A stretch of DNA of 64,000 nt from a phage. This document shows, one piece after another, positions 1 through 64,000 of the stretch. The translations under genes and the position numbers were made by a program. The stretch is from the NCBI GenBank assembly GCA_024790105.1, contig GCA_024790105.1_3053.1; one strand, 5' to 3'. The notes beneath the pieces were generated by a model. The model was not told the DNA's origin and did no database searches. It saw only the letters and a list, made by a program, of their open reading frames with translations. The first letter of the stretch is position 1. The number at the start of each line of letters is the position of its first letter.

Positions 1-175
1 TCAAGCCAATCAATAACATCCAAAGCGTTATCAAAAGTTGAACCATCTACTCTGTCTTCTGTTTCATAATCAAGAACATCTAAGCCTACTCTTCCATCAA
101 CAATAGGCCATAAACAAAATAGATATTTCTTTTCTTTTTTCAATTTTATCACAAAGATGATAAATCTTTTCTAGG

Positions 176-1577
<1,402 letters not shown>

Positions 1578-1580
1578 TTA

Positions 1581-1805
1581 TTATTTCTCAACCAACGATT
1601 GAATATAATCATGTAGGTCTTTAGATGCTTTACCCCACTTATTTTGATATTCATTTTTGAGATTAGCGCGTGATTGAGCTAATAAAACATCATTAGTTGG
1701 AGGTAAAGATTCTAATCGCTGAATCTGGCGTCCATAAATCATTGCAGCCATCTCGGATTCATAAATTAATCCTTTTAGATGTTCAAATTGATACCATGAA
1801 ATCAT
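1581..1805 (-). CDS. hypothetical protein
   Basis: 74-aa ORF tightly packed between neighbours. Confidence 0.35.
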   Translation of the reverse strand: MISWYQFEHLKGLIYESEMAAMIYGRQIQRLESLPPTNDVLLAQSRANLKNEYQNKWGKASKDLHDYIQSLVEK

Positions 1806-2101
1806 TTACATTTATCCTCTTTTAGCTCTTGACGATAATAACATATCATAGTTTTCTGGTCATGTACATATCGTTTTACATCATTAAGCCAAATACGAAA
1901 TTCCTGAGAATCTTCAAATGGCATACCTACCCAAGCTTTACCATCAATAACTTTAACTTGCCAAGATAGTTTAGCTTCGTCATATAACTTTATTTGCACA
2001 GGCCAATTAGGATGAACTGTTTCTTTCTTTACTTCTAGAGGCTTTGTCGAACAACCAACTAGAAGACCAATAGATAATATTACTGCAGATAATTTAATCA
2101 T
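1802..2101 (-). CDS. putative o-spanin (outer membrane lipoprotein)
   Basis: 99 aa; signal sequence with lipobox LLVGC; immediately downstream of and overlapping the i-spanin-like ORF; matches T4 pseT.2/pseT.3 spanin arrangement. Confidence 0.6.
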   Translation of the reverse strand: MIKLSAVILSIGLLVGCSTKPLEVKKETVHPNWPVQIKLYDEAKLSWQVKVIDGKAWVGMPFEDSQEFRIWLNDVKRYVHDQKTMICYYRQELKEDKCK

Positions 2102-2451
2102 TTAGAAAGGTCCTGGATGTCTTCTGCGAACTTGTTGAAGGAGTTGTTGATTTGTTTTTCAACCAATCCTGGCTTACGAGCCACCACATCCGCCTTCTTT
2201 GCATCTTTGCGCAGTTTTTCATTTTCACGCTCAATAGCAGCAATCGCCTCACGATTTTTATTATTCATCGCATCAATATAATTATACTGAATTCGCAAAT
2301 TATTTAATGCTAAGGCGTTTTCATTGGCCGTTTTTGTAATTTCTACAACAGACGTTTCTAATCTTTCTACCTTATTTTTTAAAATAATAGATGTTCCGCC
2401 AAATGCTATTACAAGTAATAGCAATCCAGCTGTAAAATTACTTACATGCAT
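2098..2451 (-). CDS. putative i-spanin (N-terminal TM, coiled-coil periplasmic domain)
   Basis: 117 aa; hydrophobic N-terminus LLLLVIAFGG followed by charged helical region; paired with lipoprotein ORF. Confidence 0.6.
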   Translation of the reverse strand: MHVSNFTAGLLLLVIAFGGTSIILKNKVERLETSVVEITKTANENALALNNLRIQYNYIDAMNNKNREAIAAIERENEKLRKDAKKADVVARKPGLVEKQINNSFNKFAEDIQDLSK

Positions 2452-2948
2452 AAAGTTTTAATAACCTCTATAATATCGTCTTGAGCAAGCCCGTTAATTA
2501 AAATATGATGTTCAGCCGGAGATTTAGAAATTTTAAAGCACGCCGCGACATCTTCTGCCATATCCGATGCGCTACGATTTGGATTACTAATTCCAAGACG
2601 ATGCTTTCCTGTCAAAGGATTAACGATGATATAGCATTTGCAGCTATTGATATGAACATTAGGTTGAGTCTGATTAATAAACACTTCACAATCATACTTA
2701 GCGAGTTGATTTTCTAAAAAGACTTTCATCTCCTCAACCGCATCAGGAAGCATATCACGGGATTGCTCAAGACGACGATTTCGATATTCTTTAATGGTCG
2801 TTTTCCGCTTGACTTGCTTAGCTAAATCTTTCTTAAGATCGGTGATATATCCAACTCGACGATTTCCTTTGAATACAGAAATCCCATCTGTAGTATCACC
2901 GTATGCTTCAACGACCATTTCAGTAGTAATAAGCTGCAAATCCATCAT
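2442..2948 (-). CDS. alc: probable Alc (inhibitor of host transcription on cytosine DNA)
   Basis: 168 aa, located between the pseT cluster and rnlA as in T4; length matches remembered Alc (~167 aa); identity by position and length only. Confidence 0.5.
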   Translation of the reverse strand: MMDLQLITTEMVVEAYGDTTDGISVFKGNRRVGYITDLKKDLAKQVKRKTTIKEYRNRRLEQSRDMLPDAVEEMKVFLENQLAKYDCEVFINQTQPNVHINSCKCYIIVNPLTGKHRLGISNPNRSASDMAEDVAACFKISKSPAEHHILINGLAQDDIIEVIKTLCM

Positions 2949-2976
2949 AAAGTCCTCATGTTATGTCAGTAAGATT

Positions 2977-3005
2977 ACTATAACACAACACGAGGGACTT
3001 GTAAA
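2977..3005 (-). promoter_or_regulatory. early sigma70-type promoter (-35 TTTACA, 17-nt spacer, -10 TATAGT on minus strand)
   Basis: minus-strand GTTTACA at 3000-3006 and TATAGT at 2977-2982, directly upstream of the 2948 ORF start. Confidence 0.55.
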
Positions 3006-3009
3006 CAGC

Positions 3010-4597
<1,588 letters not shown>

Positions 4598-4624
4598 AAT
4601 AAAATGGGCCTTGCGGCCCACTCC

Positions 4625-5127
4625 TTAAAAGTATTTTTTAAAACTCATCATAACTTTATCATCAACATCATTATCAATCTGTGCAACAAGGTAAGATGAC
4701 AGTTCTACTTCTTGTGGCGCGGATTGAACATTATCAGAATTAAGGTATTCACGAATCCAAGGATATGGATGTTTAACCGGAGCATCGGTAATCGGGCATG
4801 GAAGACCGCACTGTTTCATACGAGACACAGTCAAGTAATCAATAAAGCTCCACATGCTATTTGTATTTAATCCAGGAACATCACCATCTTTAAATAAATG
4901 AACTGCCCAATCTTTTTCTTGGCGGTTAACTTCCATGAAAATATCAACTGCTTCTTGTTCACACTCTTGAGCAATTTTAACCCATTCATCACTATCAGTA
5001 CCAGATTGAAGTTGACGAATAATATATTGGGTGCCTTTAAGGTGAAGCTGCTCATCACGTGCAATGAACTTCATAATCTTGGCATTACCTTCCATGATTT
5101 CCATGTTCTTATGGAAGTTAAAGGTAC
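4625..5127 (-). CDS. nrdB: ribonucleotide reductase small subunit, exon 2
   Basis: C-terminal R2 sequence (MEGNAKIMKFIARDEQLH...) in frame from the inferred 3' splice site after an intron-terminal G at 5128. Confidence 0.8.
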
Positions 5128-5694
5128 CGTTATGTTCGATTGAGCTCGCTAATTCTCAACCCGTTCTCTTATGAACTGCTACATATTACTATGCAGACCA
5201 GACTATATCACAATCCCAGAGGGATTCTCCCCATTTCGAGTCGCTTGACCCTACGTCCGAAGACTAGTCGTTGAACCTTGCTTTGCAATTGTCGCCGTGC
5301 CATCGTTTATATGTTGATGGTGATAAATCTTTCTTATCACAATATGGACAATTCAATTGAATTCTATTTGGATTTAATTTACATCTGTCATTATGTTTTA
5401 GATAAAATCCAGAACCTTTACCAATGTGACCGCAGAAATCGCATGTGATTTCTTTTTGTGCAGGATGGGTCCCGTTCTTAACCATTTCTAATGTTTTTGC
5501 TGATGTCTTTTCTTATGGTCTTCCATCAGAATCTTTAGGTATAGTTCAATTGTGCATCCTCTTAAAAGTATAATCATATTTATGTTATACTAATTAAAAG
5601 TGCAAGCAAAACCTTGGCTGCTAGTTTTCCTATAAAGGACTTTCCAGCAATTAAAGGAGTTTTCGATAAACGTTACCGTTTAAAGGCGCATTTT
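5128..5694 (-). mobile_element. group I self-splicing intron in nrdB (boundaries approximate)
   Basis: interrupts conserved R2 sequence between FYVSFA and FNFHKNMEIMEG; exon 1 ends in U; intron ends ...GAACAUAACG, closely similar to the td intron 3' end ...GAACAUAAUG; carries a degenerate ORF. Confidence 0.75.
5264..5485 (-). CDS. intron-encoded ORF, probable truncated homing endonuclease remnant (I-TevIII-like zinc-finger region)
   Basis: 73-aa ORF inside the nrdB intron with CxxC...C and CxxC cysteine clusters; no HNH catalytic motif present. Confidence 0.45.
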   Translation of the reverse strand: MVKNGTHPAQKEITCDFCGHIGKGSGFYLKHNDRCKLNPNRIQLNCPYCDKKDLSPSTYKRWHGDNCKARFND

Positions 5695-6370
5695 ACGCAA
5701 AAGATACATAAAAACGAATAGCTTCTAAGGCATTAATAACGTGTAAACAGAGGTAAAGAGACTTCATTAAAGCACGTTTAGCTTCGGCTTCTTGTTTAAT
5801 AGCTCGGTTTAAACGAAAGTCGGCATCAGGAGATTCTTTAGCTAGTTCTACAAATTCTTTAGCATTTTCCCAATAACGAGTTTTAATCAGAACATCATCA
5901 TAATAGCGACCGATAGATTCAGCACGTTTCATGATAGCTTCGTCTAATACAATCTCGTCAAATACCTTAGCAGGGTCATTGAACAAGTTACGCATGATAT
6001 GAGTATATGAACGACTATGAATAGTTTCACTAAAAGTCCATGTAGCAACCCATGTATCAAGGCTTGGGTCTGAAAGCAATGGCATAAGTATCGCAGATGG
6101 TGCACGCCCCTGGATGGAGTCTAACAATGACTGGTATTTTAAGTTATTGATAAATATAGATTTTTGATGTTCTGGGAGCTTGTTAAATTGTGCAGCATCC
6201 ATCATCAAGTTTACTTCTTCAGGACGCCAGAAAAATGATAAAGATTTCTCAATAAGTTCTTCAAATACTCGATGCCGTTGAATATCATAACGCGCAATAC
6301 CAAGACCTGAACCAAAAAACATGGGTTCTTTTAAAACATCAACTGGATTTGTATTAAAAACTGTGCTCAT
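5695..6370 (-). CDS. nrdB: ribonucleotide reductase small subunit, exon 1
   Basis: N-terminal R2 sequence ending ...EAIRFYVSFA; ORF stop lies inside intron sequence. Confidence 0.8.
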
Positions 6371-6421
6371 AAATTTTCCGCTTAGTTAATAGTTGGTGAC
6401 TCGTCCGTGAGTCAAATTATA

Positions 6422-7411
6422 TCATAATTTACAGGATGAACAATCTTCAGCTTTTGGAGTTTCTATTTCGTAATCATCAGTGCCAGAACCATCACGGGTA
6501 TTATGATAATAGAAATTTTTAATGCCATAATACCATCCGTATAGCATGTCATCAATCATTATTGACATTGGAACCTTTCCTTTTGGAAAAATCTGCGGGT
6601 CATAGTATGTATTCGCTGAAGCTGATTGACATACCCATTTCAGCATAATAGCTACTTGCGTAAGATAAGGTTTATTACCTTTCTTAGCTAATTTCCATGT
6701 ATAATCATAGAGGTCTATGTTATGCTCAATATTGGGCACGACTTGATTAAAGGAGCCCTCTTTTGATTCTTTAACAGAGACTGGTCCACGTGGAGGCTCG
6801 ATACCGTTTGTACTGTTAGAAACTTGGGAAGATGACTCACATGGCATAAGTGCTGATAATGTGCTATTACGGATGCCAAATAGCTTAAGGTCTTCCCGCA
6901 GCGCCGACCAGTCACAAACGTATTTTGGAGCTGCGATTTGGTCAATCTTTTTATTGTACCAGTCGATAGGTAATTCGCCTCGAGACCAACGAGTGTCTGA
7001 ATAATATTCGCAAGGTCCTTTTTCTTTGGCGAGCTTAATGGATGCTTTAATGAGTCCATACTGTAATCTCTCAAATAGTTCATGTGTTAAATCGTTAGCA
7101 TCTTCATAAGAAGCAAAGTTACTTGCCAGCCAAGCTGCATAGTTAGTAACACCTACACCAAGGTTACGACGCTTTTTAGCTTTTTCTGCTTCAGGAACTG
7201 GATATCCTTGGTAATCCAAAAGATTATCAAGAGCACGAACTTGAACTTCTGCTAATTCATTAATTTTATCTTGGTCTTGCCAGTCAAAATTGTCTAATAC
7301 GAATGCAGAGAGAGTACAAAGGCCCACTTCACCTTTGTTTTCAATAACTTGTATTGTTGTATACTCATCATCTTCGTAAAATTCATCTACAAATTCATAA
7401 TCAATATTCAT
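6422..7411 (-). CDS. nrdA: ribonucleotide reductase large subunit, C-terminal fragment (NrdA-b)
   Basis: 329 aa with own ATG; from GEVGLCTLSAF onward matches class Ia R1 C-terminal half, ending with the CSSCKL cysteine tail. Confidence 0.85.
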   Translation of the reverse strand: MNIDYEFVDEFYEDDEYTTIQVIENKGEVGLCTLSAFVLDNFDWQDQDKINELAEVQVRALDNLLDYQGYPVPEAEKAKKRRNLGVGVTNYAAWLASNFASYEDANDLTHELFERLQYGLIKASIKLAKEKGPCEYYSDTRWSRGELPIDWYNKKIDQIAAPKYVCDWSALREDLKLFGIRNSTLSALMPCESSSQVSNSTNGIEPPRGPVSVKESKEGSFNQVVPNIEHNIDLYDYTWKLAKKGNKPYLTQVAIMLKWVCQSASANTYYDPQIFPKGKVPMSIMIDDMLYGWYYGIKNFYYHNTRDGSGTDDYEIETPKAEDCSSCKL

Positions 7412-8111
7412 TTAATTCTTCTACCTTTTTTCGAGATATTCCTAGAGCTTTAGATGCTCGATGTATTGATTGATATTCTATACCGTTTATTTTTACAGCA
7501 ATTAAGTTATGGGGTTTTAATCCCTTTGGATGAGGTTTACTGACGTATTCTTGATTATCGTTTTCAGAGATATTATCAAGCTTTCGACACTTAAAGCCTT
7601 TATGTTGAGACCTTTTGCCTTTGCATACGGCCGACATTGCCGAAGCATTGAGTGAATGTAGTTCGCAAAATTCTCTTAGGCCTTTATGGATTTCTTCATG
7701 ACCGTCCGGGAAAGTAAATACCCAAGTTGTTTGAAGTTTTTCTCTATGCTCGTCAGTTGCCGGAATACCTTTGTTCCAAGCTGGTTTGCCTTTATTATTT
7801 TCAGATACAGAAATAGCCAATTTTCTTCTAAGCCACCCATGGCGTTTATTGGTGTTCTTTCGTTCAATATTATCTTCAGAATAAACACACATCATATTAG
7901 CGGCAAATACCAATTTATGATTATCTGGATATATCTTTACTAATAATTGATGAGCTATGTAATGCTCTTCGGGTGTCAAATCTACCAGGTTTTCCTTTGT
8001 ATCAGAACCACCAATACACAGAGGTATAATATGGTGTGATTCGGTATAGCAATCTAATTTTCTGTTCTTAGCTTTAGAAATAAGGTTATTGTAAATTTTA
8101 GAATAATCCAT
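7401..8111 (-). CDS. HNH homing endonuclease, Mob family (mobE-like), inserted within nrdA
   Basis: 236 aa; HNH motif HHIIPLCIGGSDTKENLVDLTPEEHYIAH; N-terminus MDYSKIYNNLI paralogous to mobA N-terminus; AGGA RBS; stop overlaps NrdA-b start. Confidence 0.85.
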   Translation of the reverse strand: MDYSKIYNNLISKAKNRKLDCYTESHHIIPLCIGGSDTKENLVDLTPEEHYIAHQLLVKIYPDNHKLVFAANMMCVYSEDNIERKNTNKRHGWLRRKLAISVSENNKGKPAWNKGIPATDEHREKLQTTWVFTFPDGHEEIHKGLREFCELHSLNASAMSAVCKGKRSQHKGFKCRKLDNISENDNQEYVSKPHPKGLKPHNLIAVKINGIEYQSIHRASKALGISRKKVEELNEY

Positions 8112-8156
8112 AACTTTTCCTCTTGTTATGGATTATTTATTAACGGTCTGTGTACT

Positions 8157-9590
8157 TTATTTGCTTTGAATTATACCGCCAGGATTAGCTTCATAAAACT
8201 TAGCTACATCCGACTTCTTAATTTTGATTAAACGGGTTTGTTGGCTATTCACATCATTTGTTGGAATAGCAATTTCACAGCACAAGTTACTCTGACGAAT
8301 TGGAGCTTTTTCACGAATAAACGGAGTGTAGTTATTCGTATTATCAATGAACTGTACATAAATCCTTGCTGTTCCTGAGCGTTCAGTCATGAGCAATTCA
8401 AATAGTTCACGGGCTTTAATACGCTTTTTGCGAATATTAGGGTCTTTTTCTGCTGCTTCGTATAATTCACGGAAACGGTCTTGGTCTTTAAAATAAGAAT
8501 AATAAAGCTCTCCACCCATTTCATGCGGACTGAACAAAGTAATGTAATCGTTCTTTCCGAATCGTTCCATCATTAGGTCATTCAGCTGGACGCCATAATC
8601 CATATGACGAATGCGGTTTTCTTCTACACCTTTGTTATTTTTCAAAACGAGAAGATTTTCAACTTCCAAATGCCAAATAGGATAATAAGCAGTAGCAGCG
8701 CCGCCACGAATTCCACCCTGTGAGCATGATTTAACAGCAGTCTGAAAATGTTTCCAAAAAGGAATAACACCAGTATGACGTACTTCACCCGTACCAATCT
8801 TAGAACCTTCGGCACGAATCATACCAACGTTAATACCAATTCCAGCGCGTTTAGAGATATATTCAACAATTGAAGCGGAAGCCTTATTGATAGACTTTAA
8901 TGAATCACCTGCCTCAATAACAACACATGAACTAAACTGTCGAGTCGGAGTACGACAACCAGCCATAATAGGAGTTGGTAATGAAATCTGTCGAGTAGAT
9001 ACTGCTTCATAAAAACGGATAACGTGTTTTAATCTATCAACAGGTTCATCTTGATGCAATGCCATTCCGATAGTCATAAATGCAAACTGTGGAGTTTCAT
9101 AAATTTGACCAGTGGTTTTATCTTTAACTAGATATTTTTCTTTTAATTGCATCGCCCCGGAATAAGTAAATTCCATATCCCGCTCGTGCTTAATTTTTGA
9201 TTCTAAAAATGTAATTTCTTCTGCTGAATATTTTGACAATAATTCAGGGTCATATTTACCTTCATTTACACAATAAGAAATATGGTCAATAAATGAACGT
9301 GGTTCATACTGCCCATAAACATGCTTACGAAGAGCAAACATTAAACAGCGTGCAGCTACATATTGATAATCAGGCTCTTCAACTGAAATAGAATTCGCAG
9401 CAGCCTTAATTACAATGGTTTGAATGTCATCAGTGGTCATTCCATCACGGAGATATGATTTAATATTTTCATATAATTCATAAGGATCTACAGATGTTCC
9501 TTCAGCTGCCCAAGATAAAACTTTAATAATTTTTTGCGGGTCAAAGCTTTGAGAAACACCACTACTTTTGATAACATTAATTAATTGCAT
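8157..9590 (-). CDS. nrdA: ribonucleotide reductase large subunit, N-terminal fragment (NrdA-a)
   Basis: 477 aa from MQLINVIKSSG (AGAGGA RBS); ATP-cone and catalytic region through SNLCCEIAIPTNDVNS, then 28 unrelated codons and a stop. Confidence 0.85.
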   Translation of the reverse strand: MQLINVIKSSGVSQSFDPQKIIKVLSWAAEGTSVDPYELYENIKSYLRDGMTTDDIQTIVIKAAANSISVEEPDYQYVAARCLMFALRKHVYGQYEPRSFIDHISYCVNEGKYDPELLSKYSAEEITFLESKIKHERDMEFTYSGAMQLKEKYLVKDKTTGQIYETPQFAFMTIGMALHQDEPVDRLKHVIRFYEAVSTRQISLPTPIMAGCRTPTRQFSSCVVIEAGDSLKSINKASASIVEYISKRAGIGINVGMIRAEGSKIGTGEVRHTGVIPFWKHFQTAVKSCSQGGIRGGAATAYYPIWHLEVENLLVLKNNKGVEENRIRHMDYGVQLNDLMMERFGKNDYITLFSPHEMGGELYYSYFKDQDRFRELYEAAEKDPNIRKKRIKARELFELLMTERSGTARIYVQFIDNTNNYTPFIREKAPIRQSNLCCEIAIPTNDVNSQQTRLIKIKKSDVAKFYEANPGGIIQSK

Positions 9591-9615
9591 AAGTCCTCTG
9601 TAGTAAGTTACCCCA

Positions 9616-9623
9616 TATAAATA
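9616..9623 (+). promoter_or_regulatory. T4-type late promoter TATAAATA
   Basis: exact TATAAATA 22 nt upstream of the GIY-YIG ORF ATG, followed by an AGGAGA RBS. Confidence 0.7.
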
Positions 9624-9645
9624 TAATTTTATATAGGAGAATATA

Positions 9646-10377
9646 ATGAAATCTGGAATATATGCTATTATAAACACTAAAACTAATAAGCACTATATAG
9701 GAAGTGCAATTAATTTTGAAGAACGATGGAAACGACACTTTAAAGATTTAGATAATGGAAATCATCATTCAATAAAGCTGCAGCGTTCTTATAATAAGCA
9801 TGGTAAAGATGCTTTCGTATGTAAAATCATAGAAGAACTTCCATACGAAAAATCTATCATTATTGAACGTGAAAATTATTGGATGCATGAATATGACTCA
9901 AAGGAAAATGGGTATAATATAGCAGACGCATCGTTTGGGGATACCTTATCTCATCACCCAAGAAAGCAAGAAATCCTTAATAAAATTTCAAATGCAATTA
10001 AAAATAATAATTCAAAATTATCACCAGAAGAACTTAAGCAAAAACATGGTAGACCTAGAGACATCAAAGGTAAAACTATAGAAGAACACTATGGGTTAGA
10101 TCGTGCTATAGAAATAAGCAAAAAGTTCCAAGAAAGAAACGCTGCACTTAATATGAAAGGCATCAATAATCCATATTACGGTCAGACGCATACCAATGAA
10201 GTTAGAAAACGAATTTCTGACTCACAGAGAGGTAAAAAGAAACCCCATCTAAGAGTAAGTATAGATGGGGTAGAATATCCAACAATAGCAGAAGCTGTGC
10301 GTCAAACCGGAATAAGCAGAAAACTTATATCTAAAAGATGTGCTCTAGATTGCTGGGAATCATATTTATACTGCTAA
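9646..10377 (+). CDS. free-standing GIY-YIG homing endonuclease, I-TevI paralog
   Basis: 243 aa; N-terminal ~100 aa about 70% identical to the I-TevI catalytic domain encoded at 11094-11831 (MKSGIY...YIGSA...RWKRHFKDL...NGYNIADA); different C-terminal DNA-binding region. Confidence 0.85.
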
Positions 10378-10623
10378 AGTTCTACATTCGTCATATTGTT
10401 CTTCCGTTAAAACAGTAATATCGTAGTAACAGTCAGAAGAAGTTTTAACTGTGGAAATTTTATTATCAAAATACTCACGAGTCATTTTATGAGTATAATA
10501 TTTTTTGCCATAAATGGTAATAGGCTGTTCTGGTCCTGGAACTTCTAACTCACTTGGATTAGGAAGTGTAAAAAGAACTACACCAGAAGTATCTTTAAAT
10601 CGTAAAATCATATATCCTCGCAA
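10366..10623 (-). CDS. hypothetical protein
   Basis: 85-aa ORF between td and the GIY-YIG gene; 3' end converges on the GIY-YIG ORF. Confidence 0.4.
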
Positions 10624-10634
10624 TTAAATTAAAA

Positions 10635-10946
10635 TTATACCGCCATTTTCCCTTTCAAGACACCGTGGGACTGATAATCTTTGAGAACGAAATCTTTAGG
10701 CCTGAGTTTAAGAACATATTCCAATTGTTCTTTAGTAGAAAGATAGCGGAATTTATAAGGCAATCCGCCTATTACCAGTTCACAAAGCTCTTTAGGTTCA
10801 CGACGCAAAATTTCTTTACATTGTTCTACGTGATTCATATAGATATGAGTATTACCGCCAGAAAATATCAAATCTCCAGGAATAAGATTACACATCTTAG
10901 CTACAATATGAACTAACGCAGCATATGATGCAATATTAAATGGAAG
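10635..10946 (-). CDS. td: thymidylate synthase, exon 2
   Basis: LPFNIASYAALVH... C-terminal TS sequence; exon 1 (183 codons) + exon 2 (103 codons) = 286 aa. Confidence 0.9.
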   Translation of the reverse strand, partial: LPFNIASYAALVHIVAKMCNLIPGDLIFSGGNTHIYMNHVEQCKEILRREPKELCELVIGGLPYKFRYLSTKEQLEYVLKLRPKDFVLKDYQSHGVLKGKMAV

Positions 10947-11962
10947 CATTATGTTCAGATAAGGTCGTTAATCTTACCCCGGAATTATATCCAGCTGCAT
11001 GTCACCATGCAGATCAGACTATATCTCCAACTTGTTAAAGCAAGTTGTCTATCGTTTCGAGCCACTTGACCCTACTCCCCAAAGGGATAGTCGTTAGGCA
11101 TTTATGTAGAACCAATTCCATTTATCAGATTTTACACGATAAGTAACTAATCCAGACGAAATTTTAAAATGTCTAGCTGCATCTGCTGCACAATCAAAAA
11201 TAACCCCATCACATGAAATCTTTTTAATATTACTAGGCTTTTTACCTTTCATCTTTTCTGATATTTTAGATTTAGTTATGTCTGAATGCTTATGATTAAA
11301 GAATGAATTATTTTCACCTGAACGATTTCTGCATTTACTACAAGTATAAGCAGAAGTTTGTATGCGAACACCGCACTTACAAAACTTATGGGTTTCTGGA
11401 TTCCAACGCCCGTTTTTACTTCCGGGTTTACTGTAAAGAGCTTTCCGACCATCAGGTCCAAGTTTAAGCATCTTAGCTTTAACAGTTTCAGAACGTTTCT
11501 TAATAATTTCTTCTTTTAATGGATGCGTAGAACATGTATCACCAAACGTTGCATCAGCAATATTGTATCCATTAATTTTAGAATTAAGCTCTTTAATCCA
11601 AAAATTTTCTCGTTCAATAATCAAATCTTTCTCATATGGAATTTCTTCCAAAATAGAACATTCAAACACATTACCATGTTTGTTAAAAGACCTCTGAAGC
11701 TTTATAGAAGAATGACATCCTTTTTCTAAATCTTTAAAATGCCTCTTCCATCTCTTTTCAAAATCTTTAGCACTTCCTACATATACTTTATTGTTTAAAG
11801 TATTTTTAATCTGATAAATTCCGCTTTTCATAAATACCTCTTTAAATATAGAAGTATTTATTAAAGGGCAGTCCTACAATTTAGCACGGGATTGTCTACT
11901 AGAGAGGTTCCCCGTTTAGATAGATTACAAGTATAAGTCACCTTATACTCAGGCCTAAATTA
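10947..11962 (-). mobile_element. td group I self-splicing intron (1016 nt)
   Basis: 5' end UAAUUUAGGCCUGAGUAUAAGGUGACUUAUACUUG... and 3' end ...AACAUAAUG recognised as the T4 td intron; exon 1 ends in U, intron ends in G. Confidence 0.9.
11094..11831 (-). CDS. intron-encoded GIY-YIG homing endonuclease I-TevI
   Basis: 245 aa, MKSGIYQIKNTLNNKVYVGSA...; recognised as I-TevI; lies wholly inside the td intron. Confidence 0.9.
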   Translation of the reverse strand: MKSGIYQIKNTLNNKVYVGSAKDFEKRWKRHFKDLEKGCHSSIKLQRSFNKHGNVFECSILEEIPYEKDLIIERENFWIKELNSKINGYNIADATFGDTCSTHPLKEEIIKKRSETVKAKMLKLGPDGRKALYSKPGSKNGRWNPETHKFCKCGVRIQTSAYTCSKCRNRSGENNSFFNHKHSDITKSKISEKMKGKKPSNIKKISCDGVIFDCAADAARHFKISSGLVTYRVKSDKWNWFYINA

Positions 11963-12511
11963 ACCTAAGAAAACATCTACACTGCGTTGGTACCATTGTA
12001 AATCAAGATGTCCATTACGCACATTGAACTGATAGAACATGTGGCAAGGAGGAAGAGCCATTTGATTGATTTCAGCTGGATTCCACGCCGACACAATTTG
12101 ACGCCTATCACTTGGTAGTTTTTTAATACGATCAATAACTTCTACAATTTGGTCTACACCGCCAAAATCACGCCATTGTTTTCCATAAATTGGACCAAGT
12201 TCACCACTATGATATCCTAGGTCTTTAGCCTGGTTTTCATAGTTATCGTCCCAAATAGTTTTACCTTGAATAAGACTACCATGAGTGCGAAGACGTAAAT
12301 CATTAACATTGGTAGAACCGGAAATAAACCATAGAAGCTCAGCAATGCAAGCTTTCCAGGCGAGCTTTTTGGTTGTTACCGCAGGAAAACCTTTGGTTAA
12401 ATCCCAACGCAATTTAGTACCGAACAAAGCAATTGTTCCTGTGCCCGTTCGGTCATCGGTTTCGTAGCCATTTTCAAAAATGTCTTTAATTAAATCTTGG
12501 TATTGTTTCAT
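11963..12511 (-). CDS. td: thymidylate synthase, exon 1
   Basis: MKQYQDLIKDIFENGY...QRSVDVFLG; conserved TS N-terminal region with active-site PPCH. Confidence 0.9.
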
Positions 12512-12555
12512 TTAGTACCTTATATAAATTATAATACATTTTATGAAGCTAATAA

Positions 12556-13752
<1,197 letters not shown>

Positions 13753-13762
13753 ATTATTTTCC

Positions 13763-14062
13763 TTAAACAGACTTTTTCACAATTTTCCAATCAGCTTTAA
13801 ACTGTTCAACGTCAGAATGGTAAATCCAGAATCCTGCGCTTTCTCCGTCTTCATAAAGAGGACATCCATCGCATTCATCTTCCCATCCCATATCACGTAA
13901 AAGGTGTTCAGCTTTTTCAACAAGCTCAGAATCTTTACCGATGATATTAAAATACCATTTACCTCTAACTTCTGAATCTTTGATGCTCTGACGTTGTAAT
14001 CTCATTTTATTCTCCTTAGTTGATAAGGCTATAGTATCACTACCATAGCCTGTTGTAAACAA
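13763..14062 (-). CDS. hypothetical protein
   Basis: 99-aa ORF, tightly packed. Confidence 0.4.
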   Translation of the reverse strand: MFTTGYGSDTIALSTKENKMRLQRQSIKDSEVRGKWYFNIIGKDSELVEKAEHLLRDMGWEDECDGCPLYEDGESAGFWIYHSDVEQFKADWKIVKKSV

Positions 14063-14365
14063 TTATTTTTGAATTTTATCGAGCCACTTACCAAGCTTAA
14101 TCATTTCTTTAGTAGCCTTTTCCATACTTCTGAACTTAACCAATAGAGGATAGGTATCGACACCCATAACTAAATTGGTTACAAGACTGTGTTCACCCAC
14201 AAGCCATAACGAATACGTTTGAATATCGAGCCCGTAATTTCTGTCTTTATGGACCCGTACACCCATCACTTCAAATTTCTCACTAGCTTTTTCTACCGCA
14301 TCCAGGAAATCATCTTTAGTCATATTAGGCCTTAAAAGTTTTTCGCAAAAGTTCAATGATTTCAT
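14063..14365 (-). CDS. hypothetical protein
   Basis: 100-aa ORF. Confidence 0.4.
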   Translation of the reverse strand: MKSLNFCEKLLRPNMTKDDFLDAVEKASEKFEVMGVRVHKDRNYGLDIQTYSLWLVGEHSLVTNLVMGVDTYPLLVKFRSMEKATKEMIKLGKWLDKIQK

Positions 14366-14711
14366 CTACATTGTTTTCATCTACAATGCAGTGAATTTTT
14401 GTTACGCCAGAAACTATACCTTCATTAGCGGATTGAGGCTTTTCTAAAGTTACCTCAGTAAAGTATTTGAATTCTTCAGAGTAAATCTCAAAATACGTCT
14501 CAAGTGGGCCACCCGCCATGTATTCAGTGCCATCTTCCATAGTTACACGTACCACACAGTCACCAGCACAATCATCACTTTCCATTTCATCTACAACAAA
14601 ACTAGGTCCGTGCTTCTCTATTAAATTTAGCATCATTACATTGCAACGGCACTCGTTAGCAAAGTCATTTTTAAATAAAGGGTTAATGATATAAGTTTTT
14701 CCAACTTCCAC
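14325..14711 (-). CDS. hypothetical protein
   Basis: 128-aa ORF with CxC and DDCAGDC cysteine clusters. Confidence 0.4.
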   Translation of the reverse strand: MEVGKTYIINPLFKNDFANECRCNVMMLNLIEKHGPSFVVDEMESDDCAGDCVVRVTMEDGTEYMAGGPLETYFEIYSEEFKYFTEVTLEKPQSANEGIVSGVTKIHCIVDENNVDEIIELLRKTFKA

Positions 14712-14757
14712 TTTGATTTCCTCATTTTAACGGGGCTATCAAATAGCCCCTTGATAA

Positions 14758-14985
14758 TTATTGTTCAATCAGTCCCATGTAAAATTCTGCGTCTTCAGAA
14801 CCCATGTCATCACAATATTCATTAGCCATAAAGAGGGTGAGGTCTTCAAGAGGACCTTTAATAACGATTTGAATACTCCAAAACTTAGAATCTTGCACGC
14901 TTGTGATACTAAGTTCAGGATAACGATTACGAATAGTCTCTTCAATATATTCAAAATCAACGATGTCAATATCAACTTTAGCCAT
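14758..14985 (-). CDS. hypothetical protein
   Basis: 75 aa from MAKVDIDIV with strong RBS AAGAGGAAA; the longer ORF start at 15048 would lie upstream of the promoter. Confidence 0.4.
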
Positions 14986-15028
14986 ATTATTTTCCTCTTT
15001 AATCATCAGCAGTATTGCCGATAGTTGT

Positions 15029-15057
15029 ATAGTACCATGGAAGGACAAGGATGTAAA
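15029..15057 (-). promoter_or_regulatory. early sigma70-type promoter (-35 TTTACA, -10 TACTAT)
   Basis: minus-strand GTTTACA at 15052-15058, 17-nt spacer, TACTAT at 15029-15034; A/T-rich upstream block. Confidence 0.55.
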
Positions 15058-15080
15058 CCGTTTTGTGAAAAAATTTTTGA

Positions 15081-15108
15081 AATAAAAAAGGGGACCTCTA
15101 GGGTCCCC
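15081..15108 (-). terminator. rho-independent terminator downstream of gene 32
   Basis: minus-strand GC-rich hairpin GGGGACCCUAGAGGUCCCC followed by UUUUUUAUU. Confidence 0.6.
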
Positions 15109-15130
15109 AATTAATTAGTAATATAATTTA

Positions 15131-16036
15131 TTAAAGGTCATTCAAAAGGTCATCCAGGTCCGTGTCATCAGCACTAGATGAACTGCCAGAGCTTGAGCTC
15201 ATAAAATCATCTTCAGTTTTTGTATTGAAGTCATCAACATTGAATGCATCCAAATCATCAGCAACTTTATCAGCTTTCTTAGCGGCAGTTGCTGCGGCAC
15301 CGCCCATCACAGCAGTTCCCATAACTTGACCGAATTTAGTGCTCAGTTCTTCAAACGATTTGAATTTATCTTTAGAAGTCATTTCAGAAAGGTCAACCAT
15401 TTGTTCGAACAGTTCTTTCTGGAAAGATTCATCGTCAATGTTTGGAATCGCAGATTGATTCAGGAATTTAGATTCGTCGTAGTTACTAAATCCAGAAACC
15501 TGTTTAACTTTCAGTACAAAGTTAGCACCTTCCCACGGACAAGTTACATCAACCGGAGTTTCACCCATTTCAACATCAACCGCAATCATTGCATTGATTT
15601 TATCCCAGATTTTCTTACCGAAACGGTATTTAAATACTTTACCTTCATTTTCTGGAGCAGCTGGGTCTTTTACAACAAGAATGTTAGCCCAGTAAGAAGT
15701 TTTACGTTTAACAAGACTGTACTCTTTATTATCAGTGTTGTACAAATCATTTTTACTGATGTACTGACATACTGGGCAAGAATCGTAATCACCGTGGGTA
15801 GATGAACACGTTTCAATATACCATTTGCCATTTTTCTTGAAACCATGATTTACAAGAATTGCAAATGGTGCTTGTTCATCATTTTTAGACGGAAGAAAAC
15901 GAATTACTGCTTGACCGTTACCCGCATTATCGAGTTTCAGTTTCCACTCGCCTTTATCTTCAGAAGAAAAACCTTTATTGCCATTCAGTTTAGCCATTTG
16001 TGCAGCAAGTTCAGCAGTAGATTTACGTTTAAACAT
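15131..16036 (-). CDS. 32: single-stranded DNA-binding protein gp32
   Basis: 301 aa; [17 protein letters not shown]...; zinc-binding Cys/His cluster; acidic Ser-rich C-terminal tail; recognised as T4 gp32. Confidence 0.95.
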
Positions 16037-16085
16037 TTTATTTCCTTTTTAATTTAATTAACAGTTGGTGCTATGACACTTTACC

Positions 16086-16718
16086 TCATAGCTGGCATAA
16101 TTTGCAATACTCTGGGTCTTCGAGAGGTATCCAACCTGAGTTGAAATACTTTACCATCGATTTAGCAGTTGTATCAGTTATATTTATATTACCTTTAACT
16201 CTTCGCCATCCAGGAGTTTTACCGTACAGATTAGAAGATAATAATAACACATAATTCTCGTAAGCAATATGAGATAATTTCCAAGACTCTATATTAGCTC
16301 GTGATGTTTTCCAAGGTCTAAAATCGTCACGGTTCATATAATTAGCCAATCTCATATGCTCTCTAACTTCCGGGTCTTTGGCTGGATGAGTTTCACCACT
16401 CACACCAAATCCACCACCAGCATATACCAAATTAAAATAGTCTGGATTATCTCTGGCATTTACTTCAAGTTGGTATTTTCGTTCTGCTTCAATAACATCT
16501 AAGTCATCATCAATTTGAATTATTTTAACGCTCGGTTTTTGAAGCATTAGCGCATTCAAAAATCTTTTTTGTTTACATGAGCTCCAGTATTCCTTTCCGG
16601 AAGAGTCATATATTATTCCGTTCTCAAATGAGCAATTTAATTTACTACCGATATAGTAGTATGGTGGAGTCTTATTTTTGACACGGTCTTCAAATGTAAA
16701 CCAATATACTATATTCAT
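16086..16718 (-). CDS. probable GIY-YIG-type endonuclease (SegG-like, between genes 32 and 59)
   Basis: 210 aa; N-terminal YYYIGSKLN...GIIYDSSG resembling the Seg GIY-YIG motif; position matches T4 segG as recalled. Confidence 0.5.
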   Translation of the reverse strand: MNIVYWFTFEDRVKNKTPPYYYIGSKLNCSFENGIIYDSSGKEYWSSCKQKRFLNALMLQKPSVKIIQIDDDLDVIEAERKYQLEVNARDNPDYFNLVYAGGGFGVSGETHPAKDPEVREHMRLANYMNRDDFRPWKTSRANIESWKLSHIAYENYVLLLSSNLYGKTPGWRRVKGNINITDTTAKSMVKYFNSGWIPLEDPEYCKLCQL

Positions 16719-16719
16719 A

Positions 16720-17373
16720 TCAATACTTACAAGATTTCACAGTTTCAATAAAAACTTTTTTAGCTTCCTGTGAATCAATATTTAAAATTTTTCTATAAGC
16801 TTTTAACTTTATAGAATAATTATTCCAGACTAAATTATCAGTCTGTTCATCATGTTTATCGATTATATTTAAAAATGAATCAAGCAAGATAAACGTCTCA
16901 AACGAAATTATATTCGATTGAAGTAGTTTAAAAATATAACTTGATTGAACTTTTGGATTATACTCAAAGATTTCTTTAAAAGCAGAAACTTCAACTTTTT
17001 TACTAAAATAATAAATGTTGCGAATATCTTCTTCAAACTTAAACTTAATTTGCTTTAAGCGTCCGATATATTCACGATAAAACACAAGTGCATCAGCGTC
17101 AGAGATGTCACCAATCCAAGCATCTTGGTTAGCAACAAGATTGCTTATAAAGATTAAAGCAAGTTCCTTTAATTTATATTTTTCTGATAACTTCTGGAAA
17201 AAATACTTATCCCTTCGCTTTTGATAAGCGGCATCAGACACCCGCATGCACCAATTATACTTAATTACATCATACTTTCCATTCATGTGTTGTTTTATCA
17301 TTAAGTATAATTTATAAACTGATTTACCATCAATGTATCTTTCACCACCAGCAGGCATGCGGAGTTTAATCAT
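16720..17373 (-). CDS. 59: helicase loader gp59
   Basis: 217 aa, matches remembered gp59 length and sequence. Confidence 0.9.
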   Translation of the reverse strand: MIKLRMPAGGERYIDGKSVYKLYLMIKQHMNGKYDVIKYNWCMRVSDAAYQKRRDKYFFQKLSEKYKLKELALIFISNLVANQDAWIGDISDADALVFYREYIGRLKQIKFKFEEDIRNIYYFSKKVEVSAFKEIFEYNPKVQSSYIFKLLQSNIISFETFILLDSFLNIIDKHDEQTDNLVWNNYSIKLKAYRKILNIDSQEAKKVFIETVKSCKY

Positions 17374-17708
17374 AGTAGAAAATCTAATGTATTAGTTTTT
17401 TCACAACGAACAACAGAAGGACGTAAAAGATTTTCGTCAATAGCTTCTGACTGAATTTTTTCAATTATACCCGAAGGAATAAATTTAGCAAATTGAGTTT
17501 CAGGAATAGAATTTTCTTCCAAGAATGCTGTCGTAGCTTCAAGATAACTCATTCCAAACTCTTCTACCATTTTTTCAATAATAAATCCATTTTCTTGACG
17601 ATCAAGAAGCTTTGCTATTTCATCCTTTTCTTTCTTAATTGAAAGTTCTTTTTCTGAAAGACCGGTCTCATCGACCGGACGAATATCATTTAGAGAAAAC
17701 TGTGTCAT
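17370..17708 (-). CDS. 33: late transcription co-activator gp33
   Basis: 112 aa from MTQFSLNDIRP; position between 59 and dsbA. Confidence 0.85.
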   Translation of the reverse strand: MTQFSLNDIRPVDETGLSEKELSIKKEKDEIAKLLDRQENGFIIEKMVEEFGMSYLEATTAFLEENSIPETQFAKFIPSGIIEKIQSEAIDENLLRPSVVRCEKTNTLDFLL

Positions 17709-17955
17709 AAAGTTCAACTACCTCTTCAGTTTCAGCTTCAAACACATCACGATTATCTTTATGATACAAAGCTAATAGACGATTAAACATCTTACCATCA
17801 ACGCCAAGTTCATCTTTAGCACGAATTCGAATATCTTTAATCAGTTCATTATAACCGGAAATTTTCAGTTTATGATCAGATGCTTCTTTAATAAATTTAG
17901 CCAAGTCTTCGCCATGGATAGCTTCATCAAATTCAACCATTTCTTTTTTAGCCAT
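17686..17955 (-). CDS. dsbA: double-stranded DNA-binding protein DsbA
   Basis: 89 aa; position and length match T4 dsbA. Confidence 0.8.
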   Translation of the reverse strand: MAKKEMVEFDEAIHGEDLAKFIKEASDHKLKISGYNELIKDIRIRAKDELGVDGKMFNRLLALYHKDNRDVFEAETEEVVELYDTVFSK

Positions 17956-17963
17956 TATTCACC

Positions 17964-18881
17964 TCAAAATTCATTAATGCTATTAGTTAATTTAGAAAGA
18001 CCCGCTTTTACAAAATATGAATAAATTTTGCCACGCGGTGGTAATTTATATGAATTATAGTAATTCACAATGTTTGAAGCAATATTATCAGGAATATAAT
18101 CAAAATCAATTAGAACTAAATTTTCTTTATACCGATTATATTCAGATTCTGTGAGAAGCACCTTAGCTTGCTCACGGTCATTAGCAATAGCTTCAACGAT
18201 TGAAGTTTTCATTGAAGGAGTTCGTTCACCTTCAACTTTGGTAAACCAAAAGTCAGATCGTACTTTAACTGAAGCAACGTTATCCTTTTTATCGCCTTTA
18301 AGGATTTTAGTCATGCAATCAATTTCAGCAGAACCGCTTTTAATTTTAACCCATTTCTTGTGCATCGGTGACCATTGCTTAACATTTGGGTATTTGTGAA
18401 GTTGAGTAAAGTCACCATCCGATGAAATGATTAAAATCTTGTGTCCTTCTAAAGAGAACTTTTTAACAAGAACAGCAATGTGGTCATCTGCTTCATACTT
18501 ATCGATATCCATAACAATGTATGGCATATAAGCTTTCAATTCATCTATAACTTTATGGCTGGATTCAAAATAACCTTCCCAGTCCCAAGTAGATTCTTCT
18601 CGTGCTTTTCCACGGTTTTTCTTATAATAATACGCGAAATCACGACGCCAATATCCAGATTTCGCATTATCAATACACAGTACAATTTTAGTGTATCCAA
18701 GAGTTTTTGCTTTTTTGACATTAAACTTAATTGAGTTCAATATCAAATGACGAACCATTGATAAATTAATTTTTTCTTTATCTGGGAAGTTTACTAGAGC
18801 AGTCGAAAGCGCAATTTGACTAAAGTCAATTAAGCAAATTCCTTCTTTGTAATCTTCATCCAGCATCATTTCTAAATCCAT
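17964..18881 (-). CDS. rnh: RNase H (5'-3' exonuclease, FEN family)
   Basis: 305 aa from MDLEMMLDEDYKEGICLIDF; acidic active-site residues; recognised as T4 RNase H. Confidence 0.9.
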   Translation of the reverse strand: MDLEMMLDEDYKEGICLIDFSQIALSTALVNFPDKEKINLSMVRHLILNSIKFNVKKAKTLGYTKIVLCIDNAKSGYWRRDFAYYYKKNRGKAREESTWDWEGYFESSHKVIDELKAYMPYIVMDIDKYEADDHIAVLVKKFSLEGHKILIISSDGDFTQLHKYPNVKQWSPMHKKWVKIKSGSAEIDCMTKILKGDKKDNVASVKVRSDFWFTKVEGERTPSMKTSIVEAIANDREQAKVLLTESEYNRYKENLVLIDFDYIPDNIASNIVNYYNSYKLPPRGKIYSYFVKAGLSKLTNSINEF

Positions 18882-18944
18882 ATGAACCTCGTTCAATTAG
18901 TGAGATTTCTATTATATACCATCCAAATCTTAAAGTAAACAAGT

Positions 18945-18952
18945 ATAAATAC
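18945..18952 (+). promoter_or_regulatory. T4-type late promoter TATAAATA for gene 34
   Basis: exact TATAAATA 34 nt upstream of the gene 34 ATG. Confidence 0.7.
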
Positions 18953-18985
18953 TTATTATTGAAAACACAATAGGAGCCCGGGAGA

Positions 18986-21900
18986 ATGGCCGAGATTAAA
19001 AGAAAGTTCAGAGCAGAAGATGGTCTGGACGCAGGTGGCGATAAAATAATCAACGTAGCTTTAGCTGATCGTACCGTAGGAACTGACGGTGTTAACGTTG
19101 ATTACTTAATTCAAGAAAACACAGTTCAACAATATGATCCAACTCGTGGATATTTAAAAGATTTTGTAATCATTTATGATAACCGCTTTTGGGCTGCTAT
19201 AAATGATATTCCAAAACCAGCAGGAGCTTTTAATAGCGTACGCTGGAGAGCATTACGTACTGATGCTAATTGGACAACTGTTTCATCAGGACCTTATCAA
19301 TTAAAGTCAGGCGAATCAATTTCAGTTGATACTGCAGCCGGTAATGACATTACATTTACTTTACCATCTACCCCAATTGACGGTGATACTATCGTTCTCC
19401 AAGATATTGGAGGAAAACCTGGAGTTAATCAAGTTTTAATTACAGCTCCGGTACAAAGCATTGTAAATTTTAGAGGTCAGCAAGTACGTTCAGTACTAAT
19501 GACTCATCCAAAATCACAGATAGTTTTAATTTTTAGTAATCGTCTGTGGCAAATGTATGTCGCTGATTATAGTAGAGAAGCTGTAGTTGTAACGCCTGCG
19601 AGTCTCTATCAGGCGCAATCTAACGATTTTATCGTGCGTAGATTTACTTCCGCTGCGCCTATTAATATTAAACTTCCGAGATTTGCTAATCATGGCGATA
19701 TTATTAATTTCGTTGATTTAGATAAATTAAATCCACTTTATCATACAATTGTCACGACATATGATGAAACAACTTCAGTACAAGAAGTTGGAACTCATTC
19801 CATTGAAGGTCGTACATTGATTGACGGTTTCTTGATGTTTGATGATAATGAGAAATTGTGGAGATTGTTTGACGGGGATAGTAAAGCACGTTTACGCATT
19901 ATAACAACTAATTCTAATATTCGTCCAAATGAAGAAGTTATGGTATTTGGTGCGAATAACGGAACAGCCCAAACAATTGAACTTCAGCTTCCAACCGATA
20001 TTTCCGTTGGTGATACTGTTAAAATTTCCATGAATTACATGAGAAAAGGACAAACGATTAAAATCAAAGCTGCAGGTGAAGATAAAATTGCTTCTTCAGT
20101 TCAATTACTGCAATTCCCAAAACGCTCAGAATATCCGCCTGAAGCTGAGTGGGTTACAGTTCAAGAATTAGTTTTTAACGGTGAAACTAATTATGTTCCA
20201 GTTTTGGAGCTTGCTTATATAGAAGATTCTGATGGAAAATACTGGGTTGTACAACAAAACGTTCCAACAGTTGAAAGAGTTGATTCTTTAAATGATTCTA
20301 CTAGAGCAAGATTAGGCGTAATTGCTTTAGCTACACAAGCTCAAGCTAACGTCGATTTAGAAAATTCTCCACAAAAAGAATTAGCAATTACTCCAGAAAC
20401 ATTAGCTAACCGTACTGCTACTGAAACTCGTAGAGGTATCGCAAGAATAGCAACTACTGCTCAAGTTAACCAGGATACTACATTCTCTTTTGCTGATGAT
20501 ATTATCATCACTCCTAAAAAGCTGAATGAAAGAACAGCTACTGAAACTCGCAGAGGTGTTGCTGAAATTGCTACACAGCAAGAAACTAATGCAGGAACCG
20601 ATGATACTACAATCATCACTCCTAAAAAGCTTCAAGCTCGACAAGGTTCTGAATCATTATCCGGTATTGTAACTTTTGTATCTACTGCAGGTGCTACTCC
20701 AGCTTCTAGCCGTGAATTAAATGGTACGAATGTTTATAATAAAAACACTAATAATTTAGTTGTTTCACCTAAAGCTTTGGATCAGTATAAAGCTACTCCA
20801 ACACAACAAGGTGCAGTAATTTTAGCAGTTGAAAGTGAAGTAATTGCTGGACAGAGTCAAGAAGGATGGGCAAATGCGGTTGTAACACCAGAAACGTTAC
20901 ATAAAAAGACATCAACTGATGGAAGAATTGGTTTAATTGAAATTGCTACGCAAAGTGAAGTTAATACAGGAACTGATTATACTCGTGCAGTCACTCCTAA
21001 AACTTTAAATGACCGTAGAGCAACTGAAAGTTTAAGTGGTATAGCTGAAATTGCTACGCAAGTCGAATTCGACGCAGGCGTCGACGATACTCGTATCTCT
21101 ACACCATTAAAAATTAAAACCAGATTTAATAGTACTGATCGTACTTCTGTTGTTGCTCTATCTGGATTAGTTGAATCAGGAACTCTCTGGGACCATTATA
21201 CCCTTAATATTCTTGAAGCAAATGAGACACAGCGTGGTACACTTCGTGTAGCTACACAAGTTGAAGCTGCTGCAGGAACATTAGATAATGTTTTAATAAC
21301 TCCTAAAAAGCTTTTAGGTACTAAATCTACTGAAGCGCAAGAAGGTGTTATTAAAGTTGCAACTCAGTCTGAAACTGTGACTGGAACGTCAACAAATACT
21401 GCTGTATCTCCAAAAAATTTAAAATGGATTGTGCAGAGTGAACCTACTTGGGCAGCAACTACTCTGATAAGAGGTTTTGTTAAAACTTCATCTGGTTCAA
21501 TTACATTCGTTGGTAATGATACGGTAGGTTCAACACAGCCATTAGAATCATATGAGAAAAATAGCTATGCAGTATCACCATATGAATTAAACCGTGTATT
21601 AGCAAATTATTTACCGTTAAAAGCAAAAGCTGCTGATACAAATTTATTGGATGGTCTAGATTCATCTCAGTTCATTCGTAGGGACATTGCGCAGACAGTT
21701 AATGGTTCACTAACCTTAACCCAACAAACGAATCTGAGTGCCCCTCTTGTATCATCTAGTACTGCTACGTTTGGTGGTTCAGTTACAGCAAATAGTGTAC
21801 TAACTATTTCTAATACTGGAACAGAAACTCATCTGATTTTTGAGAAAGGACCTCAAACTGGAACTAACCAAGCACAGACTGTGACTATTAGAGTGTGGGG

Positions 21901-22855
21901 TAATCAATTTAGTGGTGAATCAGATGCAACGCGTTCTACTGTATTTGAAGTTAGTGATGAAACATCTTATCACTTTTATTCTCAACGCGATAAAGATGGT
22001 AATATAGCATTTAGCATTAATGGTACTGTAATGCCAATAAATGTGAATGCTTTAGGTTCTTTGAATGCGAACGGCGTTGCAACATTCGGTAGTTCAGTTA
22101 CTGCTAATGGCGAATTTATCAGTAAATCGTCGAATGCTTTTAGAGCAATAAACGGTGATTATGGATTCTTTATTCGTAATGATGCTGCTAACACCTATTT
22201 TATGCTTACTGCATCGGGTGATCAGACTGGTGGATTTAATGGATTACGTCCTTTAGCTATTAATAATGCATCTGGTCAAGTAACGATTGGTGAAAGCTTA
22301 ATCATTGCCAAAGGTGCTACTATAAATTCAGGCGGTTTGACTGTTAACTCGAGAATTCGTTCTCAGGGTACTAAAACACCTGATTTATATACCCGCGCAC
22401 CAACATCTGATACTGTAGGATTCTGGTCAATCGATATTAACGATTCAGCCACTTATAATCAATTCCCTGGTTATTTTAAAATGGTTGAAAAAACTAATGA
22501 AGTGACTGGACTTCCATACTTAGAACGTGGCGAAGAAGTTAAATCTCCTGGTACATTGACTCAGTTTGGTAATACACTTGATTCGCTTTACCAAGATTGG
22601 ATTACTTATCCAACAACACCAGAAGCGCGTACCACTCGCTGGACACGTACATGGCAGAAAACCAAAAACTCTTGGTCAAGTTTTGTTCAGGTATTTGATG
22701 GAGGTAACCCTCCTCAACCGTCTGATATTGGTGCTTTACCATCTGATAATGCTATAATGGGGAATCTTACTATTCGTGATTTCTTACGAATTGGTAATGT
22801 TCGCATTATTCCTGACCCAGTGAATAAAACGGTTAAATTTGAATGGGTTGAATAA
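18986..22855 (+). CDS. 34: long tail fibre proximal subunit gp34
   Basis: 1289 aa; contains about seven copies of the (I/V)(T/S)PKxL...ATQ repeat; recognised as T4 gp34. Confidence 0.95.
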   Translation: MAEIKRKFRAEDGLDAGGDKIINVALADRTVGTDGVNVDYLIQENTVQQYDPTRGYLKDFVIIYDNRFWAAINDIPKPAGAFNSVRWRALRTDANWTTVSSGPYQLKSGESISVDTAAGNDITFTLPSTPIDGDTIVLQDIGGKPGVNQVLITAPVQSIVNFRGQQVRSVLMTHPKSQIVLIFSNRLWQMYVADYSREAVVVTPASLYQAQSNDFIVRRFTSAAPINIKLPRFANHGDIINFVDLDKLNPLYHTIVTTYDETTSVQEVGTHSIEGRTLIDGFLMFDDNEKLWRLFDGDSKARLRIITTNSNIRPNEEVMVFGANNGTAQTIELQLPTDISVGDTVKISMNYMRKGQTIKIKAAGEDKIASSVQLLQFPKRSEYPPEAEWVTVQELVFNGETNYVPVLELAYIEDSDGKYWVVQQNVPTVERVDSLNDSTRARLGVIALATQAQANVDLENSPQKELAITPETLANRTATETRRGIARIATTAQVNQDTTFSFADDIIITPKKLNERTATETRRGVAEIATQQETNAGTDDTTIITPKKLQARQGSESLSGIVTFVSTAGATPASSRELNGTNVYNKNTNNLVVSPKALDQYKATPTQQGAVILAVESEVIAGQSQEGWANAVVTPETLHKKTSTDGRIGLIEIATQSEVNTGTDYTRAVTPKTLNDRRATESLSGIAEIATQVEFDAGVDDTRISTPLKIKTRFNSTDRTSVVALSGLVESGTLWDHYTLNILEANETQRGTLRVATQVEAAAGTLDNVLITPKKLLGTKSTEAQEGVIKVATQSETVTGTSTNTAVSPKNLKWIVQSEPTWAATTLIRGFVKTSSGSITFVGNDTVGSTQPLESYEKNSYAVSPYELNRVLANYLPLKAKAADTNLLDGLDSSQFIRRDIAQTVNGSLTLTQQTNLSAPLVSSSTATFGGSVTANSVLTISNTGTETHLIFEKGPQTGTNQAQTVTIRVWGNQFSGESDATRSTVFEVSDETSYHFYSQRDKDGNIAFSINGTVMPINVNALGSLNANGVATFGSSVTANGEFISKSSNAFRAINGDYGFFIRNDAANTYFMLTASGDQTGGFNGLRPLAINNASGQVTIGESLIIAKGATINSGGLTVNSRIRSQGTKTPDLYTRAPTSDTVGFWSIDINDSATYNQFPGYFKMVEKTNEVTGLPYLERGEEVKSPGTLTQFGNTLDSLYQDWITYPTTPEARTTRWTRTWQKTKNSWSSFVQVFDGGNPPQPSDIGALPSDNAIMGNLTIRDFLRIGNVRIIPDPVNKTVKFEWVE

Positions 22856-22863
22856 GAGGTATT

Positions 22864-23979
22864 ATGGAAAAATTTATGGCAAAGTTTGGACAAGGATATG
22901 TCCAAACGCCATTTTTATCGGAAAGTAATTCAGTAAGATATAAAATAAGTATAGCGGGTTCTTGCCCGCTTTCTACAGCAGGACCATATGTCAAATTTCA
23001 GGATAATCCTGTTGGAAGTCAAACATTTAGCGCAGGCCTTCATTTAAGAGTTTTTGACCCTTCTACGGGAGCATTAGTTGATAGTAAGTCATATGCTTTT
23101 TCGACTTCAAATGATACTACATCAGCTGCTTTTGTTAGCTTCATGAATTCTTTGACAAATAATAGAATTGTTGCTATATTAACTAATGGAAAGGTTAATT
23201 TTCCTCCTGAAGTAGTATCTTGGTTAAGAACCGCCGGAACGTCTGCTTTTCCATCTGACTCTATATTGTCAAGATTCGACGTATCATATGCTGCTTTTTA
23301 CACTTCTTCTAAAAGAGCTATTGCATTAGAACATGTTAAACTAAGTAATAGAAAAAGCACAGATGATTATCAAACTATTTTAGATGTTGTATTTGATAGT
23401 TTAGAAGACGTTGGAGCTACCGGGTTTCCAAGAAGAACGTATGAAAGTGTTGAGCAATTTATGTCAGCCATTGGTGGAACTAATAACGAAATTGCACGTT
23501 TACCAACTTCATCCGCGACAAGTAAATTATCTGATTATAATTTAATTCCTGGCGATGTTCTTTATCTTAAAGCGCAGCTATATGCTGATGCCGATTTACT
23601 TGCGCTTGGAACTACAAATATATCTATCCGTTTTTATGATGAATCGAATGGATATATTTCTTCAACACATGCTGAGTTTACTGGACAAGCTGAGTCATGG
23701 GAATTAAAGGAAGATTATGTAGTTATTCCAGAAAACGCGGTAGGATTTACGATATATGCACAAAGAACTGCACAAGCAGGTCAAGGTGGCATGAGGAATT
23801 TAAGTTTTTCTGAAGTATCAAGAAATGGCGGAATTTCAAAACCTGCTGAATTTGGCGTCAATGGTATTCGAGTTAATTATGTCTGTGAATCTGCTTCACC
23901 TCCGGATATAATGGTACTTCCTACACAAGCATCGTCTAAAACTGGTAAAGTGTTTGGGCAAGAATTTAGAGAAGTTTAA
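22864..23979 (+). CDS. 35: long tail fibre hinge protein gp35
   Basis: 371 aa, immediately downstream of gene 34 with RBS AAGAGG. Confidence 0.9.
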   Translation: MEKFMAKFGQGYVQTPFLSESNSVRYKISIAGSCPLSTAGPYVKFQDNPVGSQTFSAGLHLRVFDPSTGALVDSKSYAFSTSNDTTSAAFVSFMNSLTNNRIVAILTNGKVNFPPEVVSWLRTAGTSAFPSDSILSRFDVSYAAFYTSSKRAIALEHVKLSNRKSTDDYQTILDVVFDSLEDVGATGFPRRTYESVEQFMSAIGGTNNEIARLPTSSATSKLSDYNLIPGDVLYLKAQLYADADLLALGTTNISIRFYDESNGYISSTHAEFTGQAESWELKEDYVVIPENAVGFTIYAQRTAQAGQGGMRNLSFSEVSRNGGISKPAEFGVNGIRVNYVCESASPPDIMVLPTQASSKTGKVFGQEFREV

Positions 23980-23984
23980 ATTGA

Positions 23985-24010
23985 GGGAGCCTTCGGGTTC
24001 CCTTTTTCTT
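23985..24010 (+). terminator. rho-independent terminator after gene 35
   Basis: hairpin GGGAGCCUUCGGGUUCCC (UUCG loop) followed by UUUUUCUUU. Confidence 0.6.
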
Positions 24011-24018
24011 TATAAATA
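24011..24018 (+). promoter_or_regulatory. T4-type late promoter TATAAATA for gene 36
   Basis: exact TATAAATA 24 nt upstream of the gene 36 ATG. Confidence 0.7.
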
Positions 24019-24041
24019 CTATTAAAATAAAGGGGCATATA

Positions 24042-24698
24042 ATGGCTGATTTAAAAGTAGGTTCAACAACTGGAGGCTCTGTCATTTGGCATCAAGGAAA
24101 TTTTCCATTGAATCCAGCCGGTGACGATGTACTCTATAAATCATTTAAAATATATTCAGAATATAATAAGCCACAAGCTGCTGATAACGATTTTGTTTCT
24201 AAAGCTAATGGTGGTACTTATTTAAATAAAGTAATTTTTAATAAAGGAATGACTGTTCCTGGCGCAGGGTCAGGCGATAATGGTATTTTTGCTGGTCCTG
24301 GTGATAGTGCCACGTATGATACTACAAATATGGATATTGTTTCGTGGTATGGTATTGGTTTTAAATCATCACAAGGAACAGCAGGTAGAACTGTAGTAAT
24401 TAACACACGAAATGGAGATATTAGCTCAAAGGGCGTAATTGAAGCATCGCAAATCCGTGTAACTTCGTTATCACCAGTAAATAATTATGACCTTACGCGG
24501 AAAGATTATGTTGATGGAGCAATAAATATTGTTACAGCAAACGCAAACTCTAGGGTATTACGCTCTGGAGACACTATGACAGGAAATTTAACTGCGCCAA
24601 ACCTTTTTTCACAGAATCCTGCATCTCAACCCTCACATGTTCCACGATTTGACCAAATTGTTATTAAGGATTCTGTTCAAGATTTCGGCTATTATTAA
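24042..24698 (+). CDS. 36: long tail fibre distal connector gp36
   Basis: 218 aa; position between 35 and 37. Confidence 0.9.
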   Translation: MADLKVGSTTGGSVIWHQGNFPLNPAGDDVLYKSFKIYSEYNKPQAADNDFVSKANGGTYLNKVIFNKGMTVPGAGSGDNGIFAGPGDSATYDTTNMDIVSWYGIGFKSSQGTAGRTVVINTRNGDISSKGVIEASQIRVTSLSPVNNYDLTRKDYVDGAINIVTANANSRVLRSGDTMTGNLTAPNLFSQNPASQPSHVPRFDQIVIKDSVQDFGYY

Positions 24699-24706
24699 GA
24701 GGACTT

Positions 24707-27700
24707 ATGGCTACTTTAAAACAAATACAATTTAAAAGAAGCAAAACTGCAGGAGCACGTCCTGCCGCTTCAGTATTAGCCGAAGGTGAATTGGCTATAA
24801 ACTTAAAAGACCGTGTACTTTTTACTAAAGATGACCAAGGAAATATTATTGATCTGGGTTTTGCTAAAGGTGGTAGTATTGACGGGAATGTTATTCATAC
24901 AGGCAATTATAACCAAACTGGCGATTATACTTTAAATGGCGTCTTCACTCAGACTGGTAATTTTAATTTAACTGGTATTGCTAGAGTAACTCGCGATATT
25001 ATTGCCGCTGGGCAGATTATGACTGAAGGCGGAGAACTTATTACAAAAAGTTCAGGTACAGCACATGTTCGTTTTTTCGATAGCAATAGTCGCGAACGTG
25101 GAATCATTTATGCCCCGGCTAATGATGGTTTAACTACACAAGTACTTAATATCAGGGTTCAAGACTACGCCGCTGGTGATGAAAGCACCTATGCATTTTC
25201 GGGCAGTGGACTATTTACTTCACCTGAAGTATCAGCATGGAAATCTATTTCGTCTCCACAAATTCTGACCGACAAAGTTATTACAAATGGGAAGAAGACA
25301 GGCGATTATGATATCTATTCATTATCAAATAACACTCCAATGGCAGAAGGCGAAACGGCTATTAACCACCTCCGTGTTATGCGAAATGCTGTAGGAGCAG
25401 GTATTTTCCACGAAGTTAATGTTAATGACGGAATAACCTGGTATTCCGGAGATGGCTTAGACACTTATCTTTGGTCGTTTAACTGGGCCGGTGGATTGAA
25501 AGCGGGTCATTCTATTTCTATAGGTATCCCAGGCGGTCCAAAAGGATATTCTGAATTAGGAACTGCCTCAATTGCTCTTGGTGATAATGATACCGGGCTA
25601 AAATGGCATCAAGATGGATATTTCTATACAGTAAACAACGGAACAAAAACTTTCATCTATGGTCCAGGAGAAACGCAAAGCCTTAGAAAAATGGTTATGG
25701 CTTATTCTCCAGATGGGCTTCTTATGACAACGCCGCCGACAGAAAACTATGCATTAGCCACTGTCGTGACATATCACGATAATAACGCGTTTGGAGATGG
25801 TCAGACTCTTTTGGGATATTATCAAGGCGGTAACTATCATCATTATTTCCGCGGCAAGGGTACCACAAACATTAATACTCATGGCGGTTTGTTAGTTACT
25901 CCAGGTAATATTGATGTTATTGGCGGTTCTGTTAATATAGATGGTAGAAATAATTCTTCTACACTAATGTTTAGAGGCAACACAACAGGATACAGCTCGG
26001 TTGATAATATGGATATTAAAGTTTGGGGTAATACGTTTGTTGATCCAAGCGGTAATCGTAAAAACATCATGGAAATTTCTGATGCAACTAGTTGGATGAG
26101 TTATATTCAACGAACAACTGCAGGTAAAGTTGAATCGGTTATAAATGGCACCCAGATTGTTAATGAAAACTTGACCGTAGTAAAAAATGCTACATTTGAT
26201 GGTACAATCAGCGCAGCAGGAGAAATTTCATCTGGAGCAGTGAATGCGCTTCGCATTTGGAATAATGATTATGGAGCTATTTTTAGACGTTCAGAAGGCA
26301 GTCTTCATATTATTCCAACTGCTTATGGTGAAGGTAAACATGGTGATATCGGTCCACTTCGCCCGTTTAGTATGGCTTTAGATACCGGTAAAGTTACTAT
26401 TCCAGATTTACAATCAAGTTATAATACGTTTGCTGCTAACGGTTATATTAAATTTGTTGGTCATGGTGCGGGAGCCGGTGGTTATGACATTCAATATGTT
26501 CAAGCGGCTCCTATTTTCCAGGAAATCGATGATGATGCTGTAAGCAAATATTATCCTATTGTTAAACAGAAGTTTTTAAACGGTAAATCCGTTTGGTCTT
26601 TAGGTACTGAAATTAATTCGGGTACATTCGTTATTCATCATCTGAAAGAAGATGGTTCACAAGGCCATACGTCTCGTTTTAATCAAGACGGTACTGTTAA
26701 CTTCCCAGATAACGTTTCTGTTGGCGGCGGTGAAGCTACTATTGCTCGCAATGGTAATATCTGGTCTGATATCTGGAAAACGTTTACTTCTGCCGGTGAT
26801 ACTACAAATATTCGCGATGCTATTGCGACACGTGTTTCGAAAGAAGGCGACACGATGACCGGCAAGTTGATTATTAGAAGAGATTCTGATGCTATTAACT
26901 TAGCTGCGCCTTCAGCGACTGATGCAAGTTACCTTCTTTCTACCGGCGGTGGAGAAAATCAATGGTATATTGGTAAAGGCGGCGCTGATAATACTGTATC
27001 ATTCTACAACTATAAAACCAGTGGGGCTGTGCAAATTAACTCTATTGGTGAAATCGCACTGATTCCACAAGGTGCTGCAACATTTAACTTTAACCGCGAT
27101 CGTCTCCATATAAATGGGACTCAATGGACTGCGCATCAGGCCGGCGATTGGGGAAATCAATGGCGCCAGGAAGCTCCTGTATTTGTGGATTTTGGCTACG
27201 TCGGTAATGATAGTTATTATCCTATTATTAAAGGAAAATCTGTTATTACGAATGAAGGATACGTATCTGGTGTTGATTTTGGTATGCGCCGTACCACTAA
27301 CCAATGGGCTCAGGCTATTATCCGTGTTGGTAACCAGGAAAATGCTAGCGATCCACAAGCTATCTATGAATTCCACCACAACGGAGTTATGTATGCTCCT
27401 AACATGGTACAAACTGGAGCAAGATTATCGGCTGGCGGTGGTGACCCGGTGTGGACTGGACCATGTCTTGTTATTGGCGATAACGATACTGGATTAGTTC
27501 ATGGTGGTGACGGTCGAATCAATATGGTTGCCAATGGTATACATATTGCAAACTGGGGAGCAGGCTATCAATCTCATCCTGGGCTTTGGGATTCAACCGG
27601 TGCTTTTTGGACAGAAGTTGGAAGAGCTATCGTTTCTCATGGGCATCTCGTTCAGGCAAATGATAGTTATTCAACGTTTGTCCGTGATGTTTATGTCCGT

Positions 27701-28036
27701 TCTGATATTCGAGTTAAAAAAGACCTTGTTAAATTTGAAAATGCTTCTCAGAAGCTTTCTAAAATTAACGGTTACACTTATATGCAGAAAAGAGGCCTAG
27801 ACGAAGACGGTAATCAGAAATGGGAACCTAACGCTGGTTTGATAGCGCAAGAAGTTCAAGCTATTTTGCCAGAATTAGTTGAAGGTGACCCTGATGGCGA
27901 AGCTTTACTTCGTTTGAACTATAACGGTGTAATTGGTTTAAATACAGCTGCAATCAATGAGCATACTGCAGAAATTGCGGAACTTAAATCAGAGATTGAA
28001 GAGCTTAAAAAATTAGTTAAATCATTGTTAAAATAA
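24707..28036 (+). CDS. 37: long tail fibre distal subunit gp37 (T2-type, with C-terminal intramolecular chaperone-like domain)
   Basis: 1109 aa; C-terminal ~120 aa (…[17 protein letters not shown]…[16 protein letters not shown]… plus terminal coiled coil) resembles the self-cleaving chaperone domains of phage fibres and endosialidases. Confidence 0.9.
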
Positions 28037-28040
28037 TAAG

Positions 28041-28056
28041 AGGGGCTTCGGCCCCT
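28041..28056 (+). other. stable stem-loop (UUCG tetraloop) between gene 37 and gene 38
   Basis: AGGGGCUUCGGCCCCU directly upstream of the gene 38 GGAGG RBS; no U-run follows. Confidence 0.4.
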
Positions 28057-28067
28057 TGGAGGTTTAT

Positions 28068-28862
28068 ATGGCAGTTGAAGGACCGTGGGTAGGATGGTCT
28101 GCAGTAGTTAATACAGGACAAAATTGGATGGGCGGCGCGGCCCAACGATTAAGAATGGGCATTCCGTTCTGGATGAGTAATATGATAGGTCGATCTGTTG
28201 AAGTAATTCACACGCTTGGAGCAGACCATAACTTCAATGGTCAATGGTTCCGAGATAGATGTTTTGAGGCAGGTAGTGCACCTATAGTGTTTAATATCAC
28301 TGGAGATTTAGTATCATATTCTAGAGACGTTCCTTTATTCTTCATGTACGGAGATACACCGAATGAATATGTTCAGTTGAATATTAGCGGTGGAGCTCAT
28401 ATGTGGGGCAGAGGTGGACAAGGTGGATGGACTCATTCTGGTGGAGATGGTAATGGTCAACAGGGTGGACATTGTATTCAAAATGACATTGGTGGTCGGT
28501 TAAGAATTAATAATGGTGGAGTAATTTGTGGCGGAGGAGGCGGCGGCGGCGGTATCGCTTATCGTCCTCACTCTGGTGCAAACTGGCAAGATATTGGTGG
28601 CGGTGGAGGAAGACCGTTTGGCCCAGGAGGTGGCGGTGGTTATTCAGGAGGTGCTGCTTCTTATGATGGTCCAGGAGGTGGTTATAATTATGGTAATGCT
28701 CACTCTGGTCAAGGTGGCGATGCTGGAGGAAATGGACAAAATGCCTGGCATGATGGTGGTAAAGTTCTAAAAGTTGGCGCTGGCGGGGCGGCAGGTTATG
28801 CTGTAATAGGGTCTGCTCCAACATGGCAAAATGTTGGAATAATATATGGTCCAAGAGTATAA
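28068..28862 (+). CDS. 38: receptor-recognising adhesin gp38 (T2-type, glycine-rich motifs)
   Basis: 264 aa from ATG at 28068 (GGAGG RBS 5 nt upstream; ORF track used an upstream TTG); poly-Gly blocks GGGGGGGG and GGGGG separating short variable segments. Confidence 0.85.
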
Positions 28863-28893
28863 TTTTGAATAAATACCCTTAAAAGGAGGGTCT

Positions 28894-29550
28894 ATGACAG
28901 CACCTAGAATATCATTTTCGCCCTCTGGTATTCTGTTTGGTGTTCTAGATCGCTTGTTCAAAGATAACGCTACCGGGAAGGTTCTTGCTTCCCGGGTAGC
29001 TGTCGTAATTCTTTTATTTATGATGGCGATTGTTTGGTATAGGGGAGATAGTTTCTTTGAGTACTATAAGCAATCAAAGTATGAAACATACAGTGAAATT
29101 ATTGAAAAGGAAAGAAATGCACGCTTTGAATCTGTCGCCCTGGAACAACTCCAGATAGTTCATATATCATCTGAGGCAGACTTTAGTGCGGTGTATTCTT
29201 TCCGCCCTAAAAACTTAAACTATTTTGTTGATATTATAGCATATGAAGGAAAATTACCTTCAACAATAAGCGAAAAATCACTTGGAGGATATCCTGTTGA
29301 TAAAACTATGGATGAATATACAGTTCATTTAAATGGACGTCATTATTATTCCAACTCAAAATTTGCTTTTTTACCAACTAAAAAGCCTACTCCCGAAATA
29401 AACTACATGTACAGTTGTCCATATTTCAATTTGGATAATATCTATGCTGGAACAATAACCATGTACTGGTATAGAAATGATCATATAAGTAATGACCGCC
29501 TTGAATCAATATGTTCTCAGGCGGCCAGAATATTAGGAAGGGCTAAATAA
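28894..29550 (+). CDS. t: holin
   Basis: 218 aa; MTAPRISFSPSGILFGVLDRLFKDNATGKVLASRVAVVILLF... recognised as T4 holin T with single N-terminal TM. Confidence 0.9.
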   Translation: MTAPRISFSPSGILFGVLDRLFKDNATGKVLASRVAVVILLFMMAIVWYRGDSFFEYYKQSKYETYSEIIEKERNARFESVALEQLQIVHISSEADFSAVYSFRPKNLNYFVDIIAYEGKLPSTISEKSLGGYPVDKTMDEYTVHLNGRHYYSNSKFAFLPTKKPTPEINYMYSCPYFNLDNIYAGTITMYWYRNDHISNDRLESICSQAARILGRAK

Positions 29551-29823
29551 TTATTTGTTTGTATACATTTCTAAATATCTATATACACCCTCAAAACCCT
29601 CGTTGAATTCGTCGATGAGGGTTTTCTTATCTTCTTGAGTTAATTCAGAAACAATTTTACGGAATGAATTCTGATTTAATTTTCTACCTTCATGTGTTAC
29701 TCCAATCTCATTCAGAAATGCAATAAAATTAGCACGATTTTCAACAATATCTTCTCTGGAAAATTTAATCAAAATAGACGCAACAGTAATAATTTCACGA
29801 ACTGTATCAATATTTTTATTCAT
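29551..29823 (-). CDS. asiA: anti-sigma70 factor AsiA
   Basis: 90 aa; MNKNIDTVREIITVASILIKF... recognised as T4 AsiA. Confidence 0.9.
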   Translation of the reverse strand: MNKNIDTVREIITVASILIKFSREDIVENRANFIAFLNEIGVTHEGRKLNQNSFRKIVSELTQEDKKTLIDEFNEGFEGVYRYLEMYTNK

Positions 29824-29984
29824 TAACTATACCACTCAATTAGCTGACTTTGTTATAATATCATCAGACTCTTGATTTGTAAACTGGTCTGTGTTATTTT
29901 CTTCAAAAATTTTTTCTACGAATTCCTTGAACGACTCACGTTCCTGAGCTACATTGTGCTCGATTACCATTTCAAGATTATGAC

Positions 29985-30263
29985 TCATTCGAAATAATCT
30001 TCAATTTCATAATCATGGACATAAAACATTATAGTTTTTAATACATCATCAATACTTTTTCCTGGAGCTGGAATTACGTAGAAATATCCTGCTTTTGAGA
30101 GGTCTTTATAAGTTCCAATCAAGAAATCATTATTCTCAAGATGTAGTTCTTCAACTAATTCATTAACAATTGAGTGGTATAAATTTGGTAGAAACTTATA
30201 TAGCTTTTCTAGAATATCAATTTTGATTGTATATTGAACCACGGACTGAGAATCAATAATCAT
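29985..30263 (-). CDS. arn: anti-restriction nuclease (McrBC inhibitor) Arn
   Basis: 92 aa acidic protein; position after asiA; length matches T4 Arn. Confidence 0.75.
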   Translation of the reverse strand: MIIDSQSVVQYTIKIDILEKLYKFLPNLYHSIVNELVEELHLENNDFLIGTYKDLSKAGYFYVIPAPGKSIDDVLKTIMFYVHDYEIEDYFE

Positions 30264-30346
30264 AGACCTTCCCCTTATGTTTCTGTTTGCGATTAGATTC
30301 TTTAAACGCTTTCTTCTTATCTTTATGGACAGAAGCTTTATTAAAA

Positions 30347-30565
30347 TTATGTTTTGCGACTAAATTGTTCATAGTGCTGAATTACCTCTCTTAAACATTT
30401 GCATGTGAATGAAAACTTTTTAGCTACACCACATTCAAATATGTGTTCTCTTAAATCACGTGTATCAGTATATCCCATCTCAACAATAAAATGCCTTATT
30501 AGATTTTTATCTTTATCATTGAGAGAATTAAAATAATCAGATTTTGAATTAATTTCCCTGGCCAA
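30347..30565 (-). CDS. hypothetical protein (arn.x-like)
   Basis: 72-aa ORF. Confidence 0.35.
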   Translation of the reverse strand: MAREINSKSDYFNSLNDKDKNLIRHFIVEMGYTDTRDLREHIFECGVAKKFSFTCKCLREVIQHYEQFSRKT

Positions 30566-30845
30566 ATTGAATCACCTTCAGTTGACGTTTTAATTCTTTT
30601 ATCATTTCTTCGTTCATCGCAATATAAAGATCGCGTAAAGCAGGTTTTAGCATTCCATTTACTGGAGAACTAAATGGGCACACATAATCTTTTCCTACGA
30701 GCTTTTTAGTGAATTCCATATTACAGAACTGAAATGCCGGTTCATTGGCATAAATTCCCCATTTGGTTGACATCATTTTATTAGCATATTCCAGCGCCTG
30801 GATTTGATTCATAATTCCATCGATTTGAAACTTTTTAATATTCAT
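30549..30845 (-). CDS. hypothetical protein
   Basis: 98-aa ORF. Confidence 0.35.
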   Translation of the reverse strand: MNIKKFQIDGIMNQIQALEYANKMMSTKWGIYANEPAFQFCNMEFTKKLVGKDYVCPFSSPVNGMLKPALRDLYIAMNEEMIKELKRQLKVIQFGQGN

Positions 30846-31039
30846 TAGTAAAGGTCCTCAGAGTAAAGTTCTTTTTCACTACCACCGCGTTCAATACGTA
30901 CTTGTCCAGCGTAAGTTGCAATAATCATTGCTTCTTCACGTGTCCAATAATTACTATATTGGTCAATAAACCCTTGGTCATCATCACAAACTTGTTGAGT
31001 AACTAATTGAGATTTAACTACATCTAAAACTTCTGCCAT
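30845..31039 (-). CDS. hypothetical protein
   Basis: 64-aa ORF abutting upstream stop. Confidence 0.35.
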
Positions 31040-31123
31040 ATCTTTAGAATAATGACGAGCACCTGGAATAATAAGAGTTCGTCCATCTTTTAATTTAAAA
31101 CGGTTGGCTGCACAGACAATTCG

Positions 31124-31306
31124 TCATTGATACTTTTGGTTTTCATCCCAGTACGCAGTCTGCCAACAAATTTCAGGAACTTCTTTCAGAATATCTTCTT
31201 CTGTGCATTTATAACCATGCGCTTTAAATTTTTGAACAAGACTTTCTGGAGTTTCACGAGATAAAGGAACATTCAGCATTTTTAAACGATTGATAAATGG
31301 GTTCAT
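31124..31306 (-). CDS. hypothetical protein
   Basis: 60-aa ORF. Confidence 0.3.
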
Positions 31307-31632
31307 TTAAACCATCCTTTAATACGCTGCCACAAAGTTTTCTGTTGAGCTTTGTTAACACCAATTGAACGAATAACTGGTTGAGATTCCTGGAATTCTT
31401 TATAATCAGCAAGGTAAATTTCGTAAGCTGAATCCGTAAAGGAACTTATCGCTGCCATGAAATTATTGCGAATACCTACTGGAGCATCTTTACTTTCACG
31501 AATAATCATGTATTTGCCAGTCTTAATCTTTACGATAGTTCCAAGATAAGCTCCATGGTACCAAATATCCCAACCCTCTTGAGTAGGTTCTGCGCAACGA
31601 CGAAGTTCATTAACAATTTCTAACTTGTTCAT
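31303..31632 (-). CDS. hypothetical protein (motA.1-like position)
   Basis: 109-aa ORF. Confidence 0.4.
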
Positions 31633-31642
31633 TATTTATTCC

Positions 31643-32278
31643 TCACAGTTCAGATGCTACAGTGATTACAGCTTCAATGTTTTCTGCCGAGCGTTTAATG
31701 TCAAGATACACATTACCATTTTTAGCGATTTTACATGACATTCCGATATCAGTAAATTTCTGAATATGATGTTCCATCATTTTGTATCCAAAAATTCGCA
31801 TATTTCCGTTATTATTAATTTCAAAATTACGAATTCCGTGAGTGCGTTTTTCTAAAATAGCGAGATAATTACTGCGATAAGTTTCAACCTTTTTAAGAAC
31901 AAATCCATTTTCATCTAGCAGTTTTAACATGAAGTCTTTATCTTCTTCCATATCAGAAGTAATCTCACGAGCTTTACGAGTTGCTCGTTTTTTCAACAGT
32001 TCAGGAGCATTTTCCTGTGCATATAAAGTTGCTGCATTTGAAATAATATCCTGAGCTTCACCAGTAATGATTAATCCATCACCAGATTTCTCCACCAGGC
32101 CTTTTTTAATCAATACCCCAATATTACTATTAACTACTGCATTACCTAAATCTGGATGCACCTCACGAACTTCTGCAGCTGTAATGAAATCTTTCTTAGC
32201 AATAGTAATTAAAATTGCAGCGGTTTTTTCATTCAGAACATCGTTAGAAGCTTTGATGATGTAAGTTACTTTAGACAT
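31643..32278 (-). CDS. motA: middle-promoter transcription activator MotA
   Basis: 211 aa; MSKVTYIIKASNDVLNEKTAAILITIAKKDFITAAEV... recognised as T4 MotA. Confidence 0.9.
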   Translation of the reverse strand: MSKVTYIIKASNDVLNEKTAAILITIAKKDFITAAEVREVHPDLGNAVVNSNIGVLIKKGLVEKSGDGLIITGEAQDIISNAATLYAQENAPELLKKRATRKAREITSDMEEDKDFMLKLLDENGFVLKKVETYRSNYLAILEKRTHGIRNFEINNNGNMRIFGYKMMEHHIQKFTDIGMSCKIAKNGNVYLDIKRSAENIEAVITVASEL

Positions 32279-32319
32279 TTTCTAATCTCCGTAATTCTGT
32301 ATCAGTAGTTGATAGTTGT

Positions 32320-32348
32320 ATAGTACCACAGTATGCTTTGGTTGTAAA
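32320..32348 (-). promoter_or_regulatory. early sigma70-type promoter upstream of motA
   Basis: minus-strand GTTTACA (32343-32349), 17-nt spacer, TACTAT (32320-32325); block nearly identical to that at 15029-15090. Confidence 0.55.
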
Positions 32349-32370
32349 CCGTTTTGTGAAAAAATTTTTG

Positions 32371-32399
32371 AAATAAAAAGGGAGAGCCGAGGCTCTCCC
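32371..32399 (-). terminator. rho-independent terminator downstream of gene 52 region
   Basis: minus-strand hairpin GGGAGAGCC-UC-GGCUCUCCC followed by UUUUUAUUU. Confidence 0.6.
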
Positions 32400-32550
32400 T
32401 AAAATTACTGCATGACTGTGATAACTGTCATGATAACACGTTGAATTCCGAACGCAAGAAGACCTCCTGCTACGGCTGGAACGACACCTAAACCCGCCAG
32501 TAAAATGCTACCGGATACTAATGCAGCGCTTGTAATACCTATGAATGGAC

Positions 32551-33879
32551 TCATTTGATTTCCTCTAAATCTTTAGTGTATTCGGTAACTACATCAGTAG
32601 TTTTCCAATATTCGTTTTCTTCTTTCTTAGCTTTAGCTTCTTCAGCAAGTTTCTTTGCTTCATCAGAAGTCATGTGAAAAATATTCATTCCAATTAGTTT
32701 ATCAACATAAGAAGAATACATATCGATTTTCGAAAGTTCTTCGGTCAGTTCTTTACGAGTTTTACCCTGCACAACGATTTCACCTGAAATTACTTTCTTA
32801 ATGAAATGCGCCTTGGCAAAGGCTAAACGAAAAGCGGACTCAGTTTCTTTAATTTTGTTATCAATTCGTTTTTGGACATAAGTTTTACGAACTTCAACAA
32901 AGTCTTTAATTAAATCAACTACGTTATCGTAAACTTGTAGTTTTCCTTTCTCATTAATAACAGTAATATTCTGAGAACGACGCTCAATCAACCCGAAGTC
33001 TTTCATAATTTTCGCGTGGCGTTCTTCTTCATTATCGCTCAAAGAATATTCTTTACGGAATTTAACTTTAAAGCCAAAACCATGCTCACCACAAGCATCA
33101 TCCCATGTAATGAAGCCTTTATCTTCAAGTGGGTCTAAGATTTTACTCACATAAGTTTCACGATCATACTTATACGGAATCTCAGTGATATTCATTTGAG
33201 TTCGTGAAGTAAACTTATATGTTCCACGAATTTCATATTGGCCATCAATCTCAACGACTTCACCACGAAATTCTGGGAATTCTACCTTCGGTTTAGTTAC
33301 TTTCTTTCCTTGAAGAGCTTGTAGTACAGCTTTCTTGACAGAAGAAACACTATGAGGAAGAATGTAAGTTGCATAACCAGTTGCAATACCGGAGACACCA
33401 TTAAGAAGAACAGTAGGAATAATAGGCAAATAGAAAGCAGGCGGAATGTGTTCTTTATCTTGATGTACCGGAGCATATTCAGTATCTTTATATACGTTAT
33501 AGAAATTTTTACTTACACGAGCAAAAATATAACGACTTGCTGCTGCTTTTTGGACGGTACGAGAACCAAAGTTTCCTTGGCCATCTAACAAAGGAAAGTT
33601 ATTATTCCAAGTATTAGCCATCAAAGCACCTGCGTCTTGCGCAGAGATTTCACCATGATGATATCCAAGGTCCGCTACACCACCTGCAATAGAAGCGAGT
33701 TTGTGAAACTTATCTTTATTTCCTCGTGCCAAATCAAGAGCTCGAGCAATAACAAATCGTTGAACTGGCTTAAATCCATCAATCATATTTGGGATAGCAC
33801 GATTTTCAACCGTGTACATAGCATAAGCCAATGCTTCATTATCAATGATACTTTTTAAATCGCGATTATTCAGTTGCAT
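32551..33879 (-). CDS. 52: DNA topoisomerase II medium subunit gp52 (GyrA-like)
   Basis: 442 aa; MQLNNRDLKSIIDNEALAYAMYTVENRAIP... with active-site Tyr region; recognised as T4 gp52. Confidence 0.9.
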   Translation of the reverse strand: MQLNNRDLKSIIDNEALAYAMYTVENRAIPNMIDGFKPVQRFVIARALDLARGNKDKFHKLASIAGGVADLGYHHGEISAQDAGALMANTWNNNFPLLDGQGNFGSRTVQKAAASRYIFARVSKNFYNVYKDTEYAPVHQDKEHIPPAFYLPIIPTVLLNGVSGIATGYATYILPHSVSSVKKAVLQALQGKKVTKPKVEFPEFRGEVVEIDGQYEIRGTYKFTSRTQMNITEIPYKYDRETYVSKILDPLEDKGFITWDDACGEHGFGFKVKFRKEYSLSDNEEERHAKIMKDFGLIERRSQNITVINEKGKLQVYDNVVDLIKDFVEVRKTYVQKRIDNKIKETESAFRLAFAKAHFIKKVISGEIVVQGKTRKELTEELSKIDMYSSYVDKLIGMNIFHMTSDEAKKLAEEAKAKKEENEYWKTTDVVTEYTKDLEEIK

Positions 33880-33883
33880 AAAT

Positions 33884-34024
33884 TTACCATACTAGTGAAT
33901 GTAGTGCCATAATAACATCAGAAATGAAAAGCACGACTTGAATTAATCCGAACATTACTCCATAATATAGTGCTACTAATAAAGTAGCAAGGGCTAATGA
34001 ATAGCCCAAGATTTTCTTAATCAT
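33884..34024 (-). CDS. small hydrophobic protein (52.1-like)
   Basis: 46-aa ORF translated by hand; below the ORF-track size cutoff. Confidence 0.3.
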   Translation of the reverse strand: MIKKILGYSLALATLLVALYYGVMFGLIQVVLFISDVIMALHSLVW

Positions 34025-34175
34025 TAGTAGATAACAACACAAATGTTAAATATGCACACATACCCTGGGCTAAAGCTTGTGAAAACACGCTGCTGGCATC
34101 AATACAGATAGTTAAAACACATGCTACTATCCAACAAATAAATGAAATAACTCCTAATAATTTTGCGATATTCAT
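34017..34175 (-). CDS. small membrane protein, possibly Ac (acriflavine sensitivity)
   Basis: 52-aa hydrophobic ORF translated by hand; position between 52 and stp; assignment by position and size only. Confidence 0.3.
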   Translation of the reverse strand: MNIAKLLGVISFICWIVACVLTICIDASSVFSQALAQGMCAYLTFVLLSTND

Positions 34176-34182
34176 ATTTTTC

Positions 34183-34263
34183 TCATTGGCGTCCGAAGAC
34201 GCCTTTAGTTTTAAGATTGTTACGATAGAACTGCATCACATGTTCGTTATGGAAATTACTCAT
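34183..34263 (-). CDS. stp: Stp peptide (activator of host PrrC anticodon nuclease)
   Basis: 26-aa [29 protein letters not shown] translated by hand; matches remembered T4 Stp; start overlaps the ndd stop (TAATG). Confidence 0.7.
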
Positions 34264-34721
34264 TAATATGCCTGCAAAACGAATTTAAAGTTATCAGCCA
34301 GCATACGGTTCATTTCTTCAAGTGTTTGATACTCAGAATGATGATTACGAGTAAACGCTAAAGCTAACTGTCCTTTTCCAAATCCCGTCGTCAGAGGTTT
34401 CATCTTAGAAGCAGGCAGATAAAACACTGTGTATGGAACATTGTTATTTGCAATAGTACGTGCAAGCTGAGACCGACGTTGACGAATATGACTTAGAACT
34501 GCACTGAATCCTTGCTTAGAACGCTGATTACCTACATAAAATCGTGCTGACACACATGGATTACTAAATGGACGACCATCTAATTTACTTACTAAAAAGT
34601 AAAATCCAGGTTTAGATAAAATATCTTTATGCGGAGTTCCCAAAAACCATTCACCATTCTTGATTGTACCAATAACAGTAGCGCCTGCATTATTCAGATC
34701 AGTAACAGTCATATATTTCAT
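34263..34721 (-). CDS. ndd: nucleoid disruption protein Ndd
   Basis: 152 aa from [18 protein letters not shown]...; recognised as T4 Ndd. Confidence 0.85.
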
Positions 34722-34779
34722 ATTAATTTCCTCTAAATTATTTTCTACTCCAAGGCCGCATGAATACGCGGCCATTAAA

Positions 34780-34995
34780 TTAATCGTCGCAGTCGACGCT
34801 CAATTCCCAAAACTCTTCTACGGTATAAGTTTCAGTATCATTTTCAATACAGAAACGTTCATTACTATTGTTTGCTAAAGTAGCGTTAACTGTCATTTTT
34901 TCGCTAGTGCTCTTAAGAGGTGAAATACGAATTAACTGATCGCCGTTATCTAAACAAAAAATTTCACCAACTTTTACATCTTTAAAGATTTTCAT
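34780..34995 (-). CDS. hypothetical protein (ndd.1-like)
   Basis: 71-aa ORF. Confidence 0.4.
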
Positions 34996-35110
34996 AATTC
35001 ACCTCAAGGAGTATAAAATCCGAATGCAGTTGTTGACCATCCCATCCAATATGGAAAATTTGCACCAATGTAAAACATAAGAATATAAAACCAACCGCTC
35101 AACAAATTCA

Positions 35111-35329
35111 TCATTTTACACCATTCCAAATTGTTTCAACCACAGATTTTAAACCATTTTGATGAATATCAATTCCGACTACTGTCATCAAATAAATTCC
35201 AACTACAACTGAACCTAAGGCAAAAATCAGCATAAAAATGAATAAAGCCGGAAAAATATTATCGAAAAACCATTCAATAAATGTAAAAGCACTGCGTTTA
35301 CGCTTCATATTTTCCTCACATAAATCCAA
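35111..35329 (-). CDS. small membrane protein
   Basis: 72 aa with two predicted TM segments. Confidence 0.35.
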   Translation of the reverse strand: MDLCEENMKRKRSAFTFIEWFFDNIFPALFIFMLIFALGSVVVGIYLMTVVGIDIHQNGLKSVVETIWNGVK

Positions 35330-35525
35330 AGTAAACGTTTAATACATCAATCATTAAAACGATTGGGAATATACTCAAAACTATTAGTATTATAACTACA
35401 TTCCATATAGCTTTAACAATCTTTTTCATTTTCTGTTCCTCCGTAGTTGATAGTTGTATAGTACCACAGAGGAACAGTCTTGTAAACAACTTTTTAAAAA
35501 TATTCGTAATAAATGTGAATACCAA
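35316..35525 (-). CDS. small membrane protein
   Basis: 69 aa with hydrophobic stretches. Confidence 0.35.
   Translation of the reverse strand: MVFTFITNIFKKLFTRLFLCGTIQLSTTEEQKMKKIVKAIWNVVIILIVLSIFPIVLMIDVLNVYFGFM
35458..35486 (-). promoter_or_regulatory. early sigma70-type promoter
   Basis: minus-strand TTTACA (35481-35486), 17-nt spacer, TACTAT (35458-35463); conserved GTTGATAGTTGTATAGTACCACA element. Confidence 0.5.
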
Positions 35526-35671
35526 TCACCACTGCTGAAACCTGTGCAACCCACCACGCACAAGCAATAAGTACAGAATTCAAAATTTTCATAATAACCT
35601 CATCACAAAAGTAAATGTTAAACAAATTAATGGAATACTAATTAACCAAACGAAACACCACCATAATGAAC

Positions 35672-35935
35672 TCATAGCTCAATCTCAGCGATTTTCATTT
35701 CATTACTATTAATAGCCGCTTTAAGACTATCTGAAAGAATTACATTCCAATGGTCATTCATATGACCATTAACTAAGCGTGTAATTTCTTCGGGAGTTGA
35801 AAAATAAGGCGTATCAGACTCCCAATGCGATAATCCTAAGCGAGTATAAATCATACCTTCATCATCGCTAGAATATTCAACTGACATAAACTCATCAGTT
35901 ATTTTATGTTTAGCGTAATAAAATTTAAATTTCAT
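35672..35935 (-). CDS. hypothetical protein
   Basis: 87-aa ORF. Confidence 0.4.
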   Translation of the reverse strand: MKFKFYYAKHKITDEFMSVEYSSDDEGMIYTRLGLSHWESDTPYFSTPEEITRLVNGHMNDHWNVILSDSLKAAINSNEMKIAEIEL

Positions 35936-35963
35936 TTTCCGCTCCTCCGTAGTTGATAGTTGT

Positions 35964-35992
35964 ATAGTACCACAGTCCTTGTGGTATGTAAA
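35964..35992 (-). promoter_or_regulatory. early sigma70-type promoter
   Basis: minus-strand TTTACA (35987-35992), 17-nt spacer, TACTAT (35964-35969); same conserved element as other copies. Confidence 0.5.
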
Positions 35993-36010
35993 CCGTTTTG
36001 TGAAAATTTT

Positions 36011-36568
36011 TTAAATGGAAAGATACCATCCGTTGTAGTTGCTTTTTCTTACAACCTTACGAAGGTCTTCTCTATCACCGATGAACTTCGGAGTGTACTG
36101 GATGACACCTGGGTGAATTTCTTTAGTGTTGAATATAATTATACAGTCAGCGACCTGATGATTCAGAATGGGCCCTAGATTTATTCCAGAACCGTATGGA
36201 TACTCTCCGCTACATCCTGTTGTTACAGAAATCCAACGTGAGTCAGTTTGATGTGTCTTAACTTCTACACGAAGCCCGCAGTATCTTGGATGCGCCAATA
36301 CATCCCATGCGTATGTATACGGGTCATTAACGTCCTCTTGGCCTTTGTTAACATACCCGCTTAGCCAATCTGCTACAAAAAACTCTGCGTACACCGCGAT
36401 ACGGCATCTTTCGATAACTTCTGCCTTATCCTGATTTGGATTTTGTTTTAAAGAGTATCTTGCTGTATCAGCAATTTTGACCTTCATTTCACTAGTCAAG
36501 TCACTGTTAGATAGGGTAAATGATGGAATCTGAAATAGTCTCTGCAAACCCGGATTTGTTTTCTGCAT
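36011..36568 (-). CDS. denB: endonuclease IV (dC-specific ssDNA endonuclease)
   Basis: 185 aa; position next to rIIB; length matches T4 DenB. Confidence 0.8.
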   Translation of the reverse strand: MQKTNPGLQRLFQIPSFTLSNSDLTSEMKVKIADTARYSLKQNPNQDKAEVIERCRIAVYAEFFVADWLSGYVNKGQEDVNDPYTYAWDVLAHPRYCGLRVEVKTHQTDSRWISVTTGCSGEYPYGSGINLGPILNHQVADCIIIFNTKEIHPGVIQYTPKFIGDREDLRKVVRKSNYNGWYLSI

Positions 36569-36653
36569 TTAAACTTTCCTTTATGTCGGAATCACTGATA
36601 TTCATATAATAAATCATAATTTCTCTTAAAACAAAAGGGCCGAAGCCCTTATT

Positions 36654-36848
36654 TTATTTGAATTGTGCGATTCTTTTTTCTAAACACTCTGCGTAAGATT
36701 TCATTGAGATGAACTGTGAAAGCAGCAGTTCTTGCTCAACTGCACTAACCGTTAGAAACTTTGCGCTTTCTAAAAATTTGCTCAGTGCATTAATTTTGAG
36801 CATTAATTGATCGTATTCTTCTTTTACTCGTGCTTGATAACCTAACAT
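36654..36848 (-). CDS. hypothetical protein (denB.1-like)
   Basis: 64-aa ORF flanked by UUCG-loop hairpins. Confidence 0.4.
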   Translation of the reverse strand: MLGYQARVKEEYDQLMLKINALSKFLESAKFLTVSAVEQELLLSQFISMKSYAECLEKRIAQFK

Positions 36849-36876
36849 AATTTTCCTTAGTTAAGGGCCGAAGCCC

Positions 36877-37815
36877 TTATTTAAATTGTTCAGTAACGTC
36901 TTCAATTACTTCGTATTGGCAGGTACGCATTTTAGCGTCGTTGTAATCAATCGGAATTGATACTACATCACGAGGATGAACTTTAACTTTTACAACTCGG
37001 CTGGTTGAACCACCGAAGTGACGAATATAAGATTTAGAACACACATGCAGACCACGAGAACAAGTTTGTGTATCATCGTCATTTACACGAGTACGTGGCA
37101 TTTTAACTACTTTACCAGGACTGTTATCAAAGGTATTTGAGTGACAGTCAAAGTAATTGCTACGAACTACTTTCCAAGCATAGAAGTAACCATCTTCTGT
37201 AATTTCAATATCGTTTGCTACCAAGAAATCAAAAAGTCGAGATACCGCTTTCTGGCTTGGGTTTTCCAGCAGATTTTCCAAGAACGGAAAATAAAATTCA
37301 AAGTTTTCACCTTTTTCCATCGAATCGAGAATACGATCAACTAAACCAGACCGCAATTCAATATTTTGATAGAATAAGCTTCCACCTTCAATTCGAACAT
37401 CGCCGGAAATATATTTTTCAACAGCGCGACGAACGTTAATTTTTTGTGCCGCTTCTTCCAACTTATCTGCTACAAGCAGATTAAGAATTTCCTGGAAGTT
37501 TGAATGAGTATTAGGAGTTGCGTTATAAGTTACACCGTCAACAGTAATTGAAATGAATTTTTTAGATGCATTCCAAATAATGTCAGATTTAGCAACTGGA
37601 GCAATAACTGCATCGCTATTAACTTTAACTGTAATATCACCGCTAATAGTAACTTTAGAGCGTTTAGCTTCTTCAGAATTTTTCAAAACACGACGGATTG
37701 TGTCAACCGATACACCTTGCCAATCAGCCAATTCCTGTTGGGTGTAATTACCACTTGAATACAGCTTAACAATTTCAGCTTGTTCGTTTTTGGTCAGGCA
37801 TTTAATATTGTACAT
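36877..37815 (-). CDS. rIIB: rIIB protein
   Basis: 312 aa; MYNIKCLTKNEQAEIVKLYSSGNYTQQELA... recognised as T4 rIIB. Confidence 0.9.
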   Translation of the reverse strand: MYNIKCLTKNEQAEIVKLYSSGNYTQQELADWQGVSVDTIRRVLKNSEEAKRSKVTISGDITVKVNSDAVIAPVAKSDIIWNASKKFISITVDGVTYNATPNTHSNFQEILNLLVADKLEEAAQKINVRRAVEKYISGDVRIEGGSLFYQNIELRSGLVDRILDSMEKGENFEFYFPFLENLLENPSQKAVSRLFDFLVANDIEITEDGYFYAWKVVRSNYFDCHSNTFDNSPGKVVKMPRTRVNDDDTQTCSRGLHVCSKSYIRHFGGSTSRVVKVKVHPRDVVSIPIDYNDAKMRTCQYEVIEDVTEQFK

Positions 37816-37826
37816 AATTTTCCTTA

Positions 37827-40004
37827 TTAGGCCGCAAGGGCCTTCATAGTTTTAGCGATTTGAGAAACTTCATCATCGCTTAAAGAGTTGCGATAACCGA
37901 TGAAGTCGGAAACAATACGGAATTTCTTGGTAAACTCAGCAACCATTTTATCACTGTTTTTTGAAGCATTATTTGATAATACATCAAAAAGATTAGTTAC
38001 TGTCCAGATGTCATGACCGATGGTATCTTTTCCACCGTTGAAATATACACCCTGTAATGAACTAACCATATTAGCGAGTCGTGTATATTCTTCAGAAACT
38101 TCATCTACACTGAAGTACTTCATCATAAAATCTAATTCAGGATACTTGATAATTTTATCAATATATCGTTTAGCTGAACTTGAATAACCTACATACTTAT
38201 CATAATCTACATCATCAAAAGCATCTACATATAAATCACGCAAAGCTTCAAAAATACATTGGCACTGACCGAGTTCTTTTACCTTTTTCTGTAAAAGCGG
38301 ACGAATAACATAAAATTCATTAATGCCAATAAGATTAGCCATACGAGTCAAAATACTCGTAGATGGATGACAAAGCGATGTAGTACCATCCATAGAGAAA
38401 ATATCAGAACGATGCATGTATGCTACATAACCAGTAATTTCATCTGCTTCTGACGTAAGTGTAAACAATTCCTCTTTTTCCCAGCGCCCGTCTTTAATTT
38501 CAAACTTAAATGCAGTAGCAGCTTTAGGACGAGGAGCTGTACTTTTTACTGCCTTTGGAATATAACTTTTAACTAAAGCTTCAATTTCTGACAAATAATG
38601 AATGTTAACTTCATCACTTTCAAACATTGTCATAATATCAGGGAGCAAATCAATCTGTGATTCTACTTCTGGATTGATAAACAGAAGACGCTCATTGTGA
38701 TGAATATTTAAGGTGTTATTAAATTCACTATCATCTAATGCATGTGCTAATCCACGGACAATATTAACACGATTTTTAATATTATCAATAACAATATTAA
38801 TTTTTGTCGTATTAATACCAAACAGACGATAACTTGATGCAACGGCTGAAGTTTCATGACTTTGCTTAATGCGTTTCAGTCGAGGGTCAAGATTTACTTC
38901 ATACACAACCCCTGCATTACATAACTTACTATCAGGTTCAAACATACTCTGCATCTTCTTATATGACAGATTTTTAGTCGTGAATTTGACTGAATTACTA
39001 ATCATATAATCTCGAGCAGAATACCCCATCTTCATCAATTCACGATATGTATGACGGGGAGATGTAGATTCTTTAAATCGTTTTACATCTTCATTAAATG
39101 CTTTCTCACTGAGTTCTTTAACTCGTTCAATAATATTTTTACGAGTACGATCATCTAGTGAAAGAGCCTCACGCGATGGAGCAATATCAAGTGAACCCAT
39201 TGGAAACTTAATGTAATTCACTTCATTGCGAATGCTCAACCAGTTACGATCTCTAATAACACCATCGATAGGATAAACAATACCGCCGTAGATAGCATAT
39301 AATCCACCACGATCTGGCCAGTATCTTTCTGGATTTACACCGTAATAATCATCAAAATCCGGAAAATAATCAATTTCACGGTCAAGACCATTAATAATAG
39401 CCAAATCTTTGAACGGTCGCATGATATAAGAAACTTCATAAGCAAAGTTTCTAAAGTCTTTTTCTTCAACTGGAACTACGATTTCAATACCAGTTTTATC
39501 ATCTGGACCCATTTCTTTTACGAATGTAGGTTTAATCTGCGGACCGTCACCATCCATGTAAGCTACATAACCACGAATTTCGCCTTTATGATATGAAGTA
39601 ATACTAAATGTATCAGTATAACTAAACGGAGATTTAGAACCTAAACCAAATCCGCCAATGAAATCGTTGGATTCAGCCTTAGATGAACTGAAGTATGAAT
39701 TATATAACCCAGGAGAATTATCATCACCCTGAATATCAAAATCGCTCATACCCGGACCAAAATCTCGACAAACAAATCGCGGATCTAATCGTCCTGGAAC
39801 TTGAATGATAAATTTTTCAGGATTTCCATTGAGAGCATGGGCGTCAATCATGTTGGTAATCAATTCACGAACTACTGCGCGAATCTTGTTTGTATACAAA
39901 TCAGATGACAGAATTTTAAATACTTTAGGAGATGCTGTGATGCTAAATGCTTTTGATTTAGAACCATTACCAAGAATTGTTTCTTTTTCAGTGGTGATAA
40001 TCAT
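37827..40004 (-). CDS. rIIA: rIIA protein
   Basis: 725 aa; N-terminal GHKL-like ATPase-type region; recognised as T4 rIIA. Confidence 0.9.
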
Positions 40005-40014
40005 AATTTCCTCA

Positions 40015-40218
40015 TTAATTCATATTGCGTTTAATAACTTCAGCAACTTCTAGTAGTTCATCTTTAGTTGCGGTGTCGGATTGAATTTTATCTCTAATAT
40101 CCTTAAAGCGGTTTTTAAACTCTTCGGCTTCTCCCATATCGAAAAAGCGTTGAATGATTCTATATTCTCGGTGAACTGCTTTATCAAAAAGTTCTAAATT
40201 TACTTTATATGATTTCAT
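40015..40218 (-). CDS. hypothetical protein (rIIA.1-like)
   Basis: 67-aa ORF. Confidence 0.45.
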
Positions 40219-40272
40219 TTCAATATCCTTATTTGCCCAATTAATTATACCACATCCTTGTGGTAAAGTAAA

Positions 40273-40805
40273 CTACTGGCTCATCCATTCTTTACGAAGG
40301 TCAGCATTATCTCCCATGAGCATTTCAAAAAGCTCTTTCCAGTTCTCAGGAAGTTTAACAACATCATATACTGGGTTTTGAATCATTTCTTTATATTCAT
40401 CCCGCTGAAGTGAGCCCAATCCCTTGATGTATCGAATACTATGTTTAGGTAGAGCATCTTTAGCACTCTCATATTCAGCGACTGTATAAAACCATTCTTG
40501 TTTTTTACCTACCTGAGCGATGATTACAGGAGTTTTGACGAAGCGAATTCTTCCTTGTTCAAACAGTTCTGGCCAATTACTAAAAAATCCGAGCAGAGAA
40601 GGATAAATAGAACCTAATCCAATAATCTCTTAATTATGAGGTATTTCTATAGATAGCCCGAAGGCTATCCATCGTGATCTGCGTCTGTCATAATAGCGAC
40701 ATTCGCATAGTTCATTGAAGAGGATTTAATAGAACGACGAACATTGTTCTGCAATTTATATTTTTTCATATCAACGCTAGAAGAATCAATTTTTACAAAT
40801 TTCAT
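40273..40805 (-). CDS. 60: DNA topoisomerase II small subunit gp60, translated across a 50-nt bypass
   Basis: codons 1-46 (MKFVKIDSSS...TDADHDG) at 40668-40805, UAG stop, 50-nt gap, codons 47-160 (LGSIYP...RKEWMSQ) at 40276-40617; 46+114 = 160 aa. Confidence 0.85.
40618..40670 (-). promoter_or_regulatory. gene 60 translational bypass (hop) element
   Basis: minus strand GAU GGA UAG CCUUCGGGCUAUCUAUAGAAAUACCUCAUAAUUAAGAGAUUAUU GGA UUA: take-off GGA 40668-40670, UAG 40665-40667, UUCG-loop hairpin, landing GGA 40618-40620. Confidence 0.9.
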
Positions 40806-41604
40806 TATACACCTCATAGAACTTTTCATCAGGAATCCAACCGCGTTTAAATTCATTAAATGCTCGGCCGAATAATTTTGAATTCACAGTTATATTATTA
40901 ACTGATTTCCATTTAGCAACTCCCGTTCGTTTATAATGATCGGGGTCATATTTCGTGACGTACCATTCATATAAATTTGGTATTAATTTTACAGCCTCTG
41001 GATTTGTCGCTGATTTATTATACCATGGTTTCGCTTTTTCAAGTTCAGCTGCTTTTGCAGTAGCAGCAACAGTATTTCCAATACCAACTAATTTTTCAGT
41101 TTTAATGCGTGGATCATTAACATGAAGACGAAAAACTTCGCCCTTTTCATTTTTAAAGCATGTCATGCCTTTAATTCCAGGAAGCTTAACACCTTTATTA
41201 ACACCGCACCATTCCTTTGGGTTAAATGATCCTTTAATTAATAAGGCGCATTTACCCGATTTAATATTTCTCATTAAAACTTTATCTTTCATAAAGTTTT
41301 TTGACCATTCAGATACTGCTCTTTGATGGTAAATTCTAGCAATTTCATATAATTTACTAGAACGTAAATATTTTTCAGTGTTTAACATTCTATTCATCGC
41401 ATATGCCATTTCACGATTACGATGAATTTTATATAGTAGAAAATGTGCTAAAAAGTGTTCACGAAAAGTCAGTTTCACCAAATTTTCTTTATCATCAGAA
41501 CCTCCCATTGATCTTGGAAGGATATGATGAATTTCACCCTTAAATTTAGAAACGCGGGTTTTACCCCGCACTATTAAGTCATTATAGATTTTTTCGTAAT
41601 TCAC
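40786..41604 (-). CDS. mobA: HNH homing endonuclease MobA
   Basis: 272 aa; HNH motif EIHHILPRSMGGSDDKENLVKLTFREH; sits between genes 39 and 60. Confidence 0.8.
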   Translation of the reverse strand: MNYEKIYNDLIVRGKTRVSKFKGEIHHILPRSMGGSDDKENLVKLTFREHFLAHFLLYKIHRNREMAYAMNRMLNTEKYLRSSKLYEIARIYHQRAVSEWSKNFMKDKVLMRNIKSGKCALLIKGSFNPKEWCGVNKGVKLPGIKGMTCFKNEKGEVFRLHVNDPRIKTEKLVGIGNTVAATAKAAELEKAKPWYNKSATNPEAVKLIPNLYEWYVTKYDPDHYKRTGVAKWKSVNNITVNSKLFGRAFNEFKRGWIPDEKFYEVYNEICKN

Positions 41605-43132
41605 CTACTGTTATCCATTTACCATTAATCTGTACTTCATCATTTTCATTTACGATAATTGTATCGCCATTTAGCTCGAAAGTAAACCACTCGCCATCTT
41701 CTTTTTCTTCAAACGCTTTTTCACCAAGAACTAATCCAGTGATTGCGCAAATATCAAACAGTTCTTTGTTTTTAAGCATATCAGCATATGACATACCCCA
41801 ACTGTTGAGAACTTTACCACGCAATGGATAACCACCGTGAAGTTCTTTATCACGAACATCAATAAGATATCCGATAGCAGAATCACCCTCAGTCAAGAAA
41901 AGAGTAGTGTCAGCATCTTTACTACAAAGATTCGCTTTGATATGTTTATGAACCTTAGCTTTAGAAGCCTTTTTAGCTGCTTTAGTTTCTGCTGCTTTCT
42001 CTGCCGCCAATTTACGAGCCAAAGCAGCTTCAATAATCGGCATCAGAATTGCTTCATTATTTAGAATAGCGCGTGAAATCTTTTTAGCATCAAGTTGAAT
42101 ATGACTACGAATTTCACCGAATGGAGAAGTCAAACGCTCTTTAGTTTGAGAATCAAATCGCATGTTTTTCATATCACGAACAAACATAACGATAGTCAAA
42201 CATTCTTTAACGCGTGCTTTAGTTACATCAATTTTGAACTTACGTTTGATTTGTGGAATAAGGTCTTCACAAATATCATCCATAACACAGTCAATGTGAT
42301 GGCCACCATTCTTAGTGTGAATGTTATTCACGTAAGTTAATTGACGAAATCCATCCGGTGAACGACCAACCGCAATAGAGCAATTTTCCTGTTCTTGAAC
42401 GATAGCATGCTCATCATACTGGCGTGCATACTTCTTAAAATTGCCCTGAACCTTTTTACCGTTAAAGGTAAATTGAATATCAGGATAAACTACTGCAAGT
42501 GTCTGGAGACGATCTAGTGTAATGTCAAGATAAACTTGAGATAGCTCATTAGTTTCAAATGACATAAAATCAGGAATGAAAGTAACGCGAGTTCCTTTCC
42601 ATTTTCCAGGAATAGTTTCCCATGATTTATTTTCCATGCCGTTTGAACAACGAACTACAATATTATTTTGACCGTCGCCAGTTTCACCGACAAACATCAC
42701 AGAAAAAATGTTAGTTAAACTAGAACCAACACCGTTCATACCACCGGTGACACGTTCTTTATCATCACCAAAGTTACCACCCGCTTTTGGAATAGTCCAC
42801 GCAGCAACAGGACCAGGAATTTCTTCACCGGTAGGTGTTTTAACCATCGCCTGTGGAATACCGCGACCGTTATCTTCAACTGTTACTTGATTATTTTTAA
42901 TAGTAACATTAATTTTATTCGCGAATTTAAACTTAGTACGAATACCTTCATCTACCGAGTTATCGATAATTTCATCAATAAGCTTAACAAGACCAGGTAC
43001 ATACTGAACACTTTCCCATTTACCAAACAGAAAGCGCTCATGCATTTCATTAGCAGAAGAGCCAATATACATGCCGCTACGCTTTTTGATATGTTCAATA
43101 TCGCTCAGAATTTTAATTTCATTCTTAATCAT
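41582..43132 (-). CDS. 39: DNA topoisomerase II large (ATPase, GyrB-like) subunit gp39
   Basis: 516 aa from MIKNEIKILSD; GHKL ATPase motifs (DNGRGIP, GG.NGVGSS); recognised as T4 gp39. Confidence 0.9.
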   Translation of the reverse strand: MIKNEIKILSDIEHIKKRSGMYIGSSANEMHERFLFGKWESVQYVPGLVKLIDEIIDNSVDEGIRTKFKFANKINVTIKNNQVTVEDNGRGIPQAMVKTPTGEEIPGPVAAWTIPKAGGNFGDDKERVTGGMNGVGSSLTNIFSVMFVGETGDGQNNIVVRCSNGMENKSWETIPGKWKGTRVTFIPDFMSFETNELSQVYLDITLDRLQTLAVVYPDIQFTFNGKKVQGNFKKYARQYDEHAIVQEQENCSIAVGRSPDGFRQLTYVNNIHTKNGGHHIDCVMDDICEDLIPQIKRKFKIDVTKARVKECLTIVMFVRDMKNMRFDSQTKERLTSPFGEIRSHIQLDAKKISRAILNNEAILMPIIEAALARKLAAEKAAETKAAKKASKAKVHKHIKANLCSKDADTTLFLTEGDSAIGYLIDVRDKELHGGYPLRGKVLNSWGMSYADMLKNKELFDICAITGLVLGEKAFEEKEDGEWFTFELNGDTIIVNENDEVQINGKWITVGELRKNL

Positions 43133-43201
43133 CACTTATCCTCGTTTGGTTTCGGGAATATTATACTCCGGTAGTCATAAAGCTAAAGGCCCGAAGGCCT
43201 T

Positions 43202-43462
43202 TTATTTAAAGCGAATAGTCGAATCCTTGAAGAATAGTCCAGAACATACTGTTCCTTCTACTTTCTGTCCAGTAGGTCCAATAGCACGAAATCCAGTATG
43301 CTGGAAATCATTTTCAGAGCAACCGAACCAATTATATCCAGTGATTTCAATATTAGTAAAACCACTTGAAGACAAAACTTTGGTTGCATTATCAGCATCA
43401 GTACATCCTATTAAAGACACTGCTAATACTAATGCTGCAATAGAACGATTAATATATTTCAT
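43202..43462 (-). CDS. putative lipoprotein
   Basis: 86 aa; signal peptide with lipobox LIGC. Confidence 0.45.
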   Translation of the reverse strand: MKYINRSIAALVLAVSLIGCTDADNATKVLSSSGFTNIEITGYNWFGCSENDFQHTGFRAIGPTGQKVEGTVCSGLFFKDSTIRFK

Positions 43463-43464
43463 AA

Positions 43465-43641
43465 TTACCCTTTAAGCAAGTCGTAAAATCCGCCATTCAC
43501 ATGCTTAGGGGCAGAGACTAACCGAATAGCAATCCGATGACAATCAGGACATACATCAGTATCTCTTTCAGAAATTTTCTTGATTTTTTCGTATTCTTTT
43601 GCGCAATCTTCGGATTGGCATTTATAATCATAAAGCGGCAT
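43465..43641 (-). CDS. small zinc-ribbon protein
   Basis: 58-aa ORF translated by hand; CxxC...CxxC arrangement (KCQSEDC ... CPDCH); below the ORF-track cutoff. Confidence 0.3.
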   Translation of the reverse strand: MPLYDYKCQSEDCAKEYEKIKKISERDTDVCPDCHRIAIRLVSAPKHVNGGFYDLLKG

Positions 43642-43643
43642 AA

Positions 43644-44057
43644 TTATTCCTTAAAGTGAGCTTTCAACATCTGATACAAGGACCATGCTTGTTCATTATT
43701 TTCAATAGTAACTTTCATTACCGGGAATTCAGATGGTTCAGTTACTGGTGCAGGGTCTTCCTGCTCTTCAGCAGCCTGATATGGATTTTCCACTTCATTA
43801 AAGAACTCGGCTTCGTTGCTAGAAAGCCAGATAAAGTTTTCATCAAGGATATCACCGCCTGTTGCGTATCTAACCATGCCAGTAGATGTCACAATTTTAG
43901 TAGGACGCCCGTAATAGTCAACATCTAAAATTTTAAAAGGTTCCATACCTAAACGCCGCGCATAGATTCCGTTATCAGTATGGTCTTTAATAAAATTTTC
44001 TTGAGCTTGTTTATTTTTAAATTGATACCATTTATTAACTTCAAATTTAATAGCCAT
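43644..44057 (-). CDS. hypothetical protein, possibly GoF (position-based)
   Basis: 137-aa ORF; position upstream of cef as in T4. Confidence 0.3.
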
Positions 44058-44272
44058 TAATAAATTTCCTTCCAGTAAGTTGTGCCATCTTCAGTAATTT
44101 CACGAAATACGCCGTAAATTGGCTGTTTATCACCAACCTTTTCGTAAACATAAACCGAAGTCAAGTGAGTAAACTTAATGGTGTGTTCCTTTTGAACCAC
44201 TACCAAATCTGGATCGAATAATACATCTTCAAATTCGTCATTAGTGCATTTCTGAACAGTTTTACGTTTCAT
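44057..44272 (-). CDS. cef: possible Cef (modifier of suppressor tRNAs)
   Basis: 71 aa, matching remembered Cef length and position; no motif evidence. Confidence 0.4.
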
Positions 44273-44445
44273 TACAATTTCCTCATTAATTGAACAGTGG
44301 AGCGATGCGTTTCAGAAGAGTAGCAGCACCTTTGGCAAATTTTCCATTTTATTCTCCAAGTTGTTTTCTGTATCAGTAGTTGATATTGATATAGTACCAT
44401 AATCAACTACTGATGTATATAGTTTTATGAAAAAAAATTTAAACT

Positions 44446-44943
44446 TTATGCACAGCGAGCTTTGCTATAGTGTTTAATCCAACTTTCAGGAATGACTTTG
44501 TATGTTCCTAAAAATACCGCGTTGTACAACTTAACGCCATCTTCTACCCATTGATCGGTAATGTATGCACACATAGCACGAGTACGATGTTTTTGAACAA
44601 CCCCTTCCTCATCTTCGGTAAATTCGAATTCATAAGGAGCAATGAACTTAATAGCCTGACCGAGTTTCCACTTAAAGTCTACACCTACATGCGAAGTATC
44701 AATCGTTTCAATTCCTTTAGCAGGAACAGCTTTCAAAAACGCAGACTCAAGAAATTTCGCACGAACATAGCCAAACTGAGGTTTAGACTTTCCATCTTTA
44801 GGAATGATACGCACTTTTACTTCAGAATCTTCATCTTTAACACCGTGTTTAAGCTGAATGCTTACAATTTCAACCAATTTTCCTGCTGCTTTAGAACGGG
44901 ATTTATCAGATACACGAGCAATTTCACCAATATTAATAATCAT
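44446..44943 (-). CDS. motB: possible MotB
   Basis: 165 aa; position between cef and dexA; C-terminal domain shared with the adjacent ORF. Confidence 0.45.
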   Translation of the reverse strand: MIINIGEIARVSDKSRSKAAGKLVEIVSIQLKHGVKDEDSEVKVRIIPKDGKSKPQFGYVRAKFLESAFLKAVPAKGIETIDTSHVGVDFKWKLGQAIKFIAPYEFEFTEDEEGVVQKHRTRAMCAYITDQWVEDGVKLYNAVFLGTYKVIPESWIKHYSKARCA

Positions 44944-45019
44944 AGTTATCTCTCACTTGTTAAAAAGATTTTATACTCCACAGGACCATTATACTCTGGT
45001 CCCAAGAGTTTGTAAACTA

Positions 45020-45565
45020 TTAATTCAAAATAGCTACCACTGCACTACGAGGTACTACGCTAAAATCACCTGCATGAACCACGTTCAAAAGTTCAACACC
45101 ATCTTCAATCCACTGGTCTGTTACCCAACCACAGATAGGATTATCAAAAGGACGACGGATAGACACAGCAGCACACAACAGGTCTGTAGGGTCTTGTTCT
45201 TCAACTTCTTGGAACAGGATGAACTCTGCTTCATAAACCAGGATTTTCTCTATTTTGTTATTGTCTAAACGACGACCGTGGACAATATAAGATTTAGTAA
45301 ACCATTTACTTTTTTCAAAGTCTTCAACGGTAAATTCGCCTTCGCCAAAAACATCAGTCAGAATTTTATGGCCGGAAATCAAGGCATTAGTTTTAATTTC
45401 AGGTTCAACCAGTTTGTAGGTTTTGCCGATTTCAATAGCGGTAGTCATAGTAGGTTCCTTAATTTCCAGCGGTTTAACAGGGCATACATAAGTGCTTACA
45501 ACATCAAAATCAATCAGTTTAGCTACCGGATTTGGTGTGTATTCAGGATTATAATTAAATTTCAT
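45020..45565 (-). CDS. hypothetical protein, paralog of the preceding ORF
   Basis: 181 aa; C-terminal WVTDQWIEDGVELLNVV versus YITDQWVEDGVKLYNAV in the neighbouring ORF. Confidence 0.4.
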   Translation of the reverse strand: MKFNYNPEYTPNPVAKLIDFDVVSTYVCPVKPLEIKEPTMTTAIEIGKTYKLVEPEIKTNALISGHKILTDVFGEGEFTVEDFEKSKWFTKSYIVHGRRLDNNKIEKILVYEAEFILFQEVEEQDPTDLLCAAVSIRRPFDNPICGWVTDQWIEDGVELLNVVHAGDFSVVPRSAVVAILN

Positions 45566-45567
45566 AA

Positions 45568-46068
45568 TTATCTCATTTCAATAAAATCTACAAGTTCAGC
45601 ATGCGATTTGCGGAACATTACTTGGTGCCCGCCAATGATAACTTGATCATCTGGAACTTCGTATATAGCGAGATAAAATCCTTTAGAAGATAATTCTTCC
45701 CGCTCTTCTCGTGTGAACCATCTCATCATATCATATTCACTAGCGAAAGCAAAATGATAAAGAGCTATAAACCATCCTGGAATATGATATTCTACTCCAA
45801 CATAATCTTTCTTGAACTTAGTATTAATTACTATATTAGCGTTTTTAACTAATAGCTTATCTTCGTGTGGTAAAGGAATTCTTTTATTATTATCGCTATG
45901 GTGCATAAAATTAGGTCTGTCATAACCTACGTGTAATAACCACTCTTCGCTCCATGAATCTATTATACTCCTGTACGGCGTTATTTGAACACAAAGATTT
46001 CGACGTATTGTTATAGCATCTTCATAATTAAGAATACTAAAAGATGATTCAACACGATAAATTTTCAT
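45568..46068 (-). CDS. hypothetical protein
   Basis: 166-aa ORF. Confidence 0.4.
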   Translation of the reverse strand: MKIYRVESSFSILNYEDAITIRRNLCVQITPYRSIIDSWSEEWLLHVGYDRPNFMHHSDNNKRIPLPHEDKLLVKNANIVINTKFKKDYVGVEYHIPGWFIALYHFAFASEYDMMRWFTREEREELSSKGFYLAIYEVPDDQVIIGGHQVMFRKSHAELVDFIEMR

Positions 46069-46095
46069 TTTATTATCCTCAGTAGCTATGGTGTT

Positions 46096-46124
46096 ATAAT
46101 ACCATAACTAACCGAGGAAGTAAA
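46096..46124 (-). promoter_or_regulatory. early sigma70-type promoter
   Basis: minus-strand TTTACT (46119-46124), 17-nt spacer, TATTAT (46096-46101). Confidence 0.45.
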
Positions 46125-46131
46125 CAACTTT

Positions 46132-46815
46132 TTATCGTTTTGTTGGAAGAGACAGAGGATCGCATTCTTCCTCTGATGGAGCATCTTCAAGACCCATGGC
46201 ATAGCGCAAAGCATACTTCATCATCAGGATGTCTTTCGCACAGTCATGAATAGAATCATGTGCAACGAATCCATCTAAAGTTCCCTTTGGAAGAGGACAC
46301 GTGGTCATATCACGAACAAGGAGAAGTGCTTCAATTCTGGTACGAATATCACGCTGATTCCAGAATTTACATGGTTCTAACTTAAATGTGTCAAGTTCAT
46401 TCTCAGAAACGCCGTTAAGACGTTGAATATCGCGAATGAGATCGACTAAAATTGGAAAATCAAATGACATTCCACGGCACCAGCCATGAGATTTCCAAGG
46501 ATCGATGTTATGTGCATTGATGTAATCATTAAATTTTACAATACCATCGATAGTGCTTACATCTTCATCTGACGGCGCAATATTTTTTCGAGCTTCAGGA
46601 GACTGATTTTTCCACCATTCGATAGTGCTTTTAGTAAAAAGACGTTGTCCTTTTTGGCTTTTTAAATCAAATTTGATTTTAATGCCGCGTGAAACTAATT
46701 CATCAAATGTTTCAACTACTTCTGGGTTAGGGTCAAAGGCAATAACAGCCAAATCAATAACAGCTGCTTTTTCACCGCTTCCCATTGTTTCAAAATCTAT
46801 AATAAAATCAAACAT
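46132..46815 (-). CDS. dexA: exonuclease A (DnaQ-like 3'-5' exonuclease)
   Basis: 227 aa from MFDFIIDFETMG (DEDD exo motif I); recognised as T4 DexA. Confidence 0.85.
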   Translation of the reverse strand: MFDFIIDFETMGSGEKAAVIDLAVIAFDPNPEVVETFDELVSRGIKIKFDLKSQKGQRLFTKSTIEWWKNQSPEARKNIAPSDEDVSTIDGIVKFNDYINAHNIDPWKSHGWCRGMSFDFPILVDLIRDIQRLNGVSENELDTFKLEPCKFWNQRDIRTRIEALLLVRDMTTCPLPKGTLDGFVAHDSIHDCAKDILMMKYALRYAMGLEDAPSEEECDPLSLPTKR

Positions 46816-47090
46816 TAAATTTTCCTCGCTAAATCGCAAATTTGACCTACAGTATAATCTTGGATATAAACTTTATTAATAGGCTCATCAATAAATTTTG
46901 CCATAGATTCAATATCTTTTTGTATCTCTTCAAGACTGTATACTATCTTTGAAGCTTTTTCGCGAATAGTAACATTATCAGGTCCTGGATTTTCCTCAAT
47001 GACAGCTTTAACATTTGTCATAAGAGATTTAAATTGGTGTAAACTTAATTCAATCATTAATAACCGCCTTATAAAGATGGCTAATTTCAC
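46815..47090 (-). CDS. hypothetical protein (dexA.1-like)
   Basis: 91 aa; paralogous to the adjacent 86-aa ORF (shared LEEIxxD...DY..G.I..L pattern). Confidence 0.4.
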   Translation of the reverse strand: MKLAIFIRRLLMIELSLHQFKSLMTNVKAVIEENPGPDNVTIREKASKIVYSLEEIQKDIESMAKFIDEPINKVYIQDYTVGQICDLARKI

Positions 47091-47310
47091 CTAAAATATA
47101 ATCACTTATTGTAACAGTTTTCACTTCACCACAAAAGAATTCTAACGCAATCAAATCTCGTTCAATTTCTTCCAATTGAAGCATTAACTTGCCTGATTCA
47201 ATTTTCACGTTTTTGCGATTTTTACTATAAGCTATTTCATAAATTTCGCTCACTTTATCTTGAAGTAGATAAAACTGGTCTTTAGTTATTTCCACGAATA
47301 GCTTCCTCAA
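47050..47310 (-). CDS. hypothetical protein (dexA.2-like)
   Basis: 86 aa; paralog of the preceding ORF. Confidence 0.4.
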   Translation of the reverse strand: MRKLFVEITKDQFYLLQDKVSEIYEIAYSKNRKNVKIESGKLMLQLEEIERDLIALEFFCGEVKTVTISDYILGEISHLYKAVIND

Positions 47311-47316
47311 ATTTAA

Positions 47317-48636
47317 TCATACATAAAACACATCATAACGACCACGTGTTACACCAACATAAAGAAGCTGCTGTGCTAGTTCAGCATCTGCATAATGAAT
47401 ACAAGGCGTATAGATGAAAGCACGGTCTACAGACATACCTTGCGTCTTATGGATTGTTGATGCAGGAAGTGCTTTCACTTTACTAAATTGTGATTTAGCA
47501 TCCCAAAAATCACTCCACGGAGCTTTTCCACCTTTATTCCAATTTTTGTAAGTTTCTGCCGTTTTACCTAAAAATAAGTTAAACTTATACAGCTCTTCAT
47601 CAGATGAAATTATTTTAATCTTTTCACGATAATATTCATCATCGCCGTAAGTTTCTACTGTTAAATCCCAATGACGAATTAAGTATTCTCCAGAAACACC
47701 ACGAGCTTTAACAAAGGTTGATGTATACTCTGCTTCTATAATACGAACTAATTGTCCGTTATTAAAAATAATTTCTGACACAGGCTTTCCATCAATTTTA
47801 TATGTTTTAATTAATGGTTCCTGCATTACAATAATTTCACCGACAATAAAATCTTTATCAGTTTCAAAAATCTTTTTACGAATAATGCTATTTAACTTGT
47901 CAACAGATTTATTCGTAAATGCCATTACGCGATTTTCAAATAAATCATCTAGTGATTTGACGATTGAAAAATAATTTACCATAAAATCGCGTAAAGCGGT
48001 ATCACCGGTAAATCCACGTACTCCATGCCCGTCAACAACTTTATCATAAATCCACTTACCGTTGCGAACATCAGTAGCTACATCAATAATAGGAGCATTA
48101 CTGCGTTTAACTTCAGTAAGTTCACACTGATAAAAATCTTTGTGTGTAAAGAATGGACTGATATAAGCAGTATTTTCTCCTGGATCAACAGGTCTAATTT
48201 GCTTATTATCACCTATTCCAATTATAGTACACCAGGGTGGAATAGTTGAAAGCAGAATTTTAAATAGCTTTCTATCATACATTGACACTTCGTCGCAGAT
48301 TAATACCCTGCATTTAGCTAAATCTGGTACTTCCTTCTGTTCAAAAAGAACATTTTCTTCATATGTTACTGGGTTAATTTTAAGAATACTATGAATAGTA
48401 CTCGCTTCTTTCCCCGACAGTTTTGAAAGAATCTTTTTAGCTGCATGTGTAGGAGCTGCTAAAATAATACCAGTTTCACCCGTAGATATTAAAGCTTCAA
48501 TGATGAACTTGGTAAGAGTAGTCTTACCAGTACCAGCAGGTCCATTAATAGTTACATGATGTTTCTTTTCTTTAATAGCCCTCATAACAATGTTAAAGGC
48601 ATTTTTCTGGCCTTCGGTCAAATCATCAAATGTCAT
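47317..48636 (-). CDS. dda: Dda DNA helicase (SF1B)
   Basis: 439 aa; Walker A GPAGTGKT; recognised as T4 Dda. Confidence 0.9.
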   Translation of the reverse strand: MTFDDLTEGQKNAFNIVMRAIKEKKHHVTINGPAGTGKTTLTKFIIEALISTGETGIILAAPTHAAKKILSKLSGKEASTIHSILKINPVTYEENVLFEQKEVPDLAKCRVLICDEVSMYDRKLFKILLSTIPPWCTIIGIGDNKQIRPVDPGENTAYISPFFTHKDFYQCELTEVKRSNAPIIDVATDVRNGKWIYDKVVDGHGVRGFTGDTALRDFMVNYFSIVKSLDDLFENRVMAFTNKSVDKLNSIIRKKIFETDKDFIVGEIIVMQEPLIKTYKIDGKPVSEIIFNNGQLVRIIEAEYTSTFVKARGVSGEYLIRHWDLTVETYGDDEYYREKIKIISSDEELYKFNLFLGKTAETYKNWNKGGKAPWSDFWDAKSQFSKVKALPASTIHKTQGMSVDRAFIYTPCIHYADAELAQQLLYVGVTRGRYDVFYV

Positions 48637-48944
48637 CGTAAATTCCCTGCAATTGGTATACTAACAATACGCCCAGTATCTAAAATTCGCTGATATAATC
48701 TTTGTGTGTCTACATCAGGCTTAACATGTTTAACTTCTATTTTATTAAACCAAAATTTACGTGGAGTCTCAACTAATCTTGGAATTCCCTTACCTAAAGC
48801 TAGTTGATACTGCTCTTTAAGAGTGGTAAATACTTTATCAGCAATCTCCCTTTCAAAAAATACAGCAGGACGATGTTCATCAAGCGGAACTGGCGCCGTA
48901 AATCCGTCTTTGTCTCGGTAAACTATCGCATATACATAAACCAT
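48633..48944 (-). CDS. hypothetical protein (dda.1-like)
   Basis: 103-aa ORF overlapping the dda start. Confidence 0.4.
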   Translation of the reverse strand: MVYVYAIVYRDKDGFTAPVPLDEHRPAVFFEREIADKVFTTLKEQYQLALGKGIPRLVETPRKFWFNKIEVKHVKPDVDTQRLYQRILDTGRIVSIPIAGNLR

Positions 48945-48945
48945 A

Positions 48946-49692
48946 TTATCCTCGGATAAGTTTAAAAATTGAACAATTCAGCGGGTATCCTCTTTTCAGT
49001 TTAAGTTTATCAATAAAAGACAAGTTTTGATACCGCTCTACACCTTGAATAATTTTATCACACATGTCATATTGCATTTCTGCTTCTGACAACTTTTTCA
49101 CAGTTTTCCAATCCGAGCCTTTAAGAAGAACGTTCAATTTAACAACTTCAGCGCCTTCTGCTATACGAGAACCATCAATACGAGCTTTAAGTGCTATAAT
49201 CGTTAGCTTAACGTCAGAAGTTTGTTTTGATTTAGAAAGCTGAGAAATGTGTTCAATTCGATTTTCACGTTTTTTCTGTATAGCTTTAATTTGATTATAA
49301 GTCTTTTTGATTTTAGCCCATTTCTTTTCATCTAAATTTAGTTTATGAACTTTTTTCGCAGATGAACGACCAATTCGCAAAGCAAATAAATCACGCTTTT
49401 CAATCAACTCTTCTAAAGTATAATCAGAACGAAATGTATTATACTTTTTCTTTACTGCAATAACATTCCCTTTAATGTATCCAACGTTATTATCAAAACG
49501 TTCTAATGATAATTTCTCTCCTTCAATACGATTATCAAAAGGTTCTCCCGAGTAAGCACAAACTTTTTGGTCTAAAATATTCTTAATGTAATTGAAGTCT
49601 AAGTTAAAATCTTTAGAACGTCTTTTTGCAGATGCCTGAGTATGCTCTAGACGACGTTTAATTTTACGAATTTGGTTATTAGACAGCTTCAT
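48946..49692 (-). CDS. hypothetical basic protein, possibly Srd
   Basis: 248 aa, Lys/Arg-rich; position between dda.1 and modA. Confidence 0.35.
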   Translation of the reverse strand: MKLSNNQIRKIKRRLEHTQASAKRRSKDFNLDFNYIKNILDQKVCAYSGEPFDNRIEGEKLSLERFDNNVGYIKGNVIAVKKKYNTFRSDYTLEELIEKRDLFALRIGRSSAKKVHKLNLDEKKWAKIKKTYNQIKAIQKKRENRIEHISQLSKSKQTSDVKLTIIALKARIDGSRIAEGAEVVKLNVLLKGSDWKTVKKLSEAEMQYDMCDKIIQGVERYQNLSFIDKLKLKRGYPLNCSIFKLIRG

Positions 49693-49817
49693 ATTTTTCT
49701 CACATCTTACGGACGATTTAATACTTTATTACTATAACATTTTTACCTTAACTTGTAAACAACTTTATGTAAAAATGCTTTAAAAATTTCATGGTATAAT
49801 GAATCTAAGTCCTTCCA

Positions 49818-50420
49818 TTATAGATTAAATCTTTCAAAATCAAGAGTATAGATAGTGTATGTTGAATACTTTTTGTACTCATATCTATCTGCAATTCTAA
49901 ATACACTTCCAGCTGGTATCATTACTTCTTGTTCATCTGAAACTAATTCCATATTACGATAACGATGGCTATCCGGAAACTTAAAGTTTGGATTGTATTC
50001 TTTACAGCGTAGAGCTTTTATAGCATACTCCTGGAAATTGAATACCATAGGAGCTTTGAATTCAAAAATAACTTGTGTGTTATACTCTAAACCGGAAGCA
50101 AAATGTAGAGCTATATTTTTATCATATGAAGCTGATACGACTTTATCAAATATAATAATATCAATTCCTTGATTTAACACTTGCTTAGTCTCGACTGGAA
50201 CACCTCTCCAAAGAGGTTTATCGTTTGGAACCAAACGAGATTTGATTATTTCATTTAACCAAGTATGGTCATCTGGCTTATTGGTAATACAATGAATTAA
50301 AAGTTCAATTTCAGATAAATTAAACCCTTCAGAAAGCAATTCTTCACGAATAGAAGCACGCACCGATGCATCCATTGATTTTATTTTAAAATCTTTTAGT
50401 TGCATTACTGAGTATTTCAT
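49818..50420 (-). CDS. modA: ADP-ribosyltransferase ModA
   Basis: 200 aa; R-S-E type ART pattern; length and position match T4 ModA. Confidence 0.8.
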   Translation of the reverse strand: MKYSVMQLKDFKIKSMDASVRASIREELLSEGFNLSEIELLIHCITNKPDDHTWLNEIIKSRLVPNDKPLWRGVPVETKQVLNQGIDIIIFDKVVSASYDKNIALHFASGLEYNTQVIFEFKAPMVFNFQEYAIKALRCKEYNPNFKFPDSHRYRNMELVSDEQEVMIPAGSVFRIADRYEYKKYSTYTIYTLDFERFNL

Positions 50421-51040
50421 TCAACTACCTCAATATCATAAACTTTAAATGTTCCAAATGAATCGTGTAATTTTTCTTTTGAAATAGAAGTTATTTTATA
50501 CTTTCCAATTGGAATCATCCATTCTTGTTCACGCACAATCATCATTAAGTTATCAGTACGCTCTGAATCTAGCCCATCAGTATCTTCATACGTGTACTTG
50601 AACTCAGTATTAGGAGAAGAAAGTATAATATCGCTGATATGGTCAGAGTAATTAAAAGCTTTATCAGTTTTTAAACGAAATATTATTTCAGTGAAATACT
50701 CAACATAAGAAAAAGAACATGCTGTGTGCAAACTAGTAGTAAATGAATCTACCCTGTTCGTTGAAAACACTTCTCCAACTTGTAAATCTTTAATGAGCTC
50801 TTTTGTCGATTTTGATATACCACGATATAACTGATAAGGCGATTTAGTTAAATGCTTTTTAATGATTTTATTCAACTGTCTGTGAAGAGCTTCATTCTTT
50901 TTGGCTTCCATACATTGCCAAAGAATTGACTGTTCAAAGTCAGTAAATTTTTCACAAACCTTTTTATACATATCATATTGAAAATCAACGCTTTCAGCTT
51001 TTATAGATAACTGTTCAACATCTGCAAGATTAATAATCAT
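50417..51040 (-). CDS. modB: ADP-ribosyltransferase ModB
   Basis: 207 aa; paralog of ModA directly upstream. Confidence 0.8.
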   Translation of the reverse strand: MIINLADVEQLSIKAESVDFQYDMYKKVCEKFTDFEQSILWQCMEAKKNEALHRQLNKIIKKHLTKSPYQLYRGISKSTKELIKDLQVGEVFSTNRVDSFTTSLHTACSFSYVEYFTEIIFRLKTDKAFNYSDHISDIILSSPNTEFKYTYEDTDGLDSERTDNLMMIVREQEWMIPIGKYKITSISKEKLHDSFGTFKVYDIEVVE

Positions 51041-51107
51041 GATAGCCTCCGTATACTTCAGAAGCTATCATATCATCGTTAAAAAGGAAAGTAAACAACT
51101 TTTTGAA

Positions 51108-51290
51108 TTATTTTGCCCAGGGAGCCCAAGGCGGAGGGTCAAGATGGTATGAAGCTAGTTCTTCTAGAAGAGCATCTGGGGCTTCAATTCCATAATTCTG
51201 TAATACTATACGGTACTCTTTCTTATAATCACTAGAATCATTCTGGATATTCGTAGAATGATTATTTTCTAACATCTCAAATAAATCCAT
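51108..51290 (-). CDS. hypothetical protein
   Basis: 60-aa ORF. Confidence 0.3.
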   Translation of the reverse strand: MDLFEMLENNHSTNIQNDSSDYKKEYRIVLQNYGIEAPDALLEELASYHLDPPPWAPWAK

Positions 51291-51298
51291 ATTAATTC

Positions 51299-51769
51299 CT
51301 AGCGATAAAAACCAAAGTGACGATTAGCTTCAACAATCTTTCTTTCTTCTTCAGACATTCTCCAGCGTAGTCCAACATCAAAATGAGCCCAGACCATCCT
51401 AACAAATGCATTTATATCTTTAATATCTTCAATAATGAATGTTTTACTTTTAGAAGGTTGACTCGCTAATTTAACTTTATCGTCTTCAAACATGTCAAAA
51501 AGACCATATTCATGAGCTCTTTTATAGCCTTTAATAGTTAAAGCTTCAGAAGAAGAAAACGGTGAATCAGTATTCTGCAAAATATCTTCAGTATGCTTTA
51601 TAATTAGAATAATATTTTCTGGATATTTTCTTTCTTTTATATCTTTAATTAAAATATCCGGATTTTCTGCTAAAGGAATAATTAACGAGCATTTTTTATC
51701 AAGTGTATTTACTGATTTACCTTCTTTGGACATAAATTCTATTGAATAGTGTTTTGCTACTTCAATCAT
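51299..51769 (-). CDS. hypothetical protein
   Basis: 156-aa ORF. Confidence 0.4.
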
Positions 51770-51922
51770 GGGATTTCCTTTTGCCTACTAATGGACCATC
51801 AGGAATTTTGTTTTCCTGGATATATTTCTCATTTTCTTCCATCATTTTACTACCGATTTTAAGAAGCAAATCCAACGCTTCATTTGCTTTAACCTTAGCT
51901 TCTTCTAATGTCATATCTTTGT

Positions 51923-52126
51923 TCACGATTTATCCCCATAGATGTCTCTCATCAATTTAAGCGCTGAGCGTTCTAGTTTCTTTTCTTTCTCAGCACTAAT
52001 CATTGATTTCATCCATTCTTCTGATTCATTCTGCATTTCTTTATTTGCTTGTTCAACCCAACCATCGTCAATGTACATTGAGTTTGGTCTATTGAACCAT
52101 TCAAACATTTTCTTCAGAACTTTCAT
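51923..52126 (-). CDS. hypothetical protein
   Basis: 67-aa ORF. Confidence 0.3.
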
Positions 52127-52619
52127 TTGTTTTACCTAAAACAACAGTAGGAGCATCATCAAATTCATGAATTTTTAGCAAATTTGGATGTAAACTATTC
52201 CATACAGAAGAAATAAAGTATGATAACGCATCTTCACTCGCAATTATAAATTTGTTTCCTTTGTCTATTTTCCAGTTATATACTGAATCGTACGAATAAA
52301 AAGATAAGGGTTTATCATTATATTGTTCTGCGCTAACATTAATGTATTCGGATTTAGTAAATGCTTCAATTGCTCTAAATGGAATATTTGGTACAGTTTC
52401 AATAATACCAATCTTTTTAAGTTTTATTTCAGCATCTTCTGGAACTGGCATTGAAACGAAATTTTCTACGAGATACATTGGGTCACAATAACCCTTATCA
52501 ATCATTACGGCTACAGTAATTGGAACATCTTTAGCAAACGACATGCTATTACTGCTAATATACATTTCAAACAAAATCGCTTCCATAATTTTCCTCAATC
52601 GCAAGATGTAGATGAACAA
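52101..52619 (-). CDS. hypothetical protein
   Basis: 172-aa ORF. Confidence 0.4.
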
Positions 52620-53098
52620 CCAGAATCACAAGAACTTCCACATGAATCACCAGTCCAAGAACTAACAGCCGTGGCTGTTATAATAGGAGCGGTATCGATA
52701 TAGCTTTCTGAACGTCTTGAATCTAAATGTTCTTTTAACTTTTTAGAATTCAATGGAAGCGCACCTGCACCAACATTACCAGCTTTTTCTGGTTGACGAA
52801 TAATTTCTTCCATCGTATCGTCGCTCGCATAAACATTAGTATCATATGAATCAGAACTAGACTGTGTATTCTGTGTGTTAGATGATGTAGTAGGTGTTGA
52901 CCAGCGCCAAGGATTTTTATAATATTCTTGGGCTTCTTCATAAGTCATAGTAACTGCTTCTACTGTTCCATCTCCCATATAAACATATTCAACTACAGTT
53001 AAAGGAAGGTAGTCATTTGAAATAGGAACTACACCTTCCCCAGGAGTCGTAGAGAAAAAATCCGTAAAGAAACTTTTAAACCAATTAAAGATAAACAT
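52595..53098 (-). CDS. hypothetical protein with Cys-rich C-terminal tail
   Basis: 167 aa; hydrophobic N-terminus; Ser/Thr-rich middle; terminal [18 protein letters not shown]. Confidence 0.4.
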
Positions 53099-53310
53099 TA
53101 CAAAAAGCCTCTTTGAAATTCGACTCTTTGAAATCCACCCCAGTCAGTATATCGCATTTCAGCATTGAACTCGACTGAACCATCTGCATGCATCATGAAT
53201 GAATGCGTGACGACATCGCAATCCCAGCTTTTCATACCCCATTTATCAGCGATAGCTTTATCAAGAACCTTCTGGAGGTCTTCATTTGGTTTAATCCAAC
53301 GATTTAACAT
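53098..53310 (-). CDS. hypothetical protein
   Basis: 70-aa ORF. Confidence 0.35.
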   Translation of the reverse strand: MLNRWIKPNEDLQKVLDKAIADKWGMKSWDCDVVTHSFMMHADGSVEFNAEMRYTDWGGFQRVEFQRGFL

Positions 53311-53407
53311 AGTGCTCTCCTCTATAAGATAATTCTATTATACCACACTCATTTTGGAAAGTAAACCATAAAATGAAAAAAGGACTCCCGAAGGAGTCCT
53401 TGAATTA

Positions 53408-53644
53408 TTAACCACCTATTGCTGTAGGCGTAAACATTGCAGCATTCTTAGTTTTCCAAGTTGCTGCATCAGAAACTACAGTAGAATATGCCGCCTTTTC
53501 AGAAGGAAAGGTCTGATAATGAGAATCTGCAATACGGTGTTCATTTGAATATACATCAAATGCTACAGAAACTTCCATACCTTTAACTTCTTTGCCTTCA
53601 CCTGCTGGATGAGTAAAGGTCTTGATGTTAACGAAACCACCCAT
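53408..53644 (-). CDS. soc: small outer capsid protein Soc
   Basis: 78 aa; motif HYQTFPSEKAAYSTV shared with T4 Soc; hairpin plus T-run just downstream. Confidence 0.7.
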   Translation of the reverse strand: MGGFVNIKTFTHPAGEGKEVKGMEVSVAFDVYSNEHRIADSHYQTFPSEKAAYSTVVSDAATWKTKNAAMFTPTAIGG

Positions 53645-53853
53645 AATAAACTCCTTTGTTGTTTAATTACAAGTGTATTTATATCAGTCTTCAATGAAAA
53701 CTTGTGCCAGGAATTCGTGTTCATCTTGAATTTGTTTATATAAAGCCATTACAGCATTTATATTAGAGCTATCTACTTTAAGTTGATAAGCATACCACTC
53801 GTATAAATTAATTAAAGCTTTTTGACGTCTAATAAATTCTTCTTTGGATATTT

Positions 53854-54066
53854 TCATTTTGAATGCTCTATAATTAATTTTAAGGCTTCTTCGCTGACAA
53901 AAATTTCATCAGGACCTTCTTCTACAACCCAATCAACCCAATCAACCGTACGAAGCTGATTAGATAAGAGCTCACATACGAGCTCTTTGTCATAATCTTT
54001 AAATAGCTGGTTAATACGTTTCTTGCGGGCTTTCTTAAGCTGGCGTTTATTTAAACGAGCCATCAA
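53854..54066 (-). CDS. hypothetical protein
   Basis: 70-aa ORF between soc and gene 56. Confidence 0.35.
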   Translation of the reverse strand: MMARLNKRQLKKARKKRINQLFKDYDKELVCELLSNQLRTVDWVDWVVEEGPDEIFVSEEALKLIIEHSK

Positions 54067-54581
54067 TAACCTCGGTCTTGACGTGCGAAATTTTCGGCAT
54101 TTTTCAGATAATAAAGTTTAAAGATTTCTTCAGCTGTAAGACCAAGACCCTGGAACATATTCAGAACGAAATGAAGAATATCAATCATTTCAAATTTAAT
54201 TTCTAATTGGTCTTGCGGAGACAGTTCATCGATACGACGATTTCGATATTCAGCATGTTGTGCTTTCCATGGCTTCCATACACTGCTAGCGGCTTTTTCG
54301 CCATTGCTCATACCACCAAGAGAAGTCAGAAGTTCGCGGAATTCATCATCAATATAGTCTTTCTGATTGCGCAGCCAATCAACAACTTCACCTGCGGTAG
54401 CCAAATCATCAGGATGACGGTTATATTCAGGTTTATCTTTAGCTAAACGAATCTGCAGAGATTTCTGCATGTCAAGCATTACCTGCAGCGGGTCTTTTTC
54501 ATCACCGAGAATATCCCAATATTCATTTTGAGCTTTATCAGCGCCTTCGATCAGTTGACTACATTCGTTAAAGTAAGCCAT
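54063..54581 (-). CDS. 56: dCTPase/dUTPase gp56 (MazG-like)
   Basis: about 172 aa from MAYFNECSQLIEG; position and sequence match T4 gp56. Confidence 0.85.
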   Translation of the reverse strand: MAYFNECSQLIEGADKAQNEYWDILGDEKDPLQVMLDMQKSLQIRLAKDKPEYNRHPDDLATAGEVVDWLRNQKDYIDDEFRELLTSLGGMSNGEKAASSVWKPWKAQHAEYRNRRIDELSPQDQLEIKFEMIDILHFVLNMFQGLGLTAEEIFKLYYLKNAENFARQDRGY

Positions 54582-54641
54582 TATTTTTCCTTTCAATTCA
54601 TCAATAAGTTAAATAATTATATCATTTGAGTATGTAAGCAA

Positions 54642-55981
<1,340 letters not shown>

Positions 55982-56071
55982 TATATCATCCTCAGCAATT
56001 TATTTTATAATACCATAACAAGCTGAGAAAGTAAACAAATTTATGATAAATATTAATTTAAAGGAGGACAT

Positions 56072-56272
56072 ATGGTACAAAAATTAATGGCACTTGTTAA
56101 TGCCATCAAAGGTAATAAAAAGCGTATAGCTTTTACTATTTCTGCTATGATAGGAATTTTACTTTGGAATTTTGTTTTATCGCCAGTTGCTATTGCTCAT
56201 GGCGTTAGTATTCCAGTAGTTACTCTTGATACATTCGTAGATTTAGCATTTGCTTTAGTTGGGTTAATTTAA
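56072..56272 (+). CDS. small membrane protein (two predicted TM helices)
   Basis: 66 aa; strong RBS AAAGGAGG 5 nt upstream; near-consensus late promoter GATAAATA at 56046-56053; converges on gene 61 3' end. Confidence 0.45.
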   Translation: MVQKLMALVNAIKGNKKRIAFTISAMIGILLWNFVLSPVAIAHGVSIPVVTLDTFVDLAFALVGLI

Positions 56273-57297
56273 ATCTTAGCATATTTAGATAACCGCATTT
56301 TAGCCATTAACCCCTGGGCAATATTATTTTTCATATATTCCATAATTTGTTCAGGGGTTGCACCTTCCTTTCTAATCATATCATTAACATCTTTTGATTT
56401 CCAGGGAGATTTATCCCAAAACATAACCCTTTCTCCTGCATCAACTAATTTAGTCATTCGTTTAATAGTGTCAGGGTGACGAGGTTCATTATCTAAGACC
56501 CACACTCGTCTATCTTTAAATGGAACAACTTCTAGGTCTAATTGACCACCCGTAATAGCTATACCATTTTCAATAAAAAGTGAATCTATAGGTCCTTCTA
56601 GAACATATACATCACCATCTTTAACTCGTTCGACTCCATAGATTTTTGTTGCCTCAGGATAAGCTTTGATGGTGATATATTTTTGAGGAGCATCTTTCTT
56701 TAATGCACGTCCTTGAAAAGACTCAGCTTTTCCATTAGCATTATAAATTGGAATAACAAGACGAGGCTCAGAAATTTCCTTTTTATATGTTCCCGGTACT
56801 ATGCTATTAACCAATTTAGGCCATTCGGTTGTAAACCAAAGATATTTCCATTTATCCTTTGGAATACAACGAGCTTTTACATATTTTATAATTGGATGGT
56901 CTTCCGCCAGTTTATCTAATCTAACACATGACGGAAGAGATTTAATTATTTTCTTCTCAGGTTGTTTAGGAAGTTCTTTAGGTTTTTCTACTGGACGACT
57001 TTTACCTTTTTCTTTTCTTATTTCAAAGATATACTCACGATATAAATCAGGTTCAAACTCCTTTAAATATATTCCGATTGGTGCATGATAGTTACAGTTA
57101 TAACAATGAATATTTCCTTCATTATTATCACCATAATACCATCCACGGGCTTTATTTTGGTCGGTTTTTGAATCTCCACACACTGGGCATCTAAACCGTA
57201 ATTTAAAAGTTGAACTATTATTTACTTGTGTGAATTTAGGTAAATGAGCTAATGCACGGTATGCAAACTCATTATCAATCCAAGGTATTGATGACAT
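56269..57297 (-). CDS. 61: DNA primase gp61
   Basis: 342 aa; N-terminal zinc ribbon CPVCGDS...CYNC and TOPRIM region; recognised as T4 gp61. Confidence 0.9.
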   Translation of the reverse strand: MSSIPWIDNEFAYRALAHLPKFTQVNNSSTFKLRFRCPVCGDSKTDQNKARGWYYGDNNEGNIHCYNCNYHAPIGIYLKEFEPDLYREYIFEIRKEKGKSRPVEKPKELPKQPEKKIIKSLPSCVRLDKLAEDHPIIKYVKARCIPKDKWKYLWFTTEWPKLVNSIVPGTYKKEISEPRLVIPIYNANGKAESFQGRALKKDAPQKYITIKAYPEATKIYGVERVKDGDVYVLEGPIDSLFIENGIAITGGQLDLEVVPFKDRRVWVLDNEPRHPDTIKRMTKLVDAGERVMFWDKSPWKSKDVNDMIRKEGATPEQIMEYMKNNIAQGLMAKMRLSKYAKI

Positions 57298-57465
57298 TTT
57301 TACTCTTCTTTTTCTTTAGATTCCTCTTTTTTCTTTTTAGGAATCTGTTCAGGACCTTTATTTACTACAGCGCCTGATGTTGTTCCAGTAGAGATATTTT
57401 CAGGACTACCACCTGAATCTCCAGCGACCATATCTTCTTTGATAAATTCTTTAAATGTTTTCATA

Positions 57466-57822
57466 TTAACCTCTATTCATAAAAGCATTAAAAATTTGGT
57501 CATCAATAGATGGTACAGTAATATTTTCTGCATCATTTAGCAAATCGTTAATTTCATCAGATAGCATAACACATGTACCTTTATTTCCTGTAATTGTTAC
57601 TGCGCAATTACGAACGTTTTCTTTATTAAATTTTAGGTTAATATTTTCGTAATGAAAATCCTTTAATGCTGAATATACTTTTAAAATAAAATTGTCTTTT
57701 ACTACAATAAACCCAACCTCACTATTAAAACGTGGTTCATGGAAACTGTAATAAACCTTTTCATCTATAAAATCGTATGAAATTTTTTCCATTTTTAAAT
57801 ATGAAAATTCAGAACTATACAT
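57466..57822 (-). CDS. hypothetical protein (61.1-like)
   Basis: 118-aa ORF. Confidence 0.4.
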   Translation of the reverse strand: MYSSEFSYLKMEKISYDFIDEKVYYSFHEPRFNSEVGFIVVKDNFILKVYSALKDFHYENINLKFNKENVRNCAVTITGNKGTCVMLSDEINDLLNDAENITVPSIDDQIFNAFMNRG

Positions 57823-57834
57823 ATTAACCTCTAA

Positions 57835-58128
57835 TTACTCACCTACCACTTCAGCGATGATATTTTTATTATTAAAGTTTTTATCGCAATACAGAACATA
57901 ATTATACTGCATTACACCACCAGACTTAAGCTGTTTTTGCACTTCAGCTTTCATTTCAGGACGATCACGCTTAACGATATTCATAATATCTGCTTCAATT
58001 TGAGTTTCAACCTCAGTCTGATCCGCAGTCATAGACCATTCGCACAAATCTTTATCATAACCTGCCATAGCAGGCTGAGCAGCACAAGAAGCCAAAGCAA
58101 AAATTGTAGCAAAGATAAATTTTTTCAT
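57835..58128 (-). CDS. sp: Spackle periplasmic protein
   Basis: 97 aa from MKKFIFATIFALASCAAQPAMA (signal peptide); recognised as T4 Sp. Confidence 0.8.
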   Translation of the reverse strand: MKKFIFATIFALASCAAQPAMAGYDKDLCEWSMTADQTEVETQIEADIMNIVKRDRPEMKAEVQKQLKSGGVMQYNYVLYCDKNFNNKNIIAEVVGE

Positions 58129-58189
58129 GATTAATCTCCTCAGTAGTTTATGTTTATATAGTATCTCAATTTCCAACAAAAGTAAACAG

Positions 58190-58489
58190 TTATTTTAAAA
58201 CTTTTGCGTAATCACATGTTACAAACTGTTTCTCTAGCTTAACGATCTTACGAAAGTATCTTTTGCATTGGCGAATCTGCCGCTTCGTAGGGCGAACAGC
58301 AAACTTAATAAATTCTACTCGACCAGATGGAGGACTTTCTTCTGGTGGAATATCTAACACCAATTCCCACGTATCTGCAATAAGTGCTTTGAATTGCGTA
58401 TTTTTCCTGACATTATACGGAGTAGGTTTAAATAAAACAATATGCATATTATCCTCGGCAATCCACTTCACATACTTTCTTGTCATCAA
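58190..58489 (-). CDS. hypothetical protein
   Basis: 99-aa basic ORF. Confidence 0.4.
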   Translation of the reverse strand: MMTRKYVKWIAEDNMHIVLFKPTPYNVRKNTQFKALIADTWELVLDIPPEESPPSGRVEFIKFAVRPTKRQIRQCKRYFRKIVKLEKQFVTCDYAKVLK

Positions 58490-58631
58490 TGAAAGCTTTA
58501 ACTAATGCTTTATTAACTTCAGCATATTGAGTAGTAGCCCATTGAACGTCATCTTTCATCATTGTGGTTTCTTTAGTAAACATGCTTTCATTCTTAAACC
58601 ACCCCATAAAAACTACCTTTACCAATTCCAT
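58449..58631 (-). CDS. dmd: Dmd antitoxin (inhibitor of host RnlA/LsoA RNases)
   Basis: 60 aa; MELVKVVFMGWFKNESMFTKE... recognised as T4 Dmd. Confidence 0.8.
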   Translation of the reverse strand: MELVKVVFMGWFKNESMFTKETTMMKDDVQWATTQYAEVNKALVKAFIDDKKVCEVDCRG

Positions 58632-58689
58632 AACAATCTCCTTATTTAACCAACAAGACTACTATACCATAGTCTTGTCAGCTTGTAAA

Positions 58690-60117
58690 CTAAAATTTTA
58701 ATTCATTTGCCAAAGCATCTAACTGAGCTCGAGTGGATTCATTTCTTTGATAGCGATTCTGCTCAGCCTGAATCTGTTGTGAACCTGCTACTTCACTCAC
58801 TTCTGTTGGAGTAGAATCTTGTTCAATTTCTACCCATTTTTGATTTCCCTTTTGAACACCCATCAAAAACTTATTCCACTTATTCTTATCGCCATATCGT
58901 GATTTGATTTGCTTAATGAGTTGTTGTTCAGCAGCTGCTAGCTCCTCGGTTTCAATGACCGCAAGCATAAAATCAGCTGTTGCTGGAAGACCAGCAGATT
59001 CTGCAATATCGCTCATGTTAACATCGGAAGAGTCCCAAGCTTGTTTACCAACCTGTGCTGCAGTCCAAAGAACAGTTTCGGTTTCAACAGCCAGAGCACG
59101 CAATTCCTCTGCAATAGCTTTAACAGTTGTGTAACTGTTTTCTGAATAAACTCTAATGCGGCAAGATTTACAAATACCTAGATAGTCGACAATAATGATT
59201 GTTGGAACAAAATTCTTTTTAAGCTTCAATTCATTCAAGAGAGACCTGAATGTATTAGCATCTGCTCCACCAGTAGGGTACTGTTTAACGATTAAACGAC
59301 CAAGAGTAGATTTCTCACGCCATTTTTCCATTTTTCCTTTATACTCAGCGTAAGAAATATGTCCATCATCAATATCGTCAAGAGAAACGTCAAGCATATT
59401 AGCATCAATACGTTTAGCACAGACTTCTTCTGCCATTTCCATGGAAATGTAAAGAACATTATGTCCGAGCTGCAAATAATCTGCTGCCAATGAACACAGA
59501 CCTAATGACTTACCAACGTTAACACCAGCCATTAAAACGTTCAGTGTTCCAGTTTCAGCTCCGCCTTTAGTAATTTTGTTTAGAATTCTGAGTTTAAATG
59601 GAACCTTACGAGCTTTATTCATATAAGATAGCCAGCGTGCTTCGTAGTCATCCATCCAATCATGACCAACATAACTATCAAATGAAATTGATAATGCTTG
59701 ACGCATGATGTCAGGAATAGCACCAACATCCGGCATTTTCTTATTTCGTTTTTCTGGAGGAAGCTCAGCATTAGTTTGAATTTCGATTATTTTAGACGTA
59801 GCATTAAACATCGCCCTTTGCTGAACATATTTTTCTGTTTCTTTTATTAACCAACTGTGGTCTTCCGGAGAATCAGCTAGTTTTGAAATAAGTGTTTTTA
59901 CACCAGAATATTCTGTTTCAGTAAATGAACTATTTTCTAATGCAACATTTAACGCATTAATAGATGGAACGCTATGGTACTCATTAACATGAGATTTAAT
60001 TAATTTGAATGTATTTTTAGCTGGACCACTTTCAAAATATTCTGAATCCATATATGGCCAAACTTTTGAAAAATAAGCTTGATCAAATATGAGATGAGAA
60101 AGAATAATTTCTACCAC
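58690..60117 (-). CDS. 41: replicative DNA helicase gp41 (DnaB-like)
   Basis: 475 aa; Walker A GVNVGKS; recognised as T4 gp41. Confidence 0.95.
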   Translation of the reverse strand: MVEIILSHLIFDQAYFSKVWPYMDSEYFESGPAKNTFKLIKSHVNEYHSVPSINALNVALENSSFTETEYSGVKTLISKLADSPEDHSWLIKETEKYVQQRAMFNATSKIIEIQTNAELPPEKRNKKMPDVGAIPDIMRQALSISFDSYVGHDWMDDYEARWLSYMNKARKVPFKLRILNKITKGGAETGTLNVLMAGVNVGKSLGLCSLAADYLQLGHNVLYISMEMAEEVCAKRIDANMLDVSLDDIDDGHISYAEYKGKMEKWREKSTLGRLIVKQYPTGGADANTFRSLLNELKLKKNFVPTIIIVDYLGICKSCRIRVYSENSYTTVKAIAEELRALAVETETVLWTAAQVGKQAWDSSDVNMSDIAESAGLPATADFMLAVIETEELAAAEQQLIKQIKSRYGDKNKWNKFLMGVQKGNQKWVEIEQDSTPTEVSEVAGSQQIQAEQNRYQRNESTRAQLDALANELKF

Positions 60118-60126
60118 ACTTACTCC

Positions 60127-60489
60127 TTAAAAGAATTTAAACTTTTTCTTTGACCTTTTATTAAATGCATCTTGTAGTTGCATTGTAATACATTTTTCTA
60201 CATGAGGAGCTAACTCAGCTTTTCTTTCTTGGTCAAGAACAGCAAAGTCCATTACGACTTTTCCATCAACCCAATCTAATTTTGTCACATACACAATGTG
60301 TGTAGAACCATCTTCTAGTTTAATGACAATCTCCTGGATAACATTTTCCATGGCAGATTTAATTATCTTAAGAGATTCATTAAAAAGACGTTCTTTTCTT
60401 TCTTCTTCCCCCTCCGAAGAGGGGGATTCATCGATAATTTCTAGATCTAAGTCTAAATCATCTTTATTCATTAAATTCTTCCATATCAC
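60127..60489 (-). CDS. 40: head vertex assembly chaperone gp40
   Basis: 120-aa acidic ORF between 41 and uvsX. Confidence 0.6.
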   Translation of the reverse strand: MIWKNLMNKDDLDLDLEIIDESPSSEGEEERKERLFNESLKIIKSAMENVIQEIVIKLEDGSTHIVYVTKLDWVDGKVVMDFAVLDQERKAELAPHVEKCITMQLQDAFNKRSKKKFKFF

Positions 60490-61639
60490 TTAACTGTTCG
60501 AGGTCAGTTTCTAAATCAGCTGCTGATTTACTTTTACTTTCTGGGGATTTAAATTTTTCAACCTTTGAGTTAATCAATTCATCAACTTCAGCTTCAACAA
60601 TTTCATTACTATCAATAGCACCTAACTGATAAGCACGTTTAATAGCATCTCGGAATGGTTGATGCTTAAATAAAGGACCCCAGAATGTAGTGCAGTTAGT
60701 ATCTTTTGCACGCCAAGATTTTTCTTCGCGAATCATCTCGCCGGTTTCTTCATCAAGAAATTCACGAGCATACCAGCCATTTTTAGGTTTTACCACGAAT
60801 CCTAATTCTAGAGCCATATCTAACAATCCAGAATAAGGATCGATACCACCGTCAAATTTAACATCAATAAAGAATTTACTTTTTTCTTTAACGGTACGAG
60901 ATTTTTCTACATTTAGAACAAATTGATACCCCTGAAGATCAGAACCATCTTTAATCTGGCGCTTACCAATAATGAATACGGTATCAGCCGAATACATCGG
61001 TCCAGTACCACCTCCCATAACTGTTTTACTAAACATTTCTTGTGTTTCGTATGTATGATTAATAGCAATACATGGAATATTTTTAGTACTAAAATAGGGA
61101 GTTACGATACGAAATAAGCTTTTCATTGTTTTAGCTCTAGTCATATCACTAACAACTTTTTCATTTAAAGCATCTTCAGTTTCTTTCTTAGAAGCTAAGT
61201 TACCAAGTGAATCGATAAAAACGACTACCTTTTCGCCGCGTTCAATTGCATCCAATTGATTAACCATGTCAATACGTAATTGCTCAAGTGATTGAACCGG
61301 AGTATGAATTACTCGTTCTGGATCGACTCCCATAGACCGCAAATAAGCAGGAGTAATACCAAATTCACTATCATAAAACAAACATACTGCATCAGGATAT
61401 TGACGCATGTAAGATGACACCATTGTTAATCCAAAGTTTGATTTAAATGATTTTGATGGACCTGCCAAAATTAACAGACCAGATTGCATACCACCAGTAA
61501 TTTCACCAGAAAGTGCAATATTCATCATAGGAATTTTTGTTCGAACTACATCCTTTTCATTAAAGAATTTAGATGCTGTTAATTCTGCAGTCAATTTAGA
61601 AGTAGAAGCTTTAATCAAACGAGATTTTAAATCAGACAT
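60464..61639 (-). CDS. uvsX: recombinase UvsX (RecA-like)
   Basis: 391 aa; Walker A GPSKSFKS; recognised as T4 UvsX. Confidence 0.95.
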   Translation of the reverse strand: MSDLKSRLIKASTSKLTAELTASKFFNEKDVVRTKIPMMNIALSGEITGGMQSGLLILAGPSKSFKSNFGLTMVSSYMRQYPDAVCLFYDSEFGITPAYLRSMGVDPERVIHTPVQSLEQLRIDMVNQLDAIERGEKVVVFIDSLGNLASKKETEDALNEKVVSDMTRAKTMKSLFRIVTPYFSTKNIPCIAINHTYETQEMFSKTVMGGGTGPMYSADTVFIIGKRQIKDGSDLQGYQFVLNVEKSRTVKEKSKFFIDVKFDGGIDPYSGLLDMALELGFVVKPKNGWYAREFLDEETGEMIREEKSWRAKDTNCTTFWGPLFKHQPFRDAIKRAYQLGAIDSNEIVEAEVDELINSKVEKFKSPESKSKSAADLETDLEQLSDMEEFNE

Positions 61640-61647
61640 ATAATACC

Positions 61648-62313
61648 TTATAGTAGTGTTCTTGTTCCACGAAATACTTCGAGCATTCTTGCATAAGATT
61701 TATTTGGAAATCCAGCTTCAATTGCTAATTTTTTAAGCTTAATAGCACCGGGTTTTCCAGAGTTTTCCCATATTTCTTTAATCTTTTCAATGTTATCCCA
61801 CATTATTGGGTCACGTTTATGTGATGGTTTATTTCTATTATAACCATATGGATTATTAAGCAAAGCTTCTTTTCGTTTTGCTTTAGTTTCTTCTGACTGC
61901 TTTTTGCCTAGCTGGGCTTTCCGGCAAACATCACTAAATCCAAGATGTTTTGGTTTTCCTTTTTGAGCTTTTGAAATTTTTTCTTTGGTTTCTGATGAAA
62001 CTCTATAACCAATTCTTCTACCACCCTCTCCACCAATTTTTAAATTATAAGTCATAGGATCATTTACCACATCTATTGTTACTAATTCTCTTTCAGCATC
62101 ACGGGCTGATTTAAAATCTTTATAAAACCCAAGAATGCTTAAATTAAAATTTTTCTTACCATACTTTTTCTTGGCTTGTGCTAATAAAGTTCCTGATCCC
62201 ATATAACCATCATTTAAATCATCGGTTGAATGAGTTCCATAGTAAATTTTATTATTAACTAAATTAGTTATAACATAAGTATAATTATATTTCTTTTCTT
62301 TATGTCTTTTCAT
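61648..62313 (-). CDS. segA: GIY-YIG homing endonuclease SegA
   Basis: 221 aa from MKRHKEKKYNYTYVITNLVNNKIYYGTHS; position between uvsX and the glycosyltransferase locus. Confidence 0.8.
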   Translation of the reverse strand: MKRHKEKKYNYTYVITNLVNNKIYYGTHSTDDLNDGYMGSGTLLAQAKKKYGKKNFNLSILGFYKDFKSARDAERELVTIDVVNDPMTYNLKIGGEGGRRIGYRVSSETKEKISKAQKGKPKHLGFSDVCRKAQLGKKQSEETKAKRKEALLNNPYGYNRNKPSHKRDPIMWDNIEKIKEIWENSGKPGAIKLKKLAIEAGFPNKSYARMLEVFRGTRTLL

Positions 62314-62317
62314 GTCA

Positions 62318-63166
62318 TTAATCAACTGCTATTGGATGAATAGCATTAAACTTATGAAATGCTTCTGATTTTTCTTTACGCGAAACACACATGCGAAGAA
62401 CCTTTAATGGCTCGTCTTCTTCACCCAATGATTTTCGTTTTTCAATATTCGATGTTTTCCAACGAGCTTGCTCTGGAAACTCTCTATTGATTTGCTCAAG
62501 CGCTCTATTATGTTTAGAATTACTACGAATTGAACTACACCCACCGGGAGCCTGTGATTTTCCAGATACAACTAGATATTTGAACAAGGCCAAATGCGGA
62601 TAACCTTGATTAATTAAATTGAGAAATGCATACATATCTTCACATAAATCAATTTTTCCATACCCAATTTGTTCTGTCGTAAGTTTTCCGAGGTCATACC
62701 ATGTATTCGTGAATCCATATGAGTTTTCACGATAATTACCCCAAGATGAAGTAATTTTAAAAATTGGTAGACGAGCATGACCGTGATAATACCCGCAATC
62801 CATGGCATCTTCAACGTATTGAATTAATTCATAGAACTGTTCACGAGTTAATTGATTAATTTTATCTACACGCCGTTTATCGTCTCTCTTTCGTATTGAA
62901 CTCATACGAATAGTAGTATCATCATCAATCATCCAGATTCGTTGACCTGCATACATATCAGTAATTGCTTTACGAGTACCGGAAATTCCATTAACATCAT
63001 CAGGAATAGTTACAATTTTAGCTCTAGACCCATAAGCGTCATGATAAGCTTTTTCTTCATGTTCACGCACTACAATATGGGGTTCATAATCAGTCGGAAA
63101 CATATTAAGGGCAGAAACTGCCCCTACACGTTGATAGCTCGGAATTACGAATTGAATCATTTCCAC
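62318..63166 (-). CDS. putative GT-A fold glycosyltransferase (not T4-type beta-glucosyltransferase)
   Basis: 282 aa; candidate DxD motif WMIDDDTT; occupies the locus of the 351-aa beta-gt in T4 but is unrelated to the beta-gt sequence as I recall it. Confidence 0.5.
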   Translation of the reverse strand: MEMIQFVIPSYQRVGAVSALNMFPTDYEPHIVVREHEEKAYHDAYGSRAKIVTIPDDVNGISGTRKAITDMYAGQRIWMIDDDTTIRMSSIRKRDDKRRVDKINQLTREQFYELIQYVEDAMDCGYYHGHARLPIFKITSSWGNYRENSYGFTNTWYDLGKLTTEQIGYGKIDLCEDMYAFLNLINQGYPHLALFKYLVVSGKSQAPGGCSSIRSNSKHNRALEQINREFPEQARWKTSNIEKRKSLGEEDEPLKVLRMCVSRKEKSEAFHKFNAIHPIAVD

Positions 63167-63897
63167 TCACCGTTATAATCTTTTTTCATAATATGAGTTT
63201 CGCCAGTATTCCACCAATGATCAACCAAGTAAAAATGACGAGAATATACATGAAGACTTCCAACATTCCATATAATAGAACCTGCTTTATACTGACGAGT
63301 TGAATCGCCTGCATTCAAATCAGATACTAATTTATCTAATACGTATTTTTGCCATGCATAGTCATTACGATAGCCTGCCCAACAGTCATTGCTTCTCATA
63401 TTAACAACCGCATTGACTTTCTTATCACGAATCAGGTACTGTACTGTATTAGTACACATGAAATCTGACATACCATCTTTATTGTAGTCAAATTGCATGG
63501 ATGGACGAGTATAAATCATGATACCACGTCGAGAATCAGGATTTTGACCAAGTTCAGCTAAACACATATCATACTGGGCATAGTTATCTTCTGACCAGAT
63601 AGCCCAACCATAATTCGAGTTAATTTCACCTTTAGAAGATGCTACCTGCTGCCAAATCTTCGGTGTTTCACCCGGAATATCTTTAACGAACAAGCTCTTA
63701 GATTTATACCATTCAAGTTCACGCTGAATGTATTCATCATTAAGAGCGCCAAAAATAAACGGTTCATCTGCTACAAATGATGCGCCAATAATTTCAATAG
63801 TTTTAACACCAGTTTTATCAACTACGAAATCTTTTTCTTTTAATGCAAGCCCCAAATGAAGACGGATTTCTTCAACTGTCATAGAGTCACTAATCAT
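63157..63897 (-). CDS. 42: dCMP hydroxymethylase gp42
   Basis: 246 aa; thymidylate-synthase-like fold; recognised as T4 gp42. Confidence 0.9.
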   Translation of the reverse strand: MISDSMTVEEIRLHLGLALKEKDFVVDKTGVKTIEIIGASFVADEPFIFGALNDEYIQRELEWYKSKSLFVKDIPGETPKIWQQVASSKGEINSNYGWAIWSEDNYAQYDMCLAELGQNPDSRRGIMIYTRPSMQFDYNKDGMSDFMCTNTVQYLIRDKKVNAVVNMRSNDCWAGYRNDYAWQKYVLDKLVSDLNAGDSTRQYKAGSIIWNVGSLHVYSRHFYLVDHWWNTGETHIMKKDYNGEWK

Positions 63898-63902
63898 TTA
63901 AA

Positions 63903-64000
63903 CCTCAATTGATACATTCATATTTAACTTGTAACAGTAATAAACCCCAACCTAAAATAATAGTTGGAATCATAAGAGGAACCGTTACACTATAGTATAT
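63903..64000 (-). CDS. partial ORF (3' end only), possibly Imm membrane protein
   Basis: hydrophobic C-terminal peptide ...IPTIILGWGLLLLQVKYECIN running off the window end; position after gene 42. Confidence 0.35.

Follow-up and report, generated by a model that had tools for sequence, protein, structure and literature searches.

The large subunit of phage T4 topoisomerase II is encoded by gene 39 and gene 60, with the endonuclease gene mobA between them (Huang et al. 1988; Bonocora et al. 2011; Manning & Atkins 2022, 'clade 1', e.g. HY01). Among cases of programmed translational bypassing, this locus is the earliest and the most thoroughly studied, and it serves as a model of a selfish endonuclease that breaks a gene yet leaves its function. 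The published element comprises 1106 nt in place of 64 deleted nt, with 472 aa of gp39 followed by a 43-aa C-terminal extension (CTE), a 46-aa N-terminal extension (NTE) of gp60 consisting of 30 unique residues and 16 residues of homR, and a further 9 nt of homR beyond the coding gap (Manning & Atkins, bioRxiv 10.1101/2022.08.31.505936). Homing and self-protection of the T4 element are described by Bonocora et al. (2011, PNAS 108:16351), and a T4 review regards mobA as a promoter-less cassette and describes its GUG start and 23-bp overlap (PMC2988022).

A related solution is found in the 'genes in pieces' nrdA-a/mobE/nrdA-b of Aeromonas phage Aeh1 (Friedrich et al. 2007; Crona et al. 2011, PMC3045599). 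As at the locus described below, an enzyme gene is interrupted by a Mob-type HNH gene, two polypeptides each contribute part of the active site and the new ends bear tails of opposite charge encoded by the cassette, but the target is another enzyme and translational bypass is not involved. Homing endonucleases borne by introns or inteins, such as I-TevI in td, which is also present in the window (the 64,000 nt of phage DNA analyzed here), likewise reside in genes of DNA or nucleotide metabolism and come with an inbuilt means of keeping the host gene working and destroying the nuclease target site. Unlike these, the topoisomerase cassette does not splice; function would be regained via subunit assembly and ribosome hopping.

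The region 40273-43132 of the window runs exactly from the stop codon of gene 60 to the start codon of gene 39, and T4, T4T, HY01 and other phages, whose records annotate 39/mobA/60, match it over its full length with 97% identity. The mobA coordinates correspond to those of mobA in T4T and HY01. The last 23 nt of gene 39 (41582-41604) and the first 20 nt of gene 60 (40786-40805) also lie within mobA, in each case in a different frame. A GTG at 43135 is merely the first possible start of gene 39, the ATG being the annotated one. The preliminary description of a GyrB-like subunit encoded in two genes, with an HNH gene overlapping both, is thus borne out by the ORFs, Pfam and the comparison with RB51. 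The observation is confirmed as real and correctly read; it is the textbook T4 arrangement, ordinary and already published (Bonocora 2011; Manning & Atkins 2022; Xin 2024; the Aeh1 nrdA papers).

Features of the 39/mobA/60 locus and of the split nrdA gene in the window
Feature	Position	Strand	Description
Gene 39	41582-43132	minus	From ORF listing and raw sequence; annotated start ATG at 43132
Gene 39 product	41582-43132	minus	N-terminal 472-473 residues of topoisomerase II large subunit plus 43-aa C-terminal extension
gp39 CTE	41585-41713	minus	Cassette-encoded 43 aa, FEEKEDG...LRKNL, pI 4.1
MobA mobile element	40609-41714	minus	1106 nt: CTE, mobA, NTE, homR, bypass gap and 9 nt
mobA	40786-41604	minus	Intact, 272 aa, GTG start; Mob-type HNH homing endonuclease gene
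Gene 60	40273-40805	minus	Two segments either side of a 50-nt untranslated gap
Gene 60 codons 1-46	40668-40805	minus	30-aa unique N-terminal extension and 16-aa homR; ends in take-off GGA (40668-40670)
50-nt coding gap	40618-40667	minus	From raw sequence; bypass region annotated in T4, T4T and HY01 records
Gene 60 codons 47-160 and stop	40273-40617	minus	Remaining Toprim/C-terminal domain
Predicted take-off stem-loop	40649-40672	minus	10 bp, UUCG loop; contains take-off codon and UAG; MFE and centroid structures
Predicted 5' stem-loop	40680-40707	minus	Upstream of take-off; MFE and centroid structures
nrdA N-fragment	8157-9590	minus	477 aa; ATP-cone, all-alpha domain, barrel profile positions 1-221
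Second Mob-type HNH gene	7401-8111	minus	236 aa, MDYSKIYNNLI... from 8111; embedded in nrdA
nrdA C-fragment	6422-7411	minus	329 aa; acidic tail of about 27-29 aa (pI 4.05), then barrel profile positions 219-523

Together, the two products make up a type IIA topoisomerase subunit with GHKL ATPase, transducer and a Toprim domain of the E...DxD type. gp39 contains the ATPase, the transducer and the first half of Toprim including the EGDSA glutamate, whereas the DADHDG part of the metal site is found in gp60. Pfam detects HATPase_c (1.3e-9) and DNA_gyraseB (1.2e-13) in gp39 and TOPRIM_C (2.7e-8) in the C-terminal part of gp60. All 516 residues of gp39 (1-516) align with the T4 gp39-gp60 structure (PDB 8yo3), and the 46-aa N-terminal peptide of gp60 equals PDB 5np6_C. 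8yo3, one of several T4 topoisomerase II structures, matches the subunit over its entire length. This peptide consists of a basic head (MKFVKIDSSSVDMKKYKLQNNVRRSIKSSS, pI 10.4), assigned as the nascent-peptide bypass signal, and homR (MNYANVAIMTDADHDG), a recoded version of the Toprim DxDxD segment. In T4 topoisomerase II, the resulting Toprim insertion of about 70 aa is described as an assembly bracket with little influence on activity (PMC11461880).

The proposed comparison with an unsplit T2-type gene was made with RB51 60plus39 and defines both the split and the element. T2/T6/RB51-type phages lack the cassette and produce a single polypeptide of 605 aa, their gene being the natural target of MobA. 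Homology to the RB51 gene stops after nt 1418 (aa 473; 41715 in the window) and restarts at nt 1483 (40608), with DNA identities of 96% over nt 1-1418 and 92% over nt 1483-1818 and protein identities of 92-100% over the shared parts. Hence, the element takes the place of 64 nt. These boundaries were defined by BLAST; a global MAFFT alignment of split and unsplit genes misplaced the 1.1-kb gap. Gene 60 remains parental at 40273-40608, while 40609-40617 (LGS) still belong to the cassette. Together with the 9 nt after the gap, homR shares 39/57 positions (68%) with the displaced parental segment, within the 67-81% DNA identity that marks such recoded copies, and encodes MNYANVAIMTDADHDGLGS, a nearly parental peptide (parental LNYRNIAIMTDADHDGLGS). 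The MobA ORF of 272 aa, its out-of-frame overlaps, the 43-aa CTE and the 46-aa NTE likewise conform to the known elements (269-279 aa, out-of-frame overlap of a CTE of about 44 aa and an NTE of 44-46 aa). Insertion point, element and deletion lengths, extension lengths, GUG start and both overlaps are shared with T4, and this agreement with the published MobA element supports the view of the locus as a mobile cassette. A promoter/terminator consensus scan of 40150-43350 returned fewer promoter-like sites than shuffled sequence and nothing inside the cassette, which fits the promoter-less character ascribed to mobA.

The preliminary description did not include the 50-nt gap in gene 60, although it is the most remarkable feature of the locus and an integral part of the same mobile cassette. 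Directly after the take-off GGA follow the UAG stop (40665-40667), a stem with UUCG tetraloop, an AU-rich stretch, a GAG and the landing GGA (40618-40620), to which the GAG is 6 nt upstream. The known bypass arrangement GGA-UAG...GAG-AUUAUU-GGA, with matched codons, stop, stem-loop and Shine-Dalgarno-like GAG across 50 nt, is therefore present in full and shared with T4, and the sequence from the gene 60 start through the gap is identical to that of T4. A second stem-loop upstream of take-off is predicted here and has been described for T4 (bioRxiv 10.1101/2022.08.31.505936). Given the 99.9% identity to the T4-type cassette, for which bypassing is known from the literature, ribosomes of the present phage probably bypass the gap as well.

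Compared with T4T, the cassette differs at one position in 1106 nt (99.91% identity), while the flanks contain 54/1418 and 27/336 differences (92-96% identity), the first of them lying no more than 12 nt and 42 nt beyond the element. By its gene 39 backbone, the window is nearest to FL23, a phage with an unsplit gene (97.7%). Among 583 matching phage records, 42 carry the cassette; the other records listed align with 61% of the query as two separate stretches and have one large-subunit gene annotated, which is what an unsplit gene predicts. A near-identical cassette in diverged flanks, with a backbone nearest an unsplit phage, is, judged by these alignments, the signature of homing. The near-identity could in principle stem from strong constraint instead of recent transfer, but mobA third positions are invariant too, whereas codons of the flanking essential domains vary.

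Thus, the locus is almost certainly a copy of the T4 MobA/gene 60 mobile cassette in the topoisomerase II large-subunit gene of a T4-like phage (Tequatrovirus) other than T4; its anatomy, boundaries, intact ORFs and motifs and the signature of horizontal transfer are established in the present sequence, in which nothing contradicts this explanation. The 1106-nt element would have entered the Toprim domain and divided one gene into genes 39 and 60. It would have brought along a repair kit consisting of the in-frame acidic 43-aa gp39 tail, a start codon with the basic 30-aa gp60 head, and homR as a recoded copy of 16 displaced Toprim residues. By analogy with the literature, about half of the ribosomes may then hop from GGA to GGA across the untranslated gap, and gp39, gp60 and gp52 may assemble into active enzyme, in which the two tails would make up an external 'bracket'. 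MobA could nick unsplit (T2-type) genes near the homR-equivalent site, so that repair copies the cassette in, while the gap, which disrupts the recognition site, would protect the carrier. Nicking and homing into cassette-less targets by the present copy is what its near-identity to the T4-type cassette leads us to infer.

Alternatively, the split state could be ancestral, the single gene of T2, T6 and RB51 a fusion and mobA an intergenic passenger; the introduction of Xin et al. 2024 indeed leaves 'gene-fusion or gene-separation' undecided (PMC11461880). However, the cassette is the minority state, and Toprim is continuous in all cellular homologues matched. Moreover, a fusion would not create the roughly 70 extra residues and the recoded duplicate of the 64-nt parental segment in the split version, and the cassette is 99.9% identical between backbones differing by 4-8%. 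The fusion origin was hence rejected as highly improbable. Even less credible, to the point of being nearly negligible, is a removal of the interruption at the RNA or protein level, i.e. a group I intron or an intein, yielding one polypeptide. Group I introns that carry endonuclease ORFs do occur in the neighboring td and nrdB genes of the window, and Bonocora and colleagues reportedly speculated about a degenerate intron as the possible source of the bypass. Yet, Hint blocks or a ribozyme core flanking the endonuclease were not recovered: the Pfam search found no Hint/intein domain, and scanning the entire window against Rfam at gathering thresholds yielded zero matches, the latter being weak evidence, since the td and nrdB introns escaped it too and the bypass element has no family there. 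In addition, gene 39 is closed by a stop codon, gene 60 starts with an ATG behind a GAGG Shine-Dalgarno sequence of its own, and an intein would need far more extra residues than are present. Finally, T4 topoisomerase II was purified as three separate subunits (PMC11461880).

If the cassette were instead an inert relic with inactive mobA and vertical inheritance, this would agree with the old T4 reference record, which has 11 extra bases and annotates a mobA pseudogene and 'gene 60.1', and with the pseudogenization or deletion of mobA in several phages (Manning & Atkins, bioRxiv 10.1101/2022.08.31.505936). Here, however, mobA is full length, unlike in that T4 record, and retains all columns invariant across six Mob proteins, including E24, H26, H27, N41, H50 and H54. 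The sole nucleotide change relative to T4T is nonsynonymous (N113 instead of S). With an intact ORF and a near-identical cassette in a diverged backbone that groups with an unsplit phage, this reading was rejected as well, being improbable if not to the same degree as the former two. The preliminary description had further linked MobA to the HNH protein embedded in nrdA via a short N-terminal motif. Their homology in fact extends well beyond these 11 residues (51% identity across the first 74 aa, E = 3e-20), but ends at the HNH domain, with no similarity detectable between the C-terminal 160-200 aa. As every T4 Mob protein bears this N-terminal family signature, the two do not form a special pair. 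MobA shows the T4 Mob-type signature (MobA-E) MNYxKIYNxLI...ExHHIxP...GGxD...NLVxLT..EH..AH in an N-terminal domain of about 75 aa followed by a variable C-terminus; its assignment relies on the alignment with the T4 Mob proteins, since the Pfam HNH match is weak (7e-4, 20.1 bits, just below the 21.4-bit gathering cut-off). MobA, the nrdA HNH protein and T4 MobB/C/D/E have 24 invariant columns in common, with pairwise identities of 42-62% in the domain and 12-33% outside (forced alignment). A phmmer search of the window for more Mob paralogues returned just these two genes. The common N-terminus might suggest recent duplicates, one having jumped from target to target within this genome. This is very unlikely and was rejected: MobA is 57/54/54% and the nrdA HNH protein 62/62/56% identical to T4 MobE/B/D, hence as close or closer than to each other (about 50%), their C-terminal regions, presumably DNA-binding, are unrelated, and the cassettes assort independently (T4 topoisomerase only; FL23/FL44 nrdA only; five phages both).

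The split of nrdA in the window indeed follows the same logic as that of the topoisomerase gene, as had been suggested, with the second HNH gene between its halves. This HNH protein combines an N-terminal HNH domain with an I-HmuI NUMOD-like C-terminal part and is 99.6% identical to its HY01 counterpart. The split point lies between the Cys439 and Cys462 equivalents, in the same loop as in Aeh1. The claim that one endonuclease family fragmented two essential enzymes holds with respect to both splits and the Mob-type HNH gene in each, while 'essential' is overstated; T4 genes 39, 52 and 60 are DNA-delay genes, and T4 nrdA mutants are viable. The N-fragment ends with a basic 29-aa tail (pI 10.0), so that the tail charges are opposed in both cassettes with reversed polarity, i.e. 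basic CTE and acidic NTE in NrdA versus acidic CTE and basic NTE in the topoisomerase. The nrdA-splitting cassette of E. coli Tequatroviruses occurs in 33 phage records, and the literature mention found for it was solely as 'unpublished'.

Taken together, the window provides an additional natural carrier of the T4 element, with a T4-identical cassette in a non-T4 backbone. For annotation, gene 60 needs to be joined across the 50-nt gap, and mobA is intact and no pseudogene here. The topoisomerase and nrdA cassettes are able to coexist in one genome. Conceivably, albeit tentatively and with the balance leaning against it, a general, portable 'cut-and-clip' module may be part of Mob-type HNH cassettes, in which the charged tails would work like electrostatic zippers and bring the pieces of any enzyme divided within a surface loop back together. 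If this is true, the Tequatrovirus nrdA cassette would be an independent, experimentally uncharacterized second instance of the Aeh1 solution.

The large subunit of topoisomerase II is encoded by two genes in this T4-like phage, whose region is approximately 97% identical to T4 (no exact match to the window was present in the phage collection searched). As the preliminary description stated, the HNH endonuclease gene mobA lies between gene 39 and gene 60 and overlaps both. The overlaps measure 23 and 20 nt, respectively, each in another frame; open reading frames, Pfam domains and coordinates all bear this out. Gp39 carries GHKL ATPase and GyrB transducer domains and the distal part of gp60 a TOPRIM_C domain; the HNH match of MobA is below the Pfam threshold. 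T4T and HY01 have annotated genes colinear with these coordinates, and the GUG start of mobA and its 23-bp overlap are likewise found in T4 (PMC2988022). All three genes lie downstream of a UUCG-loop hairpin on the minus strand. This 7-bp hairpin (43185-43202, between gene 39.1 and gene 39) overlaps the 39.1 stop codon, has been annotated in phage G50 as a putative terminator and shares its tetraloop type with the take-off stem-loop of gene 60.

Features of the split topoisomerase and nrdA loci in the window
Feature	Position	Strand	Details
gene 39	41582-43132	minus	516 aa
mobA	40786-41604	minus	272 aa, GTG start
gene 60	40273-40805	minus	two coding segments across a 50-nt gap
gene 60 codons 1-46	40668-40805	minus	end in GGA, followed by UAG
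gene 60 coding gap	40618-40667	minus	UAGCCUUCGGGCUAUCUAUAGAAAUACCUCAUAAUUAAGAGAUUAUUGGA
MobA element	40609-41714	minus	1106 nt, in place of 64 parental nt
nrdA HNH gene	7401-8111	minus	236 aa, Mob-type, inside nrdA
nrdA upstream fragment	8157-9590	minus	477 aa; barrel-domain profile positions 1-221 (Pfam)
nrdA downstream fragment	6422-7411	minus	329 aa; barrel-domain profile positions 219-523 (Pfam)
nrdA insert	7319-8242	minus	924 nt, in place of 20 nt (relative to T4 nrdA)

Alignment to the unsplit gene of RB51 (annotated "60plus39", 605 aa) gave two blocks of DNA homology, 43132-41715 (nt 1-1418, 95.8%) and 40608-40273 (nt 1483-1818, 92.0%), which therefore delimit the mobA-bearing insert, the MobA element. 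Gp39 thus consists of 472-473 parental residues and a 43-aa extension (pI 4.1), and gp60 of a unique 30-aa head (pI 10.4), the 16-aa homR (MNYANVAIMTDADHDG), the hop, LGS and the parental remainder. As homR re-encodes the DxDxD motif of the displaced Toprim segment, with only 68% DNA identity to it, the Toprim metal site is divided between EGDSA on gp39 and DADHDG on gp60. All these boundary and extension figures agree with those of the MobA element of HY01 (Manning and Atkins, bioRxiv 10.1101/2022.08.31.505936).

The gap in gene 60, which the first account omits, is the classical translational bypass: reading resumes at 40617, past a second GGA, 50 nt on. Every base of the gap and of the entire upstream coding segment is the same as in T4, and both MFE and centroid folds predict the 10-bp UUCG take-off stem-loop and the upstream 5' stem-loop. 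The 46-residue nascent peptide is seen ribosome-bound in PDB structure 5np6_C.

Compared with T4T, the 1106-nt element differs at a single position (99.91%), versus 54 in the 1418 parental nt of gene 39 (96.2%) and 27 in the 336 parental nt of gene 60 (92.0%); flanking differences reappear at most 12 nt from one end and 42 nt from the other. In its gene 39 backbone, the window is closer to the unsplit FL23 (97.7%) than to the cassette-bearing phages compared (96.2-96.7%). The cassette is present in only 42 of the 583 phage records that match; the cassette-less matches listed align over 61% of the query, as two separate blocks, with a single large-subunit gene annotated. Judged from sequence, this contrast is the footprint that would be expected from homing into differing backbones. 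Alternatively, the T2-type single gene could be a secondary fusion; the near-identical cassette, its diverged flanks and its restriction to a minority of records argue against this, and in favor of homing. Just downstream of the cassette, a ~50-nt patch of gene 60 (~40387-40438, minus strand) has 20 differences to all five phages compared, changing LEKSEYRE to LQRDEYKE; it is 100% identical in CJY920 and 93.6% in a more distant group (vB_EcoM_F1, AV109, phiEC1), and resembles a short tract of mosaic recombination.

The mobA gene is one intact open reading frame that retains every invariant residue of the Mob family, its product differing from that of T4T by one residue (N113 versus S), whereas it is a "pseudogene" in the T4 reference NC_000866.4. 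The latter has 11 extra single bases relative to window positions 41265-41472, which would account for its "mobA pseudogene" and "gene 60.1" annotations; T4T and other cassette-bearing records match the mobA length of the window exactly and appear to be without these bases.

The nrdA gene is indeed split likewise, its HNH gene lying between two fragments. The proposed paralogy of the two endonucleases extends past the N-terminal motif, the first 74 residues being 51% identical (E = 3e-20) and the remainder showing no detectable similarity. The motif itself, by alignment, is a Mob family signature: both proteins and T4 MobB/C/D/E, six in all, have the domain MNYxKIYNxLI...HHIxP...NLVxLT..EH..AH. 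MobA shares 57%, 54% and 54% identity with MobE, MobB and MobD, and the nrdA HNH 62%, 62% and 56%, compared with 50% between the two; they belong to one family, as proposed, yet neither is the nearest relative of the other. In view of general T4 genetics, the word "essential" is too strong for the two split enzymes: nrdA can be dispensed with in T4, and genes 39, 52 and 60 are of the DNA-delay class.

The nrdA insert separates SNLCCE from GLCTL, which apparently correspond to E. coli Cys439 and Cys462; the split active-site loop would therefore be the one that mobE interrupts in Aeromonas phage Aeh1 (PMC3045599). The new ends bear oppositely charged tails (pI 10.0 and 4.05), as reported for Aeh1; in T4, by contrast, nrdA is intact with mobE downstream. 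Split nrdA occurs in 33 phage records. HY01, PEC04, vB_EcoM_112, Manna and F26 carry both cassettes, T4 only that of the topoisomerase and FL23/FL44 only that of nrdA. Between nrdA and td, in the place of T4's nrdA.1/nrdA.2, a 243-aa frame on the plus strand (9646-10377), opposite to all neighbours, combines GIY-YIG, NUMOD3 and I-TevI-type DNA-binding domains; it resembles I-TevI and is likely a free-standing seg-type homing endonuclease. Rfam searches of window 1-64000 at gathering thresholds gave no matches, despite a td intron with an I-TevI frame (11094-11831) and an nrdB intron (about 5105-5692); evidently, the covariance models miss ORF-bearing or truncated group I introns of the window.

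Taken together, the split topoisomerase is real and was correctly interpreted apart from the omitted bypass and the word "essential". Detailed descriptions of everything at this locus have already been published; the cassette that splits nrdA in E. coli T4-like phages, annotated in GenBank and mentioned in the literature consulted only as "unpublished", is the sole mildly open item at these loci. According to summaries of Bonocora et al. (2011), the target of MobA is cassette-less gene 39, which it nicks close to the position corresponding to homR; MobA shows high-frequency inheritance in mixed infections, and the 50-nt gap shields the carrier from self-cleavage. The active enzyme is an assembly of gp39, gp60 and gp52; by cryo-EM, the ~70 inserted residues form a bracket on the outside of Toprim that has little influence on activity (PMC11461880; PDB 8yo3). 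By analogy, MobA of the window would nick unsplit gene 39 near this site and thus promote inheritance of the cassette, the gap would guard the carrier against its own endonuclease, and gp39, gp60 and gp52 would assemble into an active topoisomerase.

Follow-up and report, generated by a model that had tools for sequence, protein, structure and literature searches.

The window considered here is a stretch of phage DNA of 64,000 nucleotides, and the features at the locus of interest are collected in Table 1. The early genes of the minus strand are arranged in the order 56, dam, a nuclease-like ORF, 61, 61.1, 61.2, and sp. Between the nuclease-like ORF and gene 61 a small ORF is found on the plus strand, which begins with an ATG at 56072 and ends, after 66 codons, with a TAA at 56270-56272. 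Its neighbors encode the primase, the nuclease-like protein, Dam, and the dCTPase, and no lysis genes adjoin it. The 3' end of gene 61 is formed by the palindrome ATTTAAAT, and the two convergent genes therefore overlap by 4 nt that hold both stop codons. The DNA is that of a T2/T4-like Tequatrovirus; over the 1 kb around the small ORF, it shares 99.2% identity with Shigella phage SP21535 and 97.6% with T2. An earlier reading of this DNA, made from the sequence alone, had described an ORF of 66 aa at this position with a stop codon overlapping the 3' end of the primase gene; the ORF is present and the 4-nt overlap was confirmed.

Table 1. Features at the small-ORF locus and predicted segments of the encoded protein (positions in the window).
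Feature	Position	Strand	Basis or remark
Gene 56 (dCTPase)	54063..54596	minus	early
dam	54642..55421	minus	early
Nuclease-like ORF, 186 aa	55421..55981	minus	early; directly upstream of dam
T4-early-type promoter (GTTTAC, 17 nt, TG-n-TATTAT) of the nuclease-dam unit	56007..56036	minus	consensus scan only
Late-type box GATAAATA	56045-56052	+	sequence
Shine-Dalgarno (SD) sequence AAAGGAGG	56060-56067	+	4 nt between SD and ATG
Small ORF, CDS, 66 aa and stop	56072..56272	+	ORF list
Codons 1-18, basic (net +5), amphipathic, predicted cytoplasmic	56072..56125	+	charge and hydrophobic-moment calculation
Terminator-like hairpin (56084-56109) and U-run	56074..56109	minus	inside codons 5-13 of the small ORF
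Codons 19-42, one robust predicted TM helix with W32, N33, P38, and A40	56126..56197	+	insertion energy, AlphaFold, alignment
Codons 43-66, predicted periplasmic turn (G44, P48, V50) and acidic amphipathic C-terminal helix	56198..56269	+	
Overlap of the convergent stops of the small ORF and gene 61, 4 nt	56269..56272	.	inside palindrome ATTTAAAT
Gene 61 (primase)	56269..57297	minus	

Comparison of its copies showed the small ORF to be protein-coding and under purifying selection. At the local composition, 66 consecutive sense codons are expected with a probability of ~0.011, and when the local sequence was shuffled 5000 times, an ATG-initiated ORF of at least 60 aa arose in only 67 cases. Pairwise dN/dS values among six Tequatrovirus copies were 0.11-0.30, with one near-identical pair at 0.62. 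The third codon position accounts for 11 of the 21 variable sites in these copies, and the replacements are all conservative (I/V, A/T, N/S, N/D, and V/A). The nucleotide identities at codon positions 1, 2, and 3 were determined to be 0.52, 0.82, and 0.35 relative to RB69 and 0.48, 0.85, and 0.40 relative to VR7. In these alignments, the order of position 2 > position 1 > position 3 is the pattern typical of a coding frame whose silent sites are saturated. In nine diverged lineages the frame is uninterrupted, and residues W32, N33, P38, G44, P48, and V50 are invariant, and A40 nearly so, in a 12-sequence alignment that extends down to 20% identity. The overlap with gene 61 is just 4 nt, and therefore selection on the opposite strand cannot account for this pattern of conservation. 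Frameshifted copies were observed in T4_ev240 (L020, ~1193-1205) and ECCR664 (L021, ~1195-1205). These are single-base changes in or beside A-runs in the KGNKK(R/K) codons, and either sequencing errors or true inactivation may account for them. In T4_ev240, dam is missing at the locus.

The small ORF is a member of an already catalogued, uncharacterized family that is annotated in hundreds of relatives. Residues 2-66 match PHROG 2024 (phrog_2024) with E = 8.1e-31, and the annotation of this group is "unknown function". Using tblastn, the protein was found in 693 phage records, including T4 (94-95% identity), T2, T6, RB69 (54%), and VR7 (48%), and the exact protein of the window is present on 52 contigs. 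The orthologues RB69ORF029w, RB32ORF030w, VR7ORF033w, and bas37_0144 are, like the small ORF, on the plus strand and tail-to-tail with gene 61. Proteins of this orthologue group are 61-67 aa in length, their genes have the ATAAATA box and the SD in common with the small ORF, and no essential difference was found. Two subtypes make up the family. The type-A orthologues, which include those of T4, RB69, and VR7, are 48-100% identical to the small ORF. The type-B copies, from JS10, the sampled Klebsiella phage, Pectobacterium phage PM2, Kosakonia phage 305, and Edwardsiella phage PEi26, are ~20-25% identical to it and yet belong to the same PHROG; the type-B and VR7 copies match phrog_2024 at 1e-15 to 1e-26. 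VR7 carries one type-A and one type-B copy in tandem, and the second is without annotation. This VR7 paralogue is located between ORF033w and gene 61 (L005, 2701..2904). The sole copies in JS10 (L014, 1501..1701) and PEi26 (L018, 1486..1671) are also unannotated.

The small ORF was shown to be kept in about as many of the genomes compared as gp61 of at least 60% identity. A copy with at least 80% identity is present in 503 records, versus 502 records with a gp61 of at least 95% identity; a VR7-type query matches ~949 records, versus ~953 with a gp61 of at least 60% identity, the latter comparison being approximate and made at a lax E-value. In every genus examined the small ORF is tail-to-tail with gene 61, a position seen in Tequatro-, Mosig-, Gapriver-, Dhaka-, Mosuguk-, and Kanagawavirus and in Klebsiella phages. 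The other flank varies and is occupied by gene 56, dam, a nuclease, or a homing endonuclease. The same overlap of stop codons with gene 61 is found in RB69, the Klebsiella phage, Kosakonia 305, JS10, and Bas37. The phages compared from outside the Tevenvirinae lack the small ORF: in RB49, 14 nt separate gene 56 from gene 61, and in a Pseudotevenvirus, Serratia phage 92A1, and Acinetobacter phage Ac42, gene 61 is followed by genes on the same strand.

A profile search of 1.84 billion representative proteins returned 6 matches. A broader profile returned 114 matches, all of 41-73 aa and all unnamed or "hypothetical" apart from the stray labels "Holin" and "DNA packaging ATPase", and neither fusions nor Pfam domains were found among them; those of their contigs that are long have the size of T4 (~165-175 kb). 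No relatives beyond the family itself were found in Pfam, NCBIfam, PADLOC, a PDB sequence search, or a Foldseek search against BFVD. The single match to an outside protein in these family, defense, and structure libraries, to NqrE (E = 0.025), is insignificant. The copy in U115 is labeled "putative transmembrane protein", and most recent records use "hypothetical protein". In the T4 RefSeq record (NC_000866), the 310 bp between dam (17625) and gene 61 (17935) are an empty gap; the T4 copy of the small ORF is at 17738..17938 of that genome (L003, 3239..3439), with no RefSeq annotation. Literature searches with the ORF names, accession numbers, and PHROG identifier returned nothing, and nothing on T4 was found in the Ribo-seq and small-protein literature.

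The strong ribosome binding site and the near-consensus late promoter motif of the sequence-only reading were both located upstream of the ATG. The late-promoter consensus, TATAAATA, occupies positions -13 to -6. The box of the small ORF, GATAAATA, has a G at -13 and matches the consensus at the other seven of the eight positions. A T4-type late promoter has its box about one helical turn upstream of the start site and is without a -35 element. ATAAATA was found to be invariant at 13-22 nt ahead of the ATG in nine lineages, with different flanking sequences. T4, T2, the window, and PM2 carry a G directly before it, the Klebsiella phage and Kosakonia 305 a T, VR7 and PEi26 a C, and RB69, JS10, and some Tequatroviruses an A. 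At the position of the SD, AAAGGAGG in the window, GGAGG or GGAG is kept in all nine lineages. Among 50 late sites of T4, 32 are perfect and 9 have an A at -13, and G is not among the common natural variants at this position that are named in the review of Geiduschek and Kassavetis (PMC2988020). In relatives of T4, position -13 is poorly conserved (Nolan et al., PMC1524935), and the site ahead of the small ORF is not among the RB69 late promoters listed from the HMM scan in that study.

ATAAATA is depleted in the window, with 18 copies on both strands versus 39.2 ± 5.5 expected, and the count was exceeded in 100 of 100 shuffles. The depletion is consistent with selection against stray late promoters, and the copy 19 nt upstream of the SD-preceded ATG of the small ORF is therefore not there by chance. 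Eight of the 18 copies are positioned 18-31 nt before SD-preceded ATG ORFs, a range that includes the 19-nt spacing of the small ORF. Those of the genes behind these copies to which we assign an identity are holin t, gene 36, soc, I-TevI, and GIY-YIG/HNH endonuclease (seg) genes. The box of holin t, AATAAATA, is located at 28868-28875, has an A at -13, and is 18 nt from the ATG at 28894; it presumably works as a late promoter, and the base at which it departs from the consensus is also the one that differs in the box of the small ORF. T4 lacks the equivalent of 55505-56044 (540 bp), a natural deletion whose junction coincides with the first base of GATAAATA, so the sequence upstream of -13 is not needed, as expected of a promoter class without a -35 element.

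The orientation of the small ORF is that of a late gene. The early and middle RNAs of T4 are all of opposite polarity to the late (clockwise) strand (PMC2988020). The small ORF is on the clockwise strand, opposite genes 56, dam, 61, and 41, and the sequence-only reading was thus correct in placing it antisense to the early unit. Differential RNA-seq of T4 has given 150 transcription start sites, 22 of which are antisense (bioRxiv 10.1101/2024.04.04.588121). For the small ORF, the start site is predicted at ~56058-56061. Taken from these signals, late, gp55-dependent transcription of the small ORF appears to be well supported.

On the opposite strand, the minus-strand hairpin at 56084-56109 has a calculated stability of -12.4 kcal/mol (z = -4.3) and is followed by UUUUUGU; the plus strand does not form a stable structure here. 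This hairpin probably terminates the transcript of gene 61, and with a terminator inside the small ORF the 3' UTR of gene 61 would be antisense to nearly the whole ORF. The hairpin is found in Tequatroviruses only, and RB69 and VR7 are without it. No canonical plus-strand terminator was found after the small ORF before 60204, so the late transcript may run antisense into gene 61, and this possible run-on leaves an RNA-level role as a secondary possibility. An imperfect plus-strand hairpin (z = -2.8) is located at 56308-56360, inside the 3' end of gene 61, and recurs in Kosakonia, PM2, RB69, and VR7. It was considered as a terminator for the late transcript and rejected, since RNAalifold did not recover it and no covariation was found across nine lineages; 66.7% of the cells were paired versus 66.6% in shuffles. 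Without covariation, it is probably a by-product of the conserved coding sequence for gp61.

The T4 record X01416 has a promoter annotated at the place equivalent to that of the early-type promoter in Table 1. This promoter is back-to-back with the late box at a distance of 9 nt, and the two could compete as infection proceeds. The nuclease-like ORF that follows it is PD-(D/E)XK-like (phrog_8706), and its matches to known families are weak (DpnII in Pfam, E = 0.0046; type II restriction endonuclease in PADLOC, E = 9e-5). The ORF is full length in T2-type phages, and T4 retains its last 28 codons, frameshifted (L003, 3129-3211). With this remnant and the missing 540 bp, the 310-bp gap between dam and 61 in T4 is made up of the deletion scar of a nuclease gene, a late promoter, and the unannotated but conserved 66-codon gene. 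The remnant of a GATC-type nuclease beside Dam could represent a former phage restriction-modification-like pair.

The protein encoded by the small ORF is predicted to have a single membrane span. Residues ~19-42, with a rough insertion energy of +0.4 kcal/mol, are the only segment that can be assigned to the membrane with confidence by these predictions. The sequence-only reading had counted two TM helices, and the second of these is marginal and not conserved: the C-terminal 18-19 residues contain D53 and D57, their rough insertion cost is +5 to +10 kcal/mol, and the type-B C-terminal segment is more polar still and less hydrophobic than that of the window copy. In some relatives the membrane helix itself is marginally hydrophobic (+2 to +3.6 kcal/mol), and the type-B helix contains an Asp. 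AlphaFold places helices at residues 2-14, 16-42, and 52-63 with a pLDDT of 72.6. For RB69ORF029w, TMHMM gave one span, at 21-41, and SignalP found no signal peptide (PMC1524935 supplement). The charge of the protein is at the N-terminus and the C-terminus (...LAFALVGLI) is hydrophobic. By the positive-inside rule we infer an N-in/C-out topology. The periplasmic turn and the outer half of the helix hold the invariant residues, which suggests that the protein most likely contacts a second envelope protein on the periplasmic side of the membrane.

The dispensability of the gene was assessed from a published transposon screen (HIDEN-SEQ). There, bas37_0144 occupies 91945..92145 on the plus strand of Bas37 (201 nt, with a 4-nt overlap with the primase gene), and it is taken here as the orthologue by length, strand, and position (bioRxiv 10.1101/2025.11.20.689424). 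Of its 24 TA sites, 20 had received insertions, and the gene was classified as non-essential on E. coli K-12; in the same screen the primase gene of Bas37 was "intermediate" and the dCTPase gene was essential. The log2 fold changes for bas37_0144 in two host comparisons were +0.33 and +0.20 (q = 1), and the conditionally essential genes of Bas37 that the authors list for uropathogenic isolates do not include it. The T4 annotation used there has no gene between dam and 61 and thus no gene-level T4 score for the small ORF. The orthologue was thereby shown to be dispensable on E. coli K-12. Near-universal retention is a poor fit to the lack of a detectable phenotype, and yet this combination fits many accessory genes of T4.

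We conclude that the small ORF most likely encodes a late-made small inner-membrane protein of essentially all T-even phages. It is a genuine accessory gene of the Tevenvirinae, dispensable in the laboratory, whose product is probably a late, single-pass inner-membrane protein with a partner in the envelope. The gene would be transcribed only late in infection, by gp55-RNA polymerase from GATAAATA, to give an mRNA with a leader of ~13 nt and a strong SD. The 66-aa product would insert in the inner membrane as a single-pass protein with its basic N-terminus in the cytoplasm, one helix (~19-42) spanning the membrane, and a tail of ~24 residues facing the periplasm. The face formed by W32, N33, P38, A40, G44, P48, and V50 would bind another envelope protein, and we would guess that this partner functions in a late envelope process that is not essential in the laboratory. 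The candidate processes are the timing or inhibition of lysis (holin T, antiholin RI, or the spanin) and the late exclusion of an incoming phage, and a role in lysis or exclusion is a guess by analogy. The proposal in the sequence-only reading of a lysis regulator or superinfection-exclusion factor was likewise an analogy, and no relationship in sequence or fold to a holin, an antiholin, Imm, or Sp was found. No homology that would support any of the proposed functions was detected in Pfam, PHROG, NCBIfam, PADLOC, PDB, or Foldseek/BFVD. In that reading, the real plus-strand gene, the late box, and the membrane protein have stood, the two helices have not, and the function is not supported. More specifically, the product may be an unrecognized late envelope factor whose motif W-N-x4-P-x-A-x3-G-x3-P-x-V binds T, RI, the spanin, or the incoming injection apparatus and thereby sets lysis timing, lysis inhibition, or late exclusion, with the mRNA perhaps acting as an antisense brake on gene 61; this fuller version is tentative and, on balance, doubtful.

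Other explanations were weighed against a late accessory membrane protein. It is scarcely credible that the ORF is not a gene and is open by chance within DNA conserved for the 3' UTR and terminator of gene 61 and for the dam promoter. The terminator-like hairpin and the early-type promoter do lie inside or beside it, and it is missing from the annotation of T4 RefSeq and of some T2, JS10, and PEi26 records, but dN/dS values far under 1, a coding-type pattern of codon positions, a frame open in nine lineages with saturated silent sites, a conserved SD and start codon, and the existence of a paralogue are left unexplained, and as far as sequence analysis reaches this explanation is refuted. If instead the late convergent transcript were the active agent, pairing with the 3' UTR of gene 61 to lower the primase late in infection with the peptide secondary, the 4-nt overlap of the stops, the tail-to-tail arrangement in every genus, and the absence of a canonical plus-strand terminator before 60204 would fit well, as would the likely gene 61 terminator at 56074-56109, which makes the mRNA of gene 61 complementary to codons 5-66. 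Several sites in T4 are also transcribed on both strands at different times (PMC2988020). A mechanism at the level of RNA does not explain purifying selection on the amino acids, residues that are invariant across proteins of 20% identity, the conservation of a strong SD, or the presence of a protein paralogue in tandem; the minus-strand hairpin is specific to Tequatroviruses, gene 61 of RB49 manages without the small ORF, and we consider such a mechanism quite unlikely.

The remaining explanations accept a membrane-directed protein and differ in what it does. Neutralization of a membrane-associated immunity or abortive-infection system that is lacking in laboratory K-12 would explain why a gene non-essential on K-12 is retained almost universally, and the two divergent subtypes and the tandem pair in VR7 suggest diversification; according to the report of the screen, many non-essential T4 genes of unknown function turn out to be anti-defense genes (bioRxiv 10.1101/2025.11.20.689424). 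Such genes are usually early and typically patchy in distribution, whereas the small ORF appears to be late, fixed in position, and nearly universal, it has no match in PADLOC or another family collection, and the Bas37 orthologue is not listed as conditionally essential on uropathogenic isolates in that preprint. An anti-defense function is thus unlikely. Cleavage of a Sec signal (residues 1-42) after A40-I-A42 could free an acidic amphipathic peptide of 24 residues. The basic N-region, the hydrophobic core, P38 at -5, and the AxA before H43 are compatible with such a precursor, type-A relatives retain AxA or LVA ahead of H/N-G, and the invariant residues are clustered around the putative cleavage point. 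A core of ~19-24 residues in a "signal" of 42 is nevertheless more typical of a signal anchor, the SignalP result for RB69ORF029w was negative (PMC1524935 supplement), and the type-B and PM2 proteins are without a good -3/-1 pair, which makes a secreted peptide very unlikely. We regard a holin- or pinholin-like lysis effector as highly improbable. The protein is small, with a late promoter and a membrane helix, and the copy in OE5505 (UniProt A0A482MZV5) is labeled "Holin", a label for which no support was found. It has no match to a holin in Pfam or NCBIfam (E ≤ 1) or in PHROG and no charged hydrophilic C-terminal tail, it is not beside endolysin or spanin genes in a lysis cassette, and holin t is already present in the window (28894). 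The dispensability of bas37_0144 argues against a role as the sole holin; endolysin gene e of T4 is essential in the same screen (bioRxiv 10.1101/2025.11.20.689424).

The importance of the late accessory membrane protein favored here is mild and derives from its omission from the reference and its near-universal retention only; otherwise, it adds one to the roughly 130 genes of T4 that have no known function. T4 serves as the reference phage of the group, and since its RefSeq annotation omits the small ORF, screens based on that annotation, such as transposon gene tables for T4, miss it. A late membrane protein that nearly every T-even phage keeps and can do without in the laboratory may reasonably be considered for a part in lysis control, exclusion, or host-specific functions.

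The predicted protein can be compared with the known small envelope proteins of phages. The class II holins and pinholin S21-68 are similar to it in length (~70 aa) and in a weakly hydrophobic first helix, but they have two true spans, a charged cytoplasmic C-terminal tail, and a place in a lysis cassette, none of which is found for the small ORF. Imm (Imm_superinfect) and Sp are, like the product of the orthologue bas37_0144, small and non-essential, and both are envelope proteins of T-even phages. Their genes are early and on the minus strand, whereas the small ORF is on the plus strand behind a late box, and, to our knowledge, the exclusion proteins of T4 are early and not late. Imm crosses the membrane twice and Sp is secreted into the periplasm, in contrast to the one predicted span of the small ORF, which has no match to Imm_superinfect in Pfam; sp is located at 57835..58179, 1.6 kb away. 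Holin T is the product of a late gene whose box, AATAAATA, deviates at -13 as does that of the small ORF, and its N-in/C-out topology with a single span resembles the topology predicted here. Holin T, at 218 aa, has a large domain in the periplasm and is needed for lysis, whereas the tail of the small-ORF protein is 24 residues and its orthologue is non-essential, and the two have no sequence similarity. Antiholin RI differs in having a periplasmic domain of ~70 residues that binds T, and family searches detected no homology to it (no match at E ≤ 1). RI otherwise resembles the predicted small-ORF protein: it is small and non-essential in the laboratory, has a single membrane segment of weak hydrophobicity near its N-terminus, and has its C-terminus in the periplasm.

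Follow-up and report, generated by a model that had tools for sequence, protein, structure and literature searches.

The minus-strand ORF between segA and gene 42 in the stretch of phage DNA analysed here (64,000 nucleotides in its whole length, hereafter the window) very probably encodes a T2/T6-type beta-glucosyl-HMC-alpha-glucosyltransferase (ba-gt), a TET-associated glycosyltransferase (TAGT) of the gentiobiosyl-hmC pathway, and we put the probability of this assignment at about 0.93. Our basis for it is the identity to the T2 and T6 enzymes, family membership, the predicted fold, the conserved residues and the locus, and the link between gene and product and the effect on Brig1 are taken from the literature on a T6 deletion. 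The finding is correct, ordinary and already known, and adds nothing new: two 2026 papers, including PMC13216743, state that TAGT/ba-gt lies at a position syntenic with T4 beta-GT and that TAGT, to which AlphaFold3 assigns a GT-A fold, groups beside GT2. The window has the common Tequatrovirus arrangement and T4 is the outlier; according to PMC13216743, only 6 of 753 GT-encoding phages, T4 included, have alpha-GT paired with beta-GT. The departure from the norm that the original prediction implied was thus misleading, as ba-gt is what T4-like coliphages ordinarily have at this locus and most Tequatroviruses share the arrangement, with T4 exceptional (PMC13216743).

Results

An ORF of 282 aa containing WMIDDDTT had been claimed between segA and gene 42, and it is present there, at 62318..63166 on the minus strand, when read from the GTG at 63166. 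This length holds for the mechanical ORF, which is two codons longer than the version with an ATG start; the likelier protein begins with the ATG at 63160 and has 280 aa. By direct reading, this ATG overlaps the stop codon of gene 42 as ATGA, and in both T2 and the closest relative, phage 235Ecol030PP, the product is annotated as 280 aa with the same 4-nt overlap with gene 42. Because of the overlap and these annotations, which speak against the GTG at 63166, the true start is most likely ATG 63160, and the gene then spans 62318..63160 (minus strand). Through the ATGA overlap, its translation is probably coupled to that of gene 42. The match to PHROG 842 (E = 3.6e-88), together with tblastn matches in 689 phage records, establishes that this is a real gene and no chance ORF.

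The PHROGs family in question, phrog_842, is labelled 'beta-glucosyl-HMC-alpha-glucosyltransferase', and in Pfam the protein was assigned to PF20691 (TAGT) with 43.1 bits against a gathering cutoff of 27.5, the match covering the profile end to end, with residues 5-209 aligned to positions 2-205 of its 205. Over 280 aa the protein is 96% identical to its T2 counterpart (AP018813) without gaps and 96% identical to that of T6 (AP018814), where the sole gap is the Asp missing from that record; identity to the annotated ba-gt of 235Ecol030PP is 99%. Substitutions relative to the T2 and T6 enzymes amount to ~4% of positions, roughly 10-11 residues. The suggestion of a second glucosylation enzyme of the T2/T6 type is therefore borne out. 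Among the phage records found by tblastn, ~470 have at least 95% identity and come from Escherichia, Shigella, Yersinia and Salmonella Tequatroviruses, and ~200 at 60-80% come from T4-like phages of Klebsiella, Enterobacter and Citrobacter.

The ba-gt gene has a different lesion in each of two deposited T6 records. In MH550421 (locus 7924-7976) codon 10 is TAG and the gene is annotated from Met20, and in AP018814 (locus 2135-2974) the DDD motif is short of one Asp codon, lost in frame. Either stock mutations or errors of sequencing could account for these lesions.

Two other identities were considered and rejected. Homology to T4 beta-gt was not supported, as BLASTP of the window protein against it gave nothing better than E = 4.2, the beta-gt Pfam family was absent among the Pfam hits of the window protein, and tblastn against the T4 locus returned only a 7-codon 3' remnant of ba-gt. 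An arabinosyltransferase, or an enzyme for some other sugar, was set aside in view of how close the protein is to the T2/T6 enzymes (96% identity), and of the T4-like gene 42.

The AlphaFold model of the window protein is confident (pLDDT 94) and consists of a single Rossmann-like alpha/beta/alpha domain of the GT-A type, so that the two-domain GT-B fold was not found. Thus the call of a glycosyltransferase, made from the DxD-like motif, is upheld both by the PF20691 score above the gathering threshold and by the predicted fold, and the claim that the protein is unlike T4 beta-gt agrees with the BLASTP result and with the difference between GT-A and GT-B; the proposed check by homology and fold prediction turned up no full-length beta-gt homology and a predicted glycosyltransferase fold. 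A Foldseek search against BFVD gave as its top match a ba-gt of a Klebsiella phage (TM 0.96), followed by TAGT-domain proteins. In the fold comparison, GalNAc-T1 came first with 13.5, followed by B4GALNT1 (13.1), GnT-I (12.9), AvpGT, a GT2 beta-1,3-glucosyltransferase (12.9), BcsA (12.2-12.5), and TarS and TarP (12.0).

Family depth came from an exhaustive HMMER search, which yielded 353 representatives at E <= 1e-3; a word-indexed protein search gave 11 clusters only. In the conservation alignment of 79 full-length members, reaching down to ~20% identity, D80, D175, G186 and G207 are invariant, and I6, R11, R63, D79, D81, G206 and R212 are conserved in at least 90%. By conservation and the model, D79-D80-D81 of WMIDDDTT (codons at 62918..62926, minus strand) correspond to a DxD-type metal and nucleotide-sugar binding motif, which comes after strand E74-78 in the model, as in GT-A enzymes. 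Inverting GT-A enzymes hold the metal and the diphosphate with the DxD motif and use an Asp or Glu as the base. E174-D175 of the CEDMY motif (codons at 62636..62641, minus strand) contains the candidate catalytic base, D175, which by analogy with the ED motif of GT2 enzymes may act as in an inverting GT-A enzyme. Sequence and profile searches against PDB detected no solved structure of any ba-gt relative, and hence the roles suggested for individual residues rest on fold analogy together with conservation.

Directly upstream of ba-gt in the direction of transcription lies gene 42 (63157..63897, minus strand), which encodes a dCMP hydroxymethylase of 246 aa belonging to the thymidylate-synthase family (PF00303, E = 3.7e-15) and has 94.9% DNA identity to T4 gene 42. 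On the other side, segA (61648..62313, minus strand), which starts 4 nt past the ba-gt stop with the ATG at 62313, codes for a 221-aa homing endonuclease of the GIY-YIG type that has GIY-YIG and NUMOD3 domains and is identical to T4 SegA at 220 of 221 residues; it is part of the locus context and stands outside the modification pathway. Beyond segA the gene order is uvsX, gene 40 and gene 41. The position of ba-gt directly downstream of gene 42 and before uvsX agrees with the gene order of T2 and T6, and the T4 gene at the matching slot is beta-gt, of 351 aa. In T6 and in 235Ecol030PP, alpha-gt lies ~11-12 kb further on, past the end of the 64-kb window, which ends at gene 42. Because this position falls outside the window, we take alpha-gt to be present in this phage from its presence in those relatives.

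In a scan for promoters and terminators over 61400-64000, counts were not above those in shuffled sequence. A GC-rich hairpin of 9 bp (TAGGGGCAGTTTCTGCCCTTA), with a T-rich tail after it, lies at 63106-63126 (minus strand), ~35 nt past the ba-gt start and within ba-gt codons 12-18; sites of this kind are no more numerous in the region than shuffled sequence would predict. In the record of Yersinia phage fPS-2, a terminator feature is listed under the match to ba-gt. Elsewhere in the window, 54642..55421 (minus strand) encodes a 259-aa D12-class N6-adenine DNA methyltransferase (PF02086, E = 7.6e-51) of the Dam-like kind that T4 and T2 also have.

The tract from 61000 to 62313, which takes in segA together with the adjoining ~640 bp at the 5' end of uvsX, shows 0-1 mismatch per 200 nt against T4; across it T2 and T6, both of which are without segA, differ by 22-26%. 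The combination of T4-type segA and a T4-type uvsX 5' allele with an adjoining ba-gt is uncommon, and among 514 phage records matching a 2.5-kb query that contains segA next to ba-gt, coverage of the query reaches 80% or more in only 9. The best whole-region match of 39001-64000 in the phage collection had ~96% identity (vB_vPM_PD112, CE1). Given this value, the source is a Tequatrovirus identical to no deposited genome, and a mosaic of T4-like and T2/T6-like segments.

A segment of 27 nt at 62314..62340 (minus strand), spanning the last seven ba-gt codons, the stop codon and the 4-nt spacer, is also found in T4 (NC_000866, locus 4237-4263) with one mismatch. In T4, which is without ba-gt, this 3' remnant of the gene sits directly upstream of segA. 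Divergence between T4 and the window is confined to the interval from the final five gene 42 codons (~63160-63174) to 22 nt before the ba-gt stop.

Discussion

The T-even modification pathway is established and runs from gp42 through hm-dCMP and hmC in DNA to the action of alpha-gt and then of ba-gt (PMC11078745, PMC13216743, PMC13390438). In the window phage, gp42 would make hm-dCMP, replication would incorporate hmC into the DNA, and alpha-gt would place an alpha-glucose on hmC. The ba-gt product is then expected to take a further glucose from UDP-glucose and join it by a beta-1,6 linkage to alpha-glucosyl-hmC, yielding gentiobiosyl-hmC. As a beta product from UDP-alpha-glucose implies an inverting enzyme, the expected ligands of D79-D80-D81 are the divalent metal and the diphosphate of UDP, and D175 in CEDMY would be the probable base of the reaction.

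Whether phage hydroxymethylcytosines carry one glucose or gentiobiose is decided by ba-gt, and this alters how sensitive the phage is to defences specific for glucose, among them the Brig1 glycosylase and enzymes of the GmrSD type. T6 without ba-gt retains only alpha-glucosyl-hmC and becomes more sensitive to Brig1 (PMC11078745), so the effect on modification-dependent defence anticipated by the original prediction has already been published for T6. All this is settled knowledge for T2, T6 and a large number of environmental Tequatroviruses, and for the window the value of the assignment is only that it places the DNA modification of the phage in the T2/T6 type rather than the T4 type.

The fraction of cytosines that carry gentiobiose in the window phage cannot be predicted from sequence, since this fraction varies widely among phages with near-identical enzymes: gentiobiosyl-hmC makes up ~5% in T2 versus 72% in T6, and in the Durham Tequatroviruses the ratio of hmC to glucosyl to gentiobiosyl forms is ~1:2:2, or gentiobiosyl-hmC makes up about two-thirds (PMC13390438). 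Thus ba-gt could be present and contribute little, leaving DNA that is mono-alpha-glucosylated, with about a quarter of the hmC bare, T2-like gentiobiosylation of ~5% and a small effect on restriction. T2 itself, with its 96% identical gene, is the precedent for such an outcome, and the dam-like gene of the window points the same way, as the 2026 study of the Durham phages found the partially gentiobiosylated group to be the carriers of a Dam-like gene, although this is a correlation only (PMC13390438). However, the ORF of the window is intact, apparently coupled to gene 42 and free of the lesions of the two T6 records, and most characterised Tequatroviruses carrying ba-gt show substantial gentiobiosylation, so that we consider a minor contribution rather unlikely.

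A far less probable alternative is that this member of the TAGT family has drifted in specificity, whether for the sugar, the acceptor (for example bare hmC or beta-glucosyl-hmC) or the linkage, and produces a modification unlike that of T2 and T6; the family is of mixed function, TAGTs occur paired with alpha-GT or beta-GT or alone, two kinds may exist (PMC13216743), and the enzyme has diverged by ~4% from those of T2 and T6, but every family-invariant residue is intact in a protein 96% identical to both, the substitutions are mostly conservative (I/V, S/A, K/R) and common to hundreds of Tequatroviruses, and gentiobiosyl-hmC was seen by LC-MS in Durham Tequatroviruses with the same gene set (PMC13390438).

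The T4 remnant bears on the origin of the T4 locus. On the simplest reading of the remnant and the breakpoint in gene 42, a beta-gt cassette replaced ba-gt. We lean towards the view that the window preserves an arrangement ancestral to the T4 locus (gene 42, ba-gt, segA and T4-type uvsX), and that beta-gt arrived as a cassette which cleanly took the place of ba-gt in an ancestor that had segA. Alternatively, T4 may have acquired segA from a ba-gt phage, which likewise requires that segA once adjoined ba-gt. If the cassette replacement is true, it would provide a trace, at the level of sequence, of the recent gain of beta-GT that was proposed in PMC13216743. We found no mention of the 27-nt ba-gt vestige in those parts of the literature that we consulted. 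As for the T4-type uvsX tract linked to segA, uvsX is the gene in which SegA reportedly cuts (review PMC2988022), and the tract thus looks like the usual endonuclease-linked allele carried by homing.

Among known systems, the ba-gt (ggt) genes of T2 and T6 are closest, as they share with the window the slot between gene 42 and uvsX and the DDD and ED motifs, and T2 shares in addition the ATGA overlap between gene 42 and ba-gt. In the window, however, ba-gt is followed by a T4-type segA, whereas T2 and T6 have none. T4 beta-gt resembles the window gene in its slot between gene 42 and segA/uvsX, in belonging to an hmC DNA pathway and in forming a beta linkage. Unlike the 280-aa window enzyme, for which a GT-A fold is predicted, T4 beta-gt has 351 aa and a GT-B fold (PDB 1JG7; PMC13216743), and its acceptor is bare hmC rather than alpha-glucosyl-hmC. 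In TAGT systems of PF20691, hmC is generated on DNA by a TET/JBP dioxygenase, whereas in the window phage it would arise from the action of gp42 on dCMP before replication, and the window enzyme would act on a base that is already glucosylated. Finally, the GT2-type inverting GT-A enzymes AvpGT (9jma), TarP (6h1j) and TarS (5tze) have in common with the window protein a Rossmann-like core, a DxD past the fourth strand and an acidic residue at the ED position, but they show only 8-17% sequence identity to it, and their acceptors are lipid, teichoic acid or protein rather than DNA.
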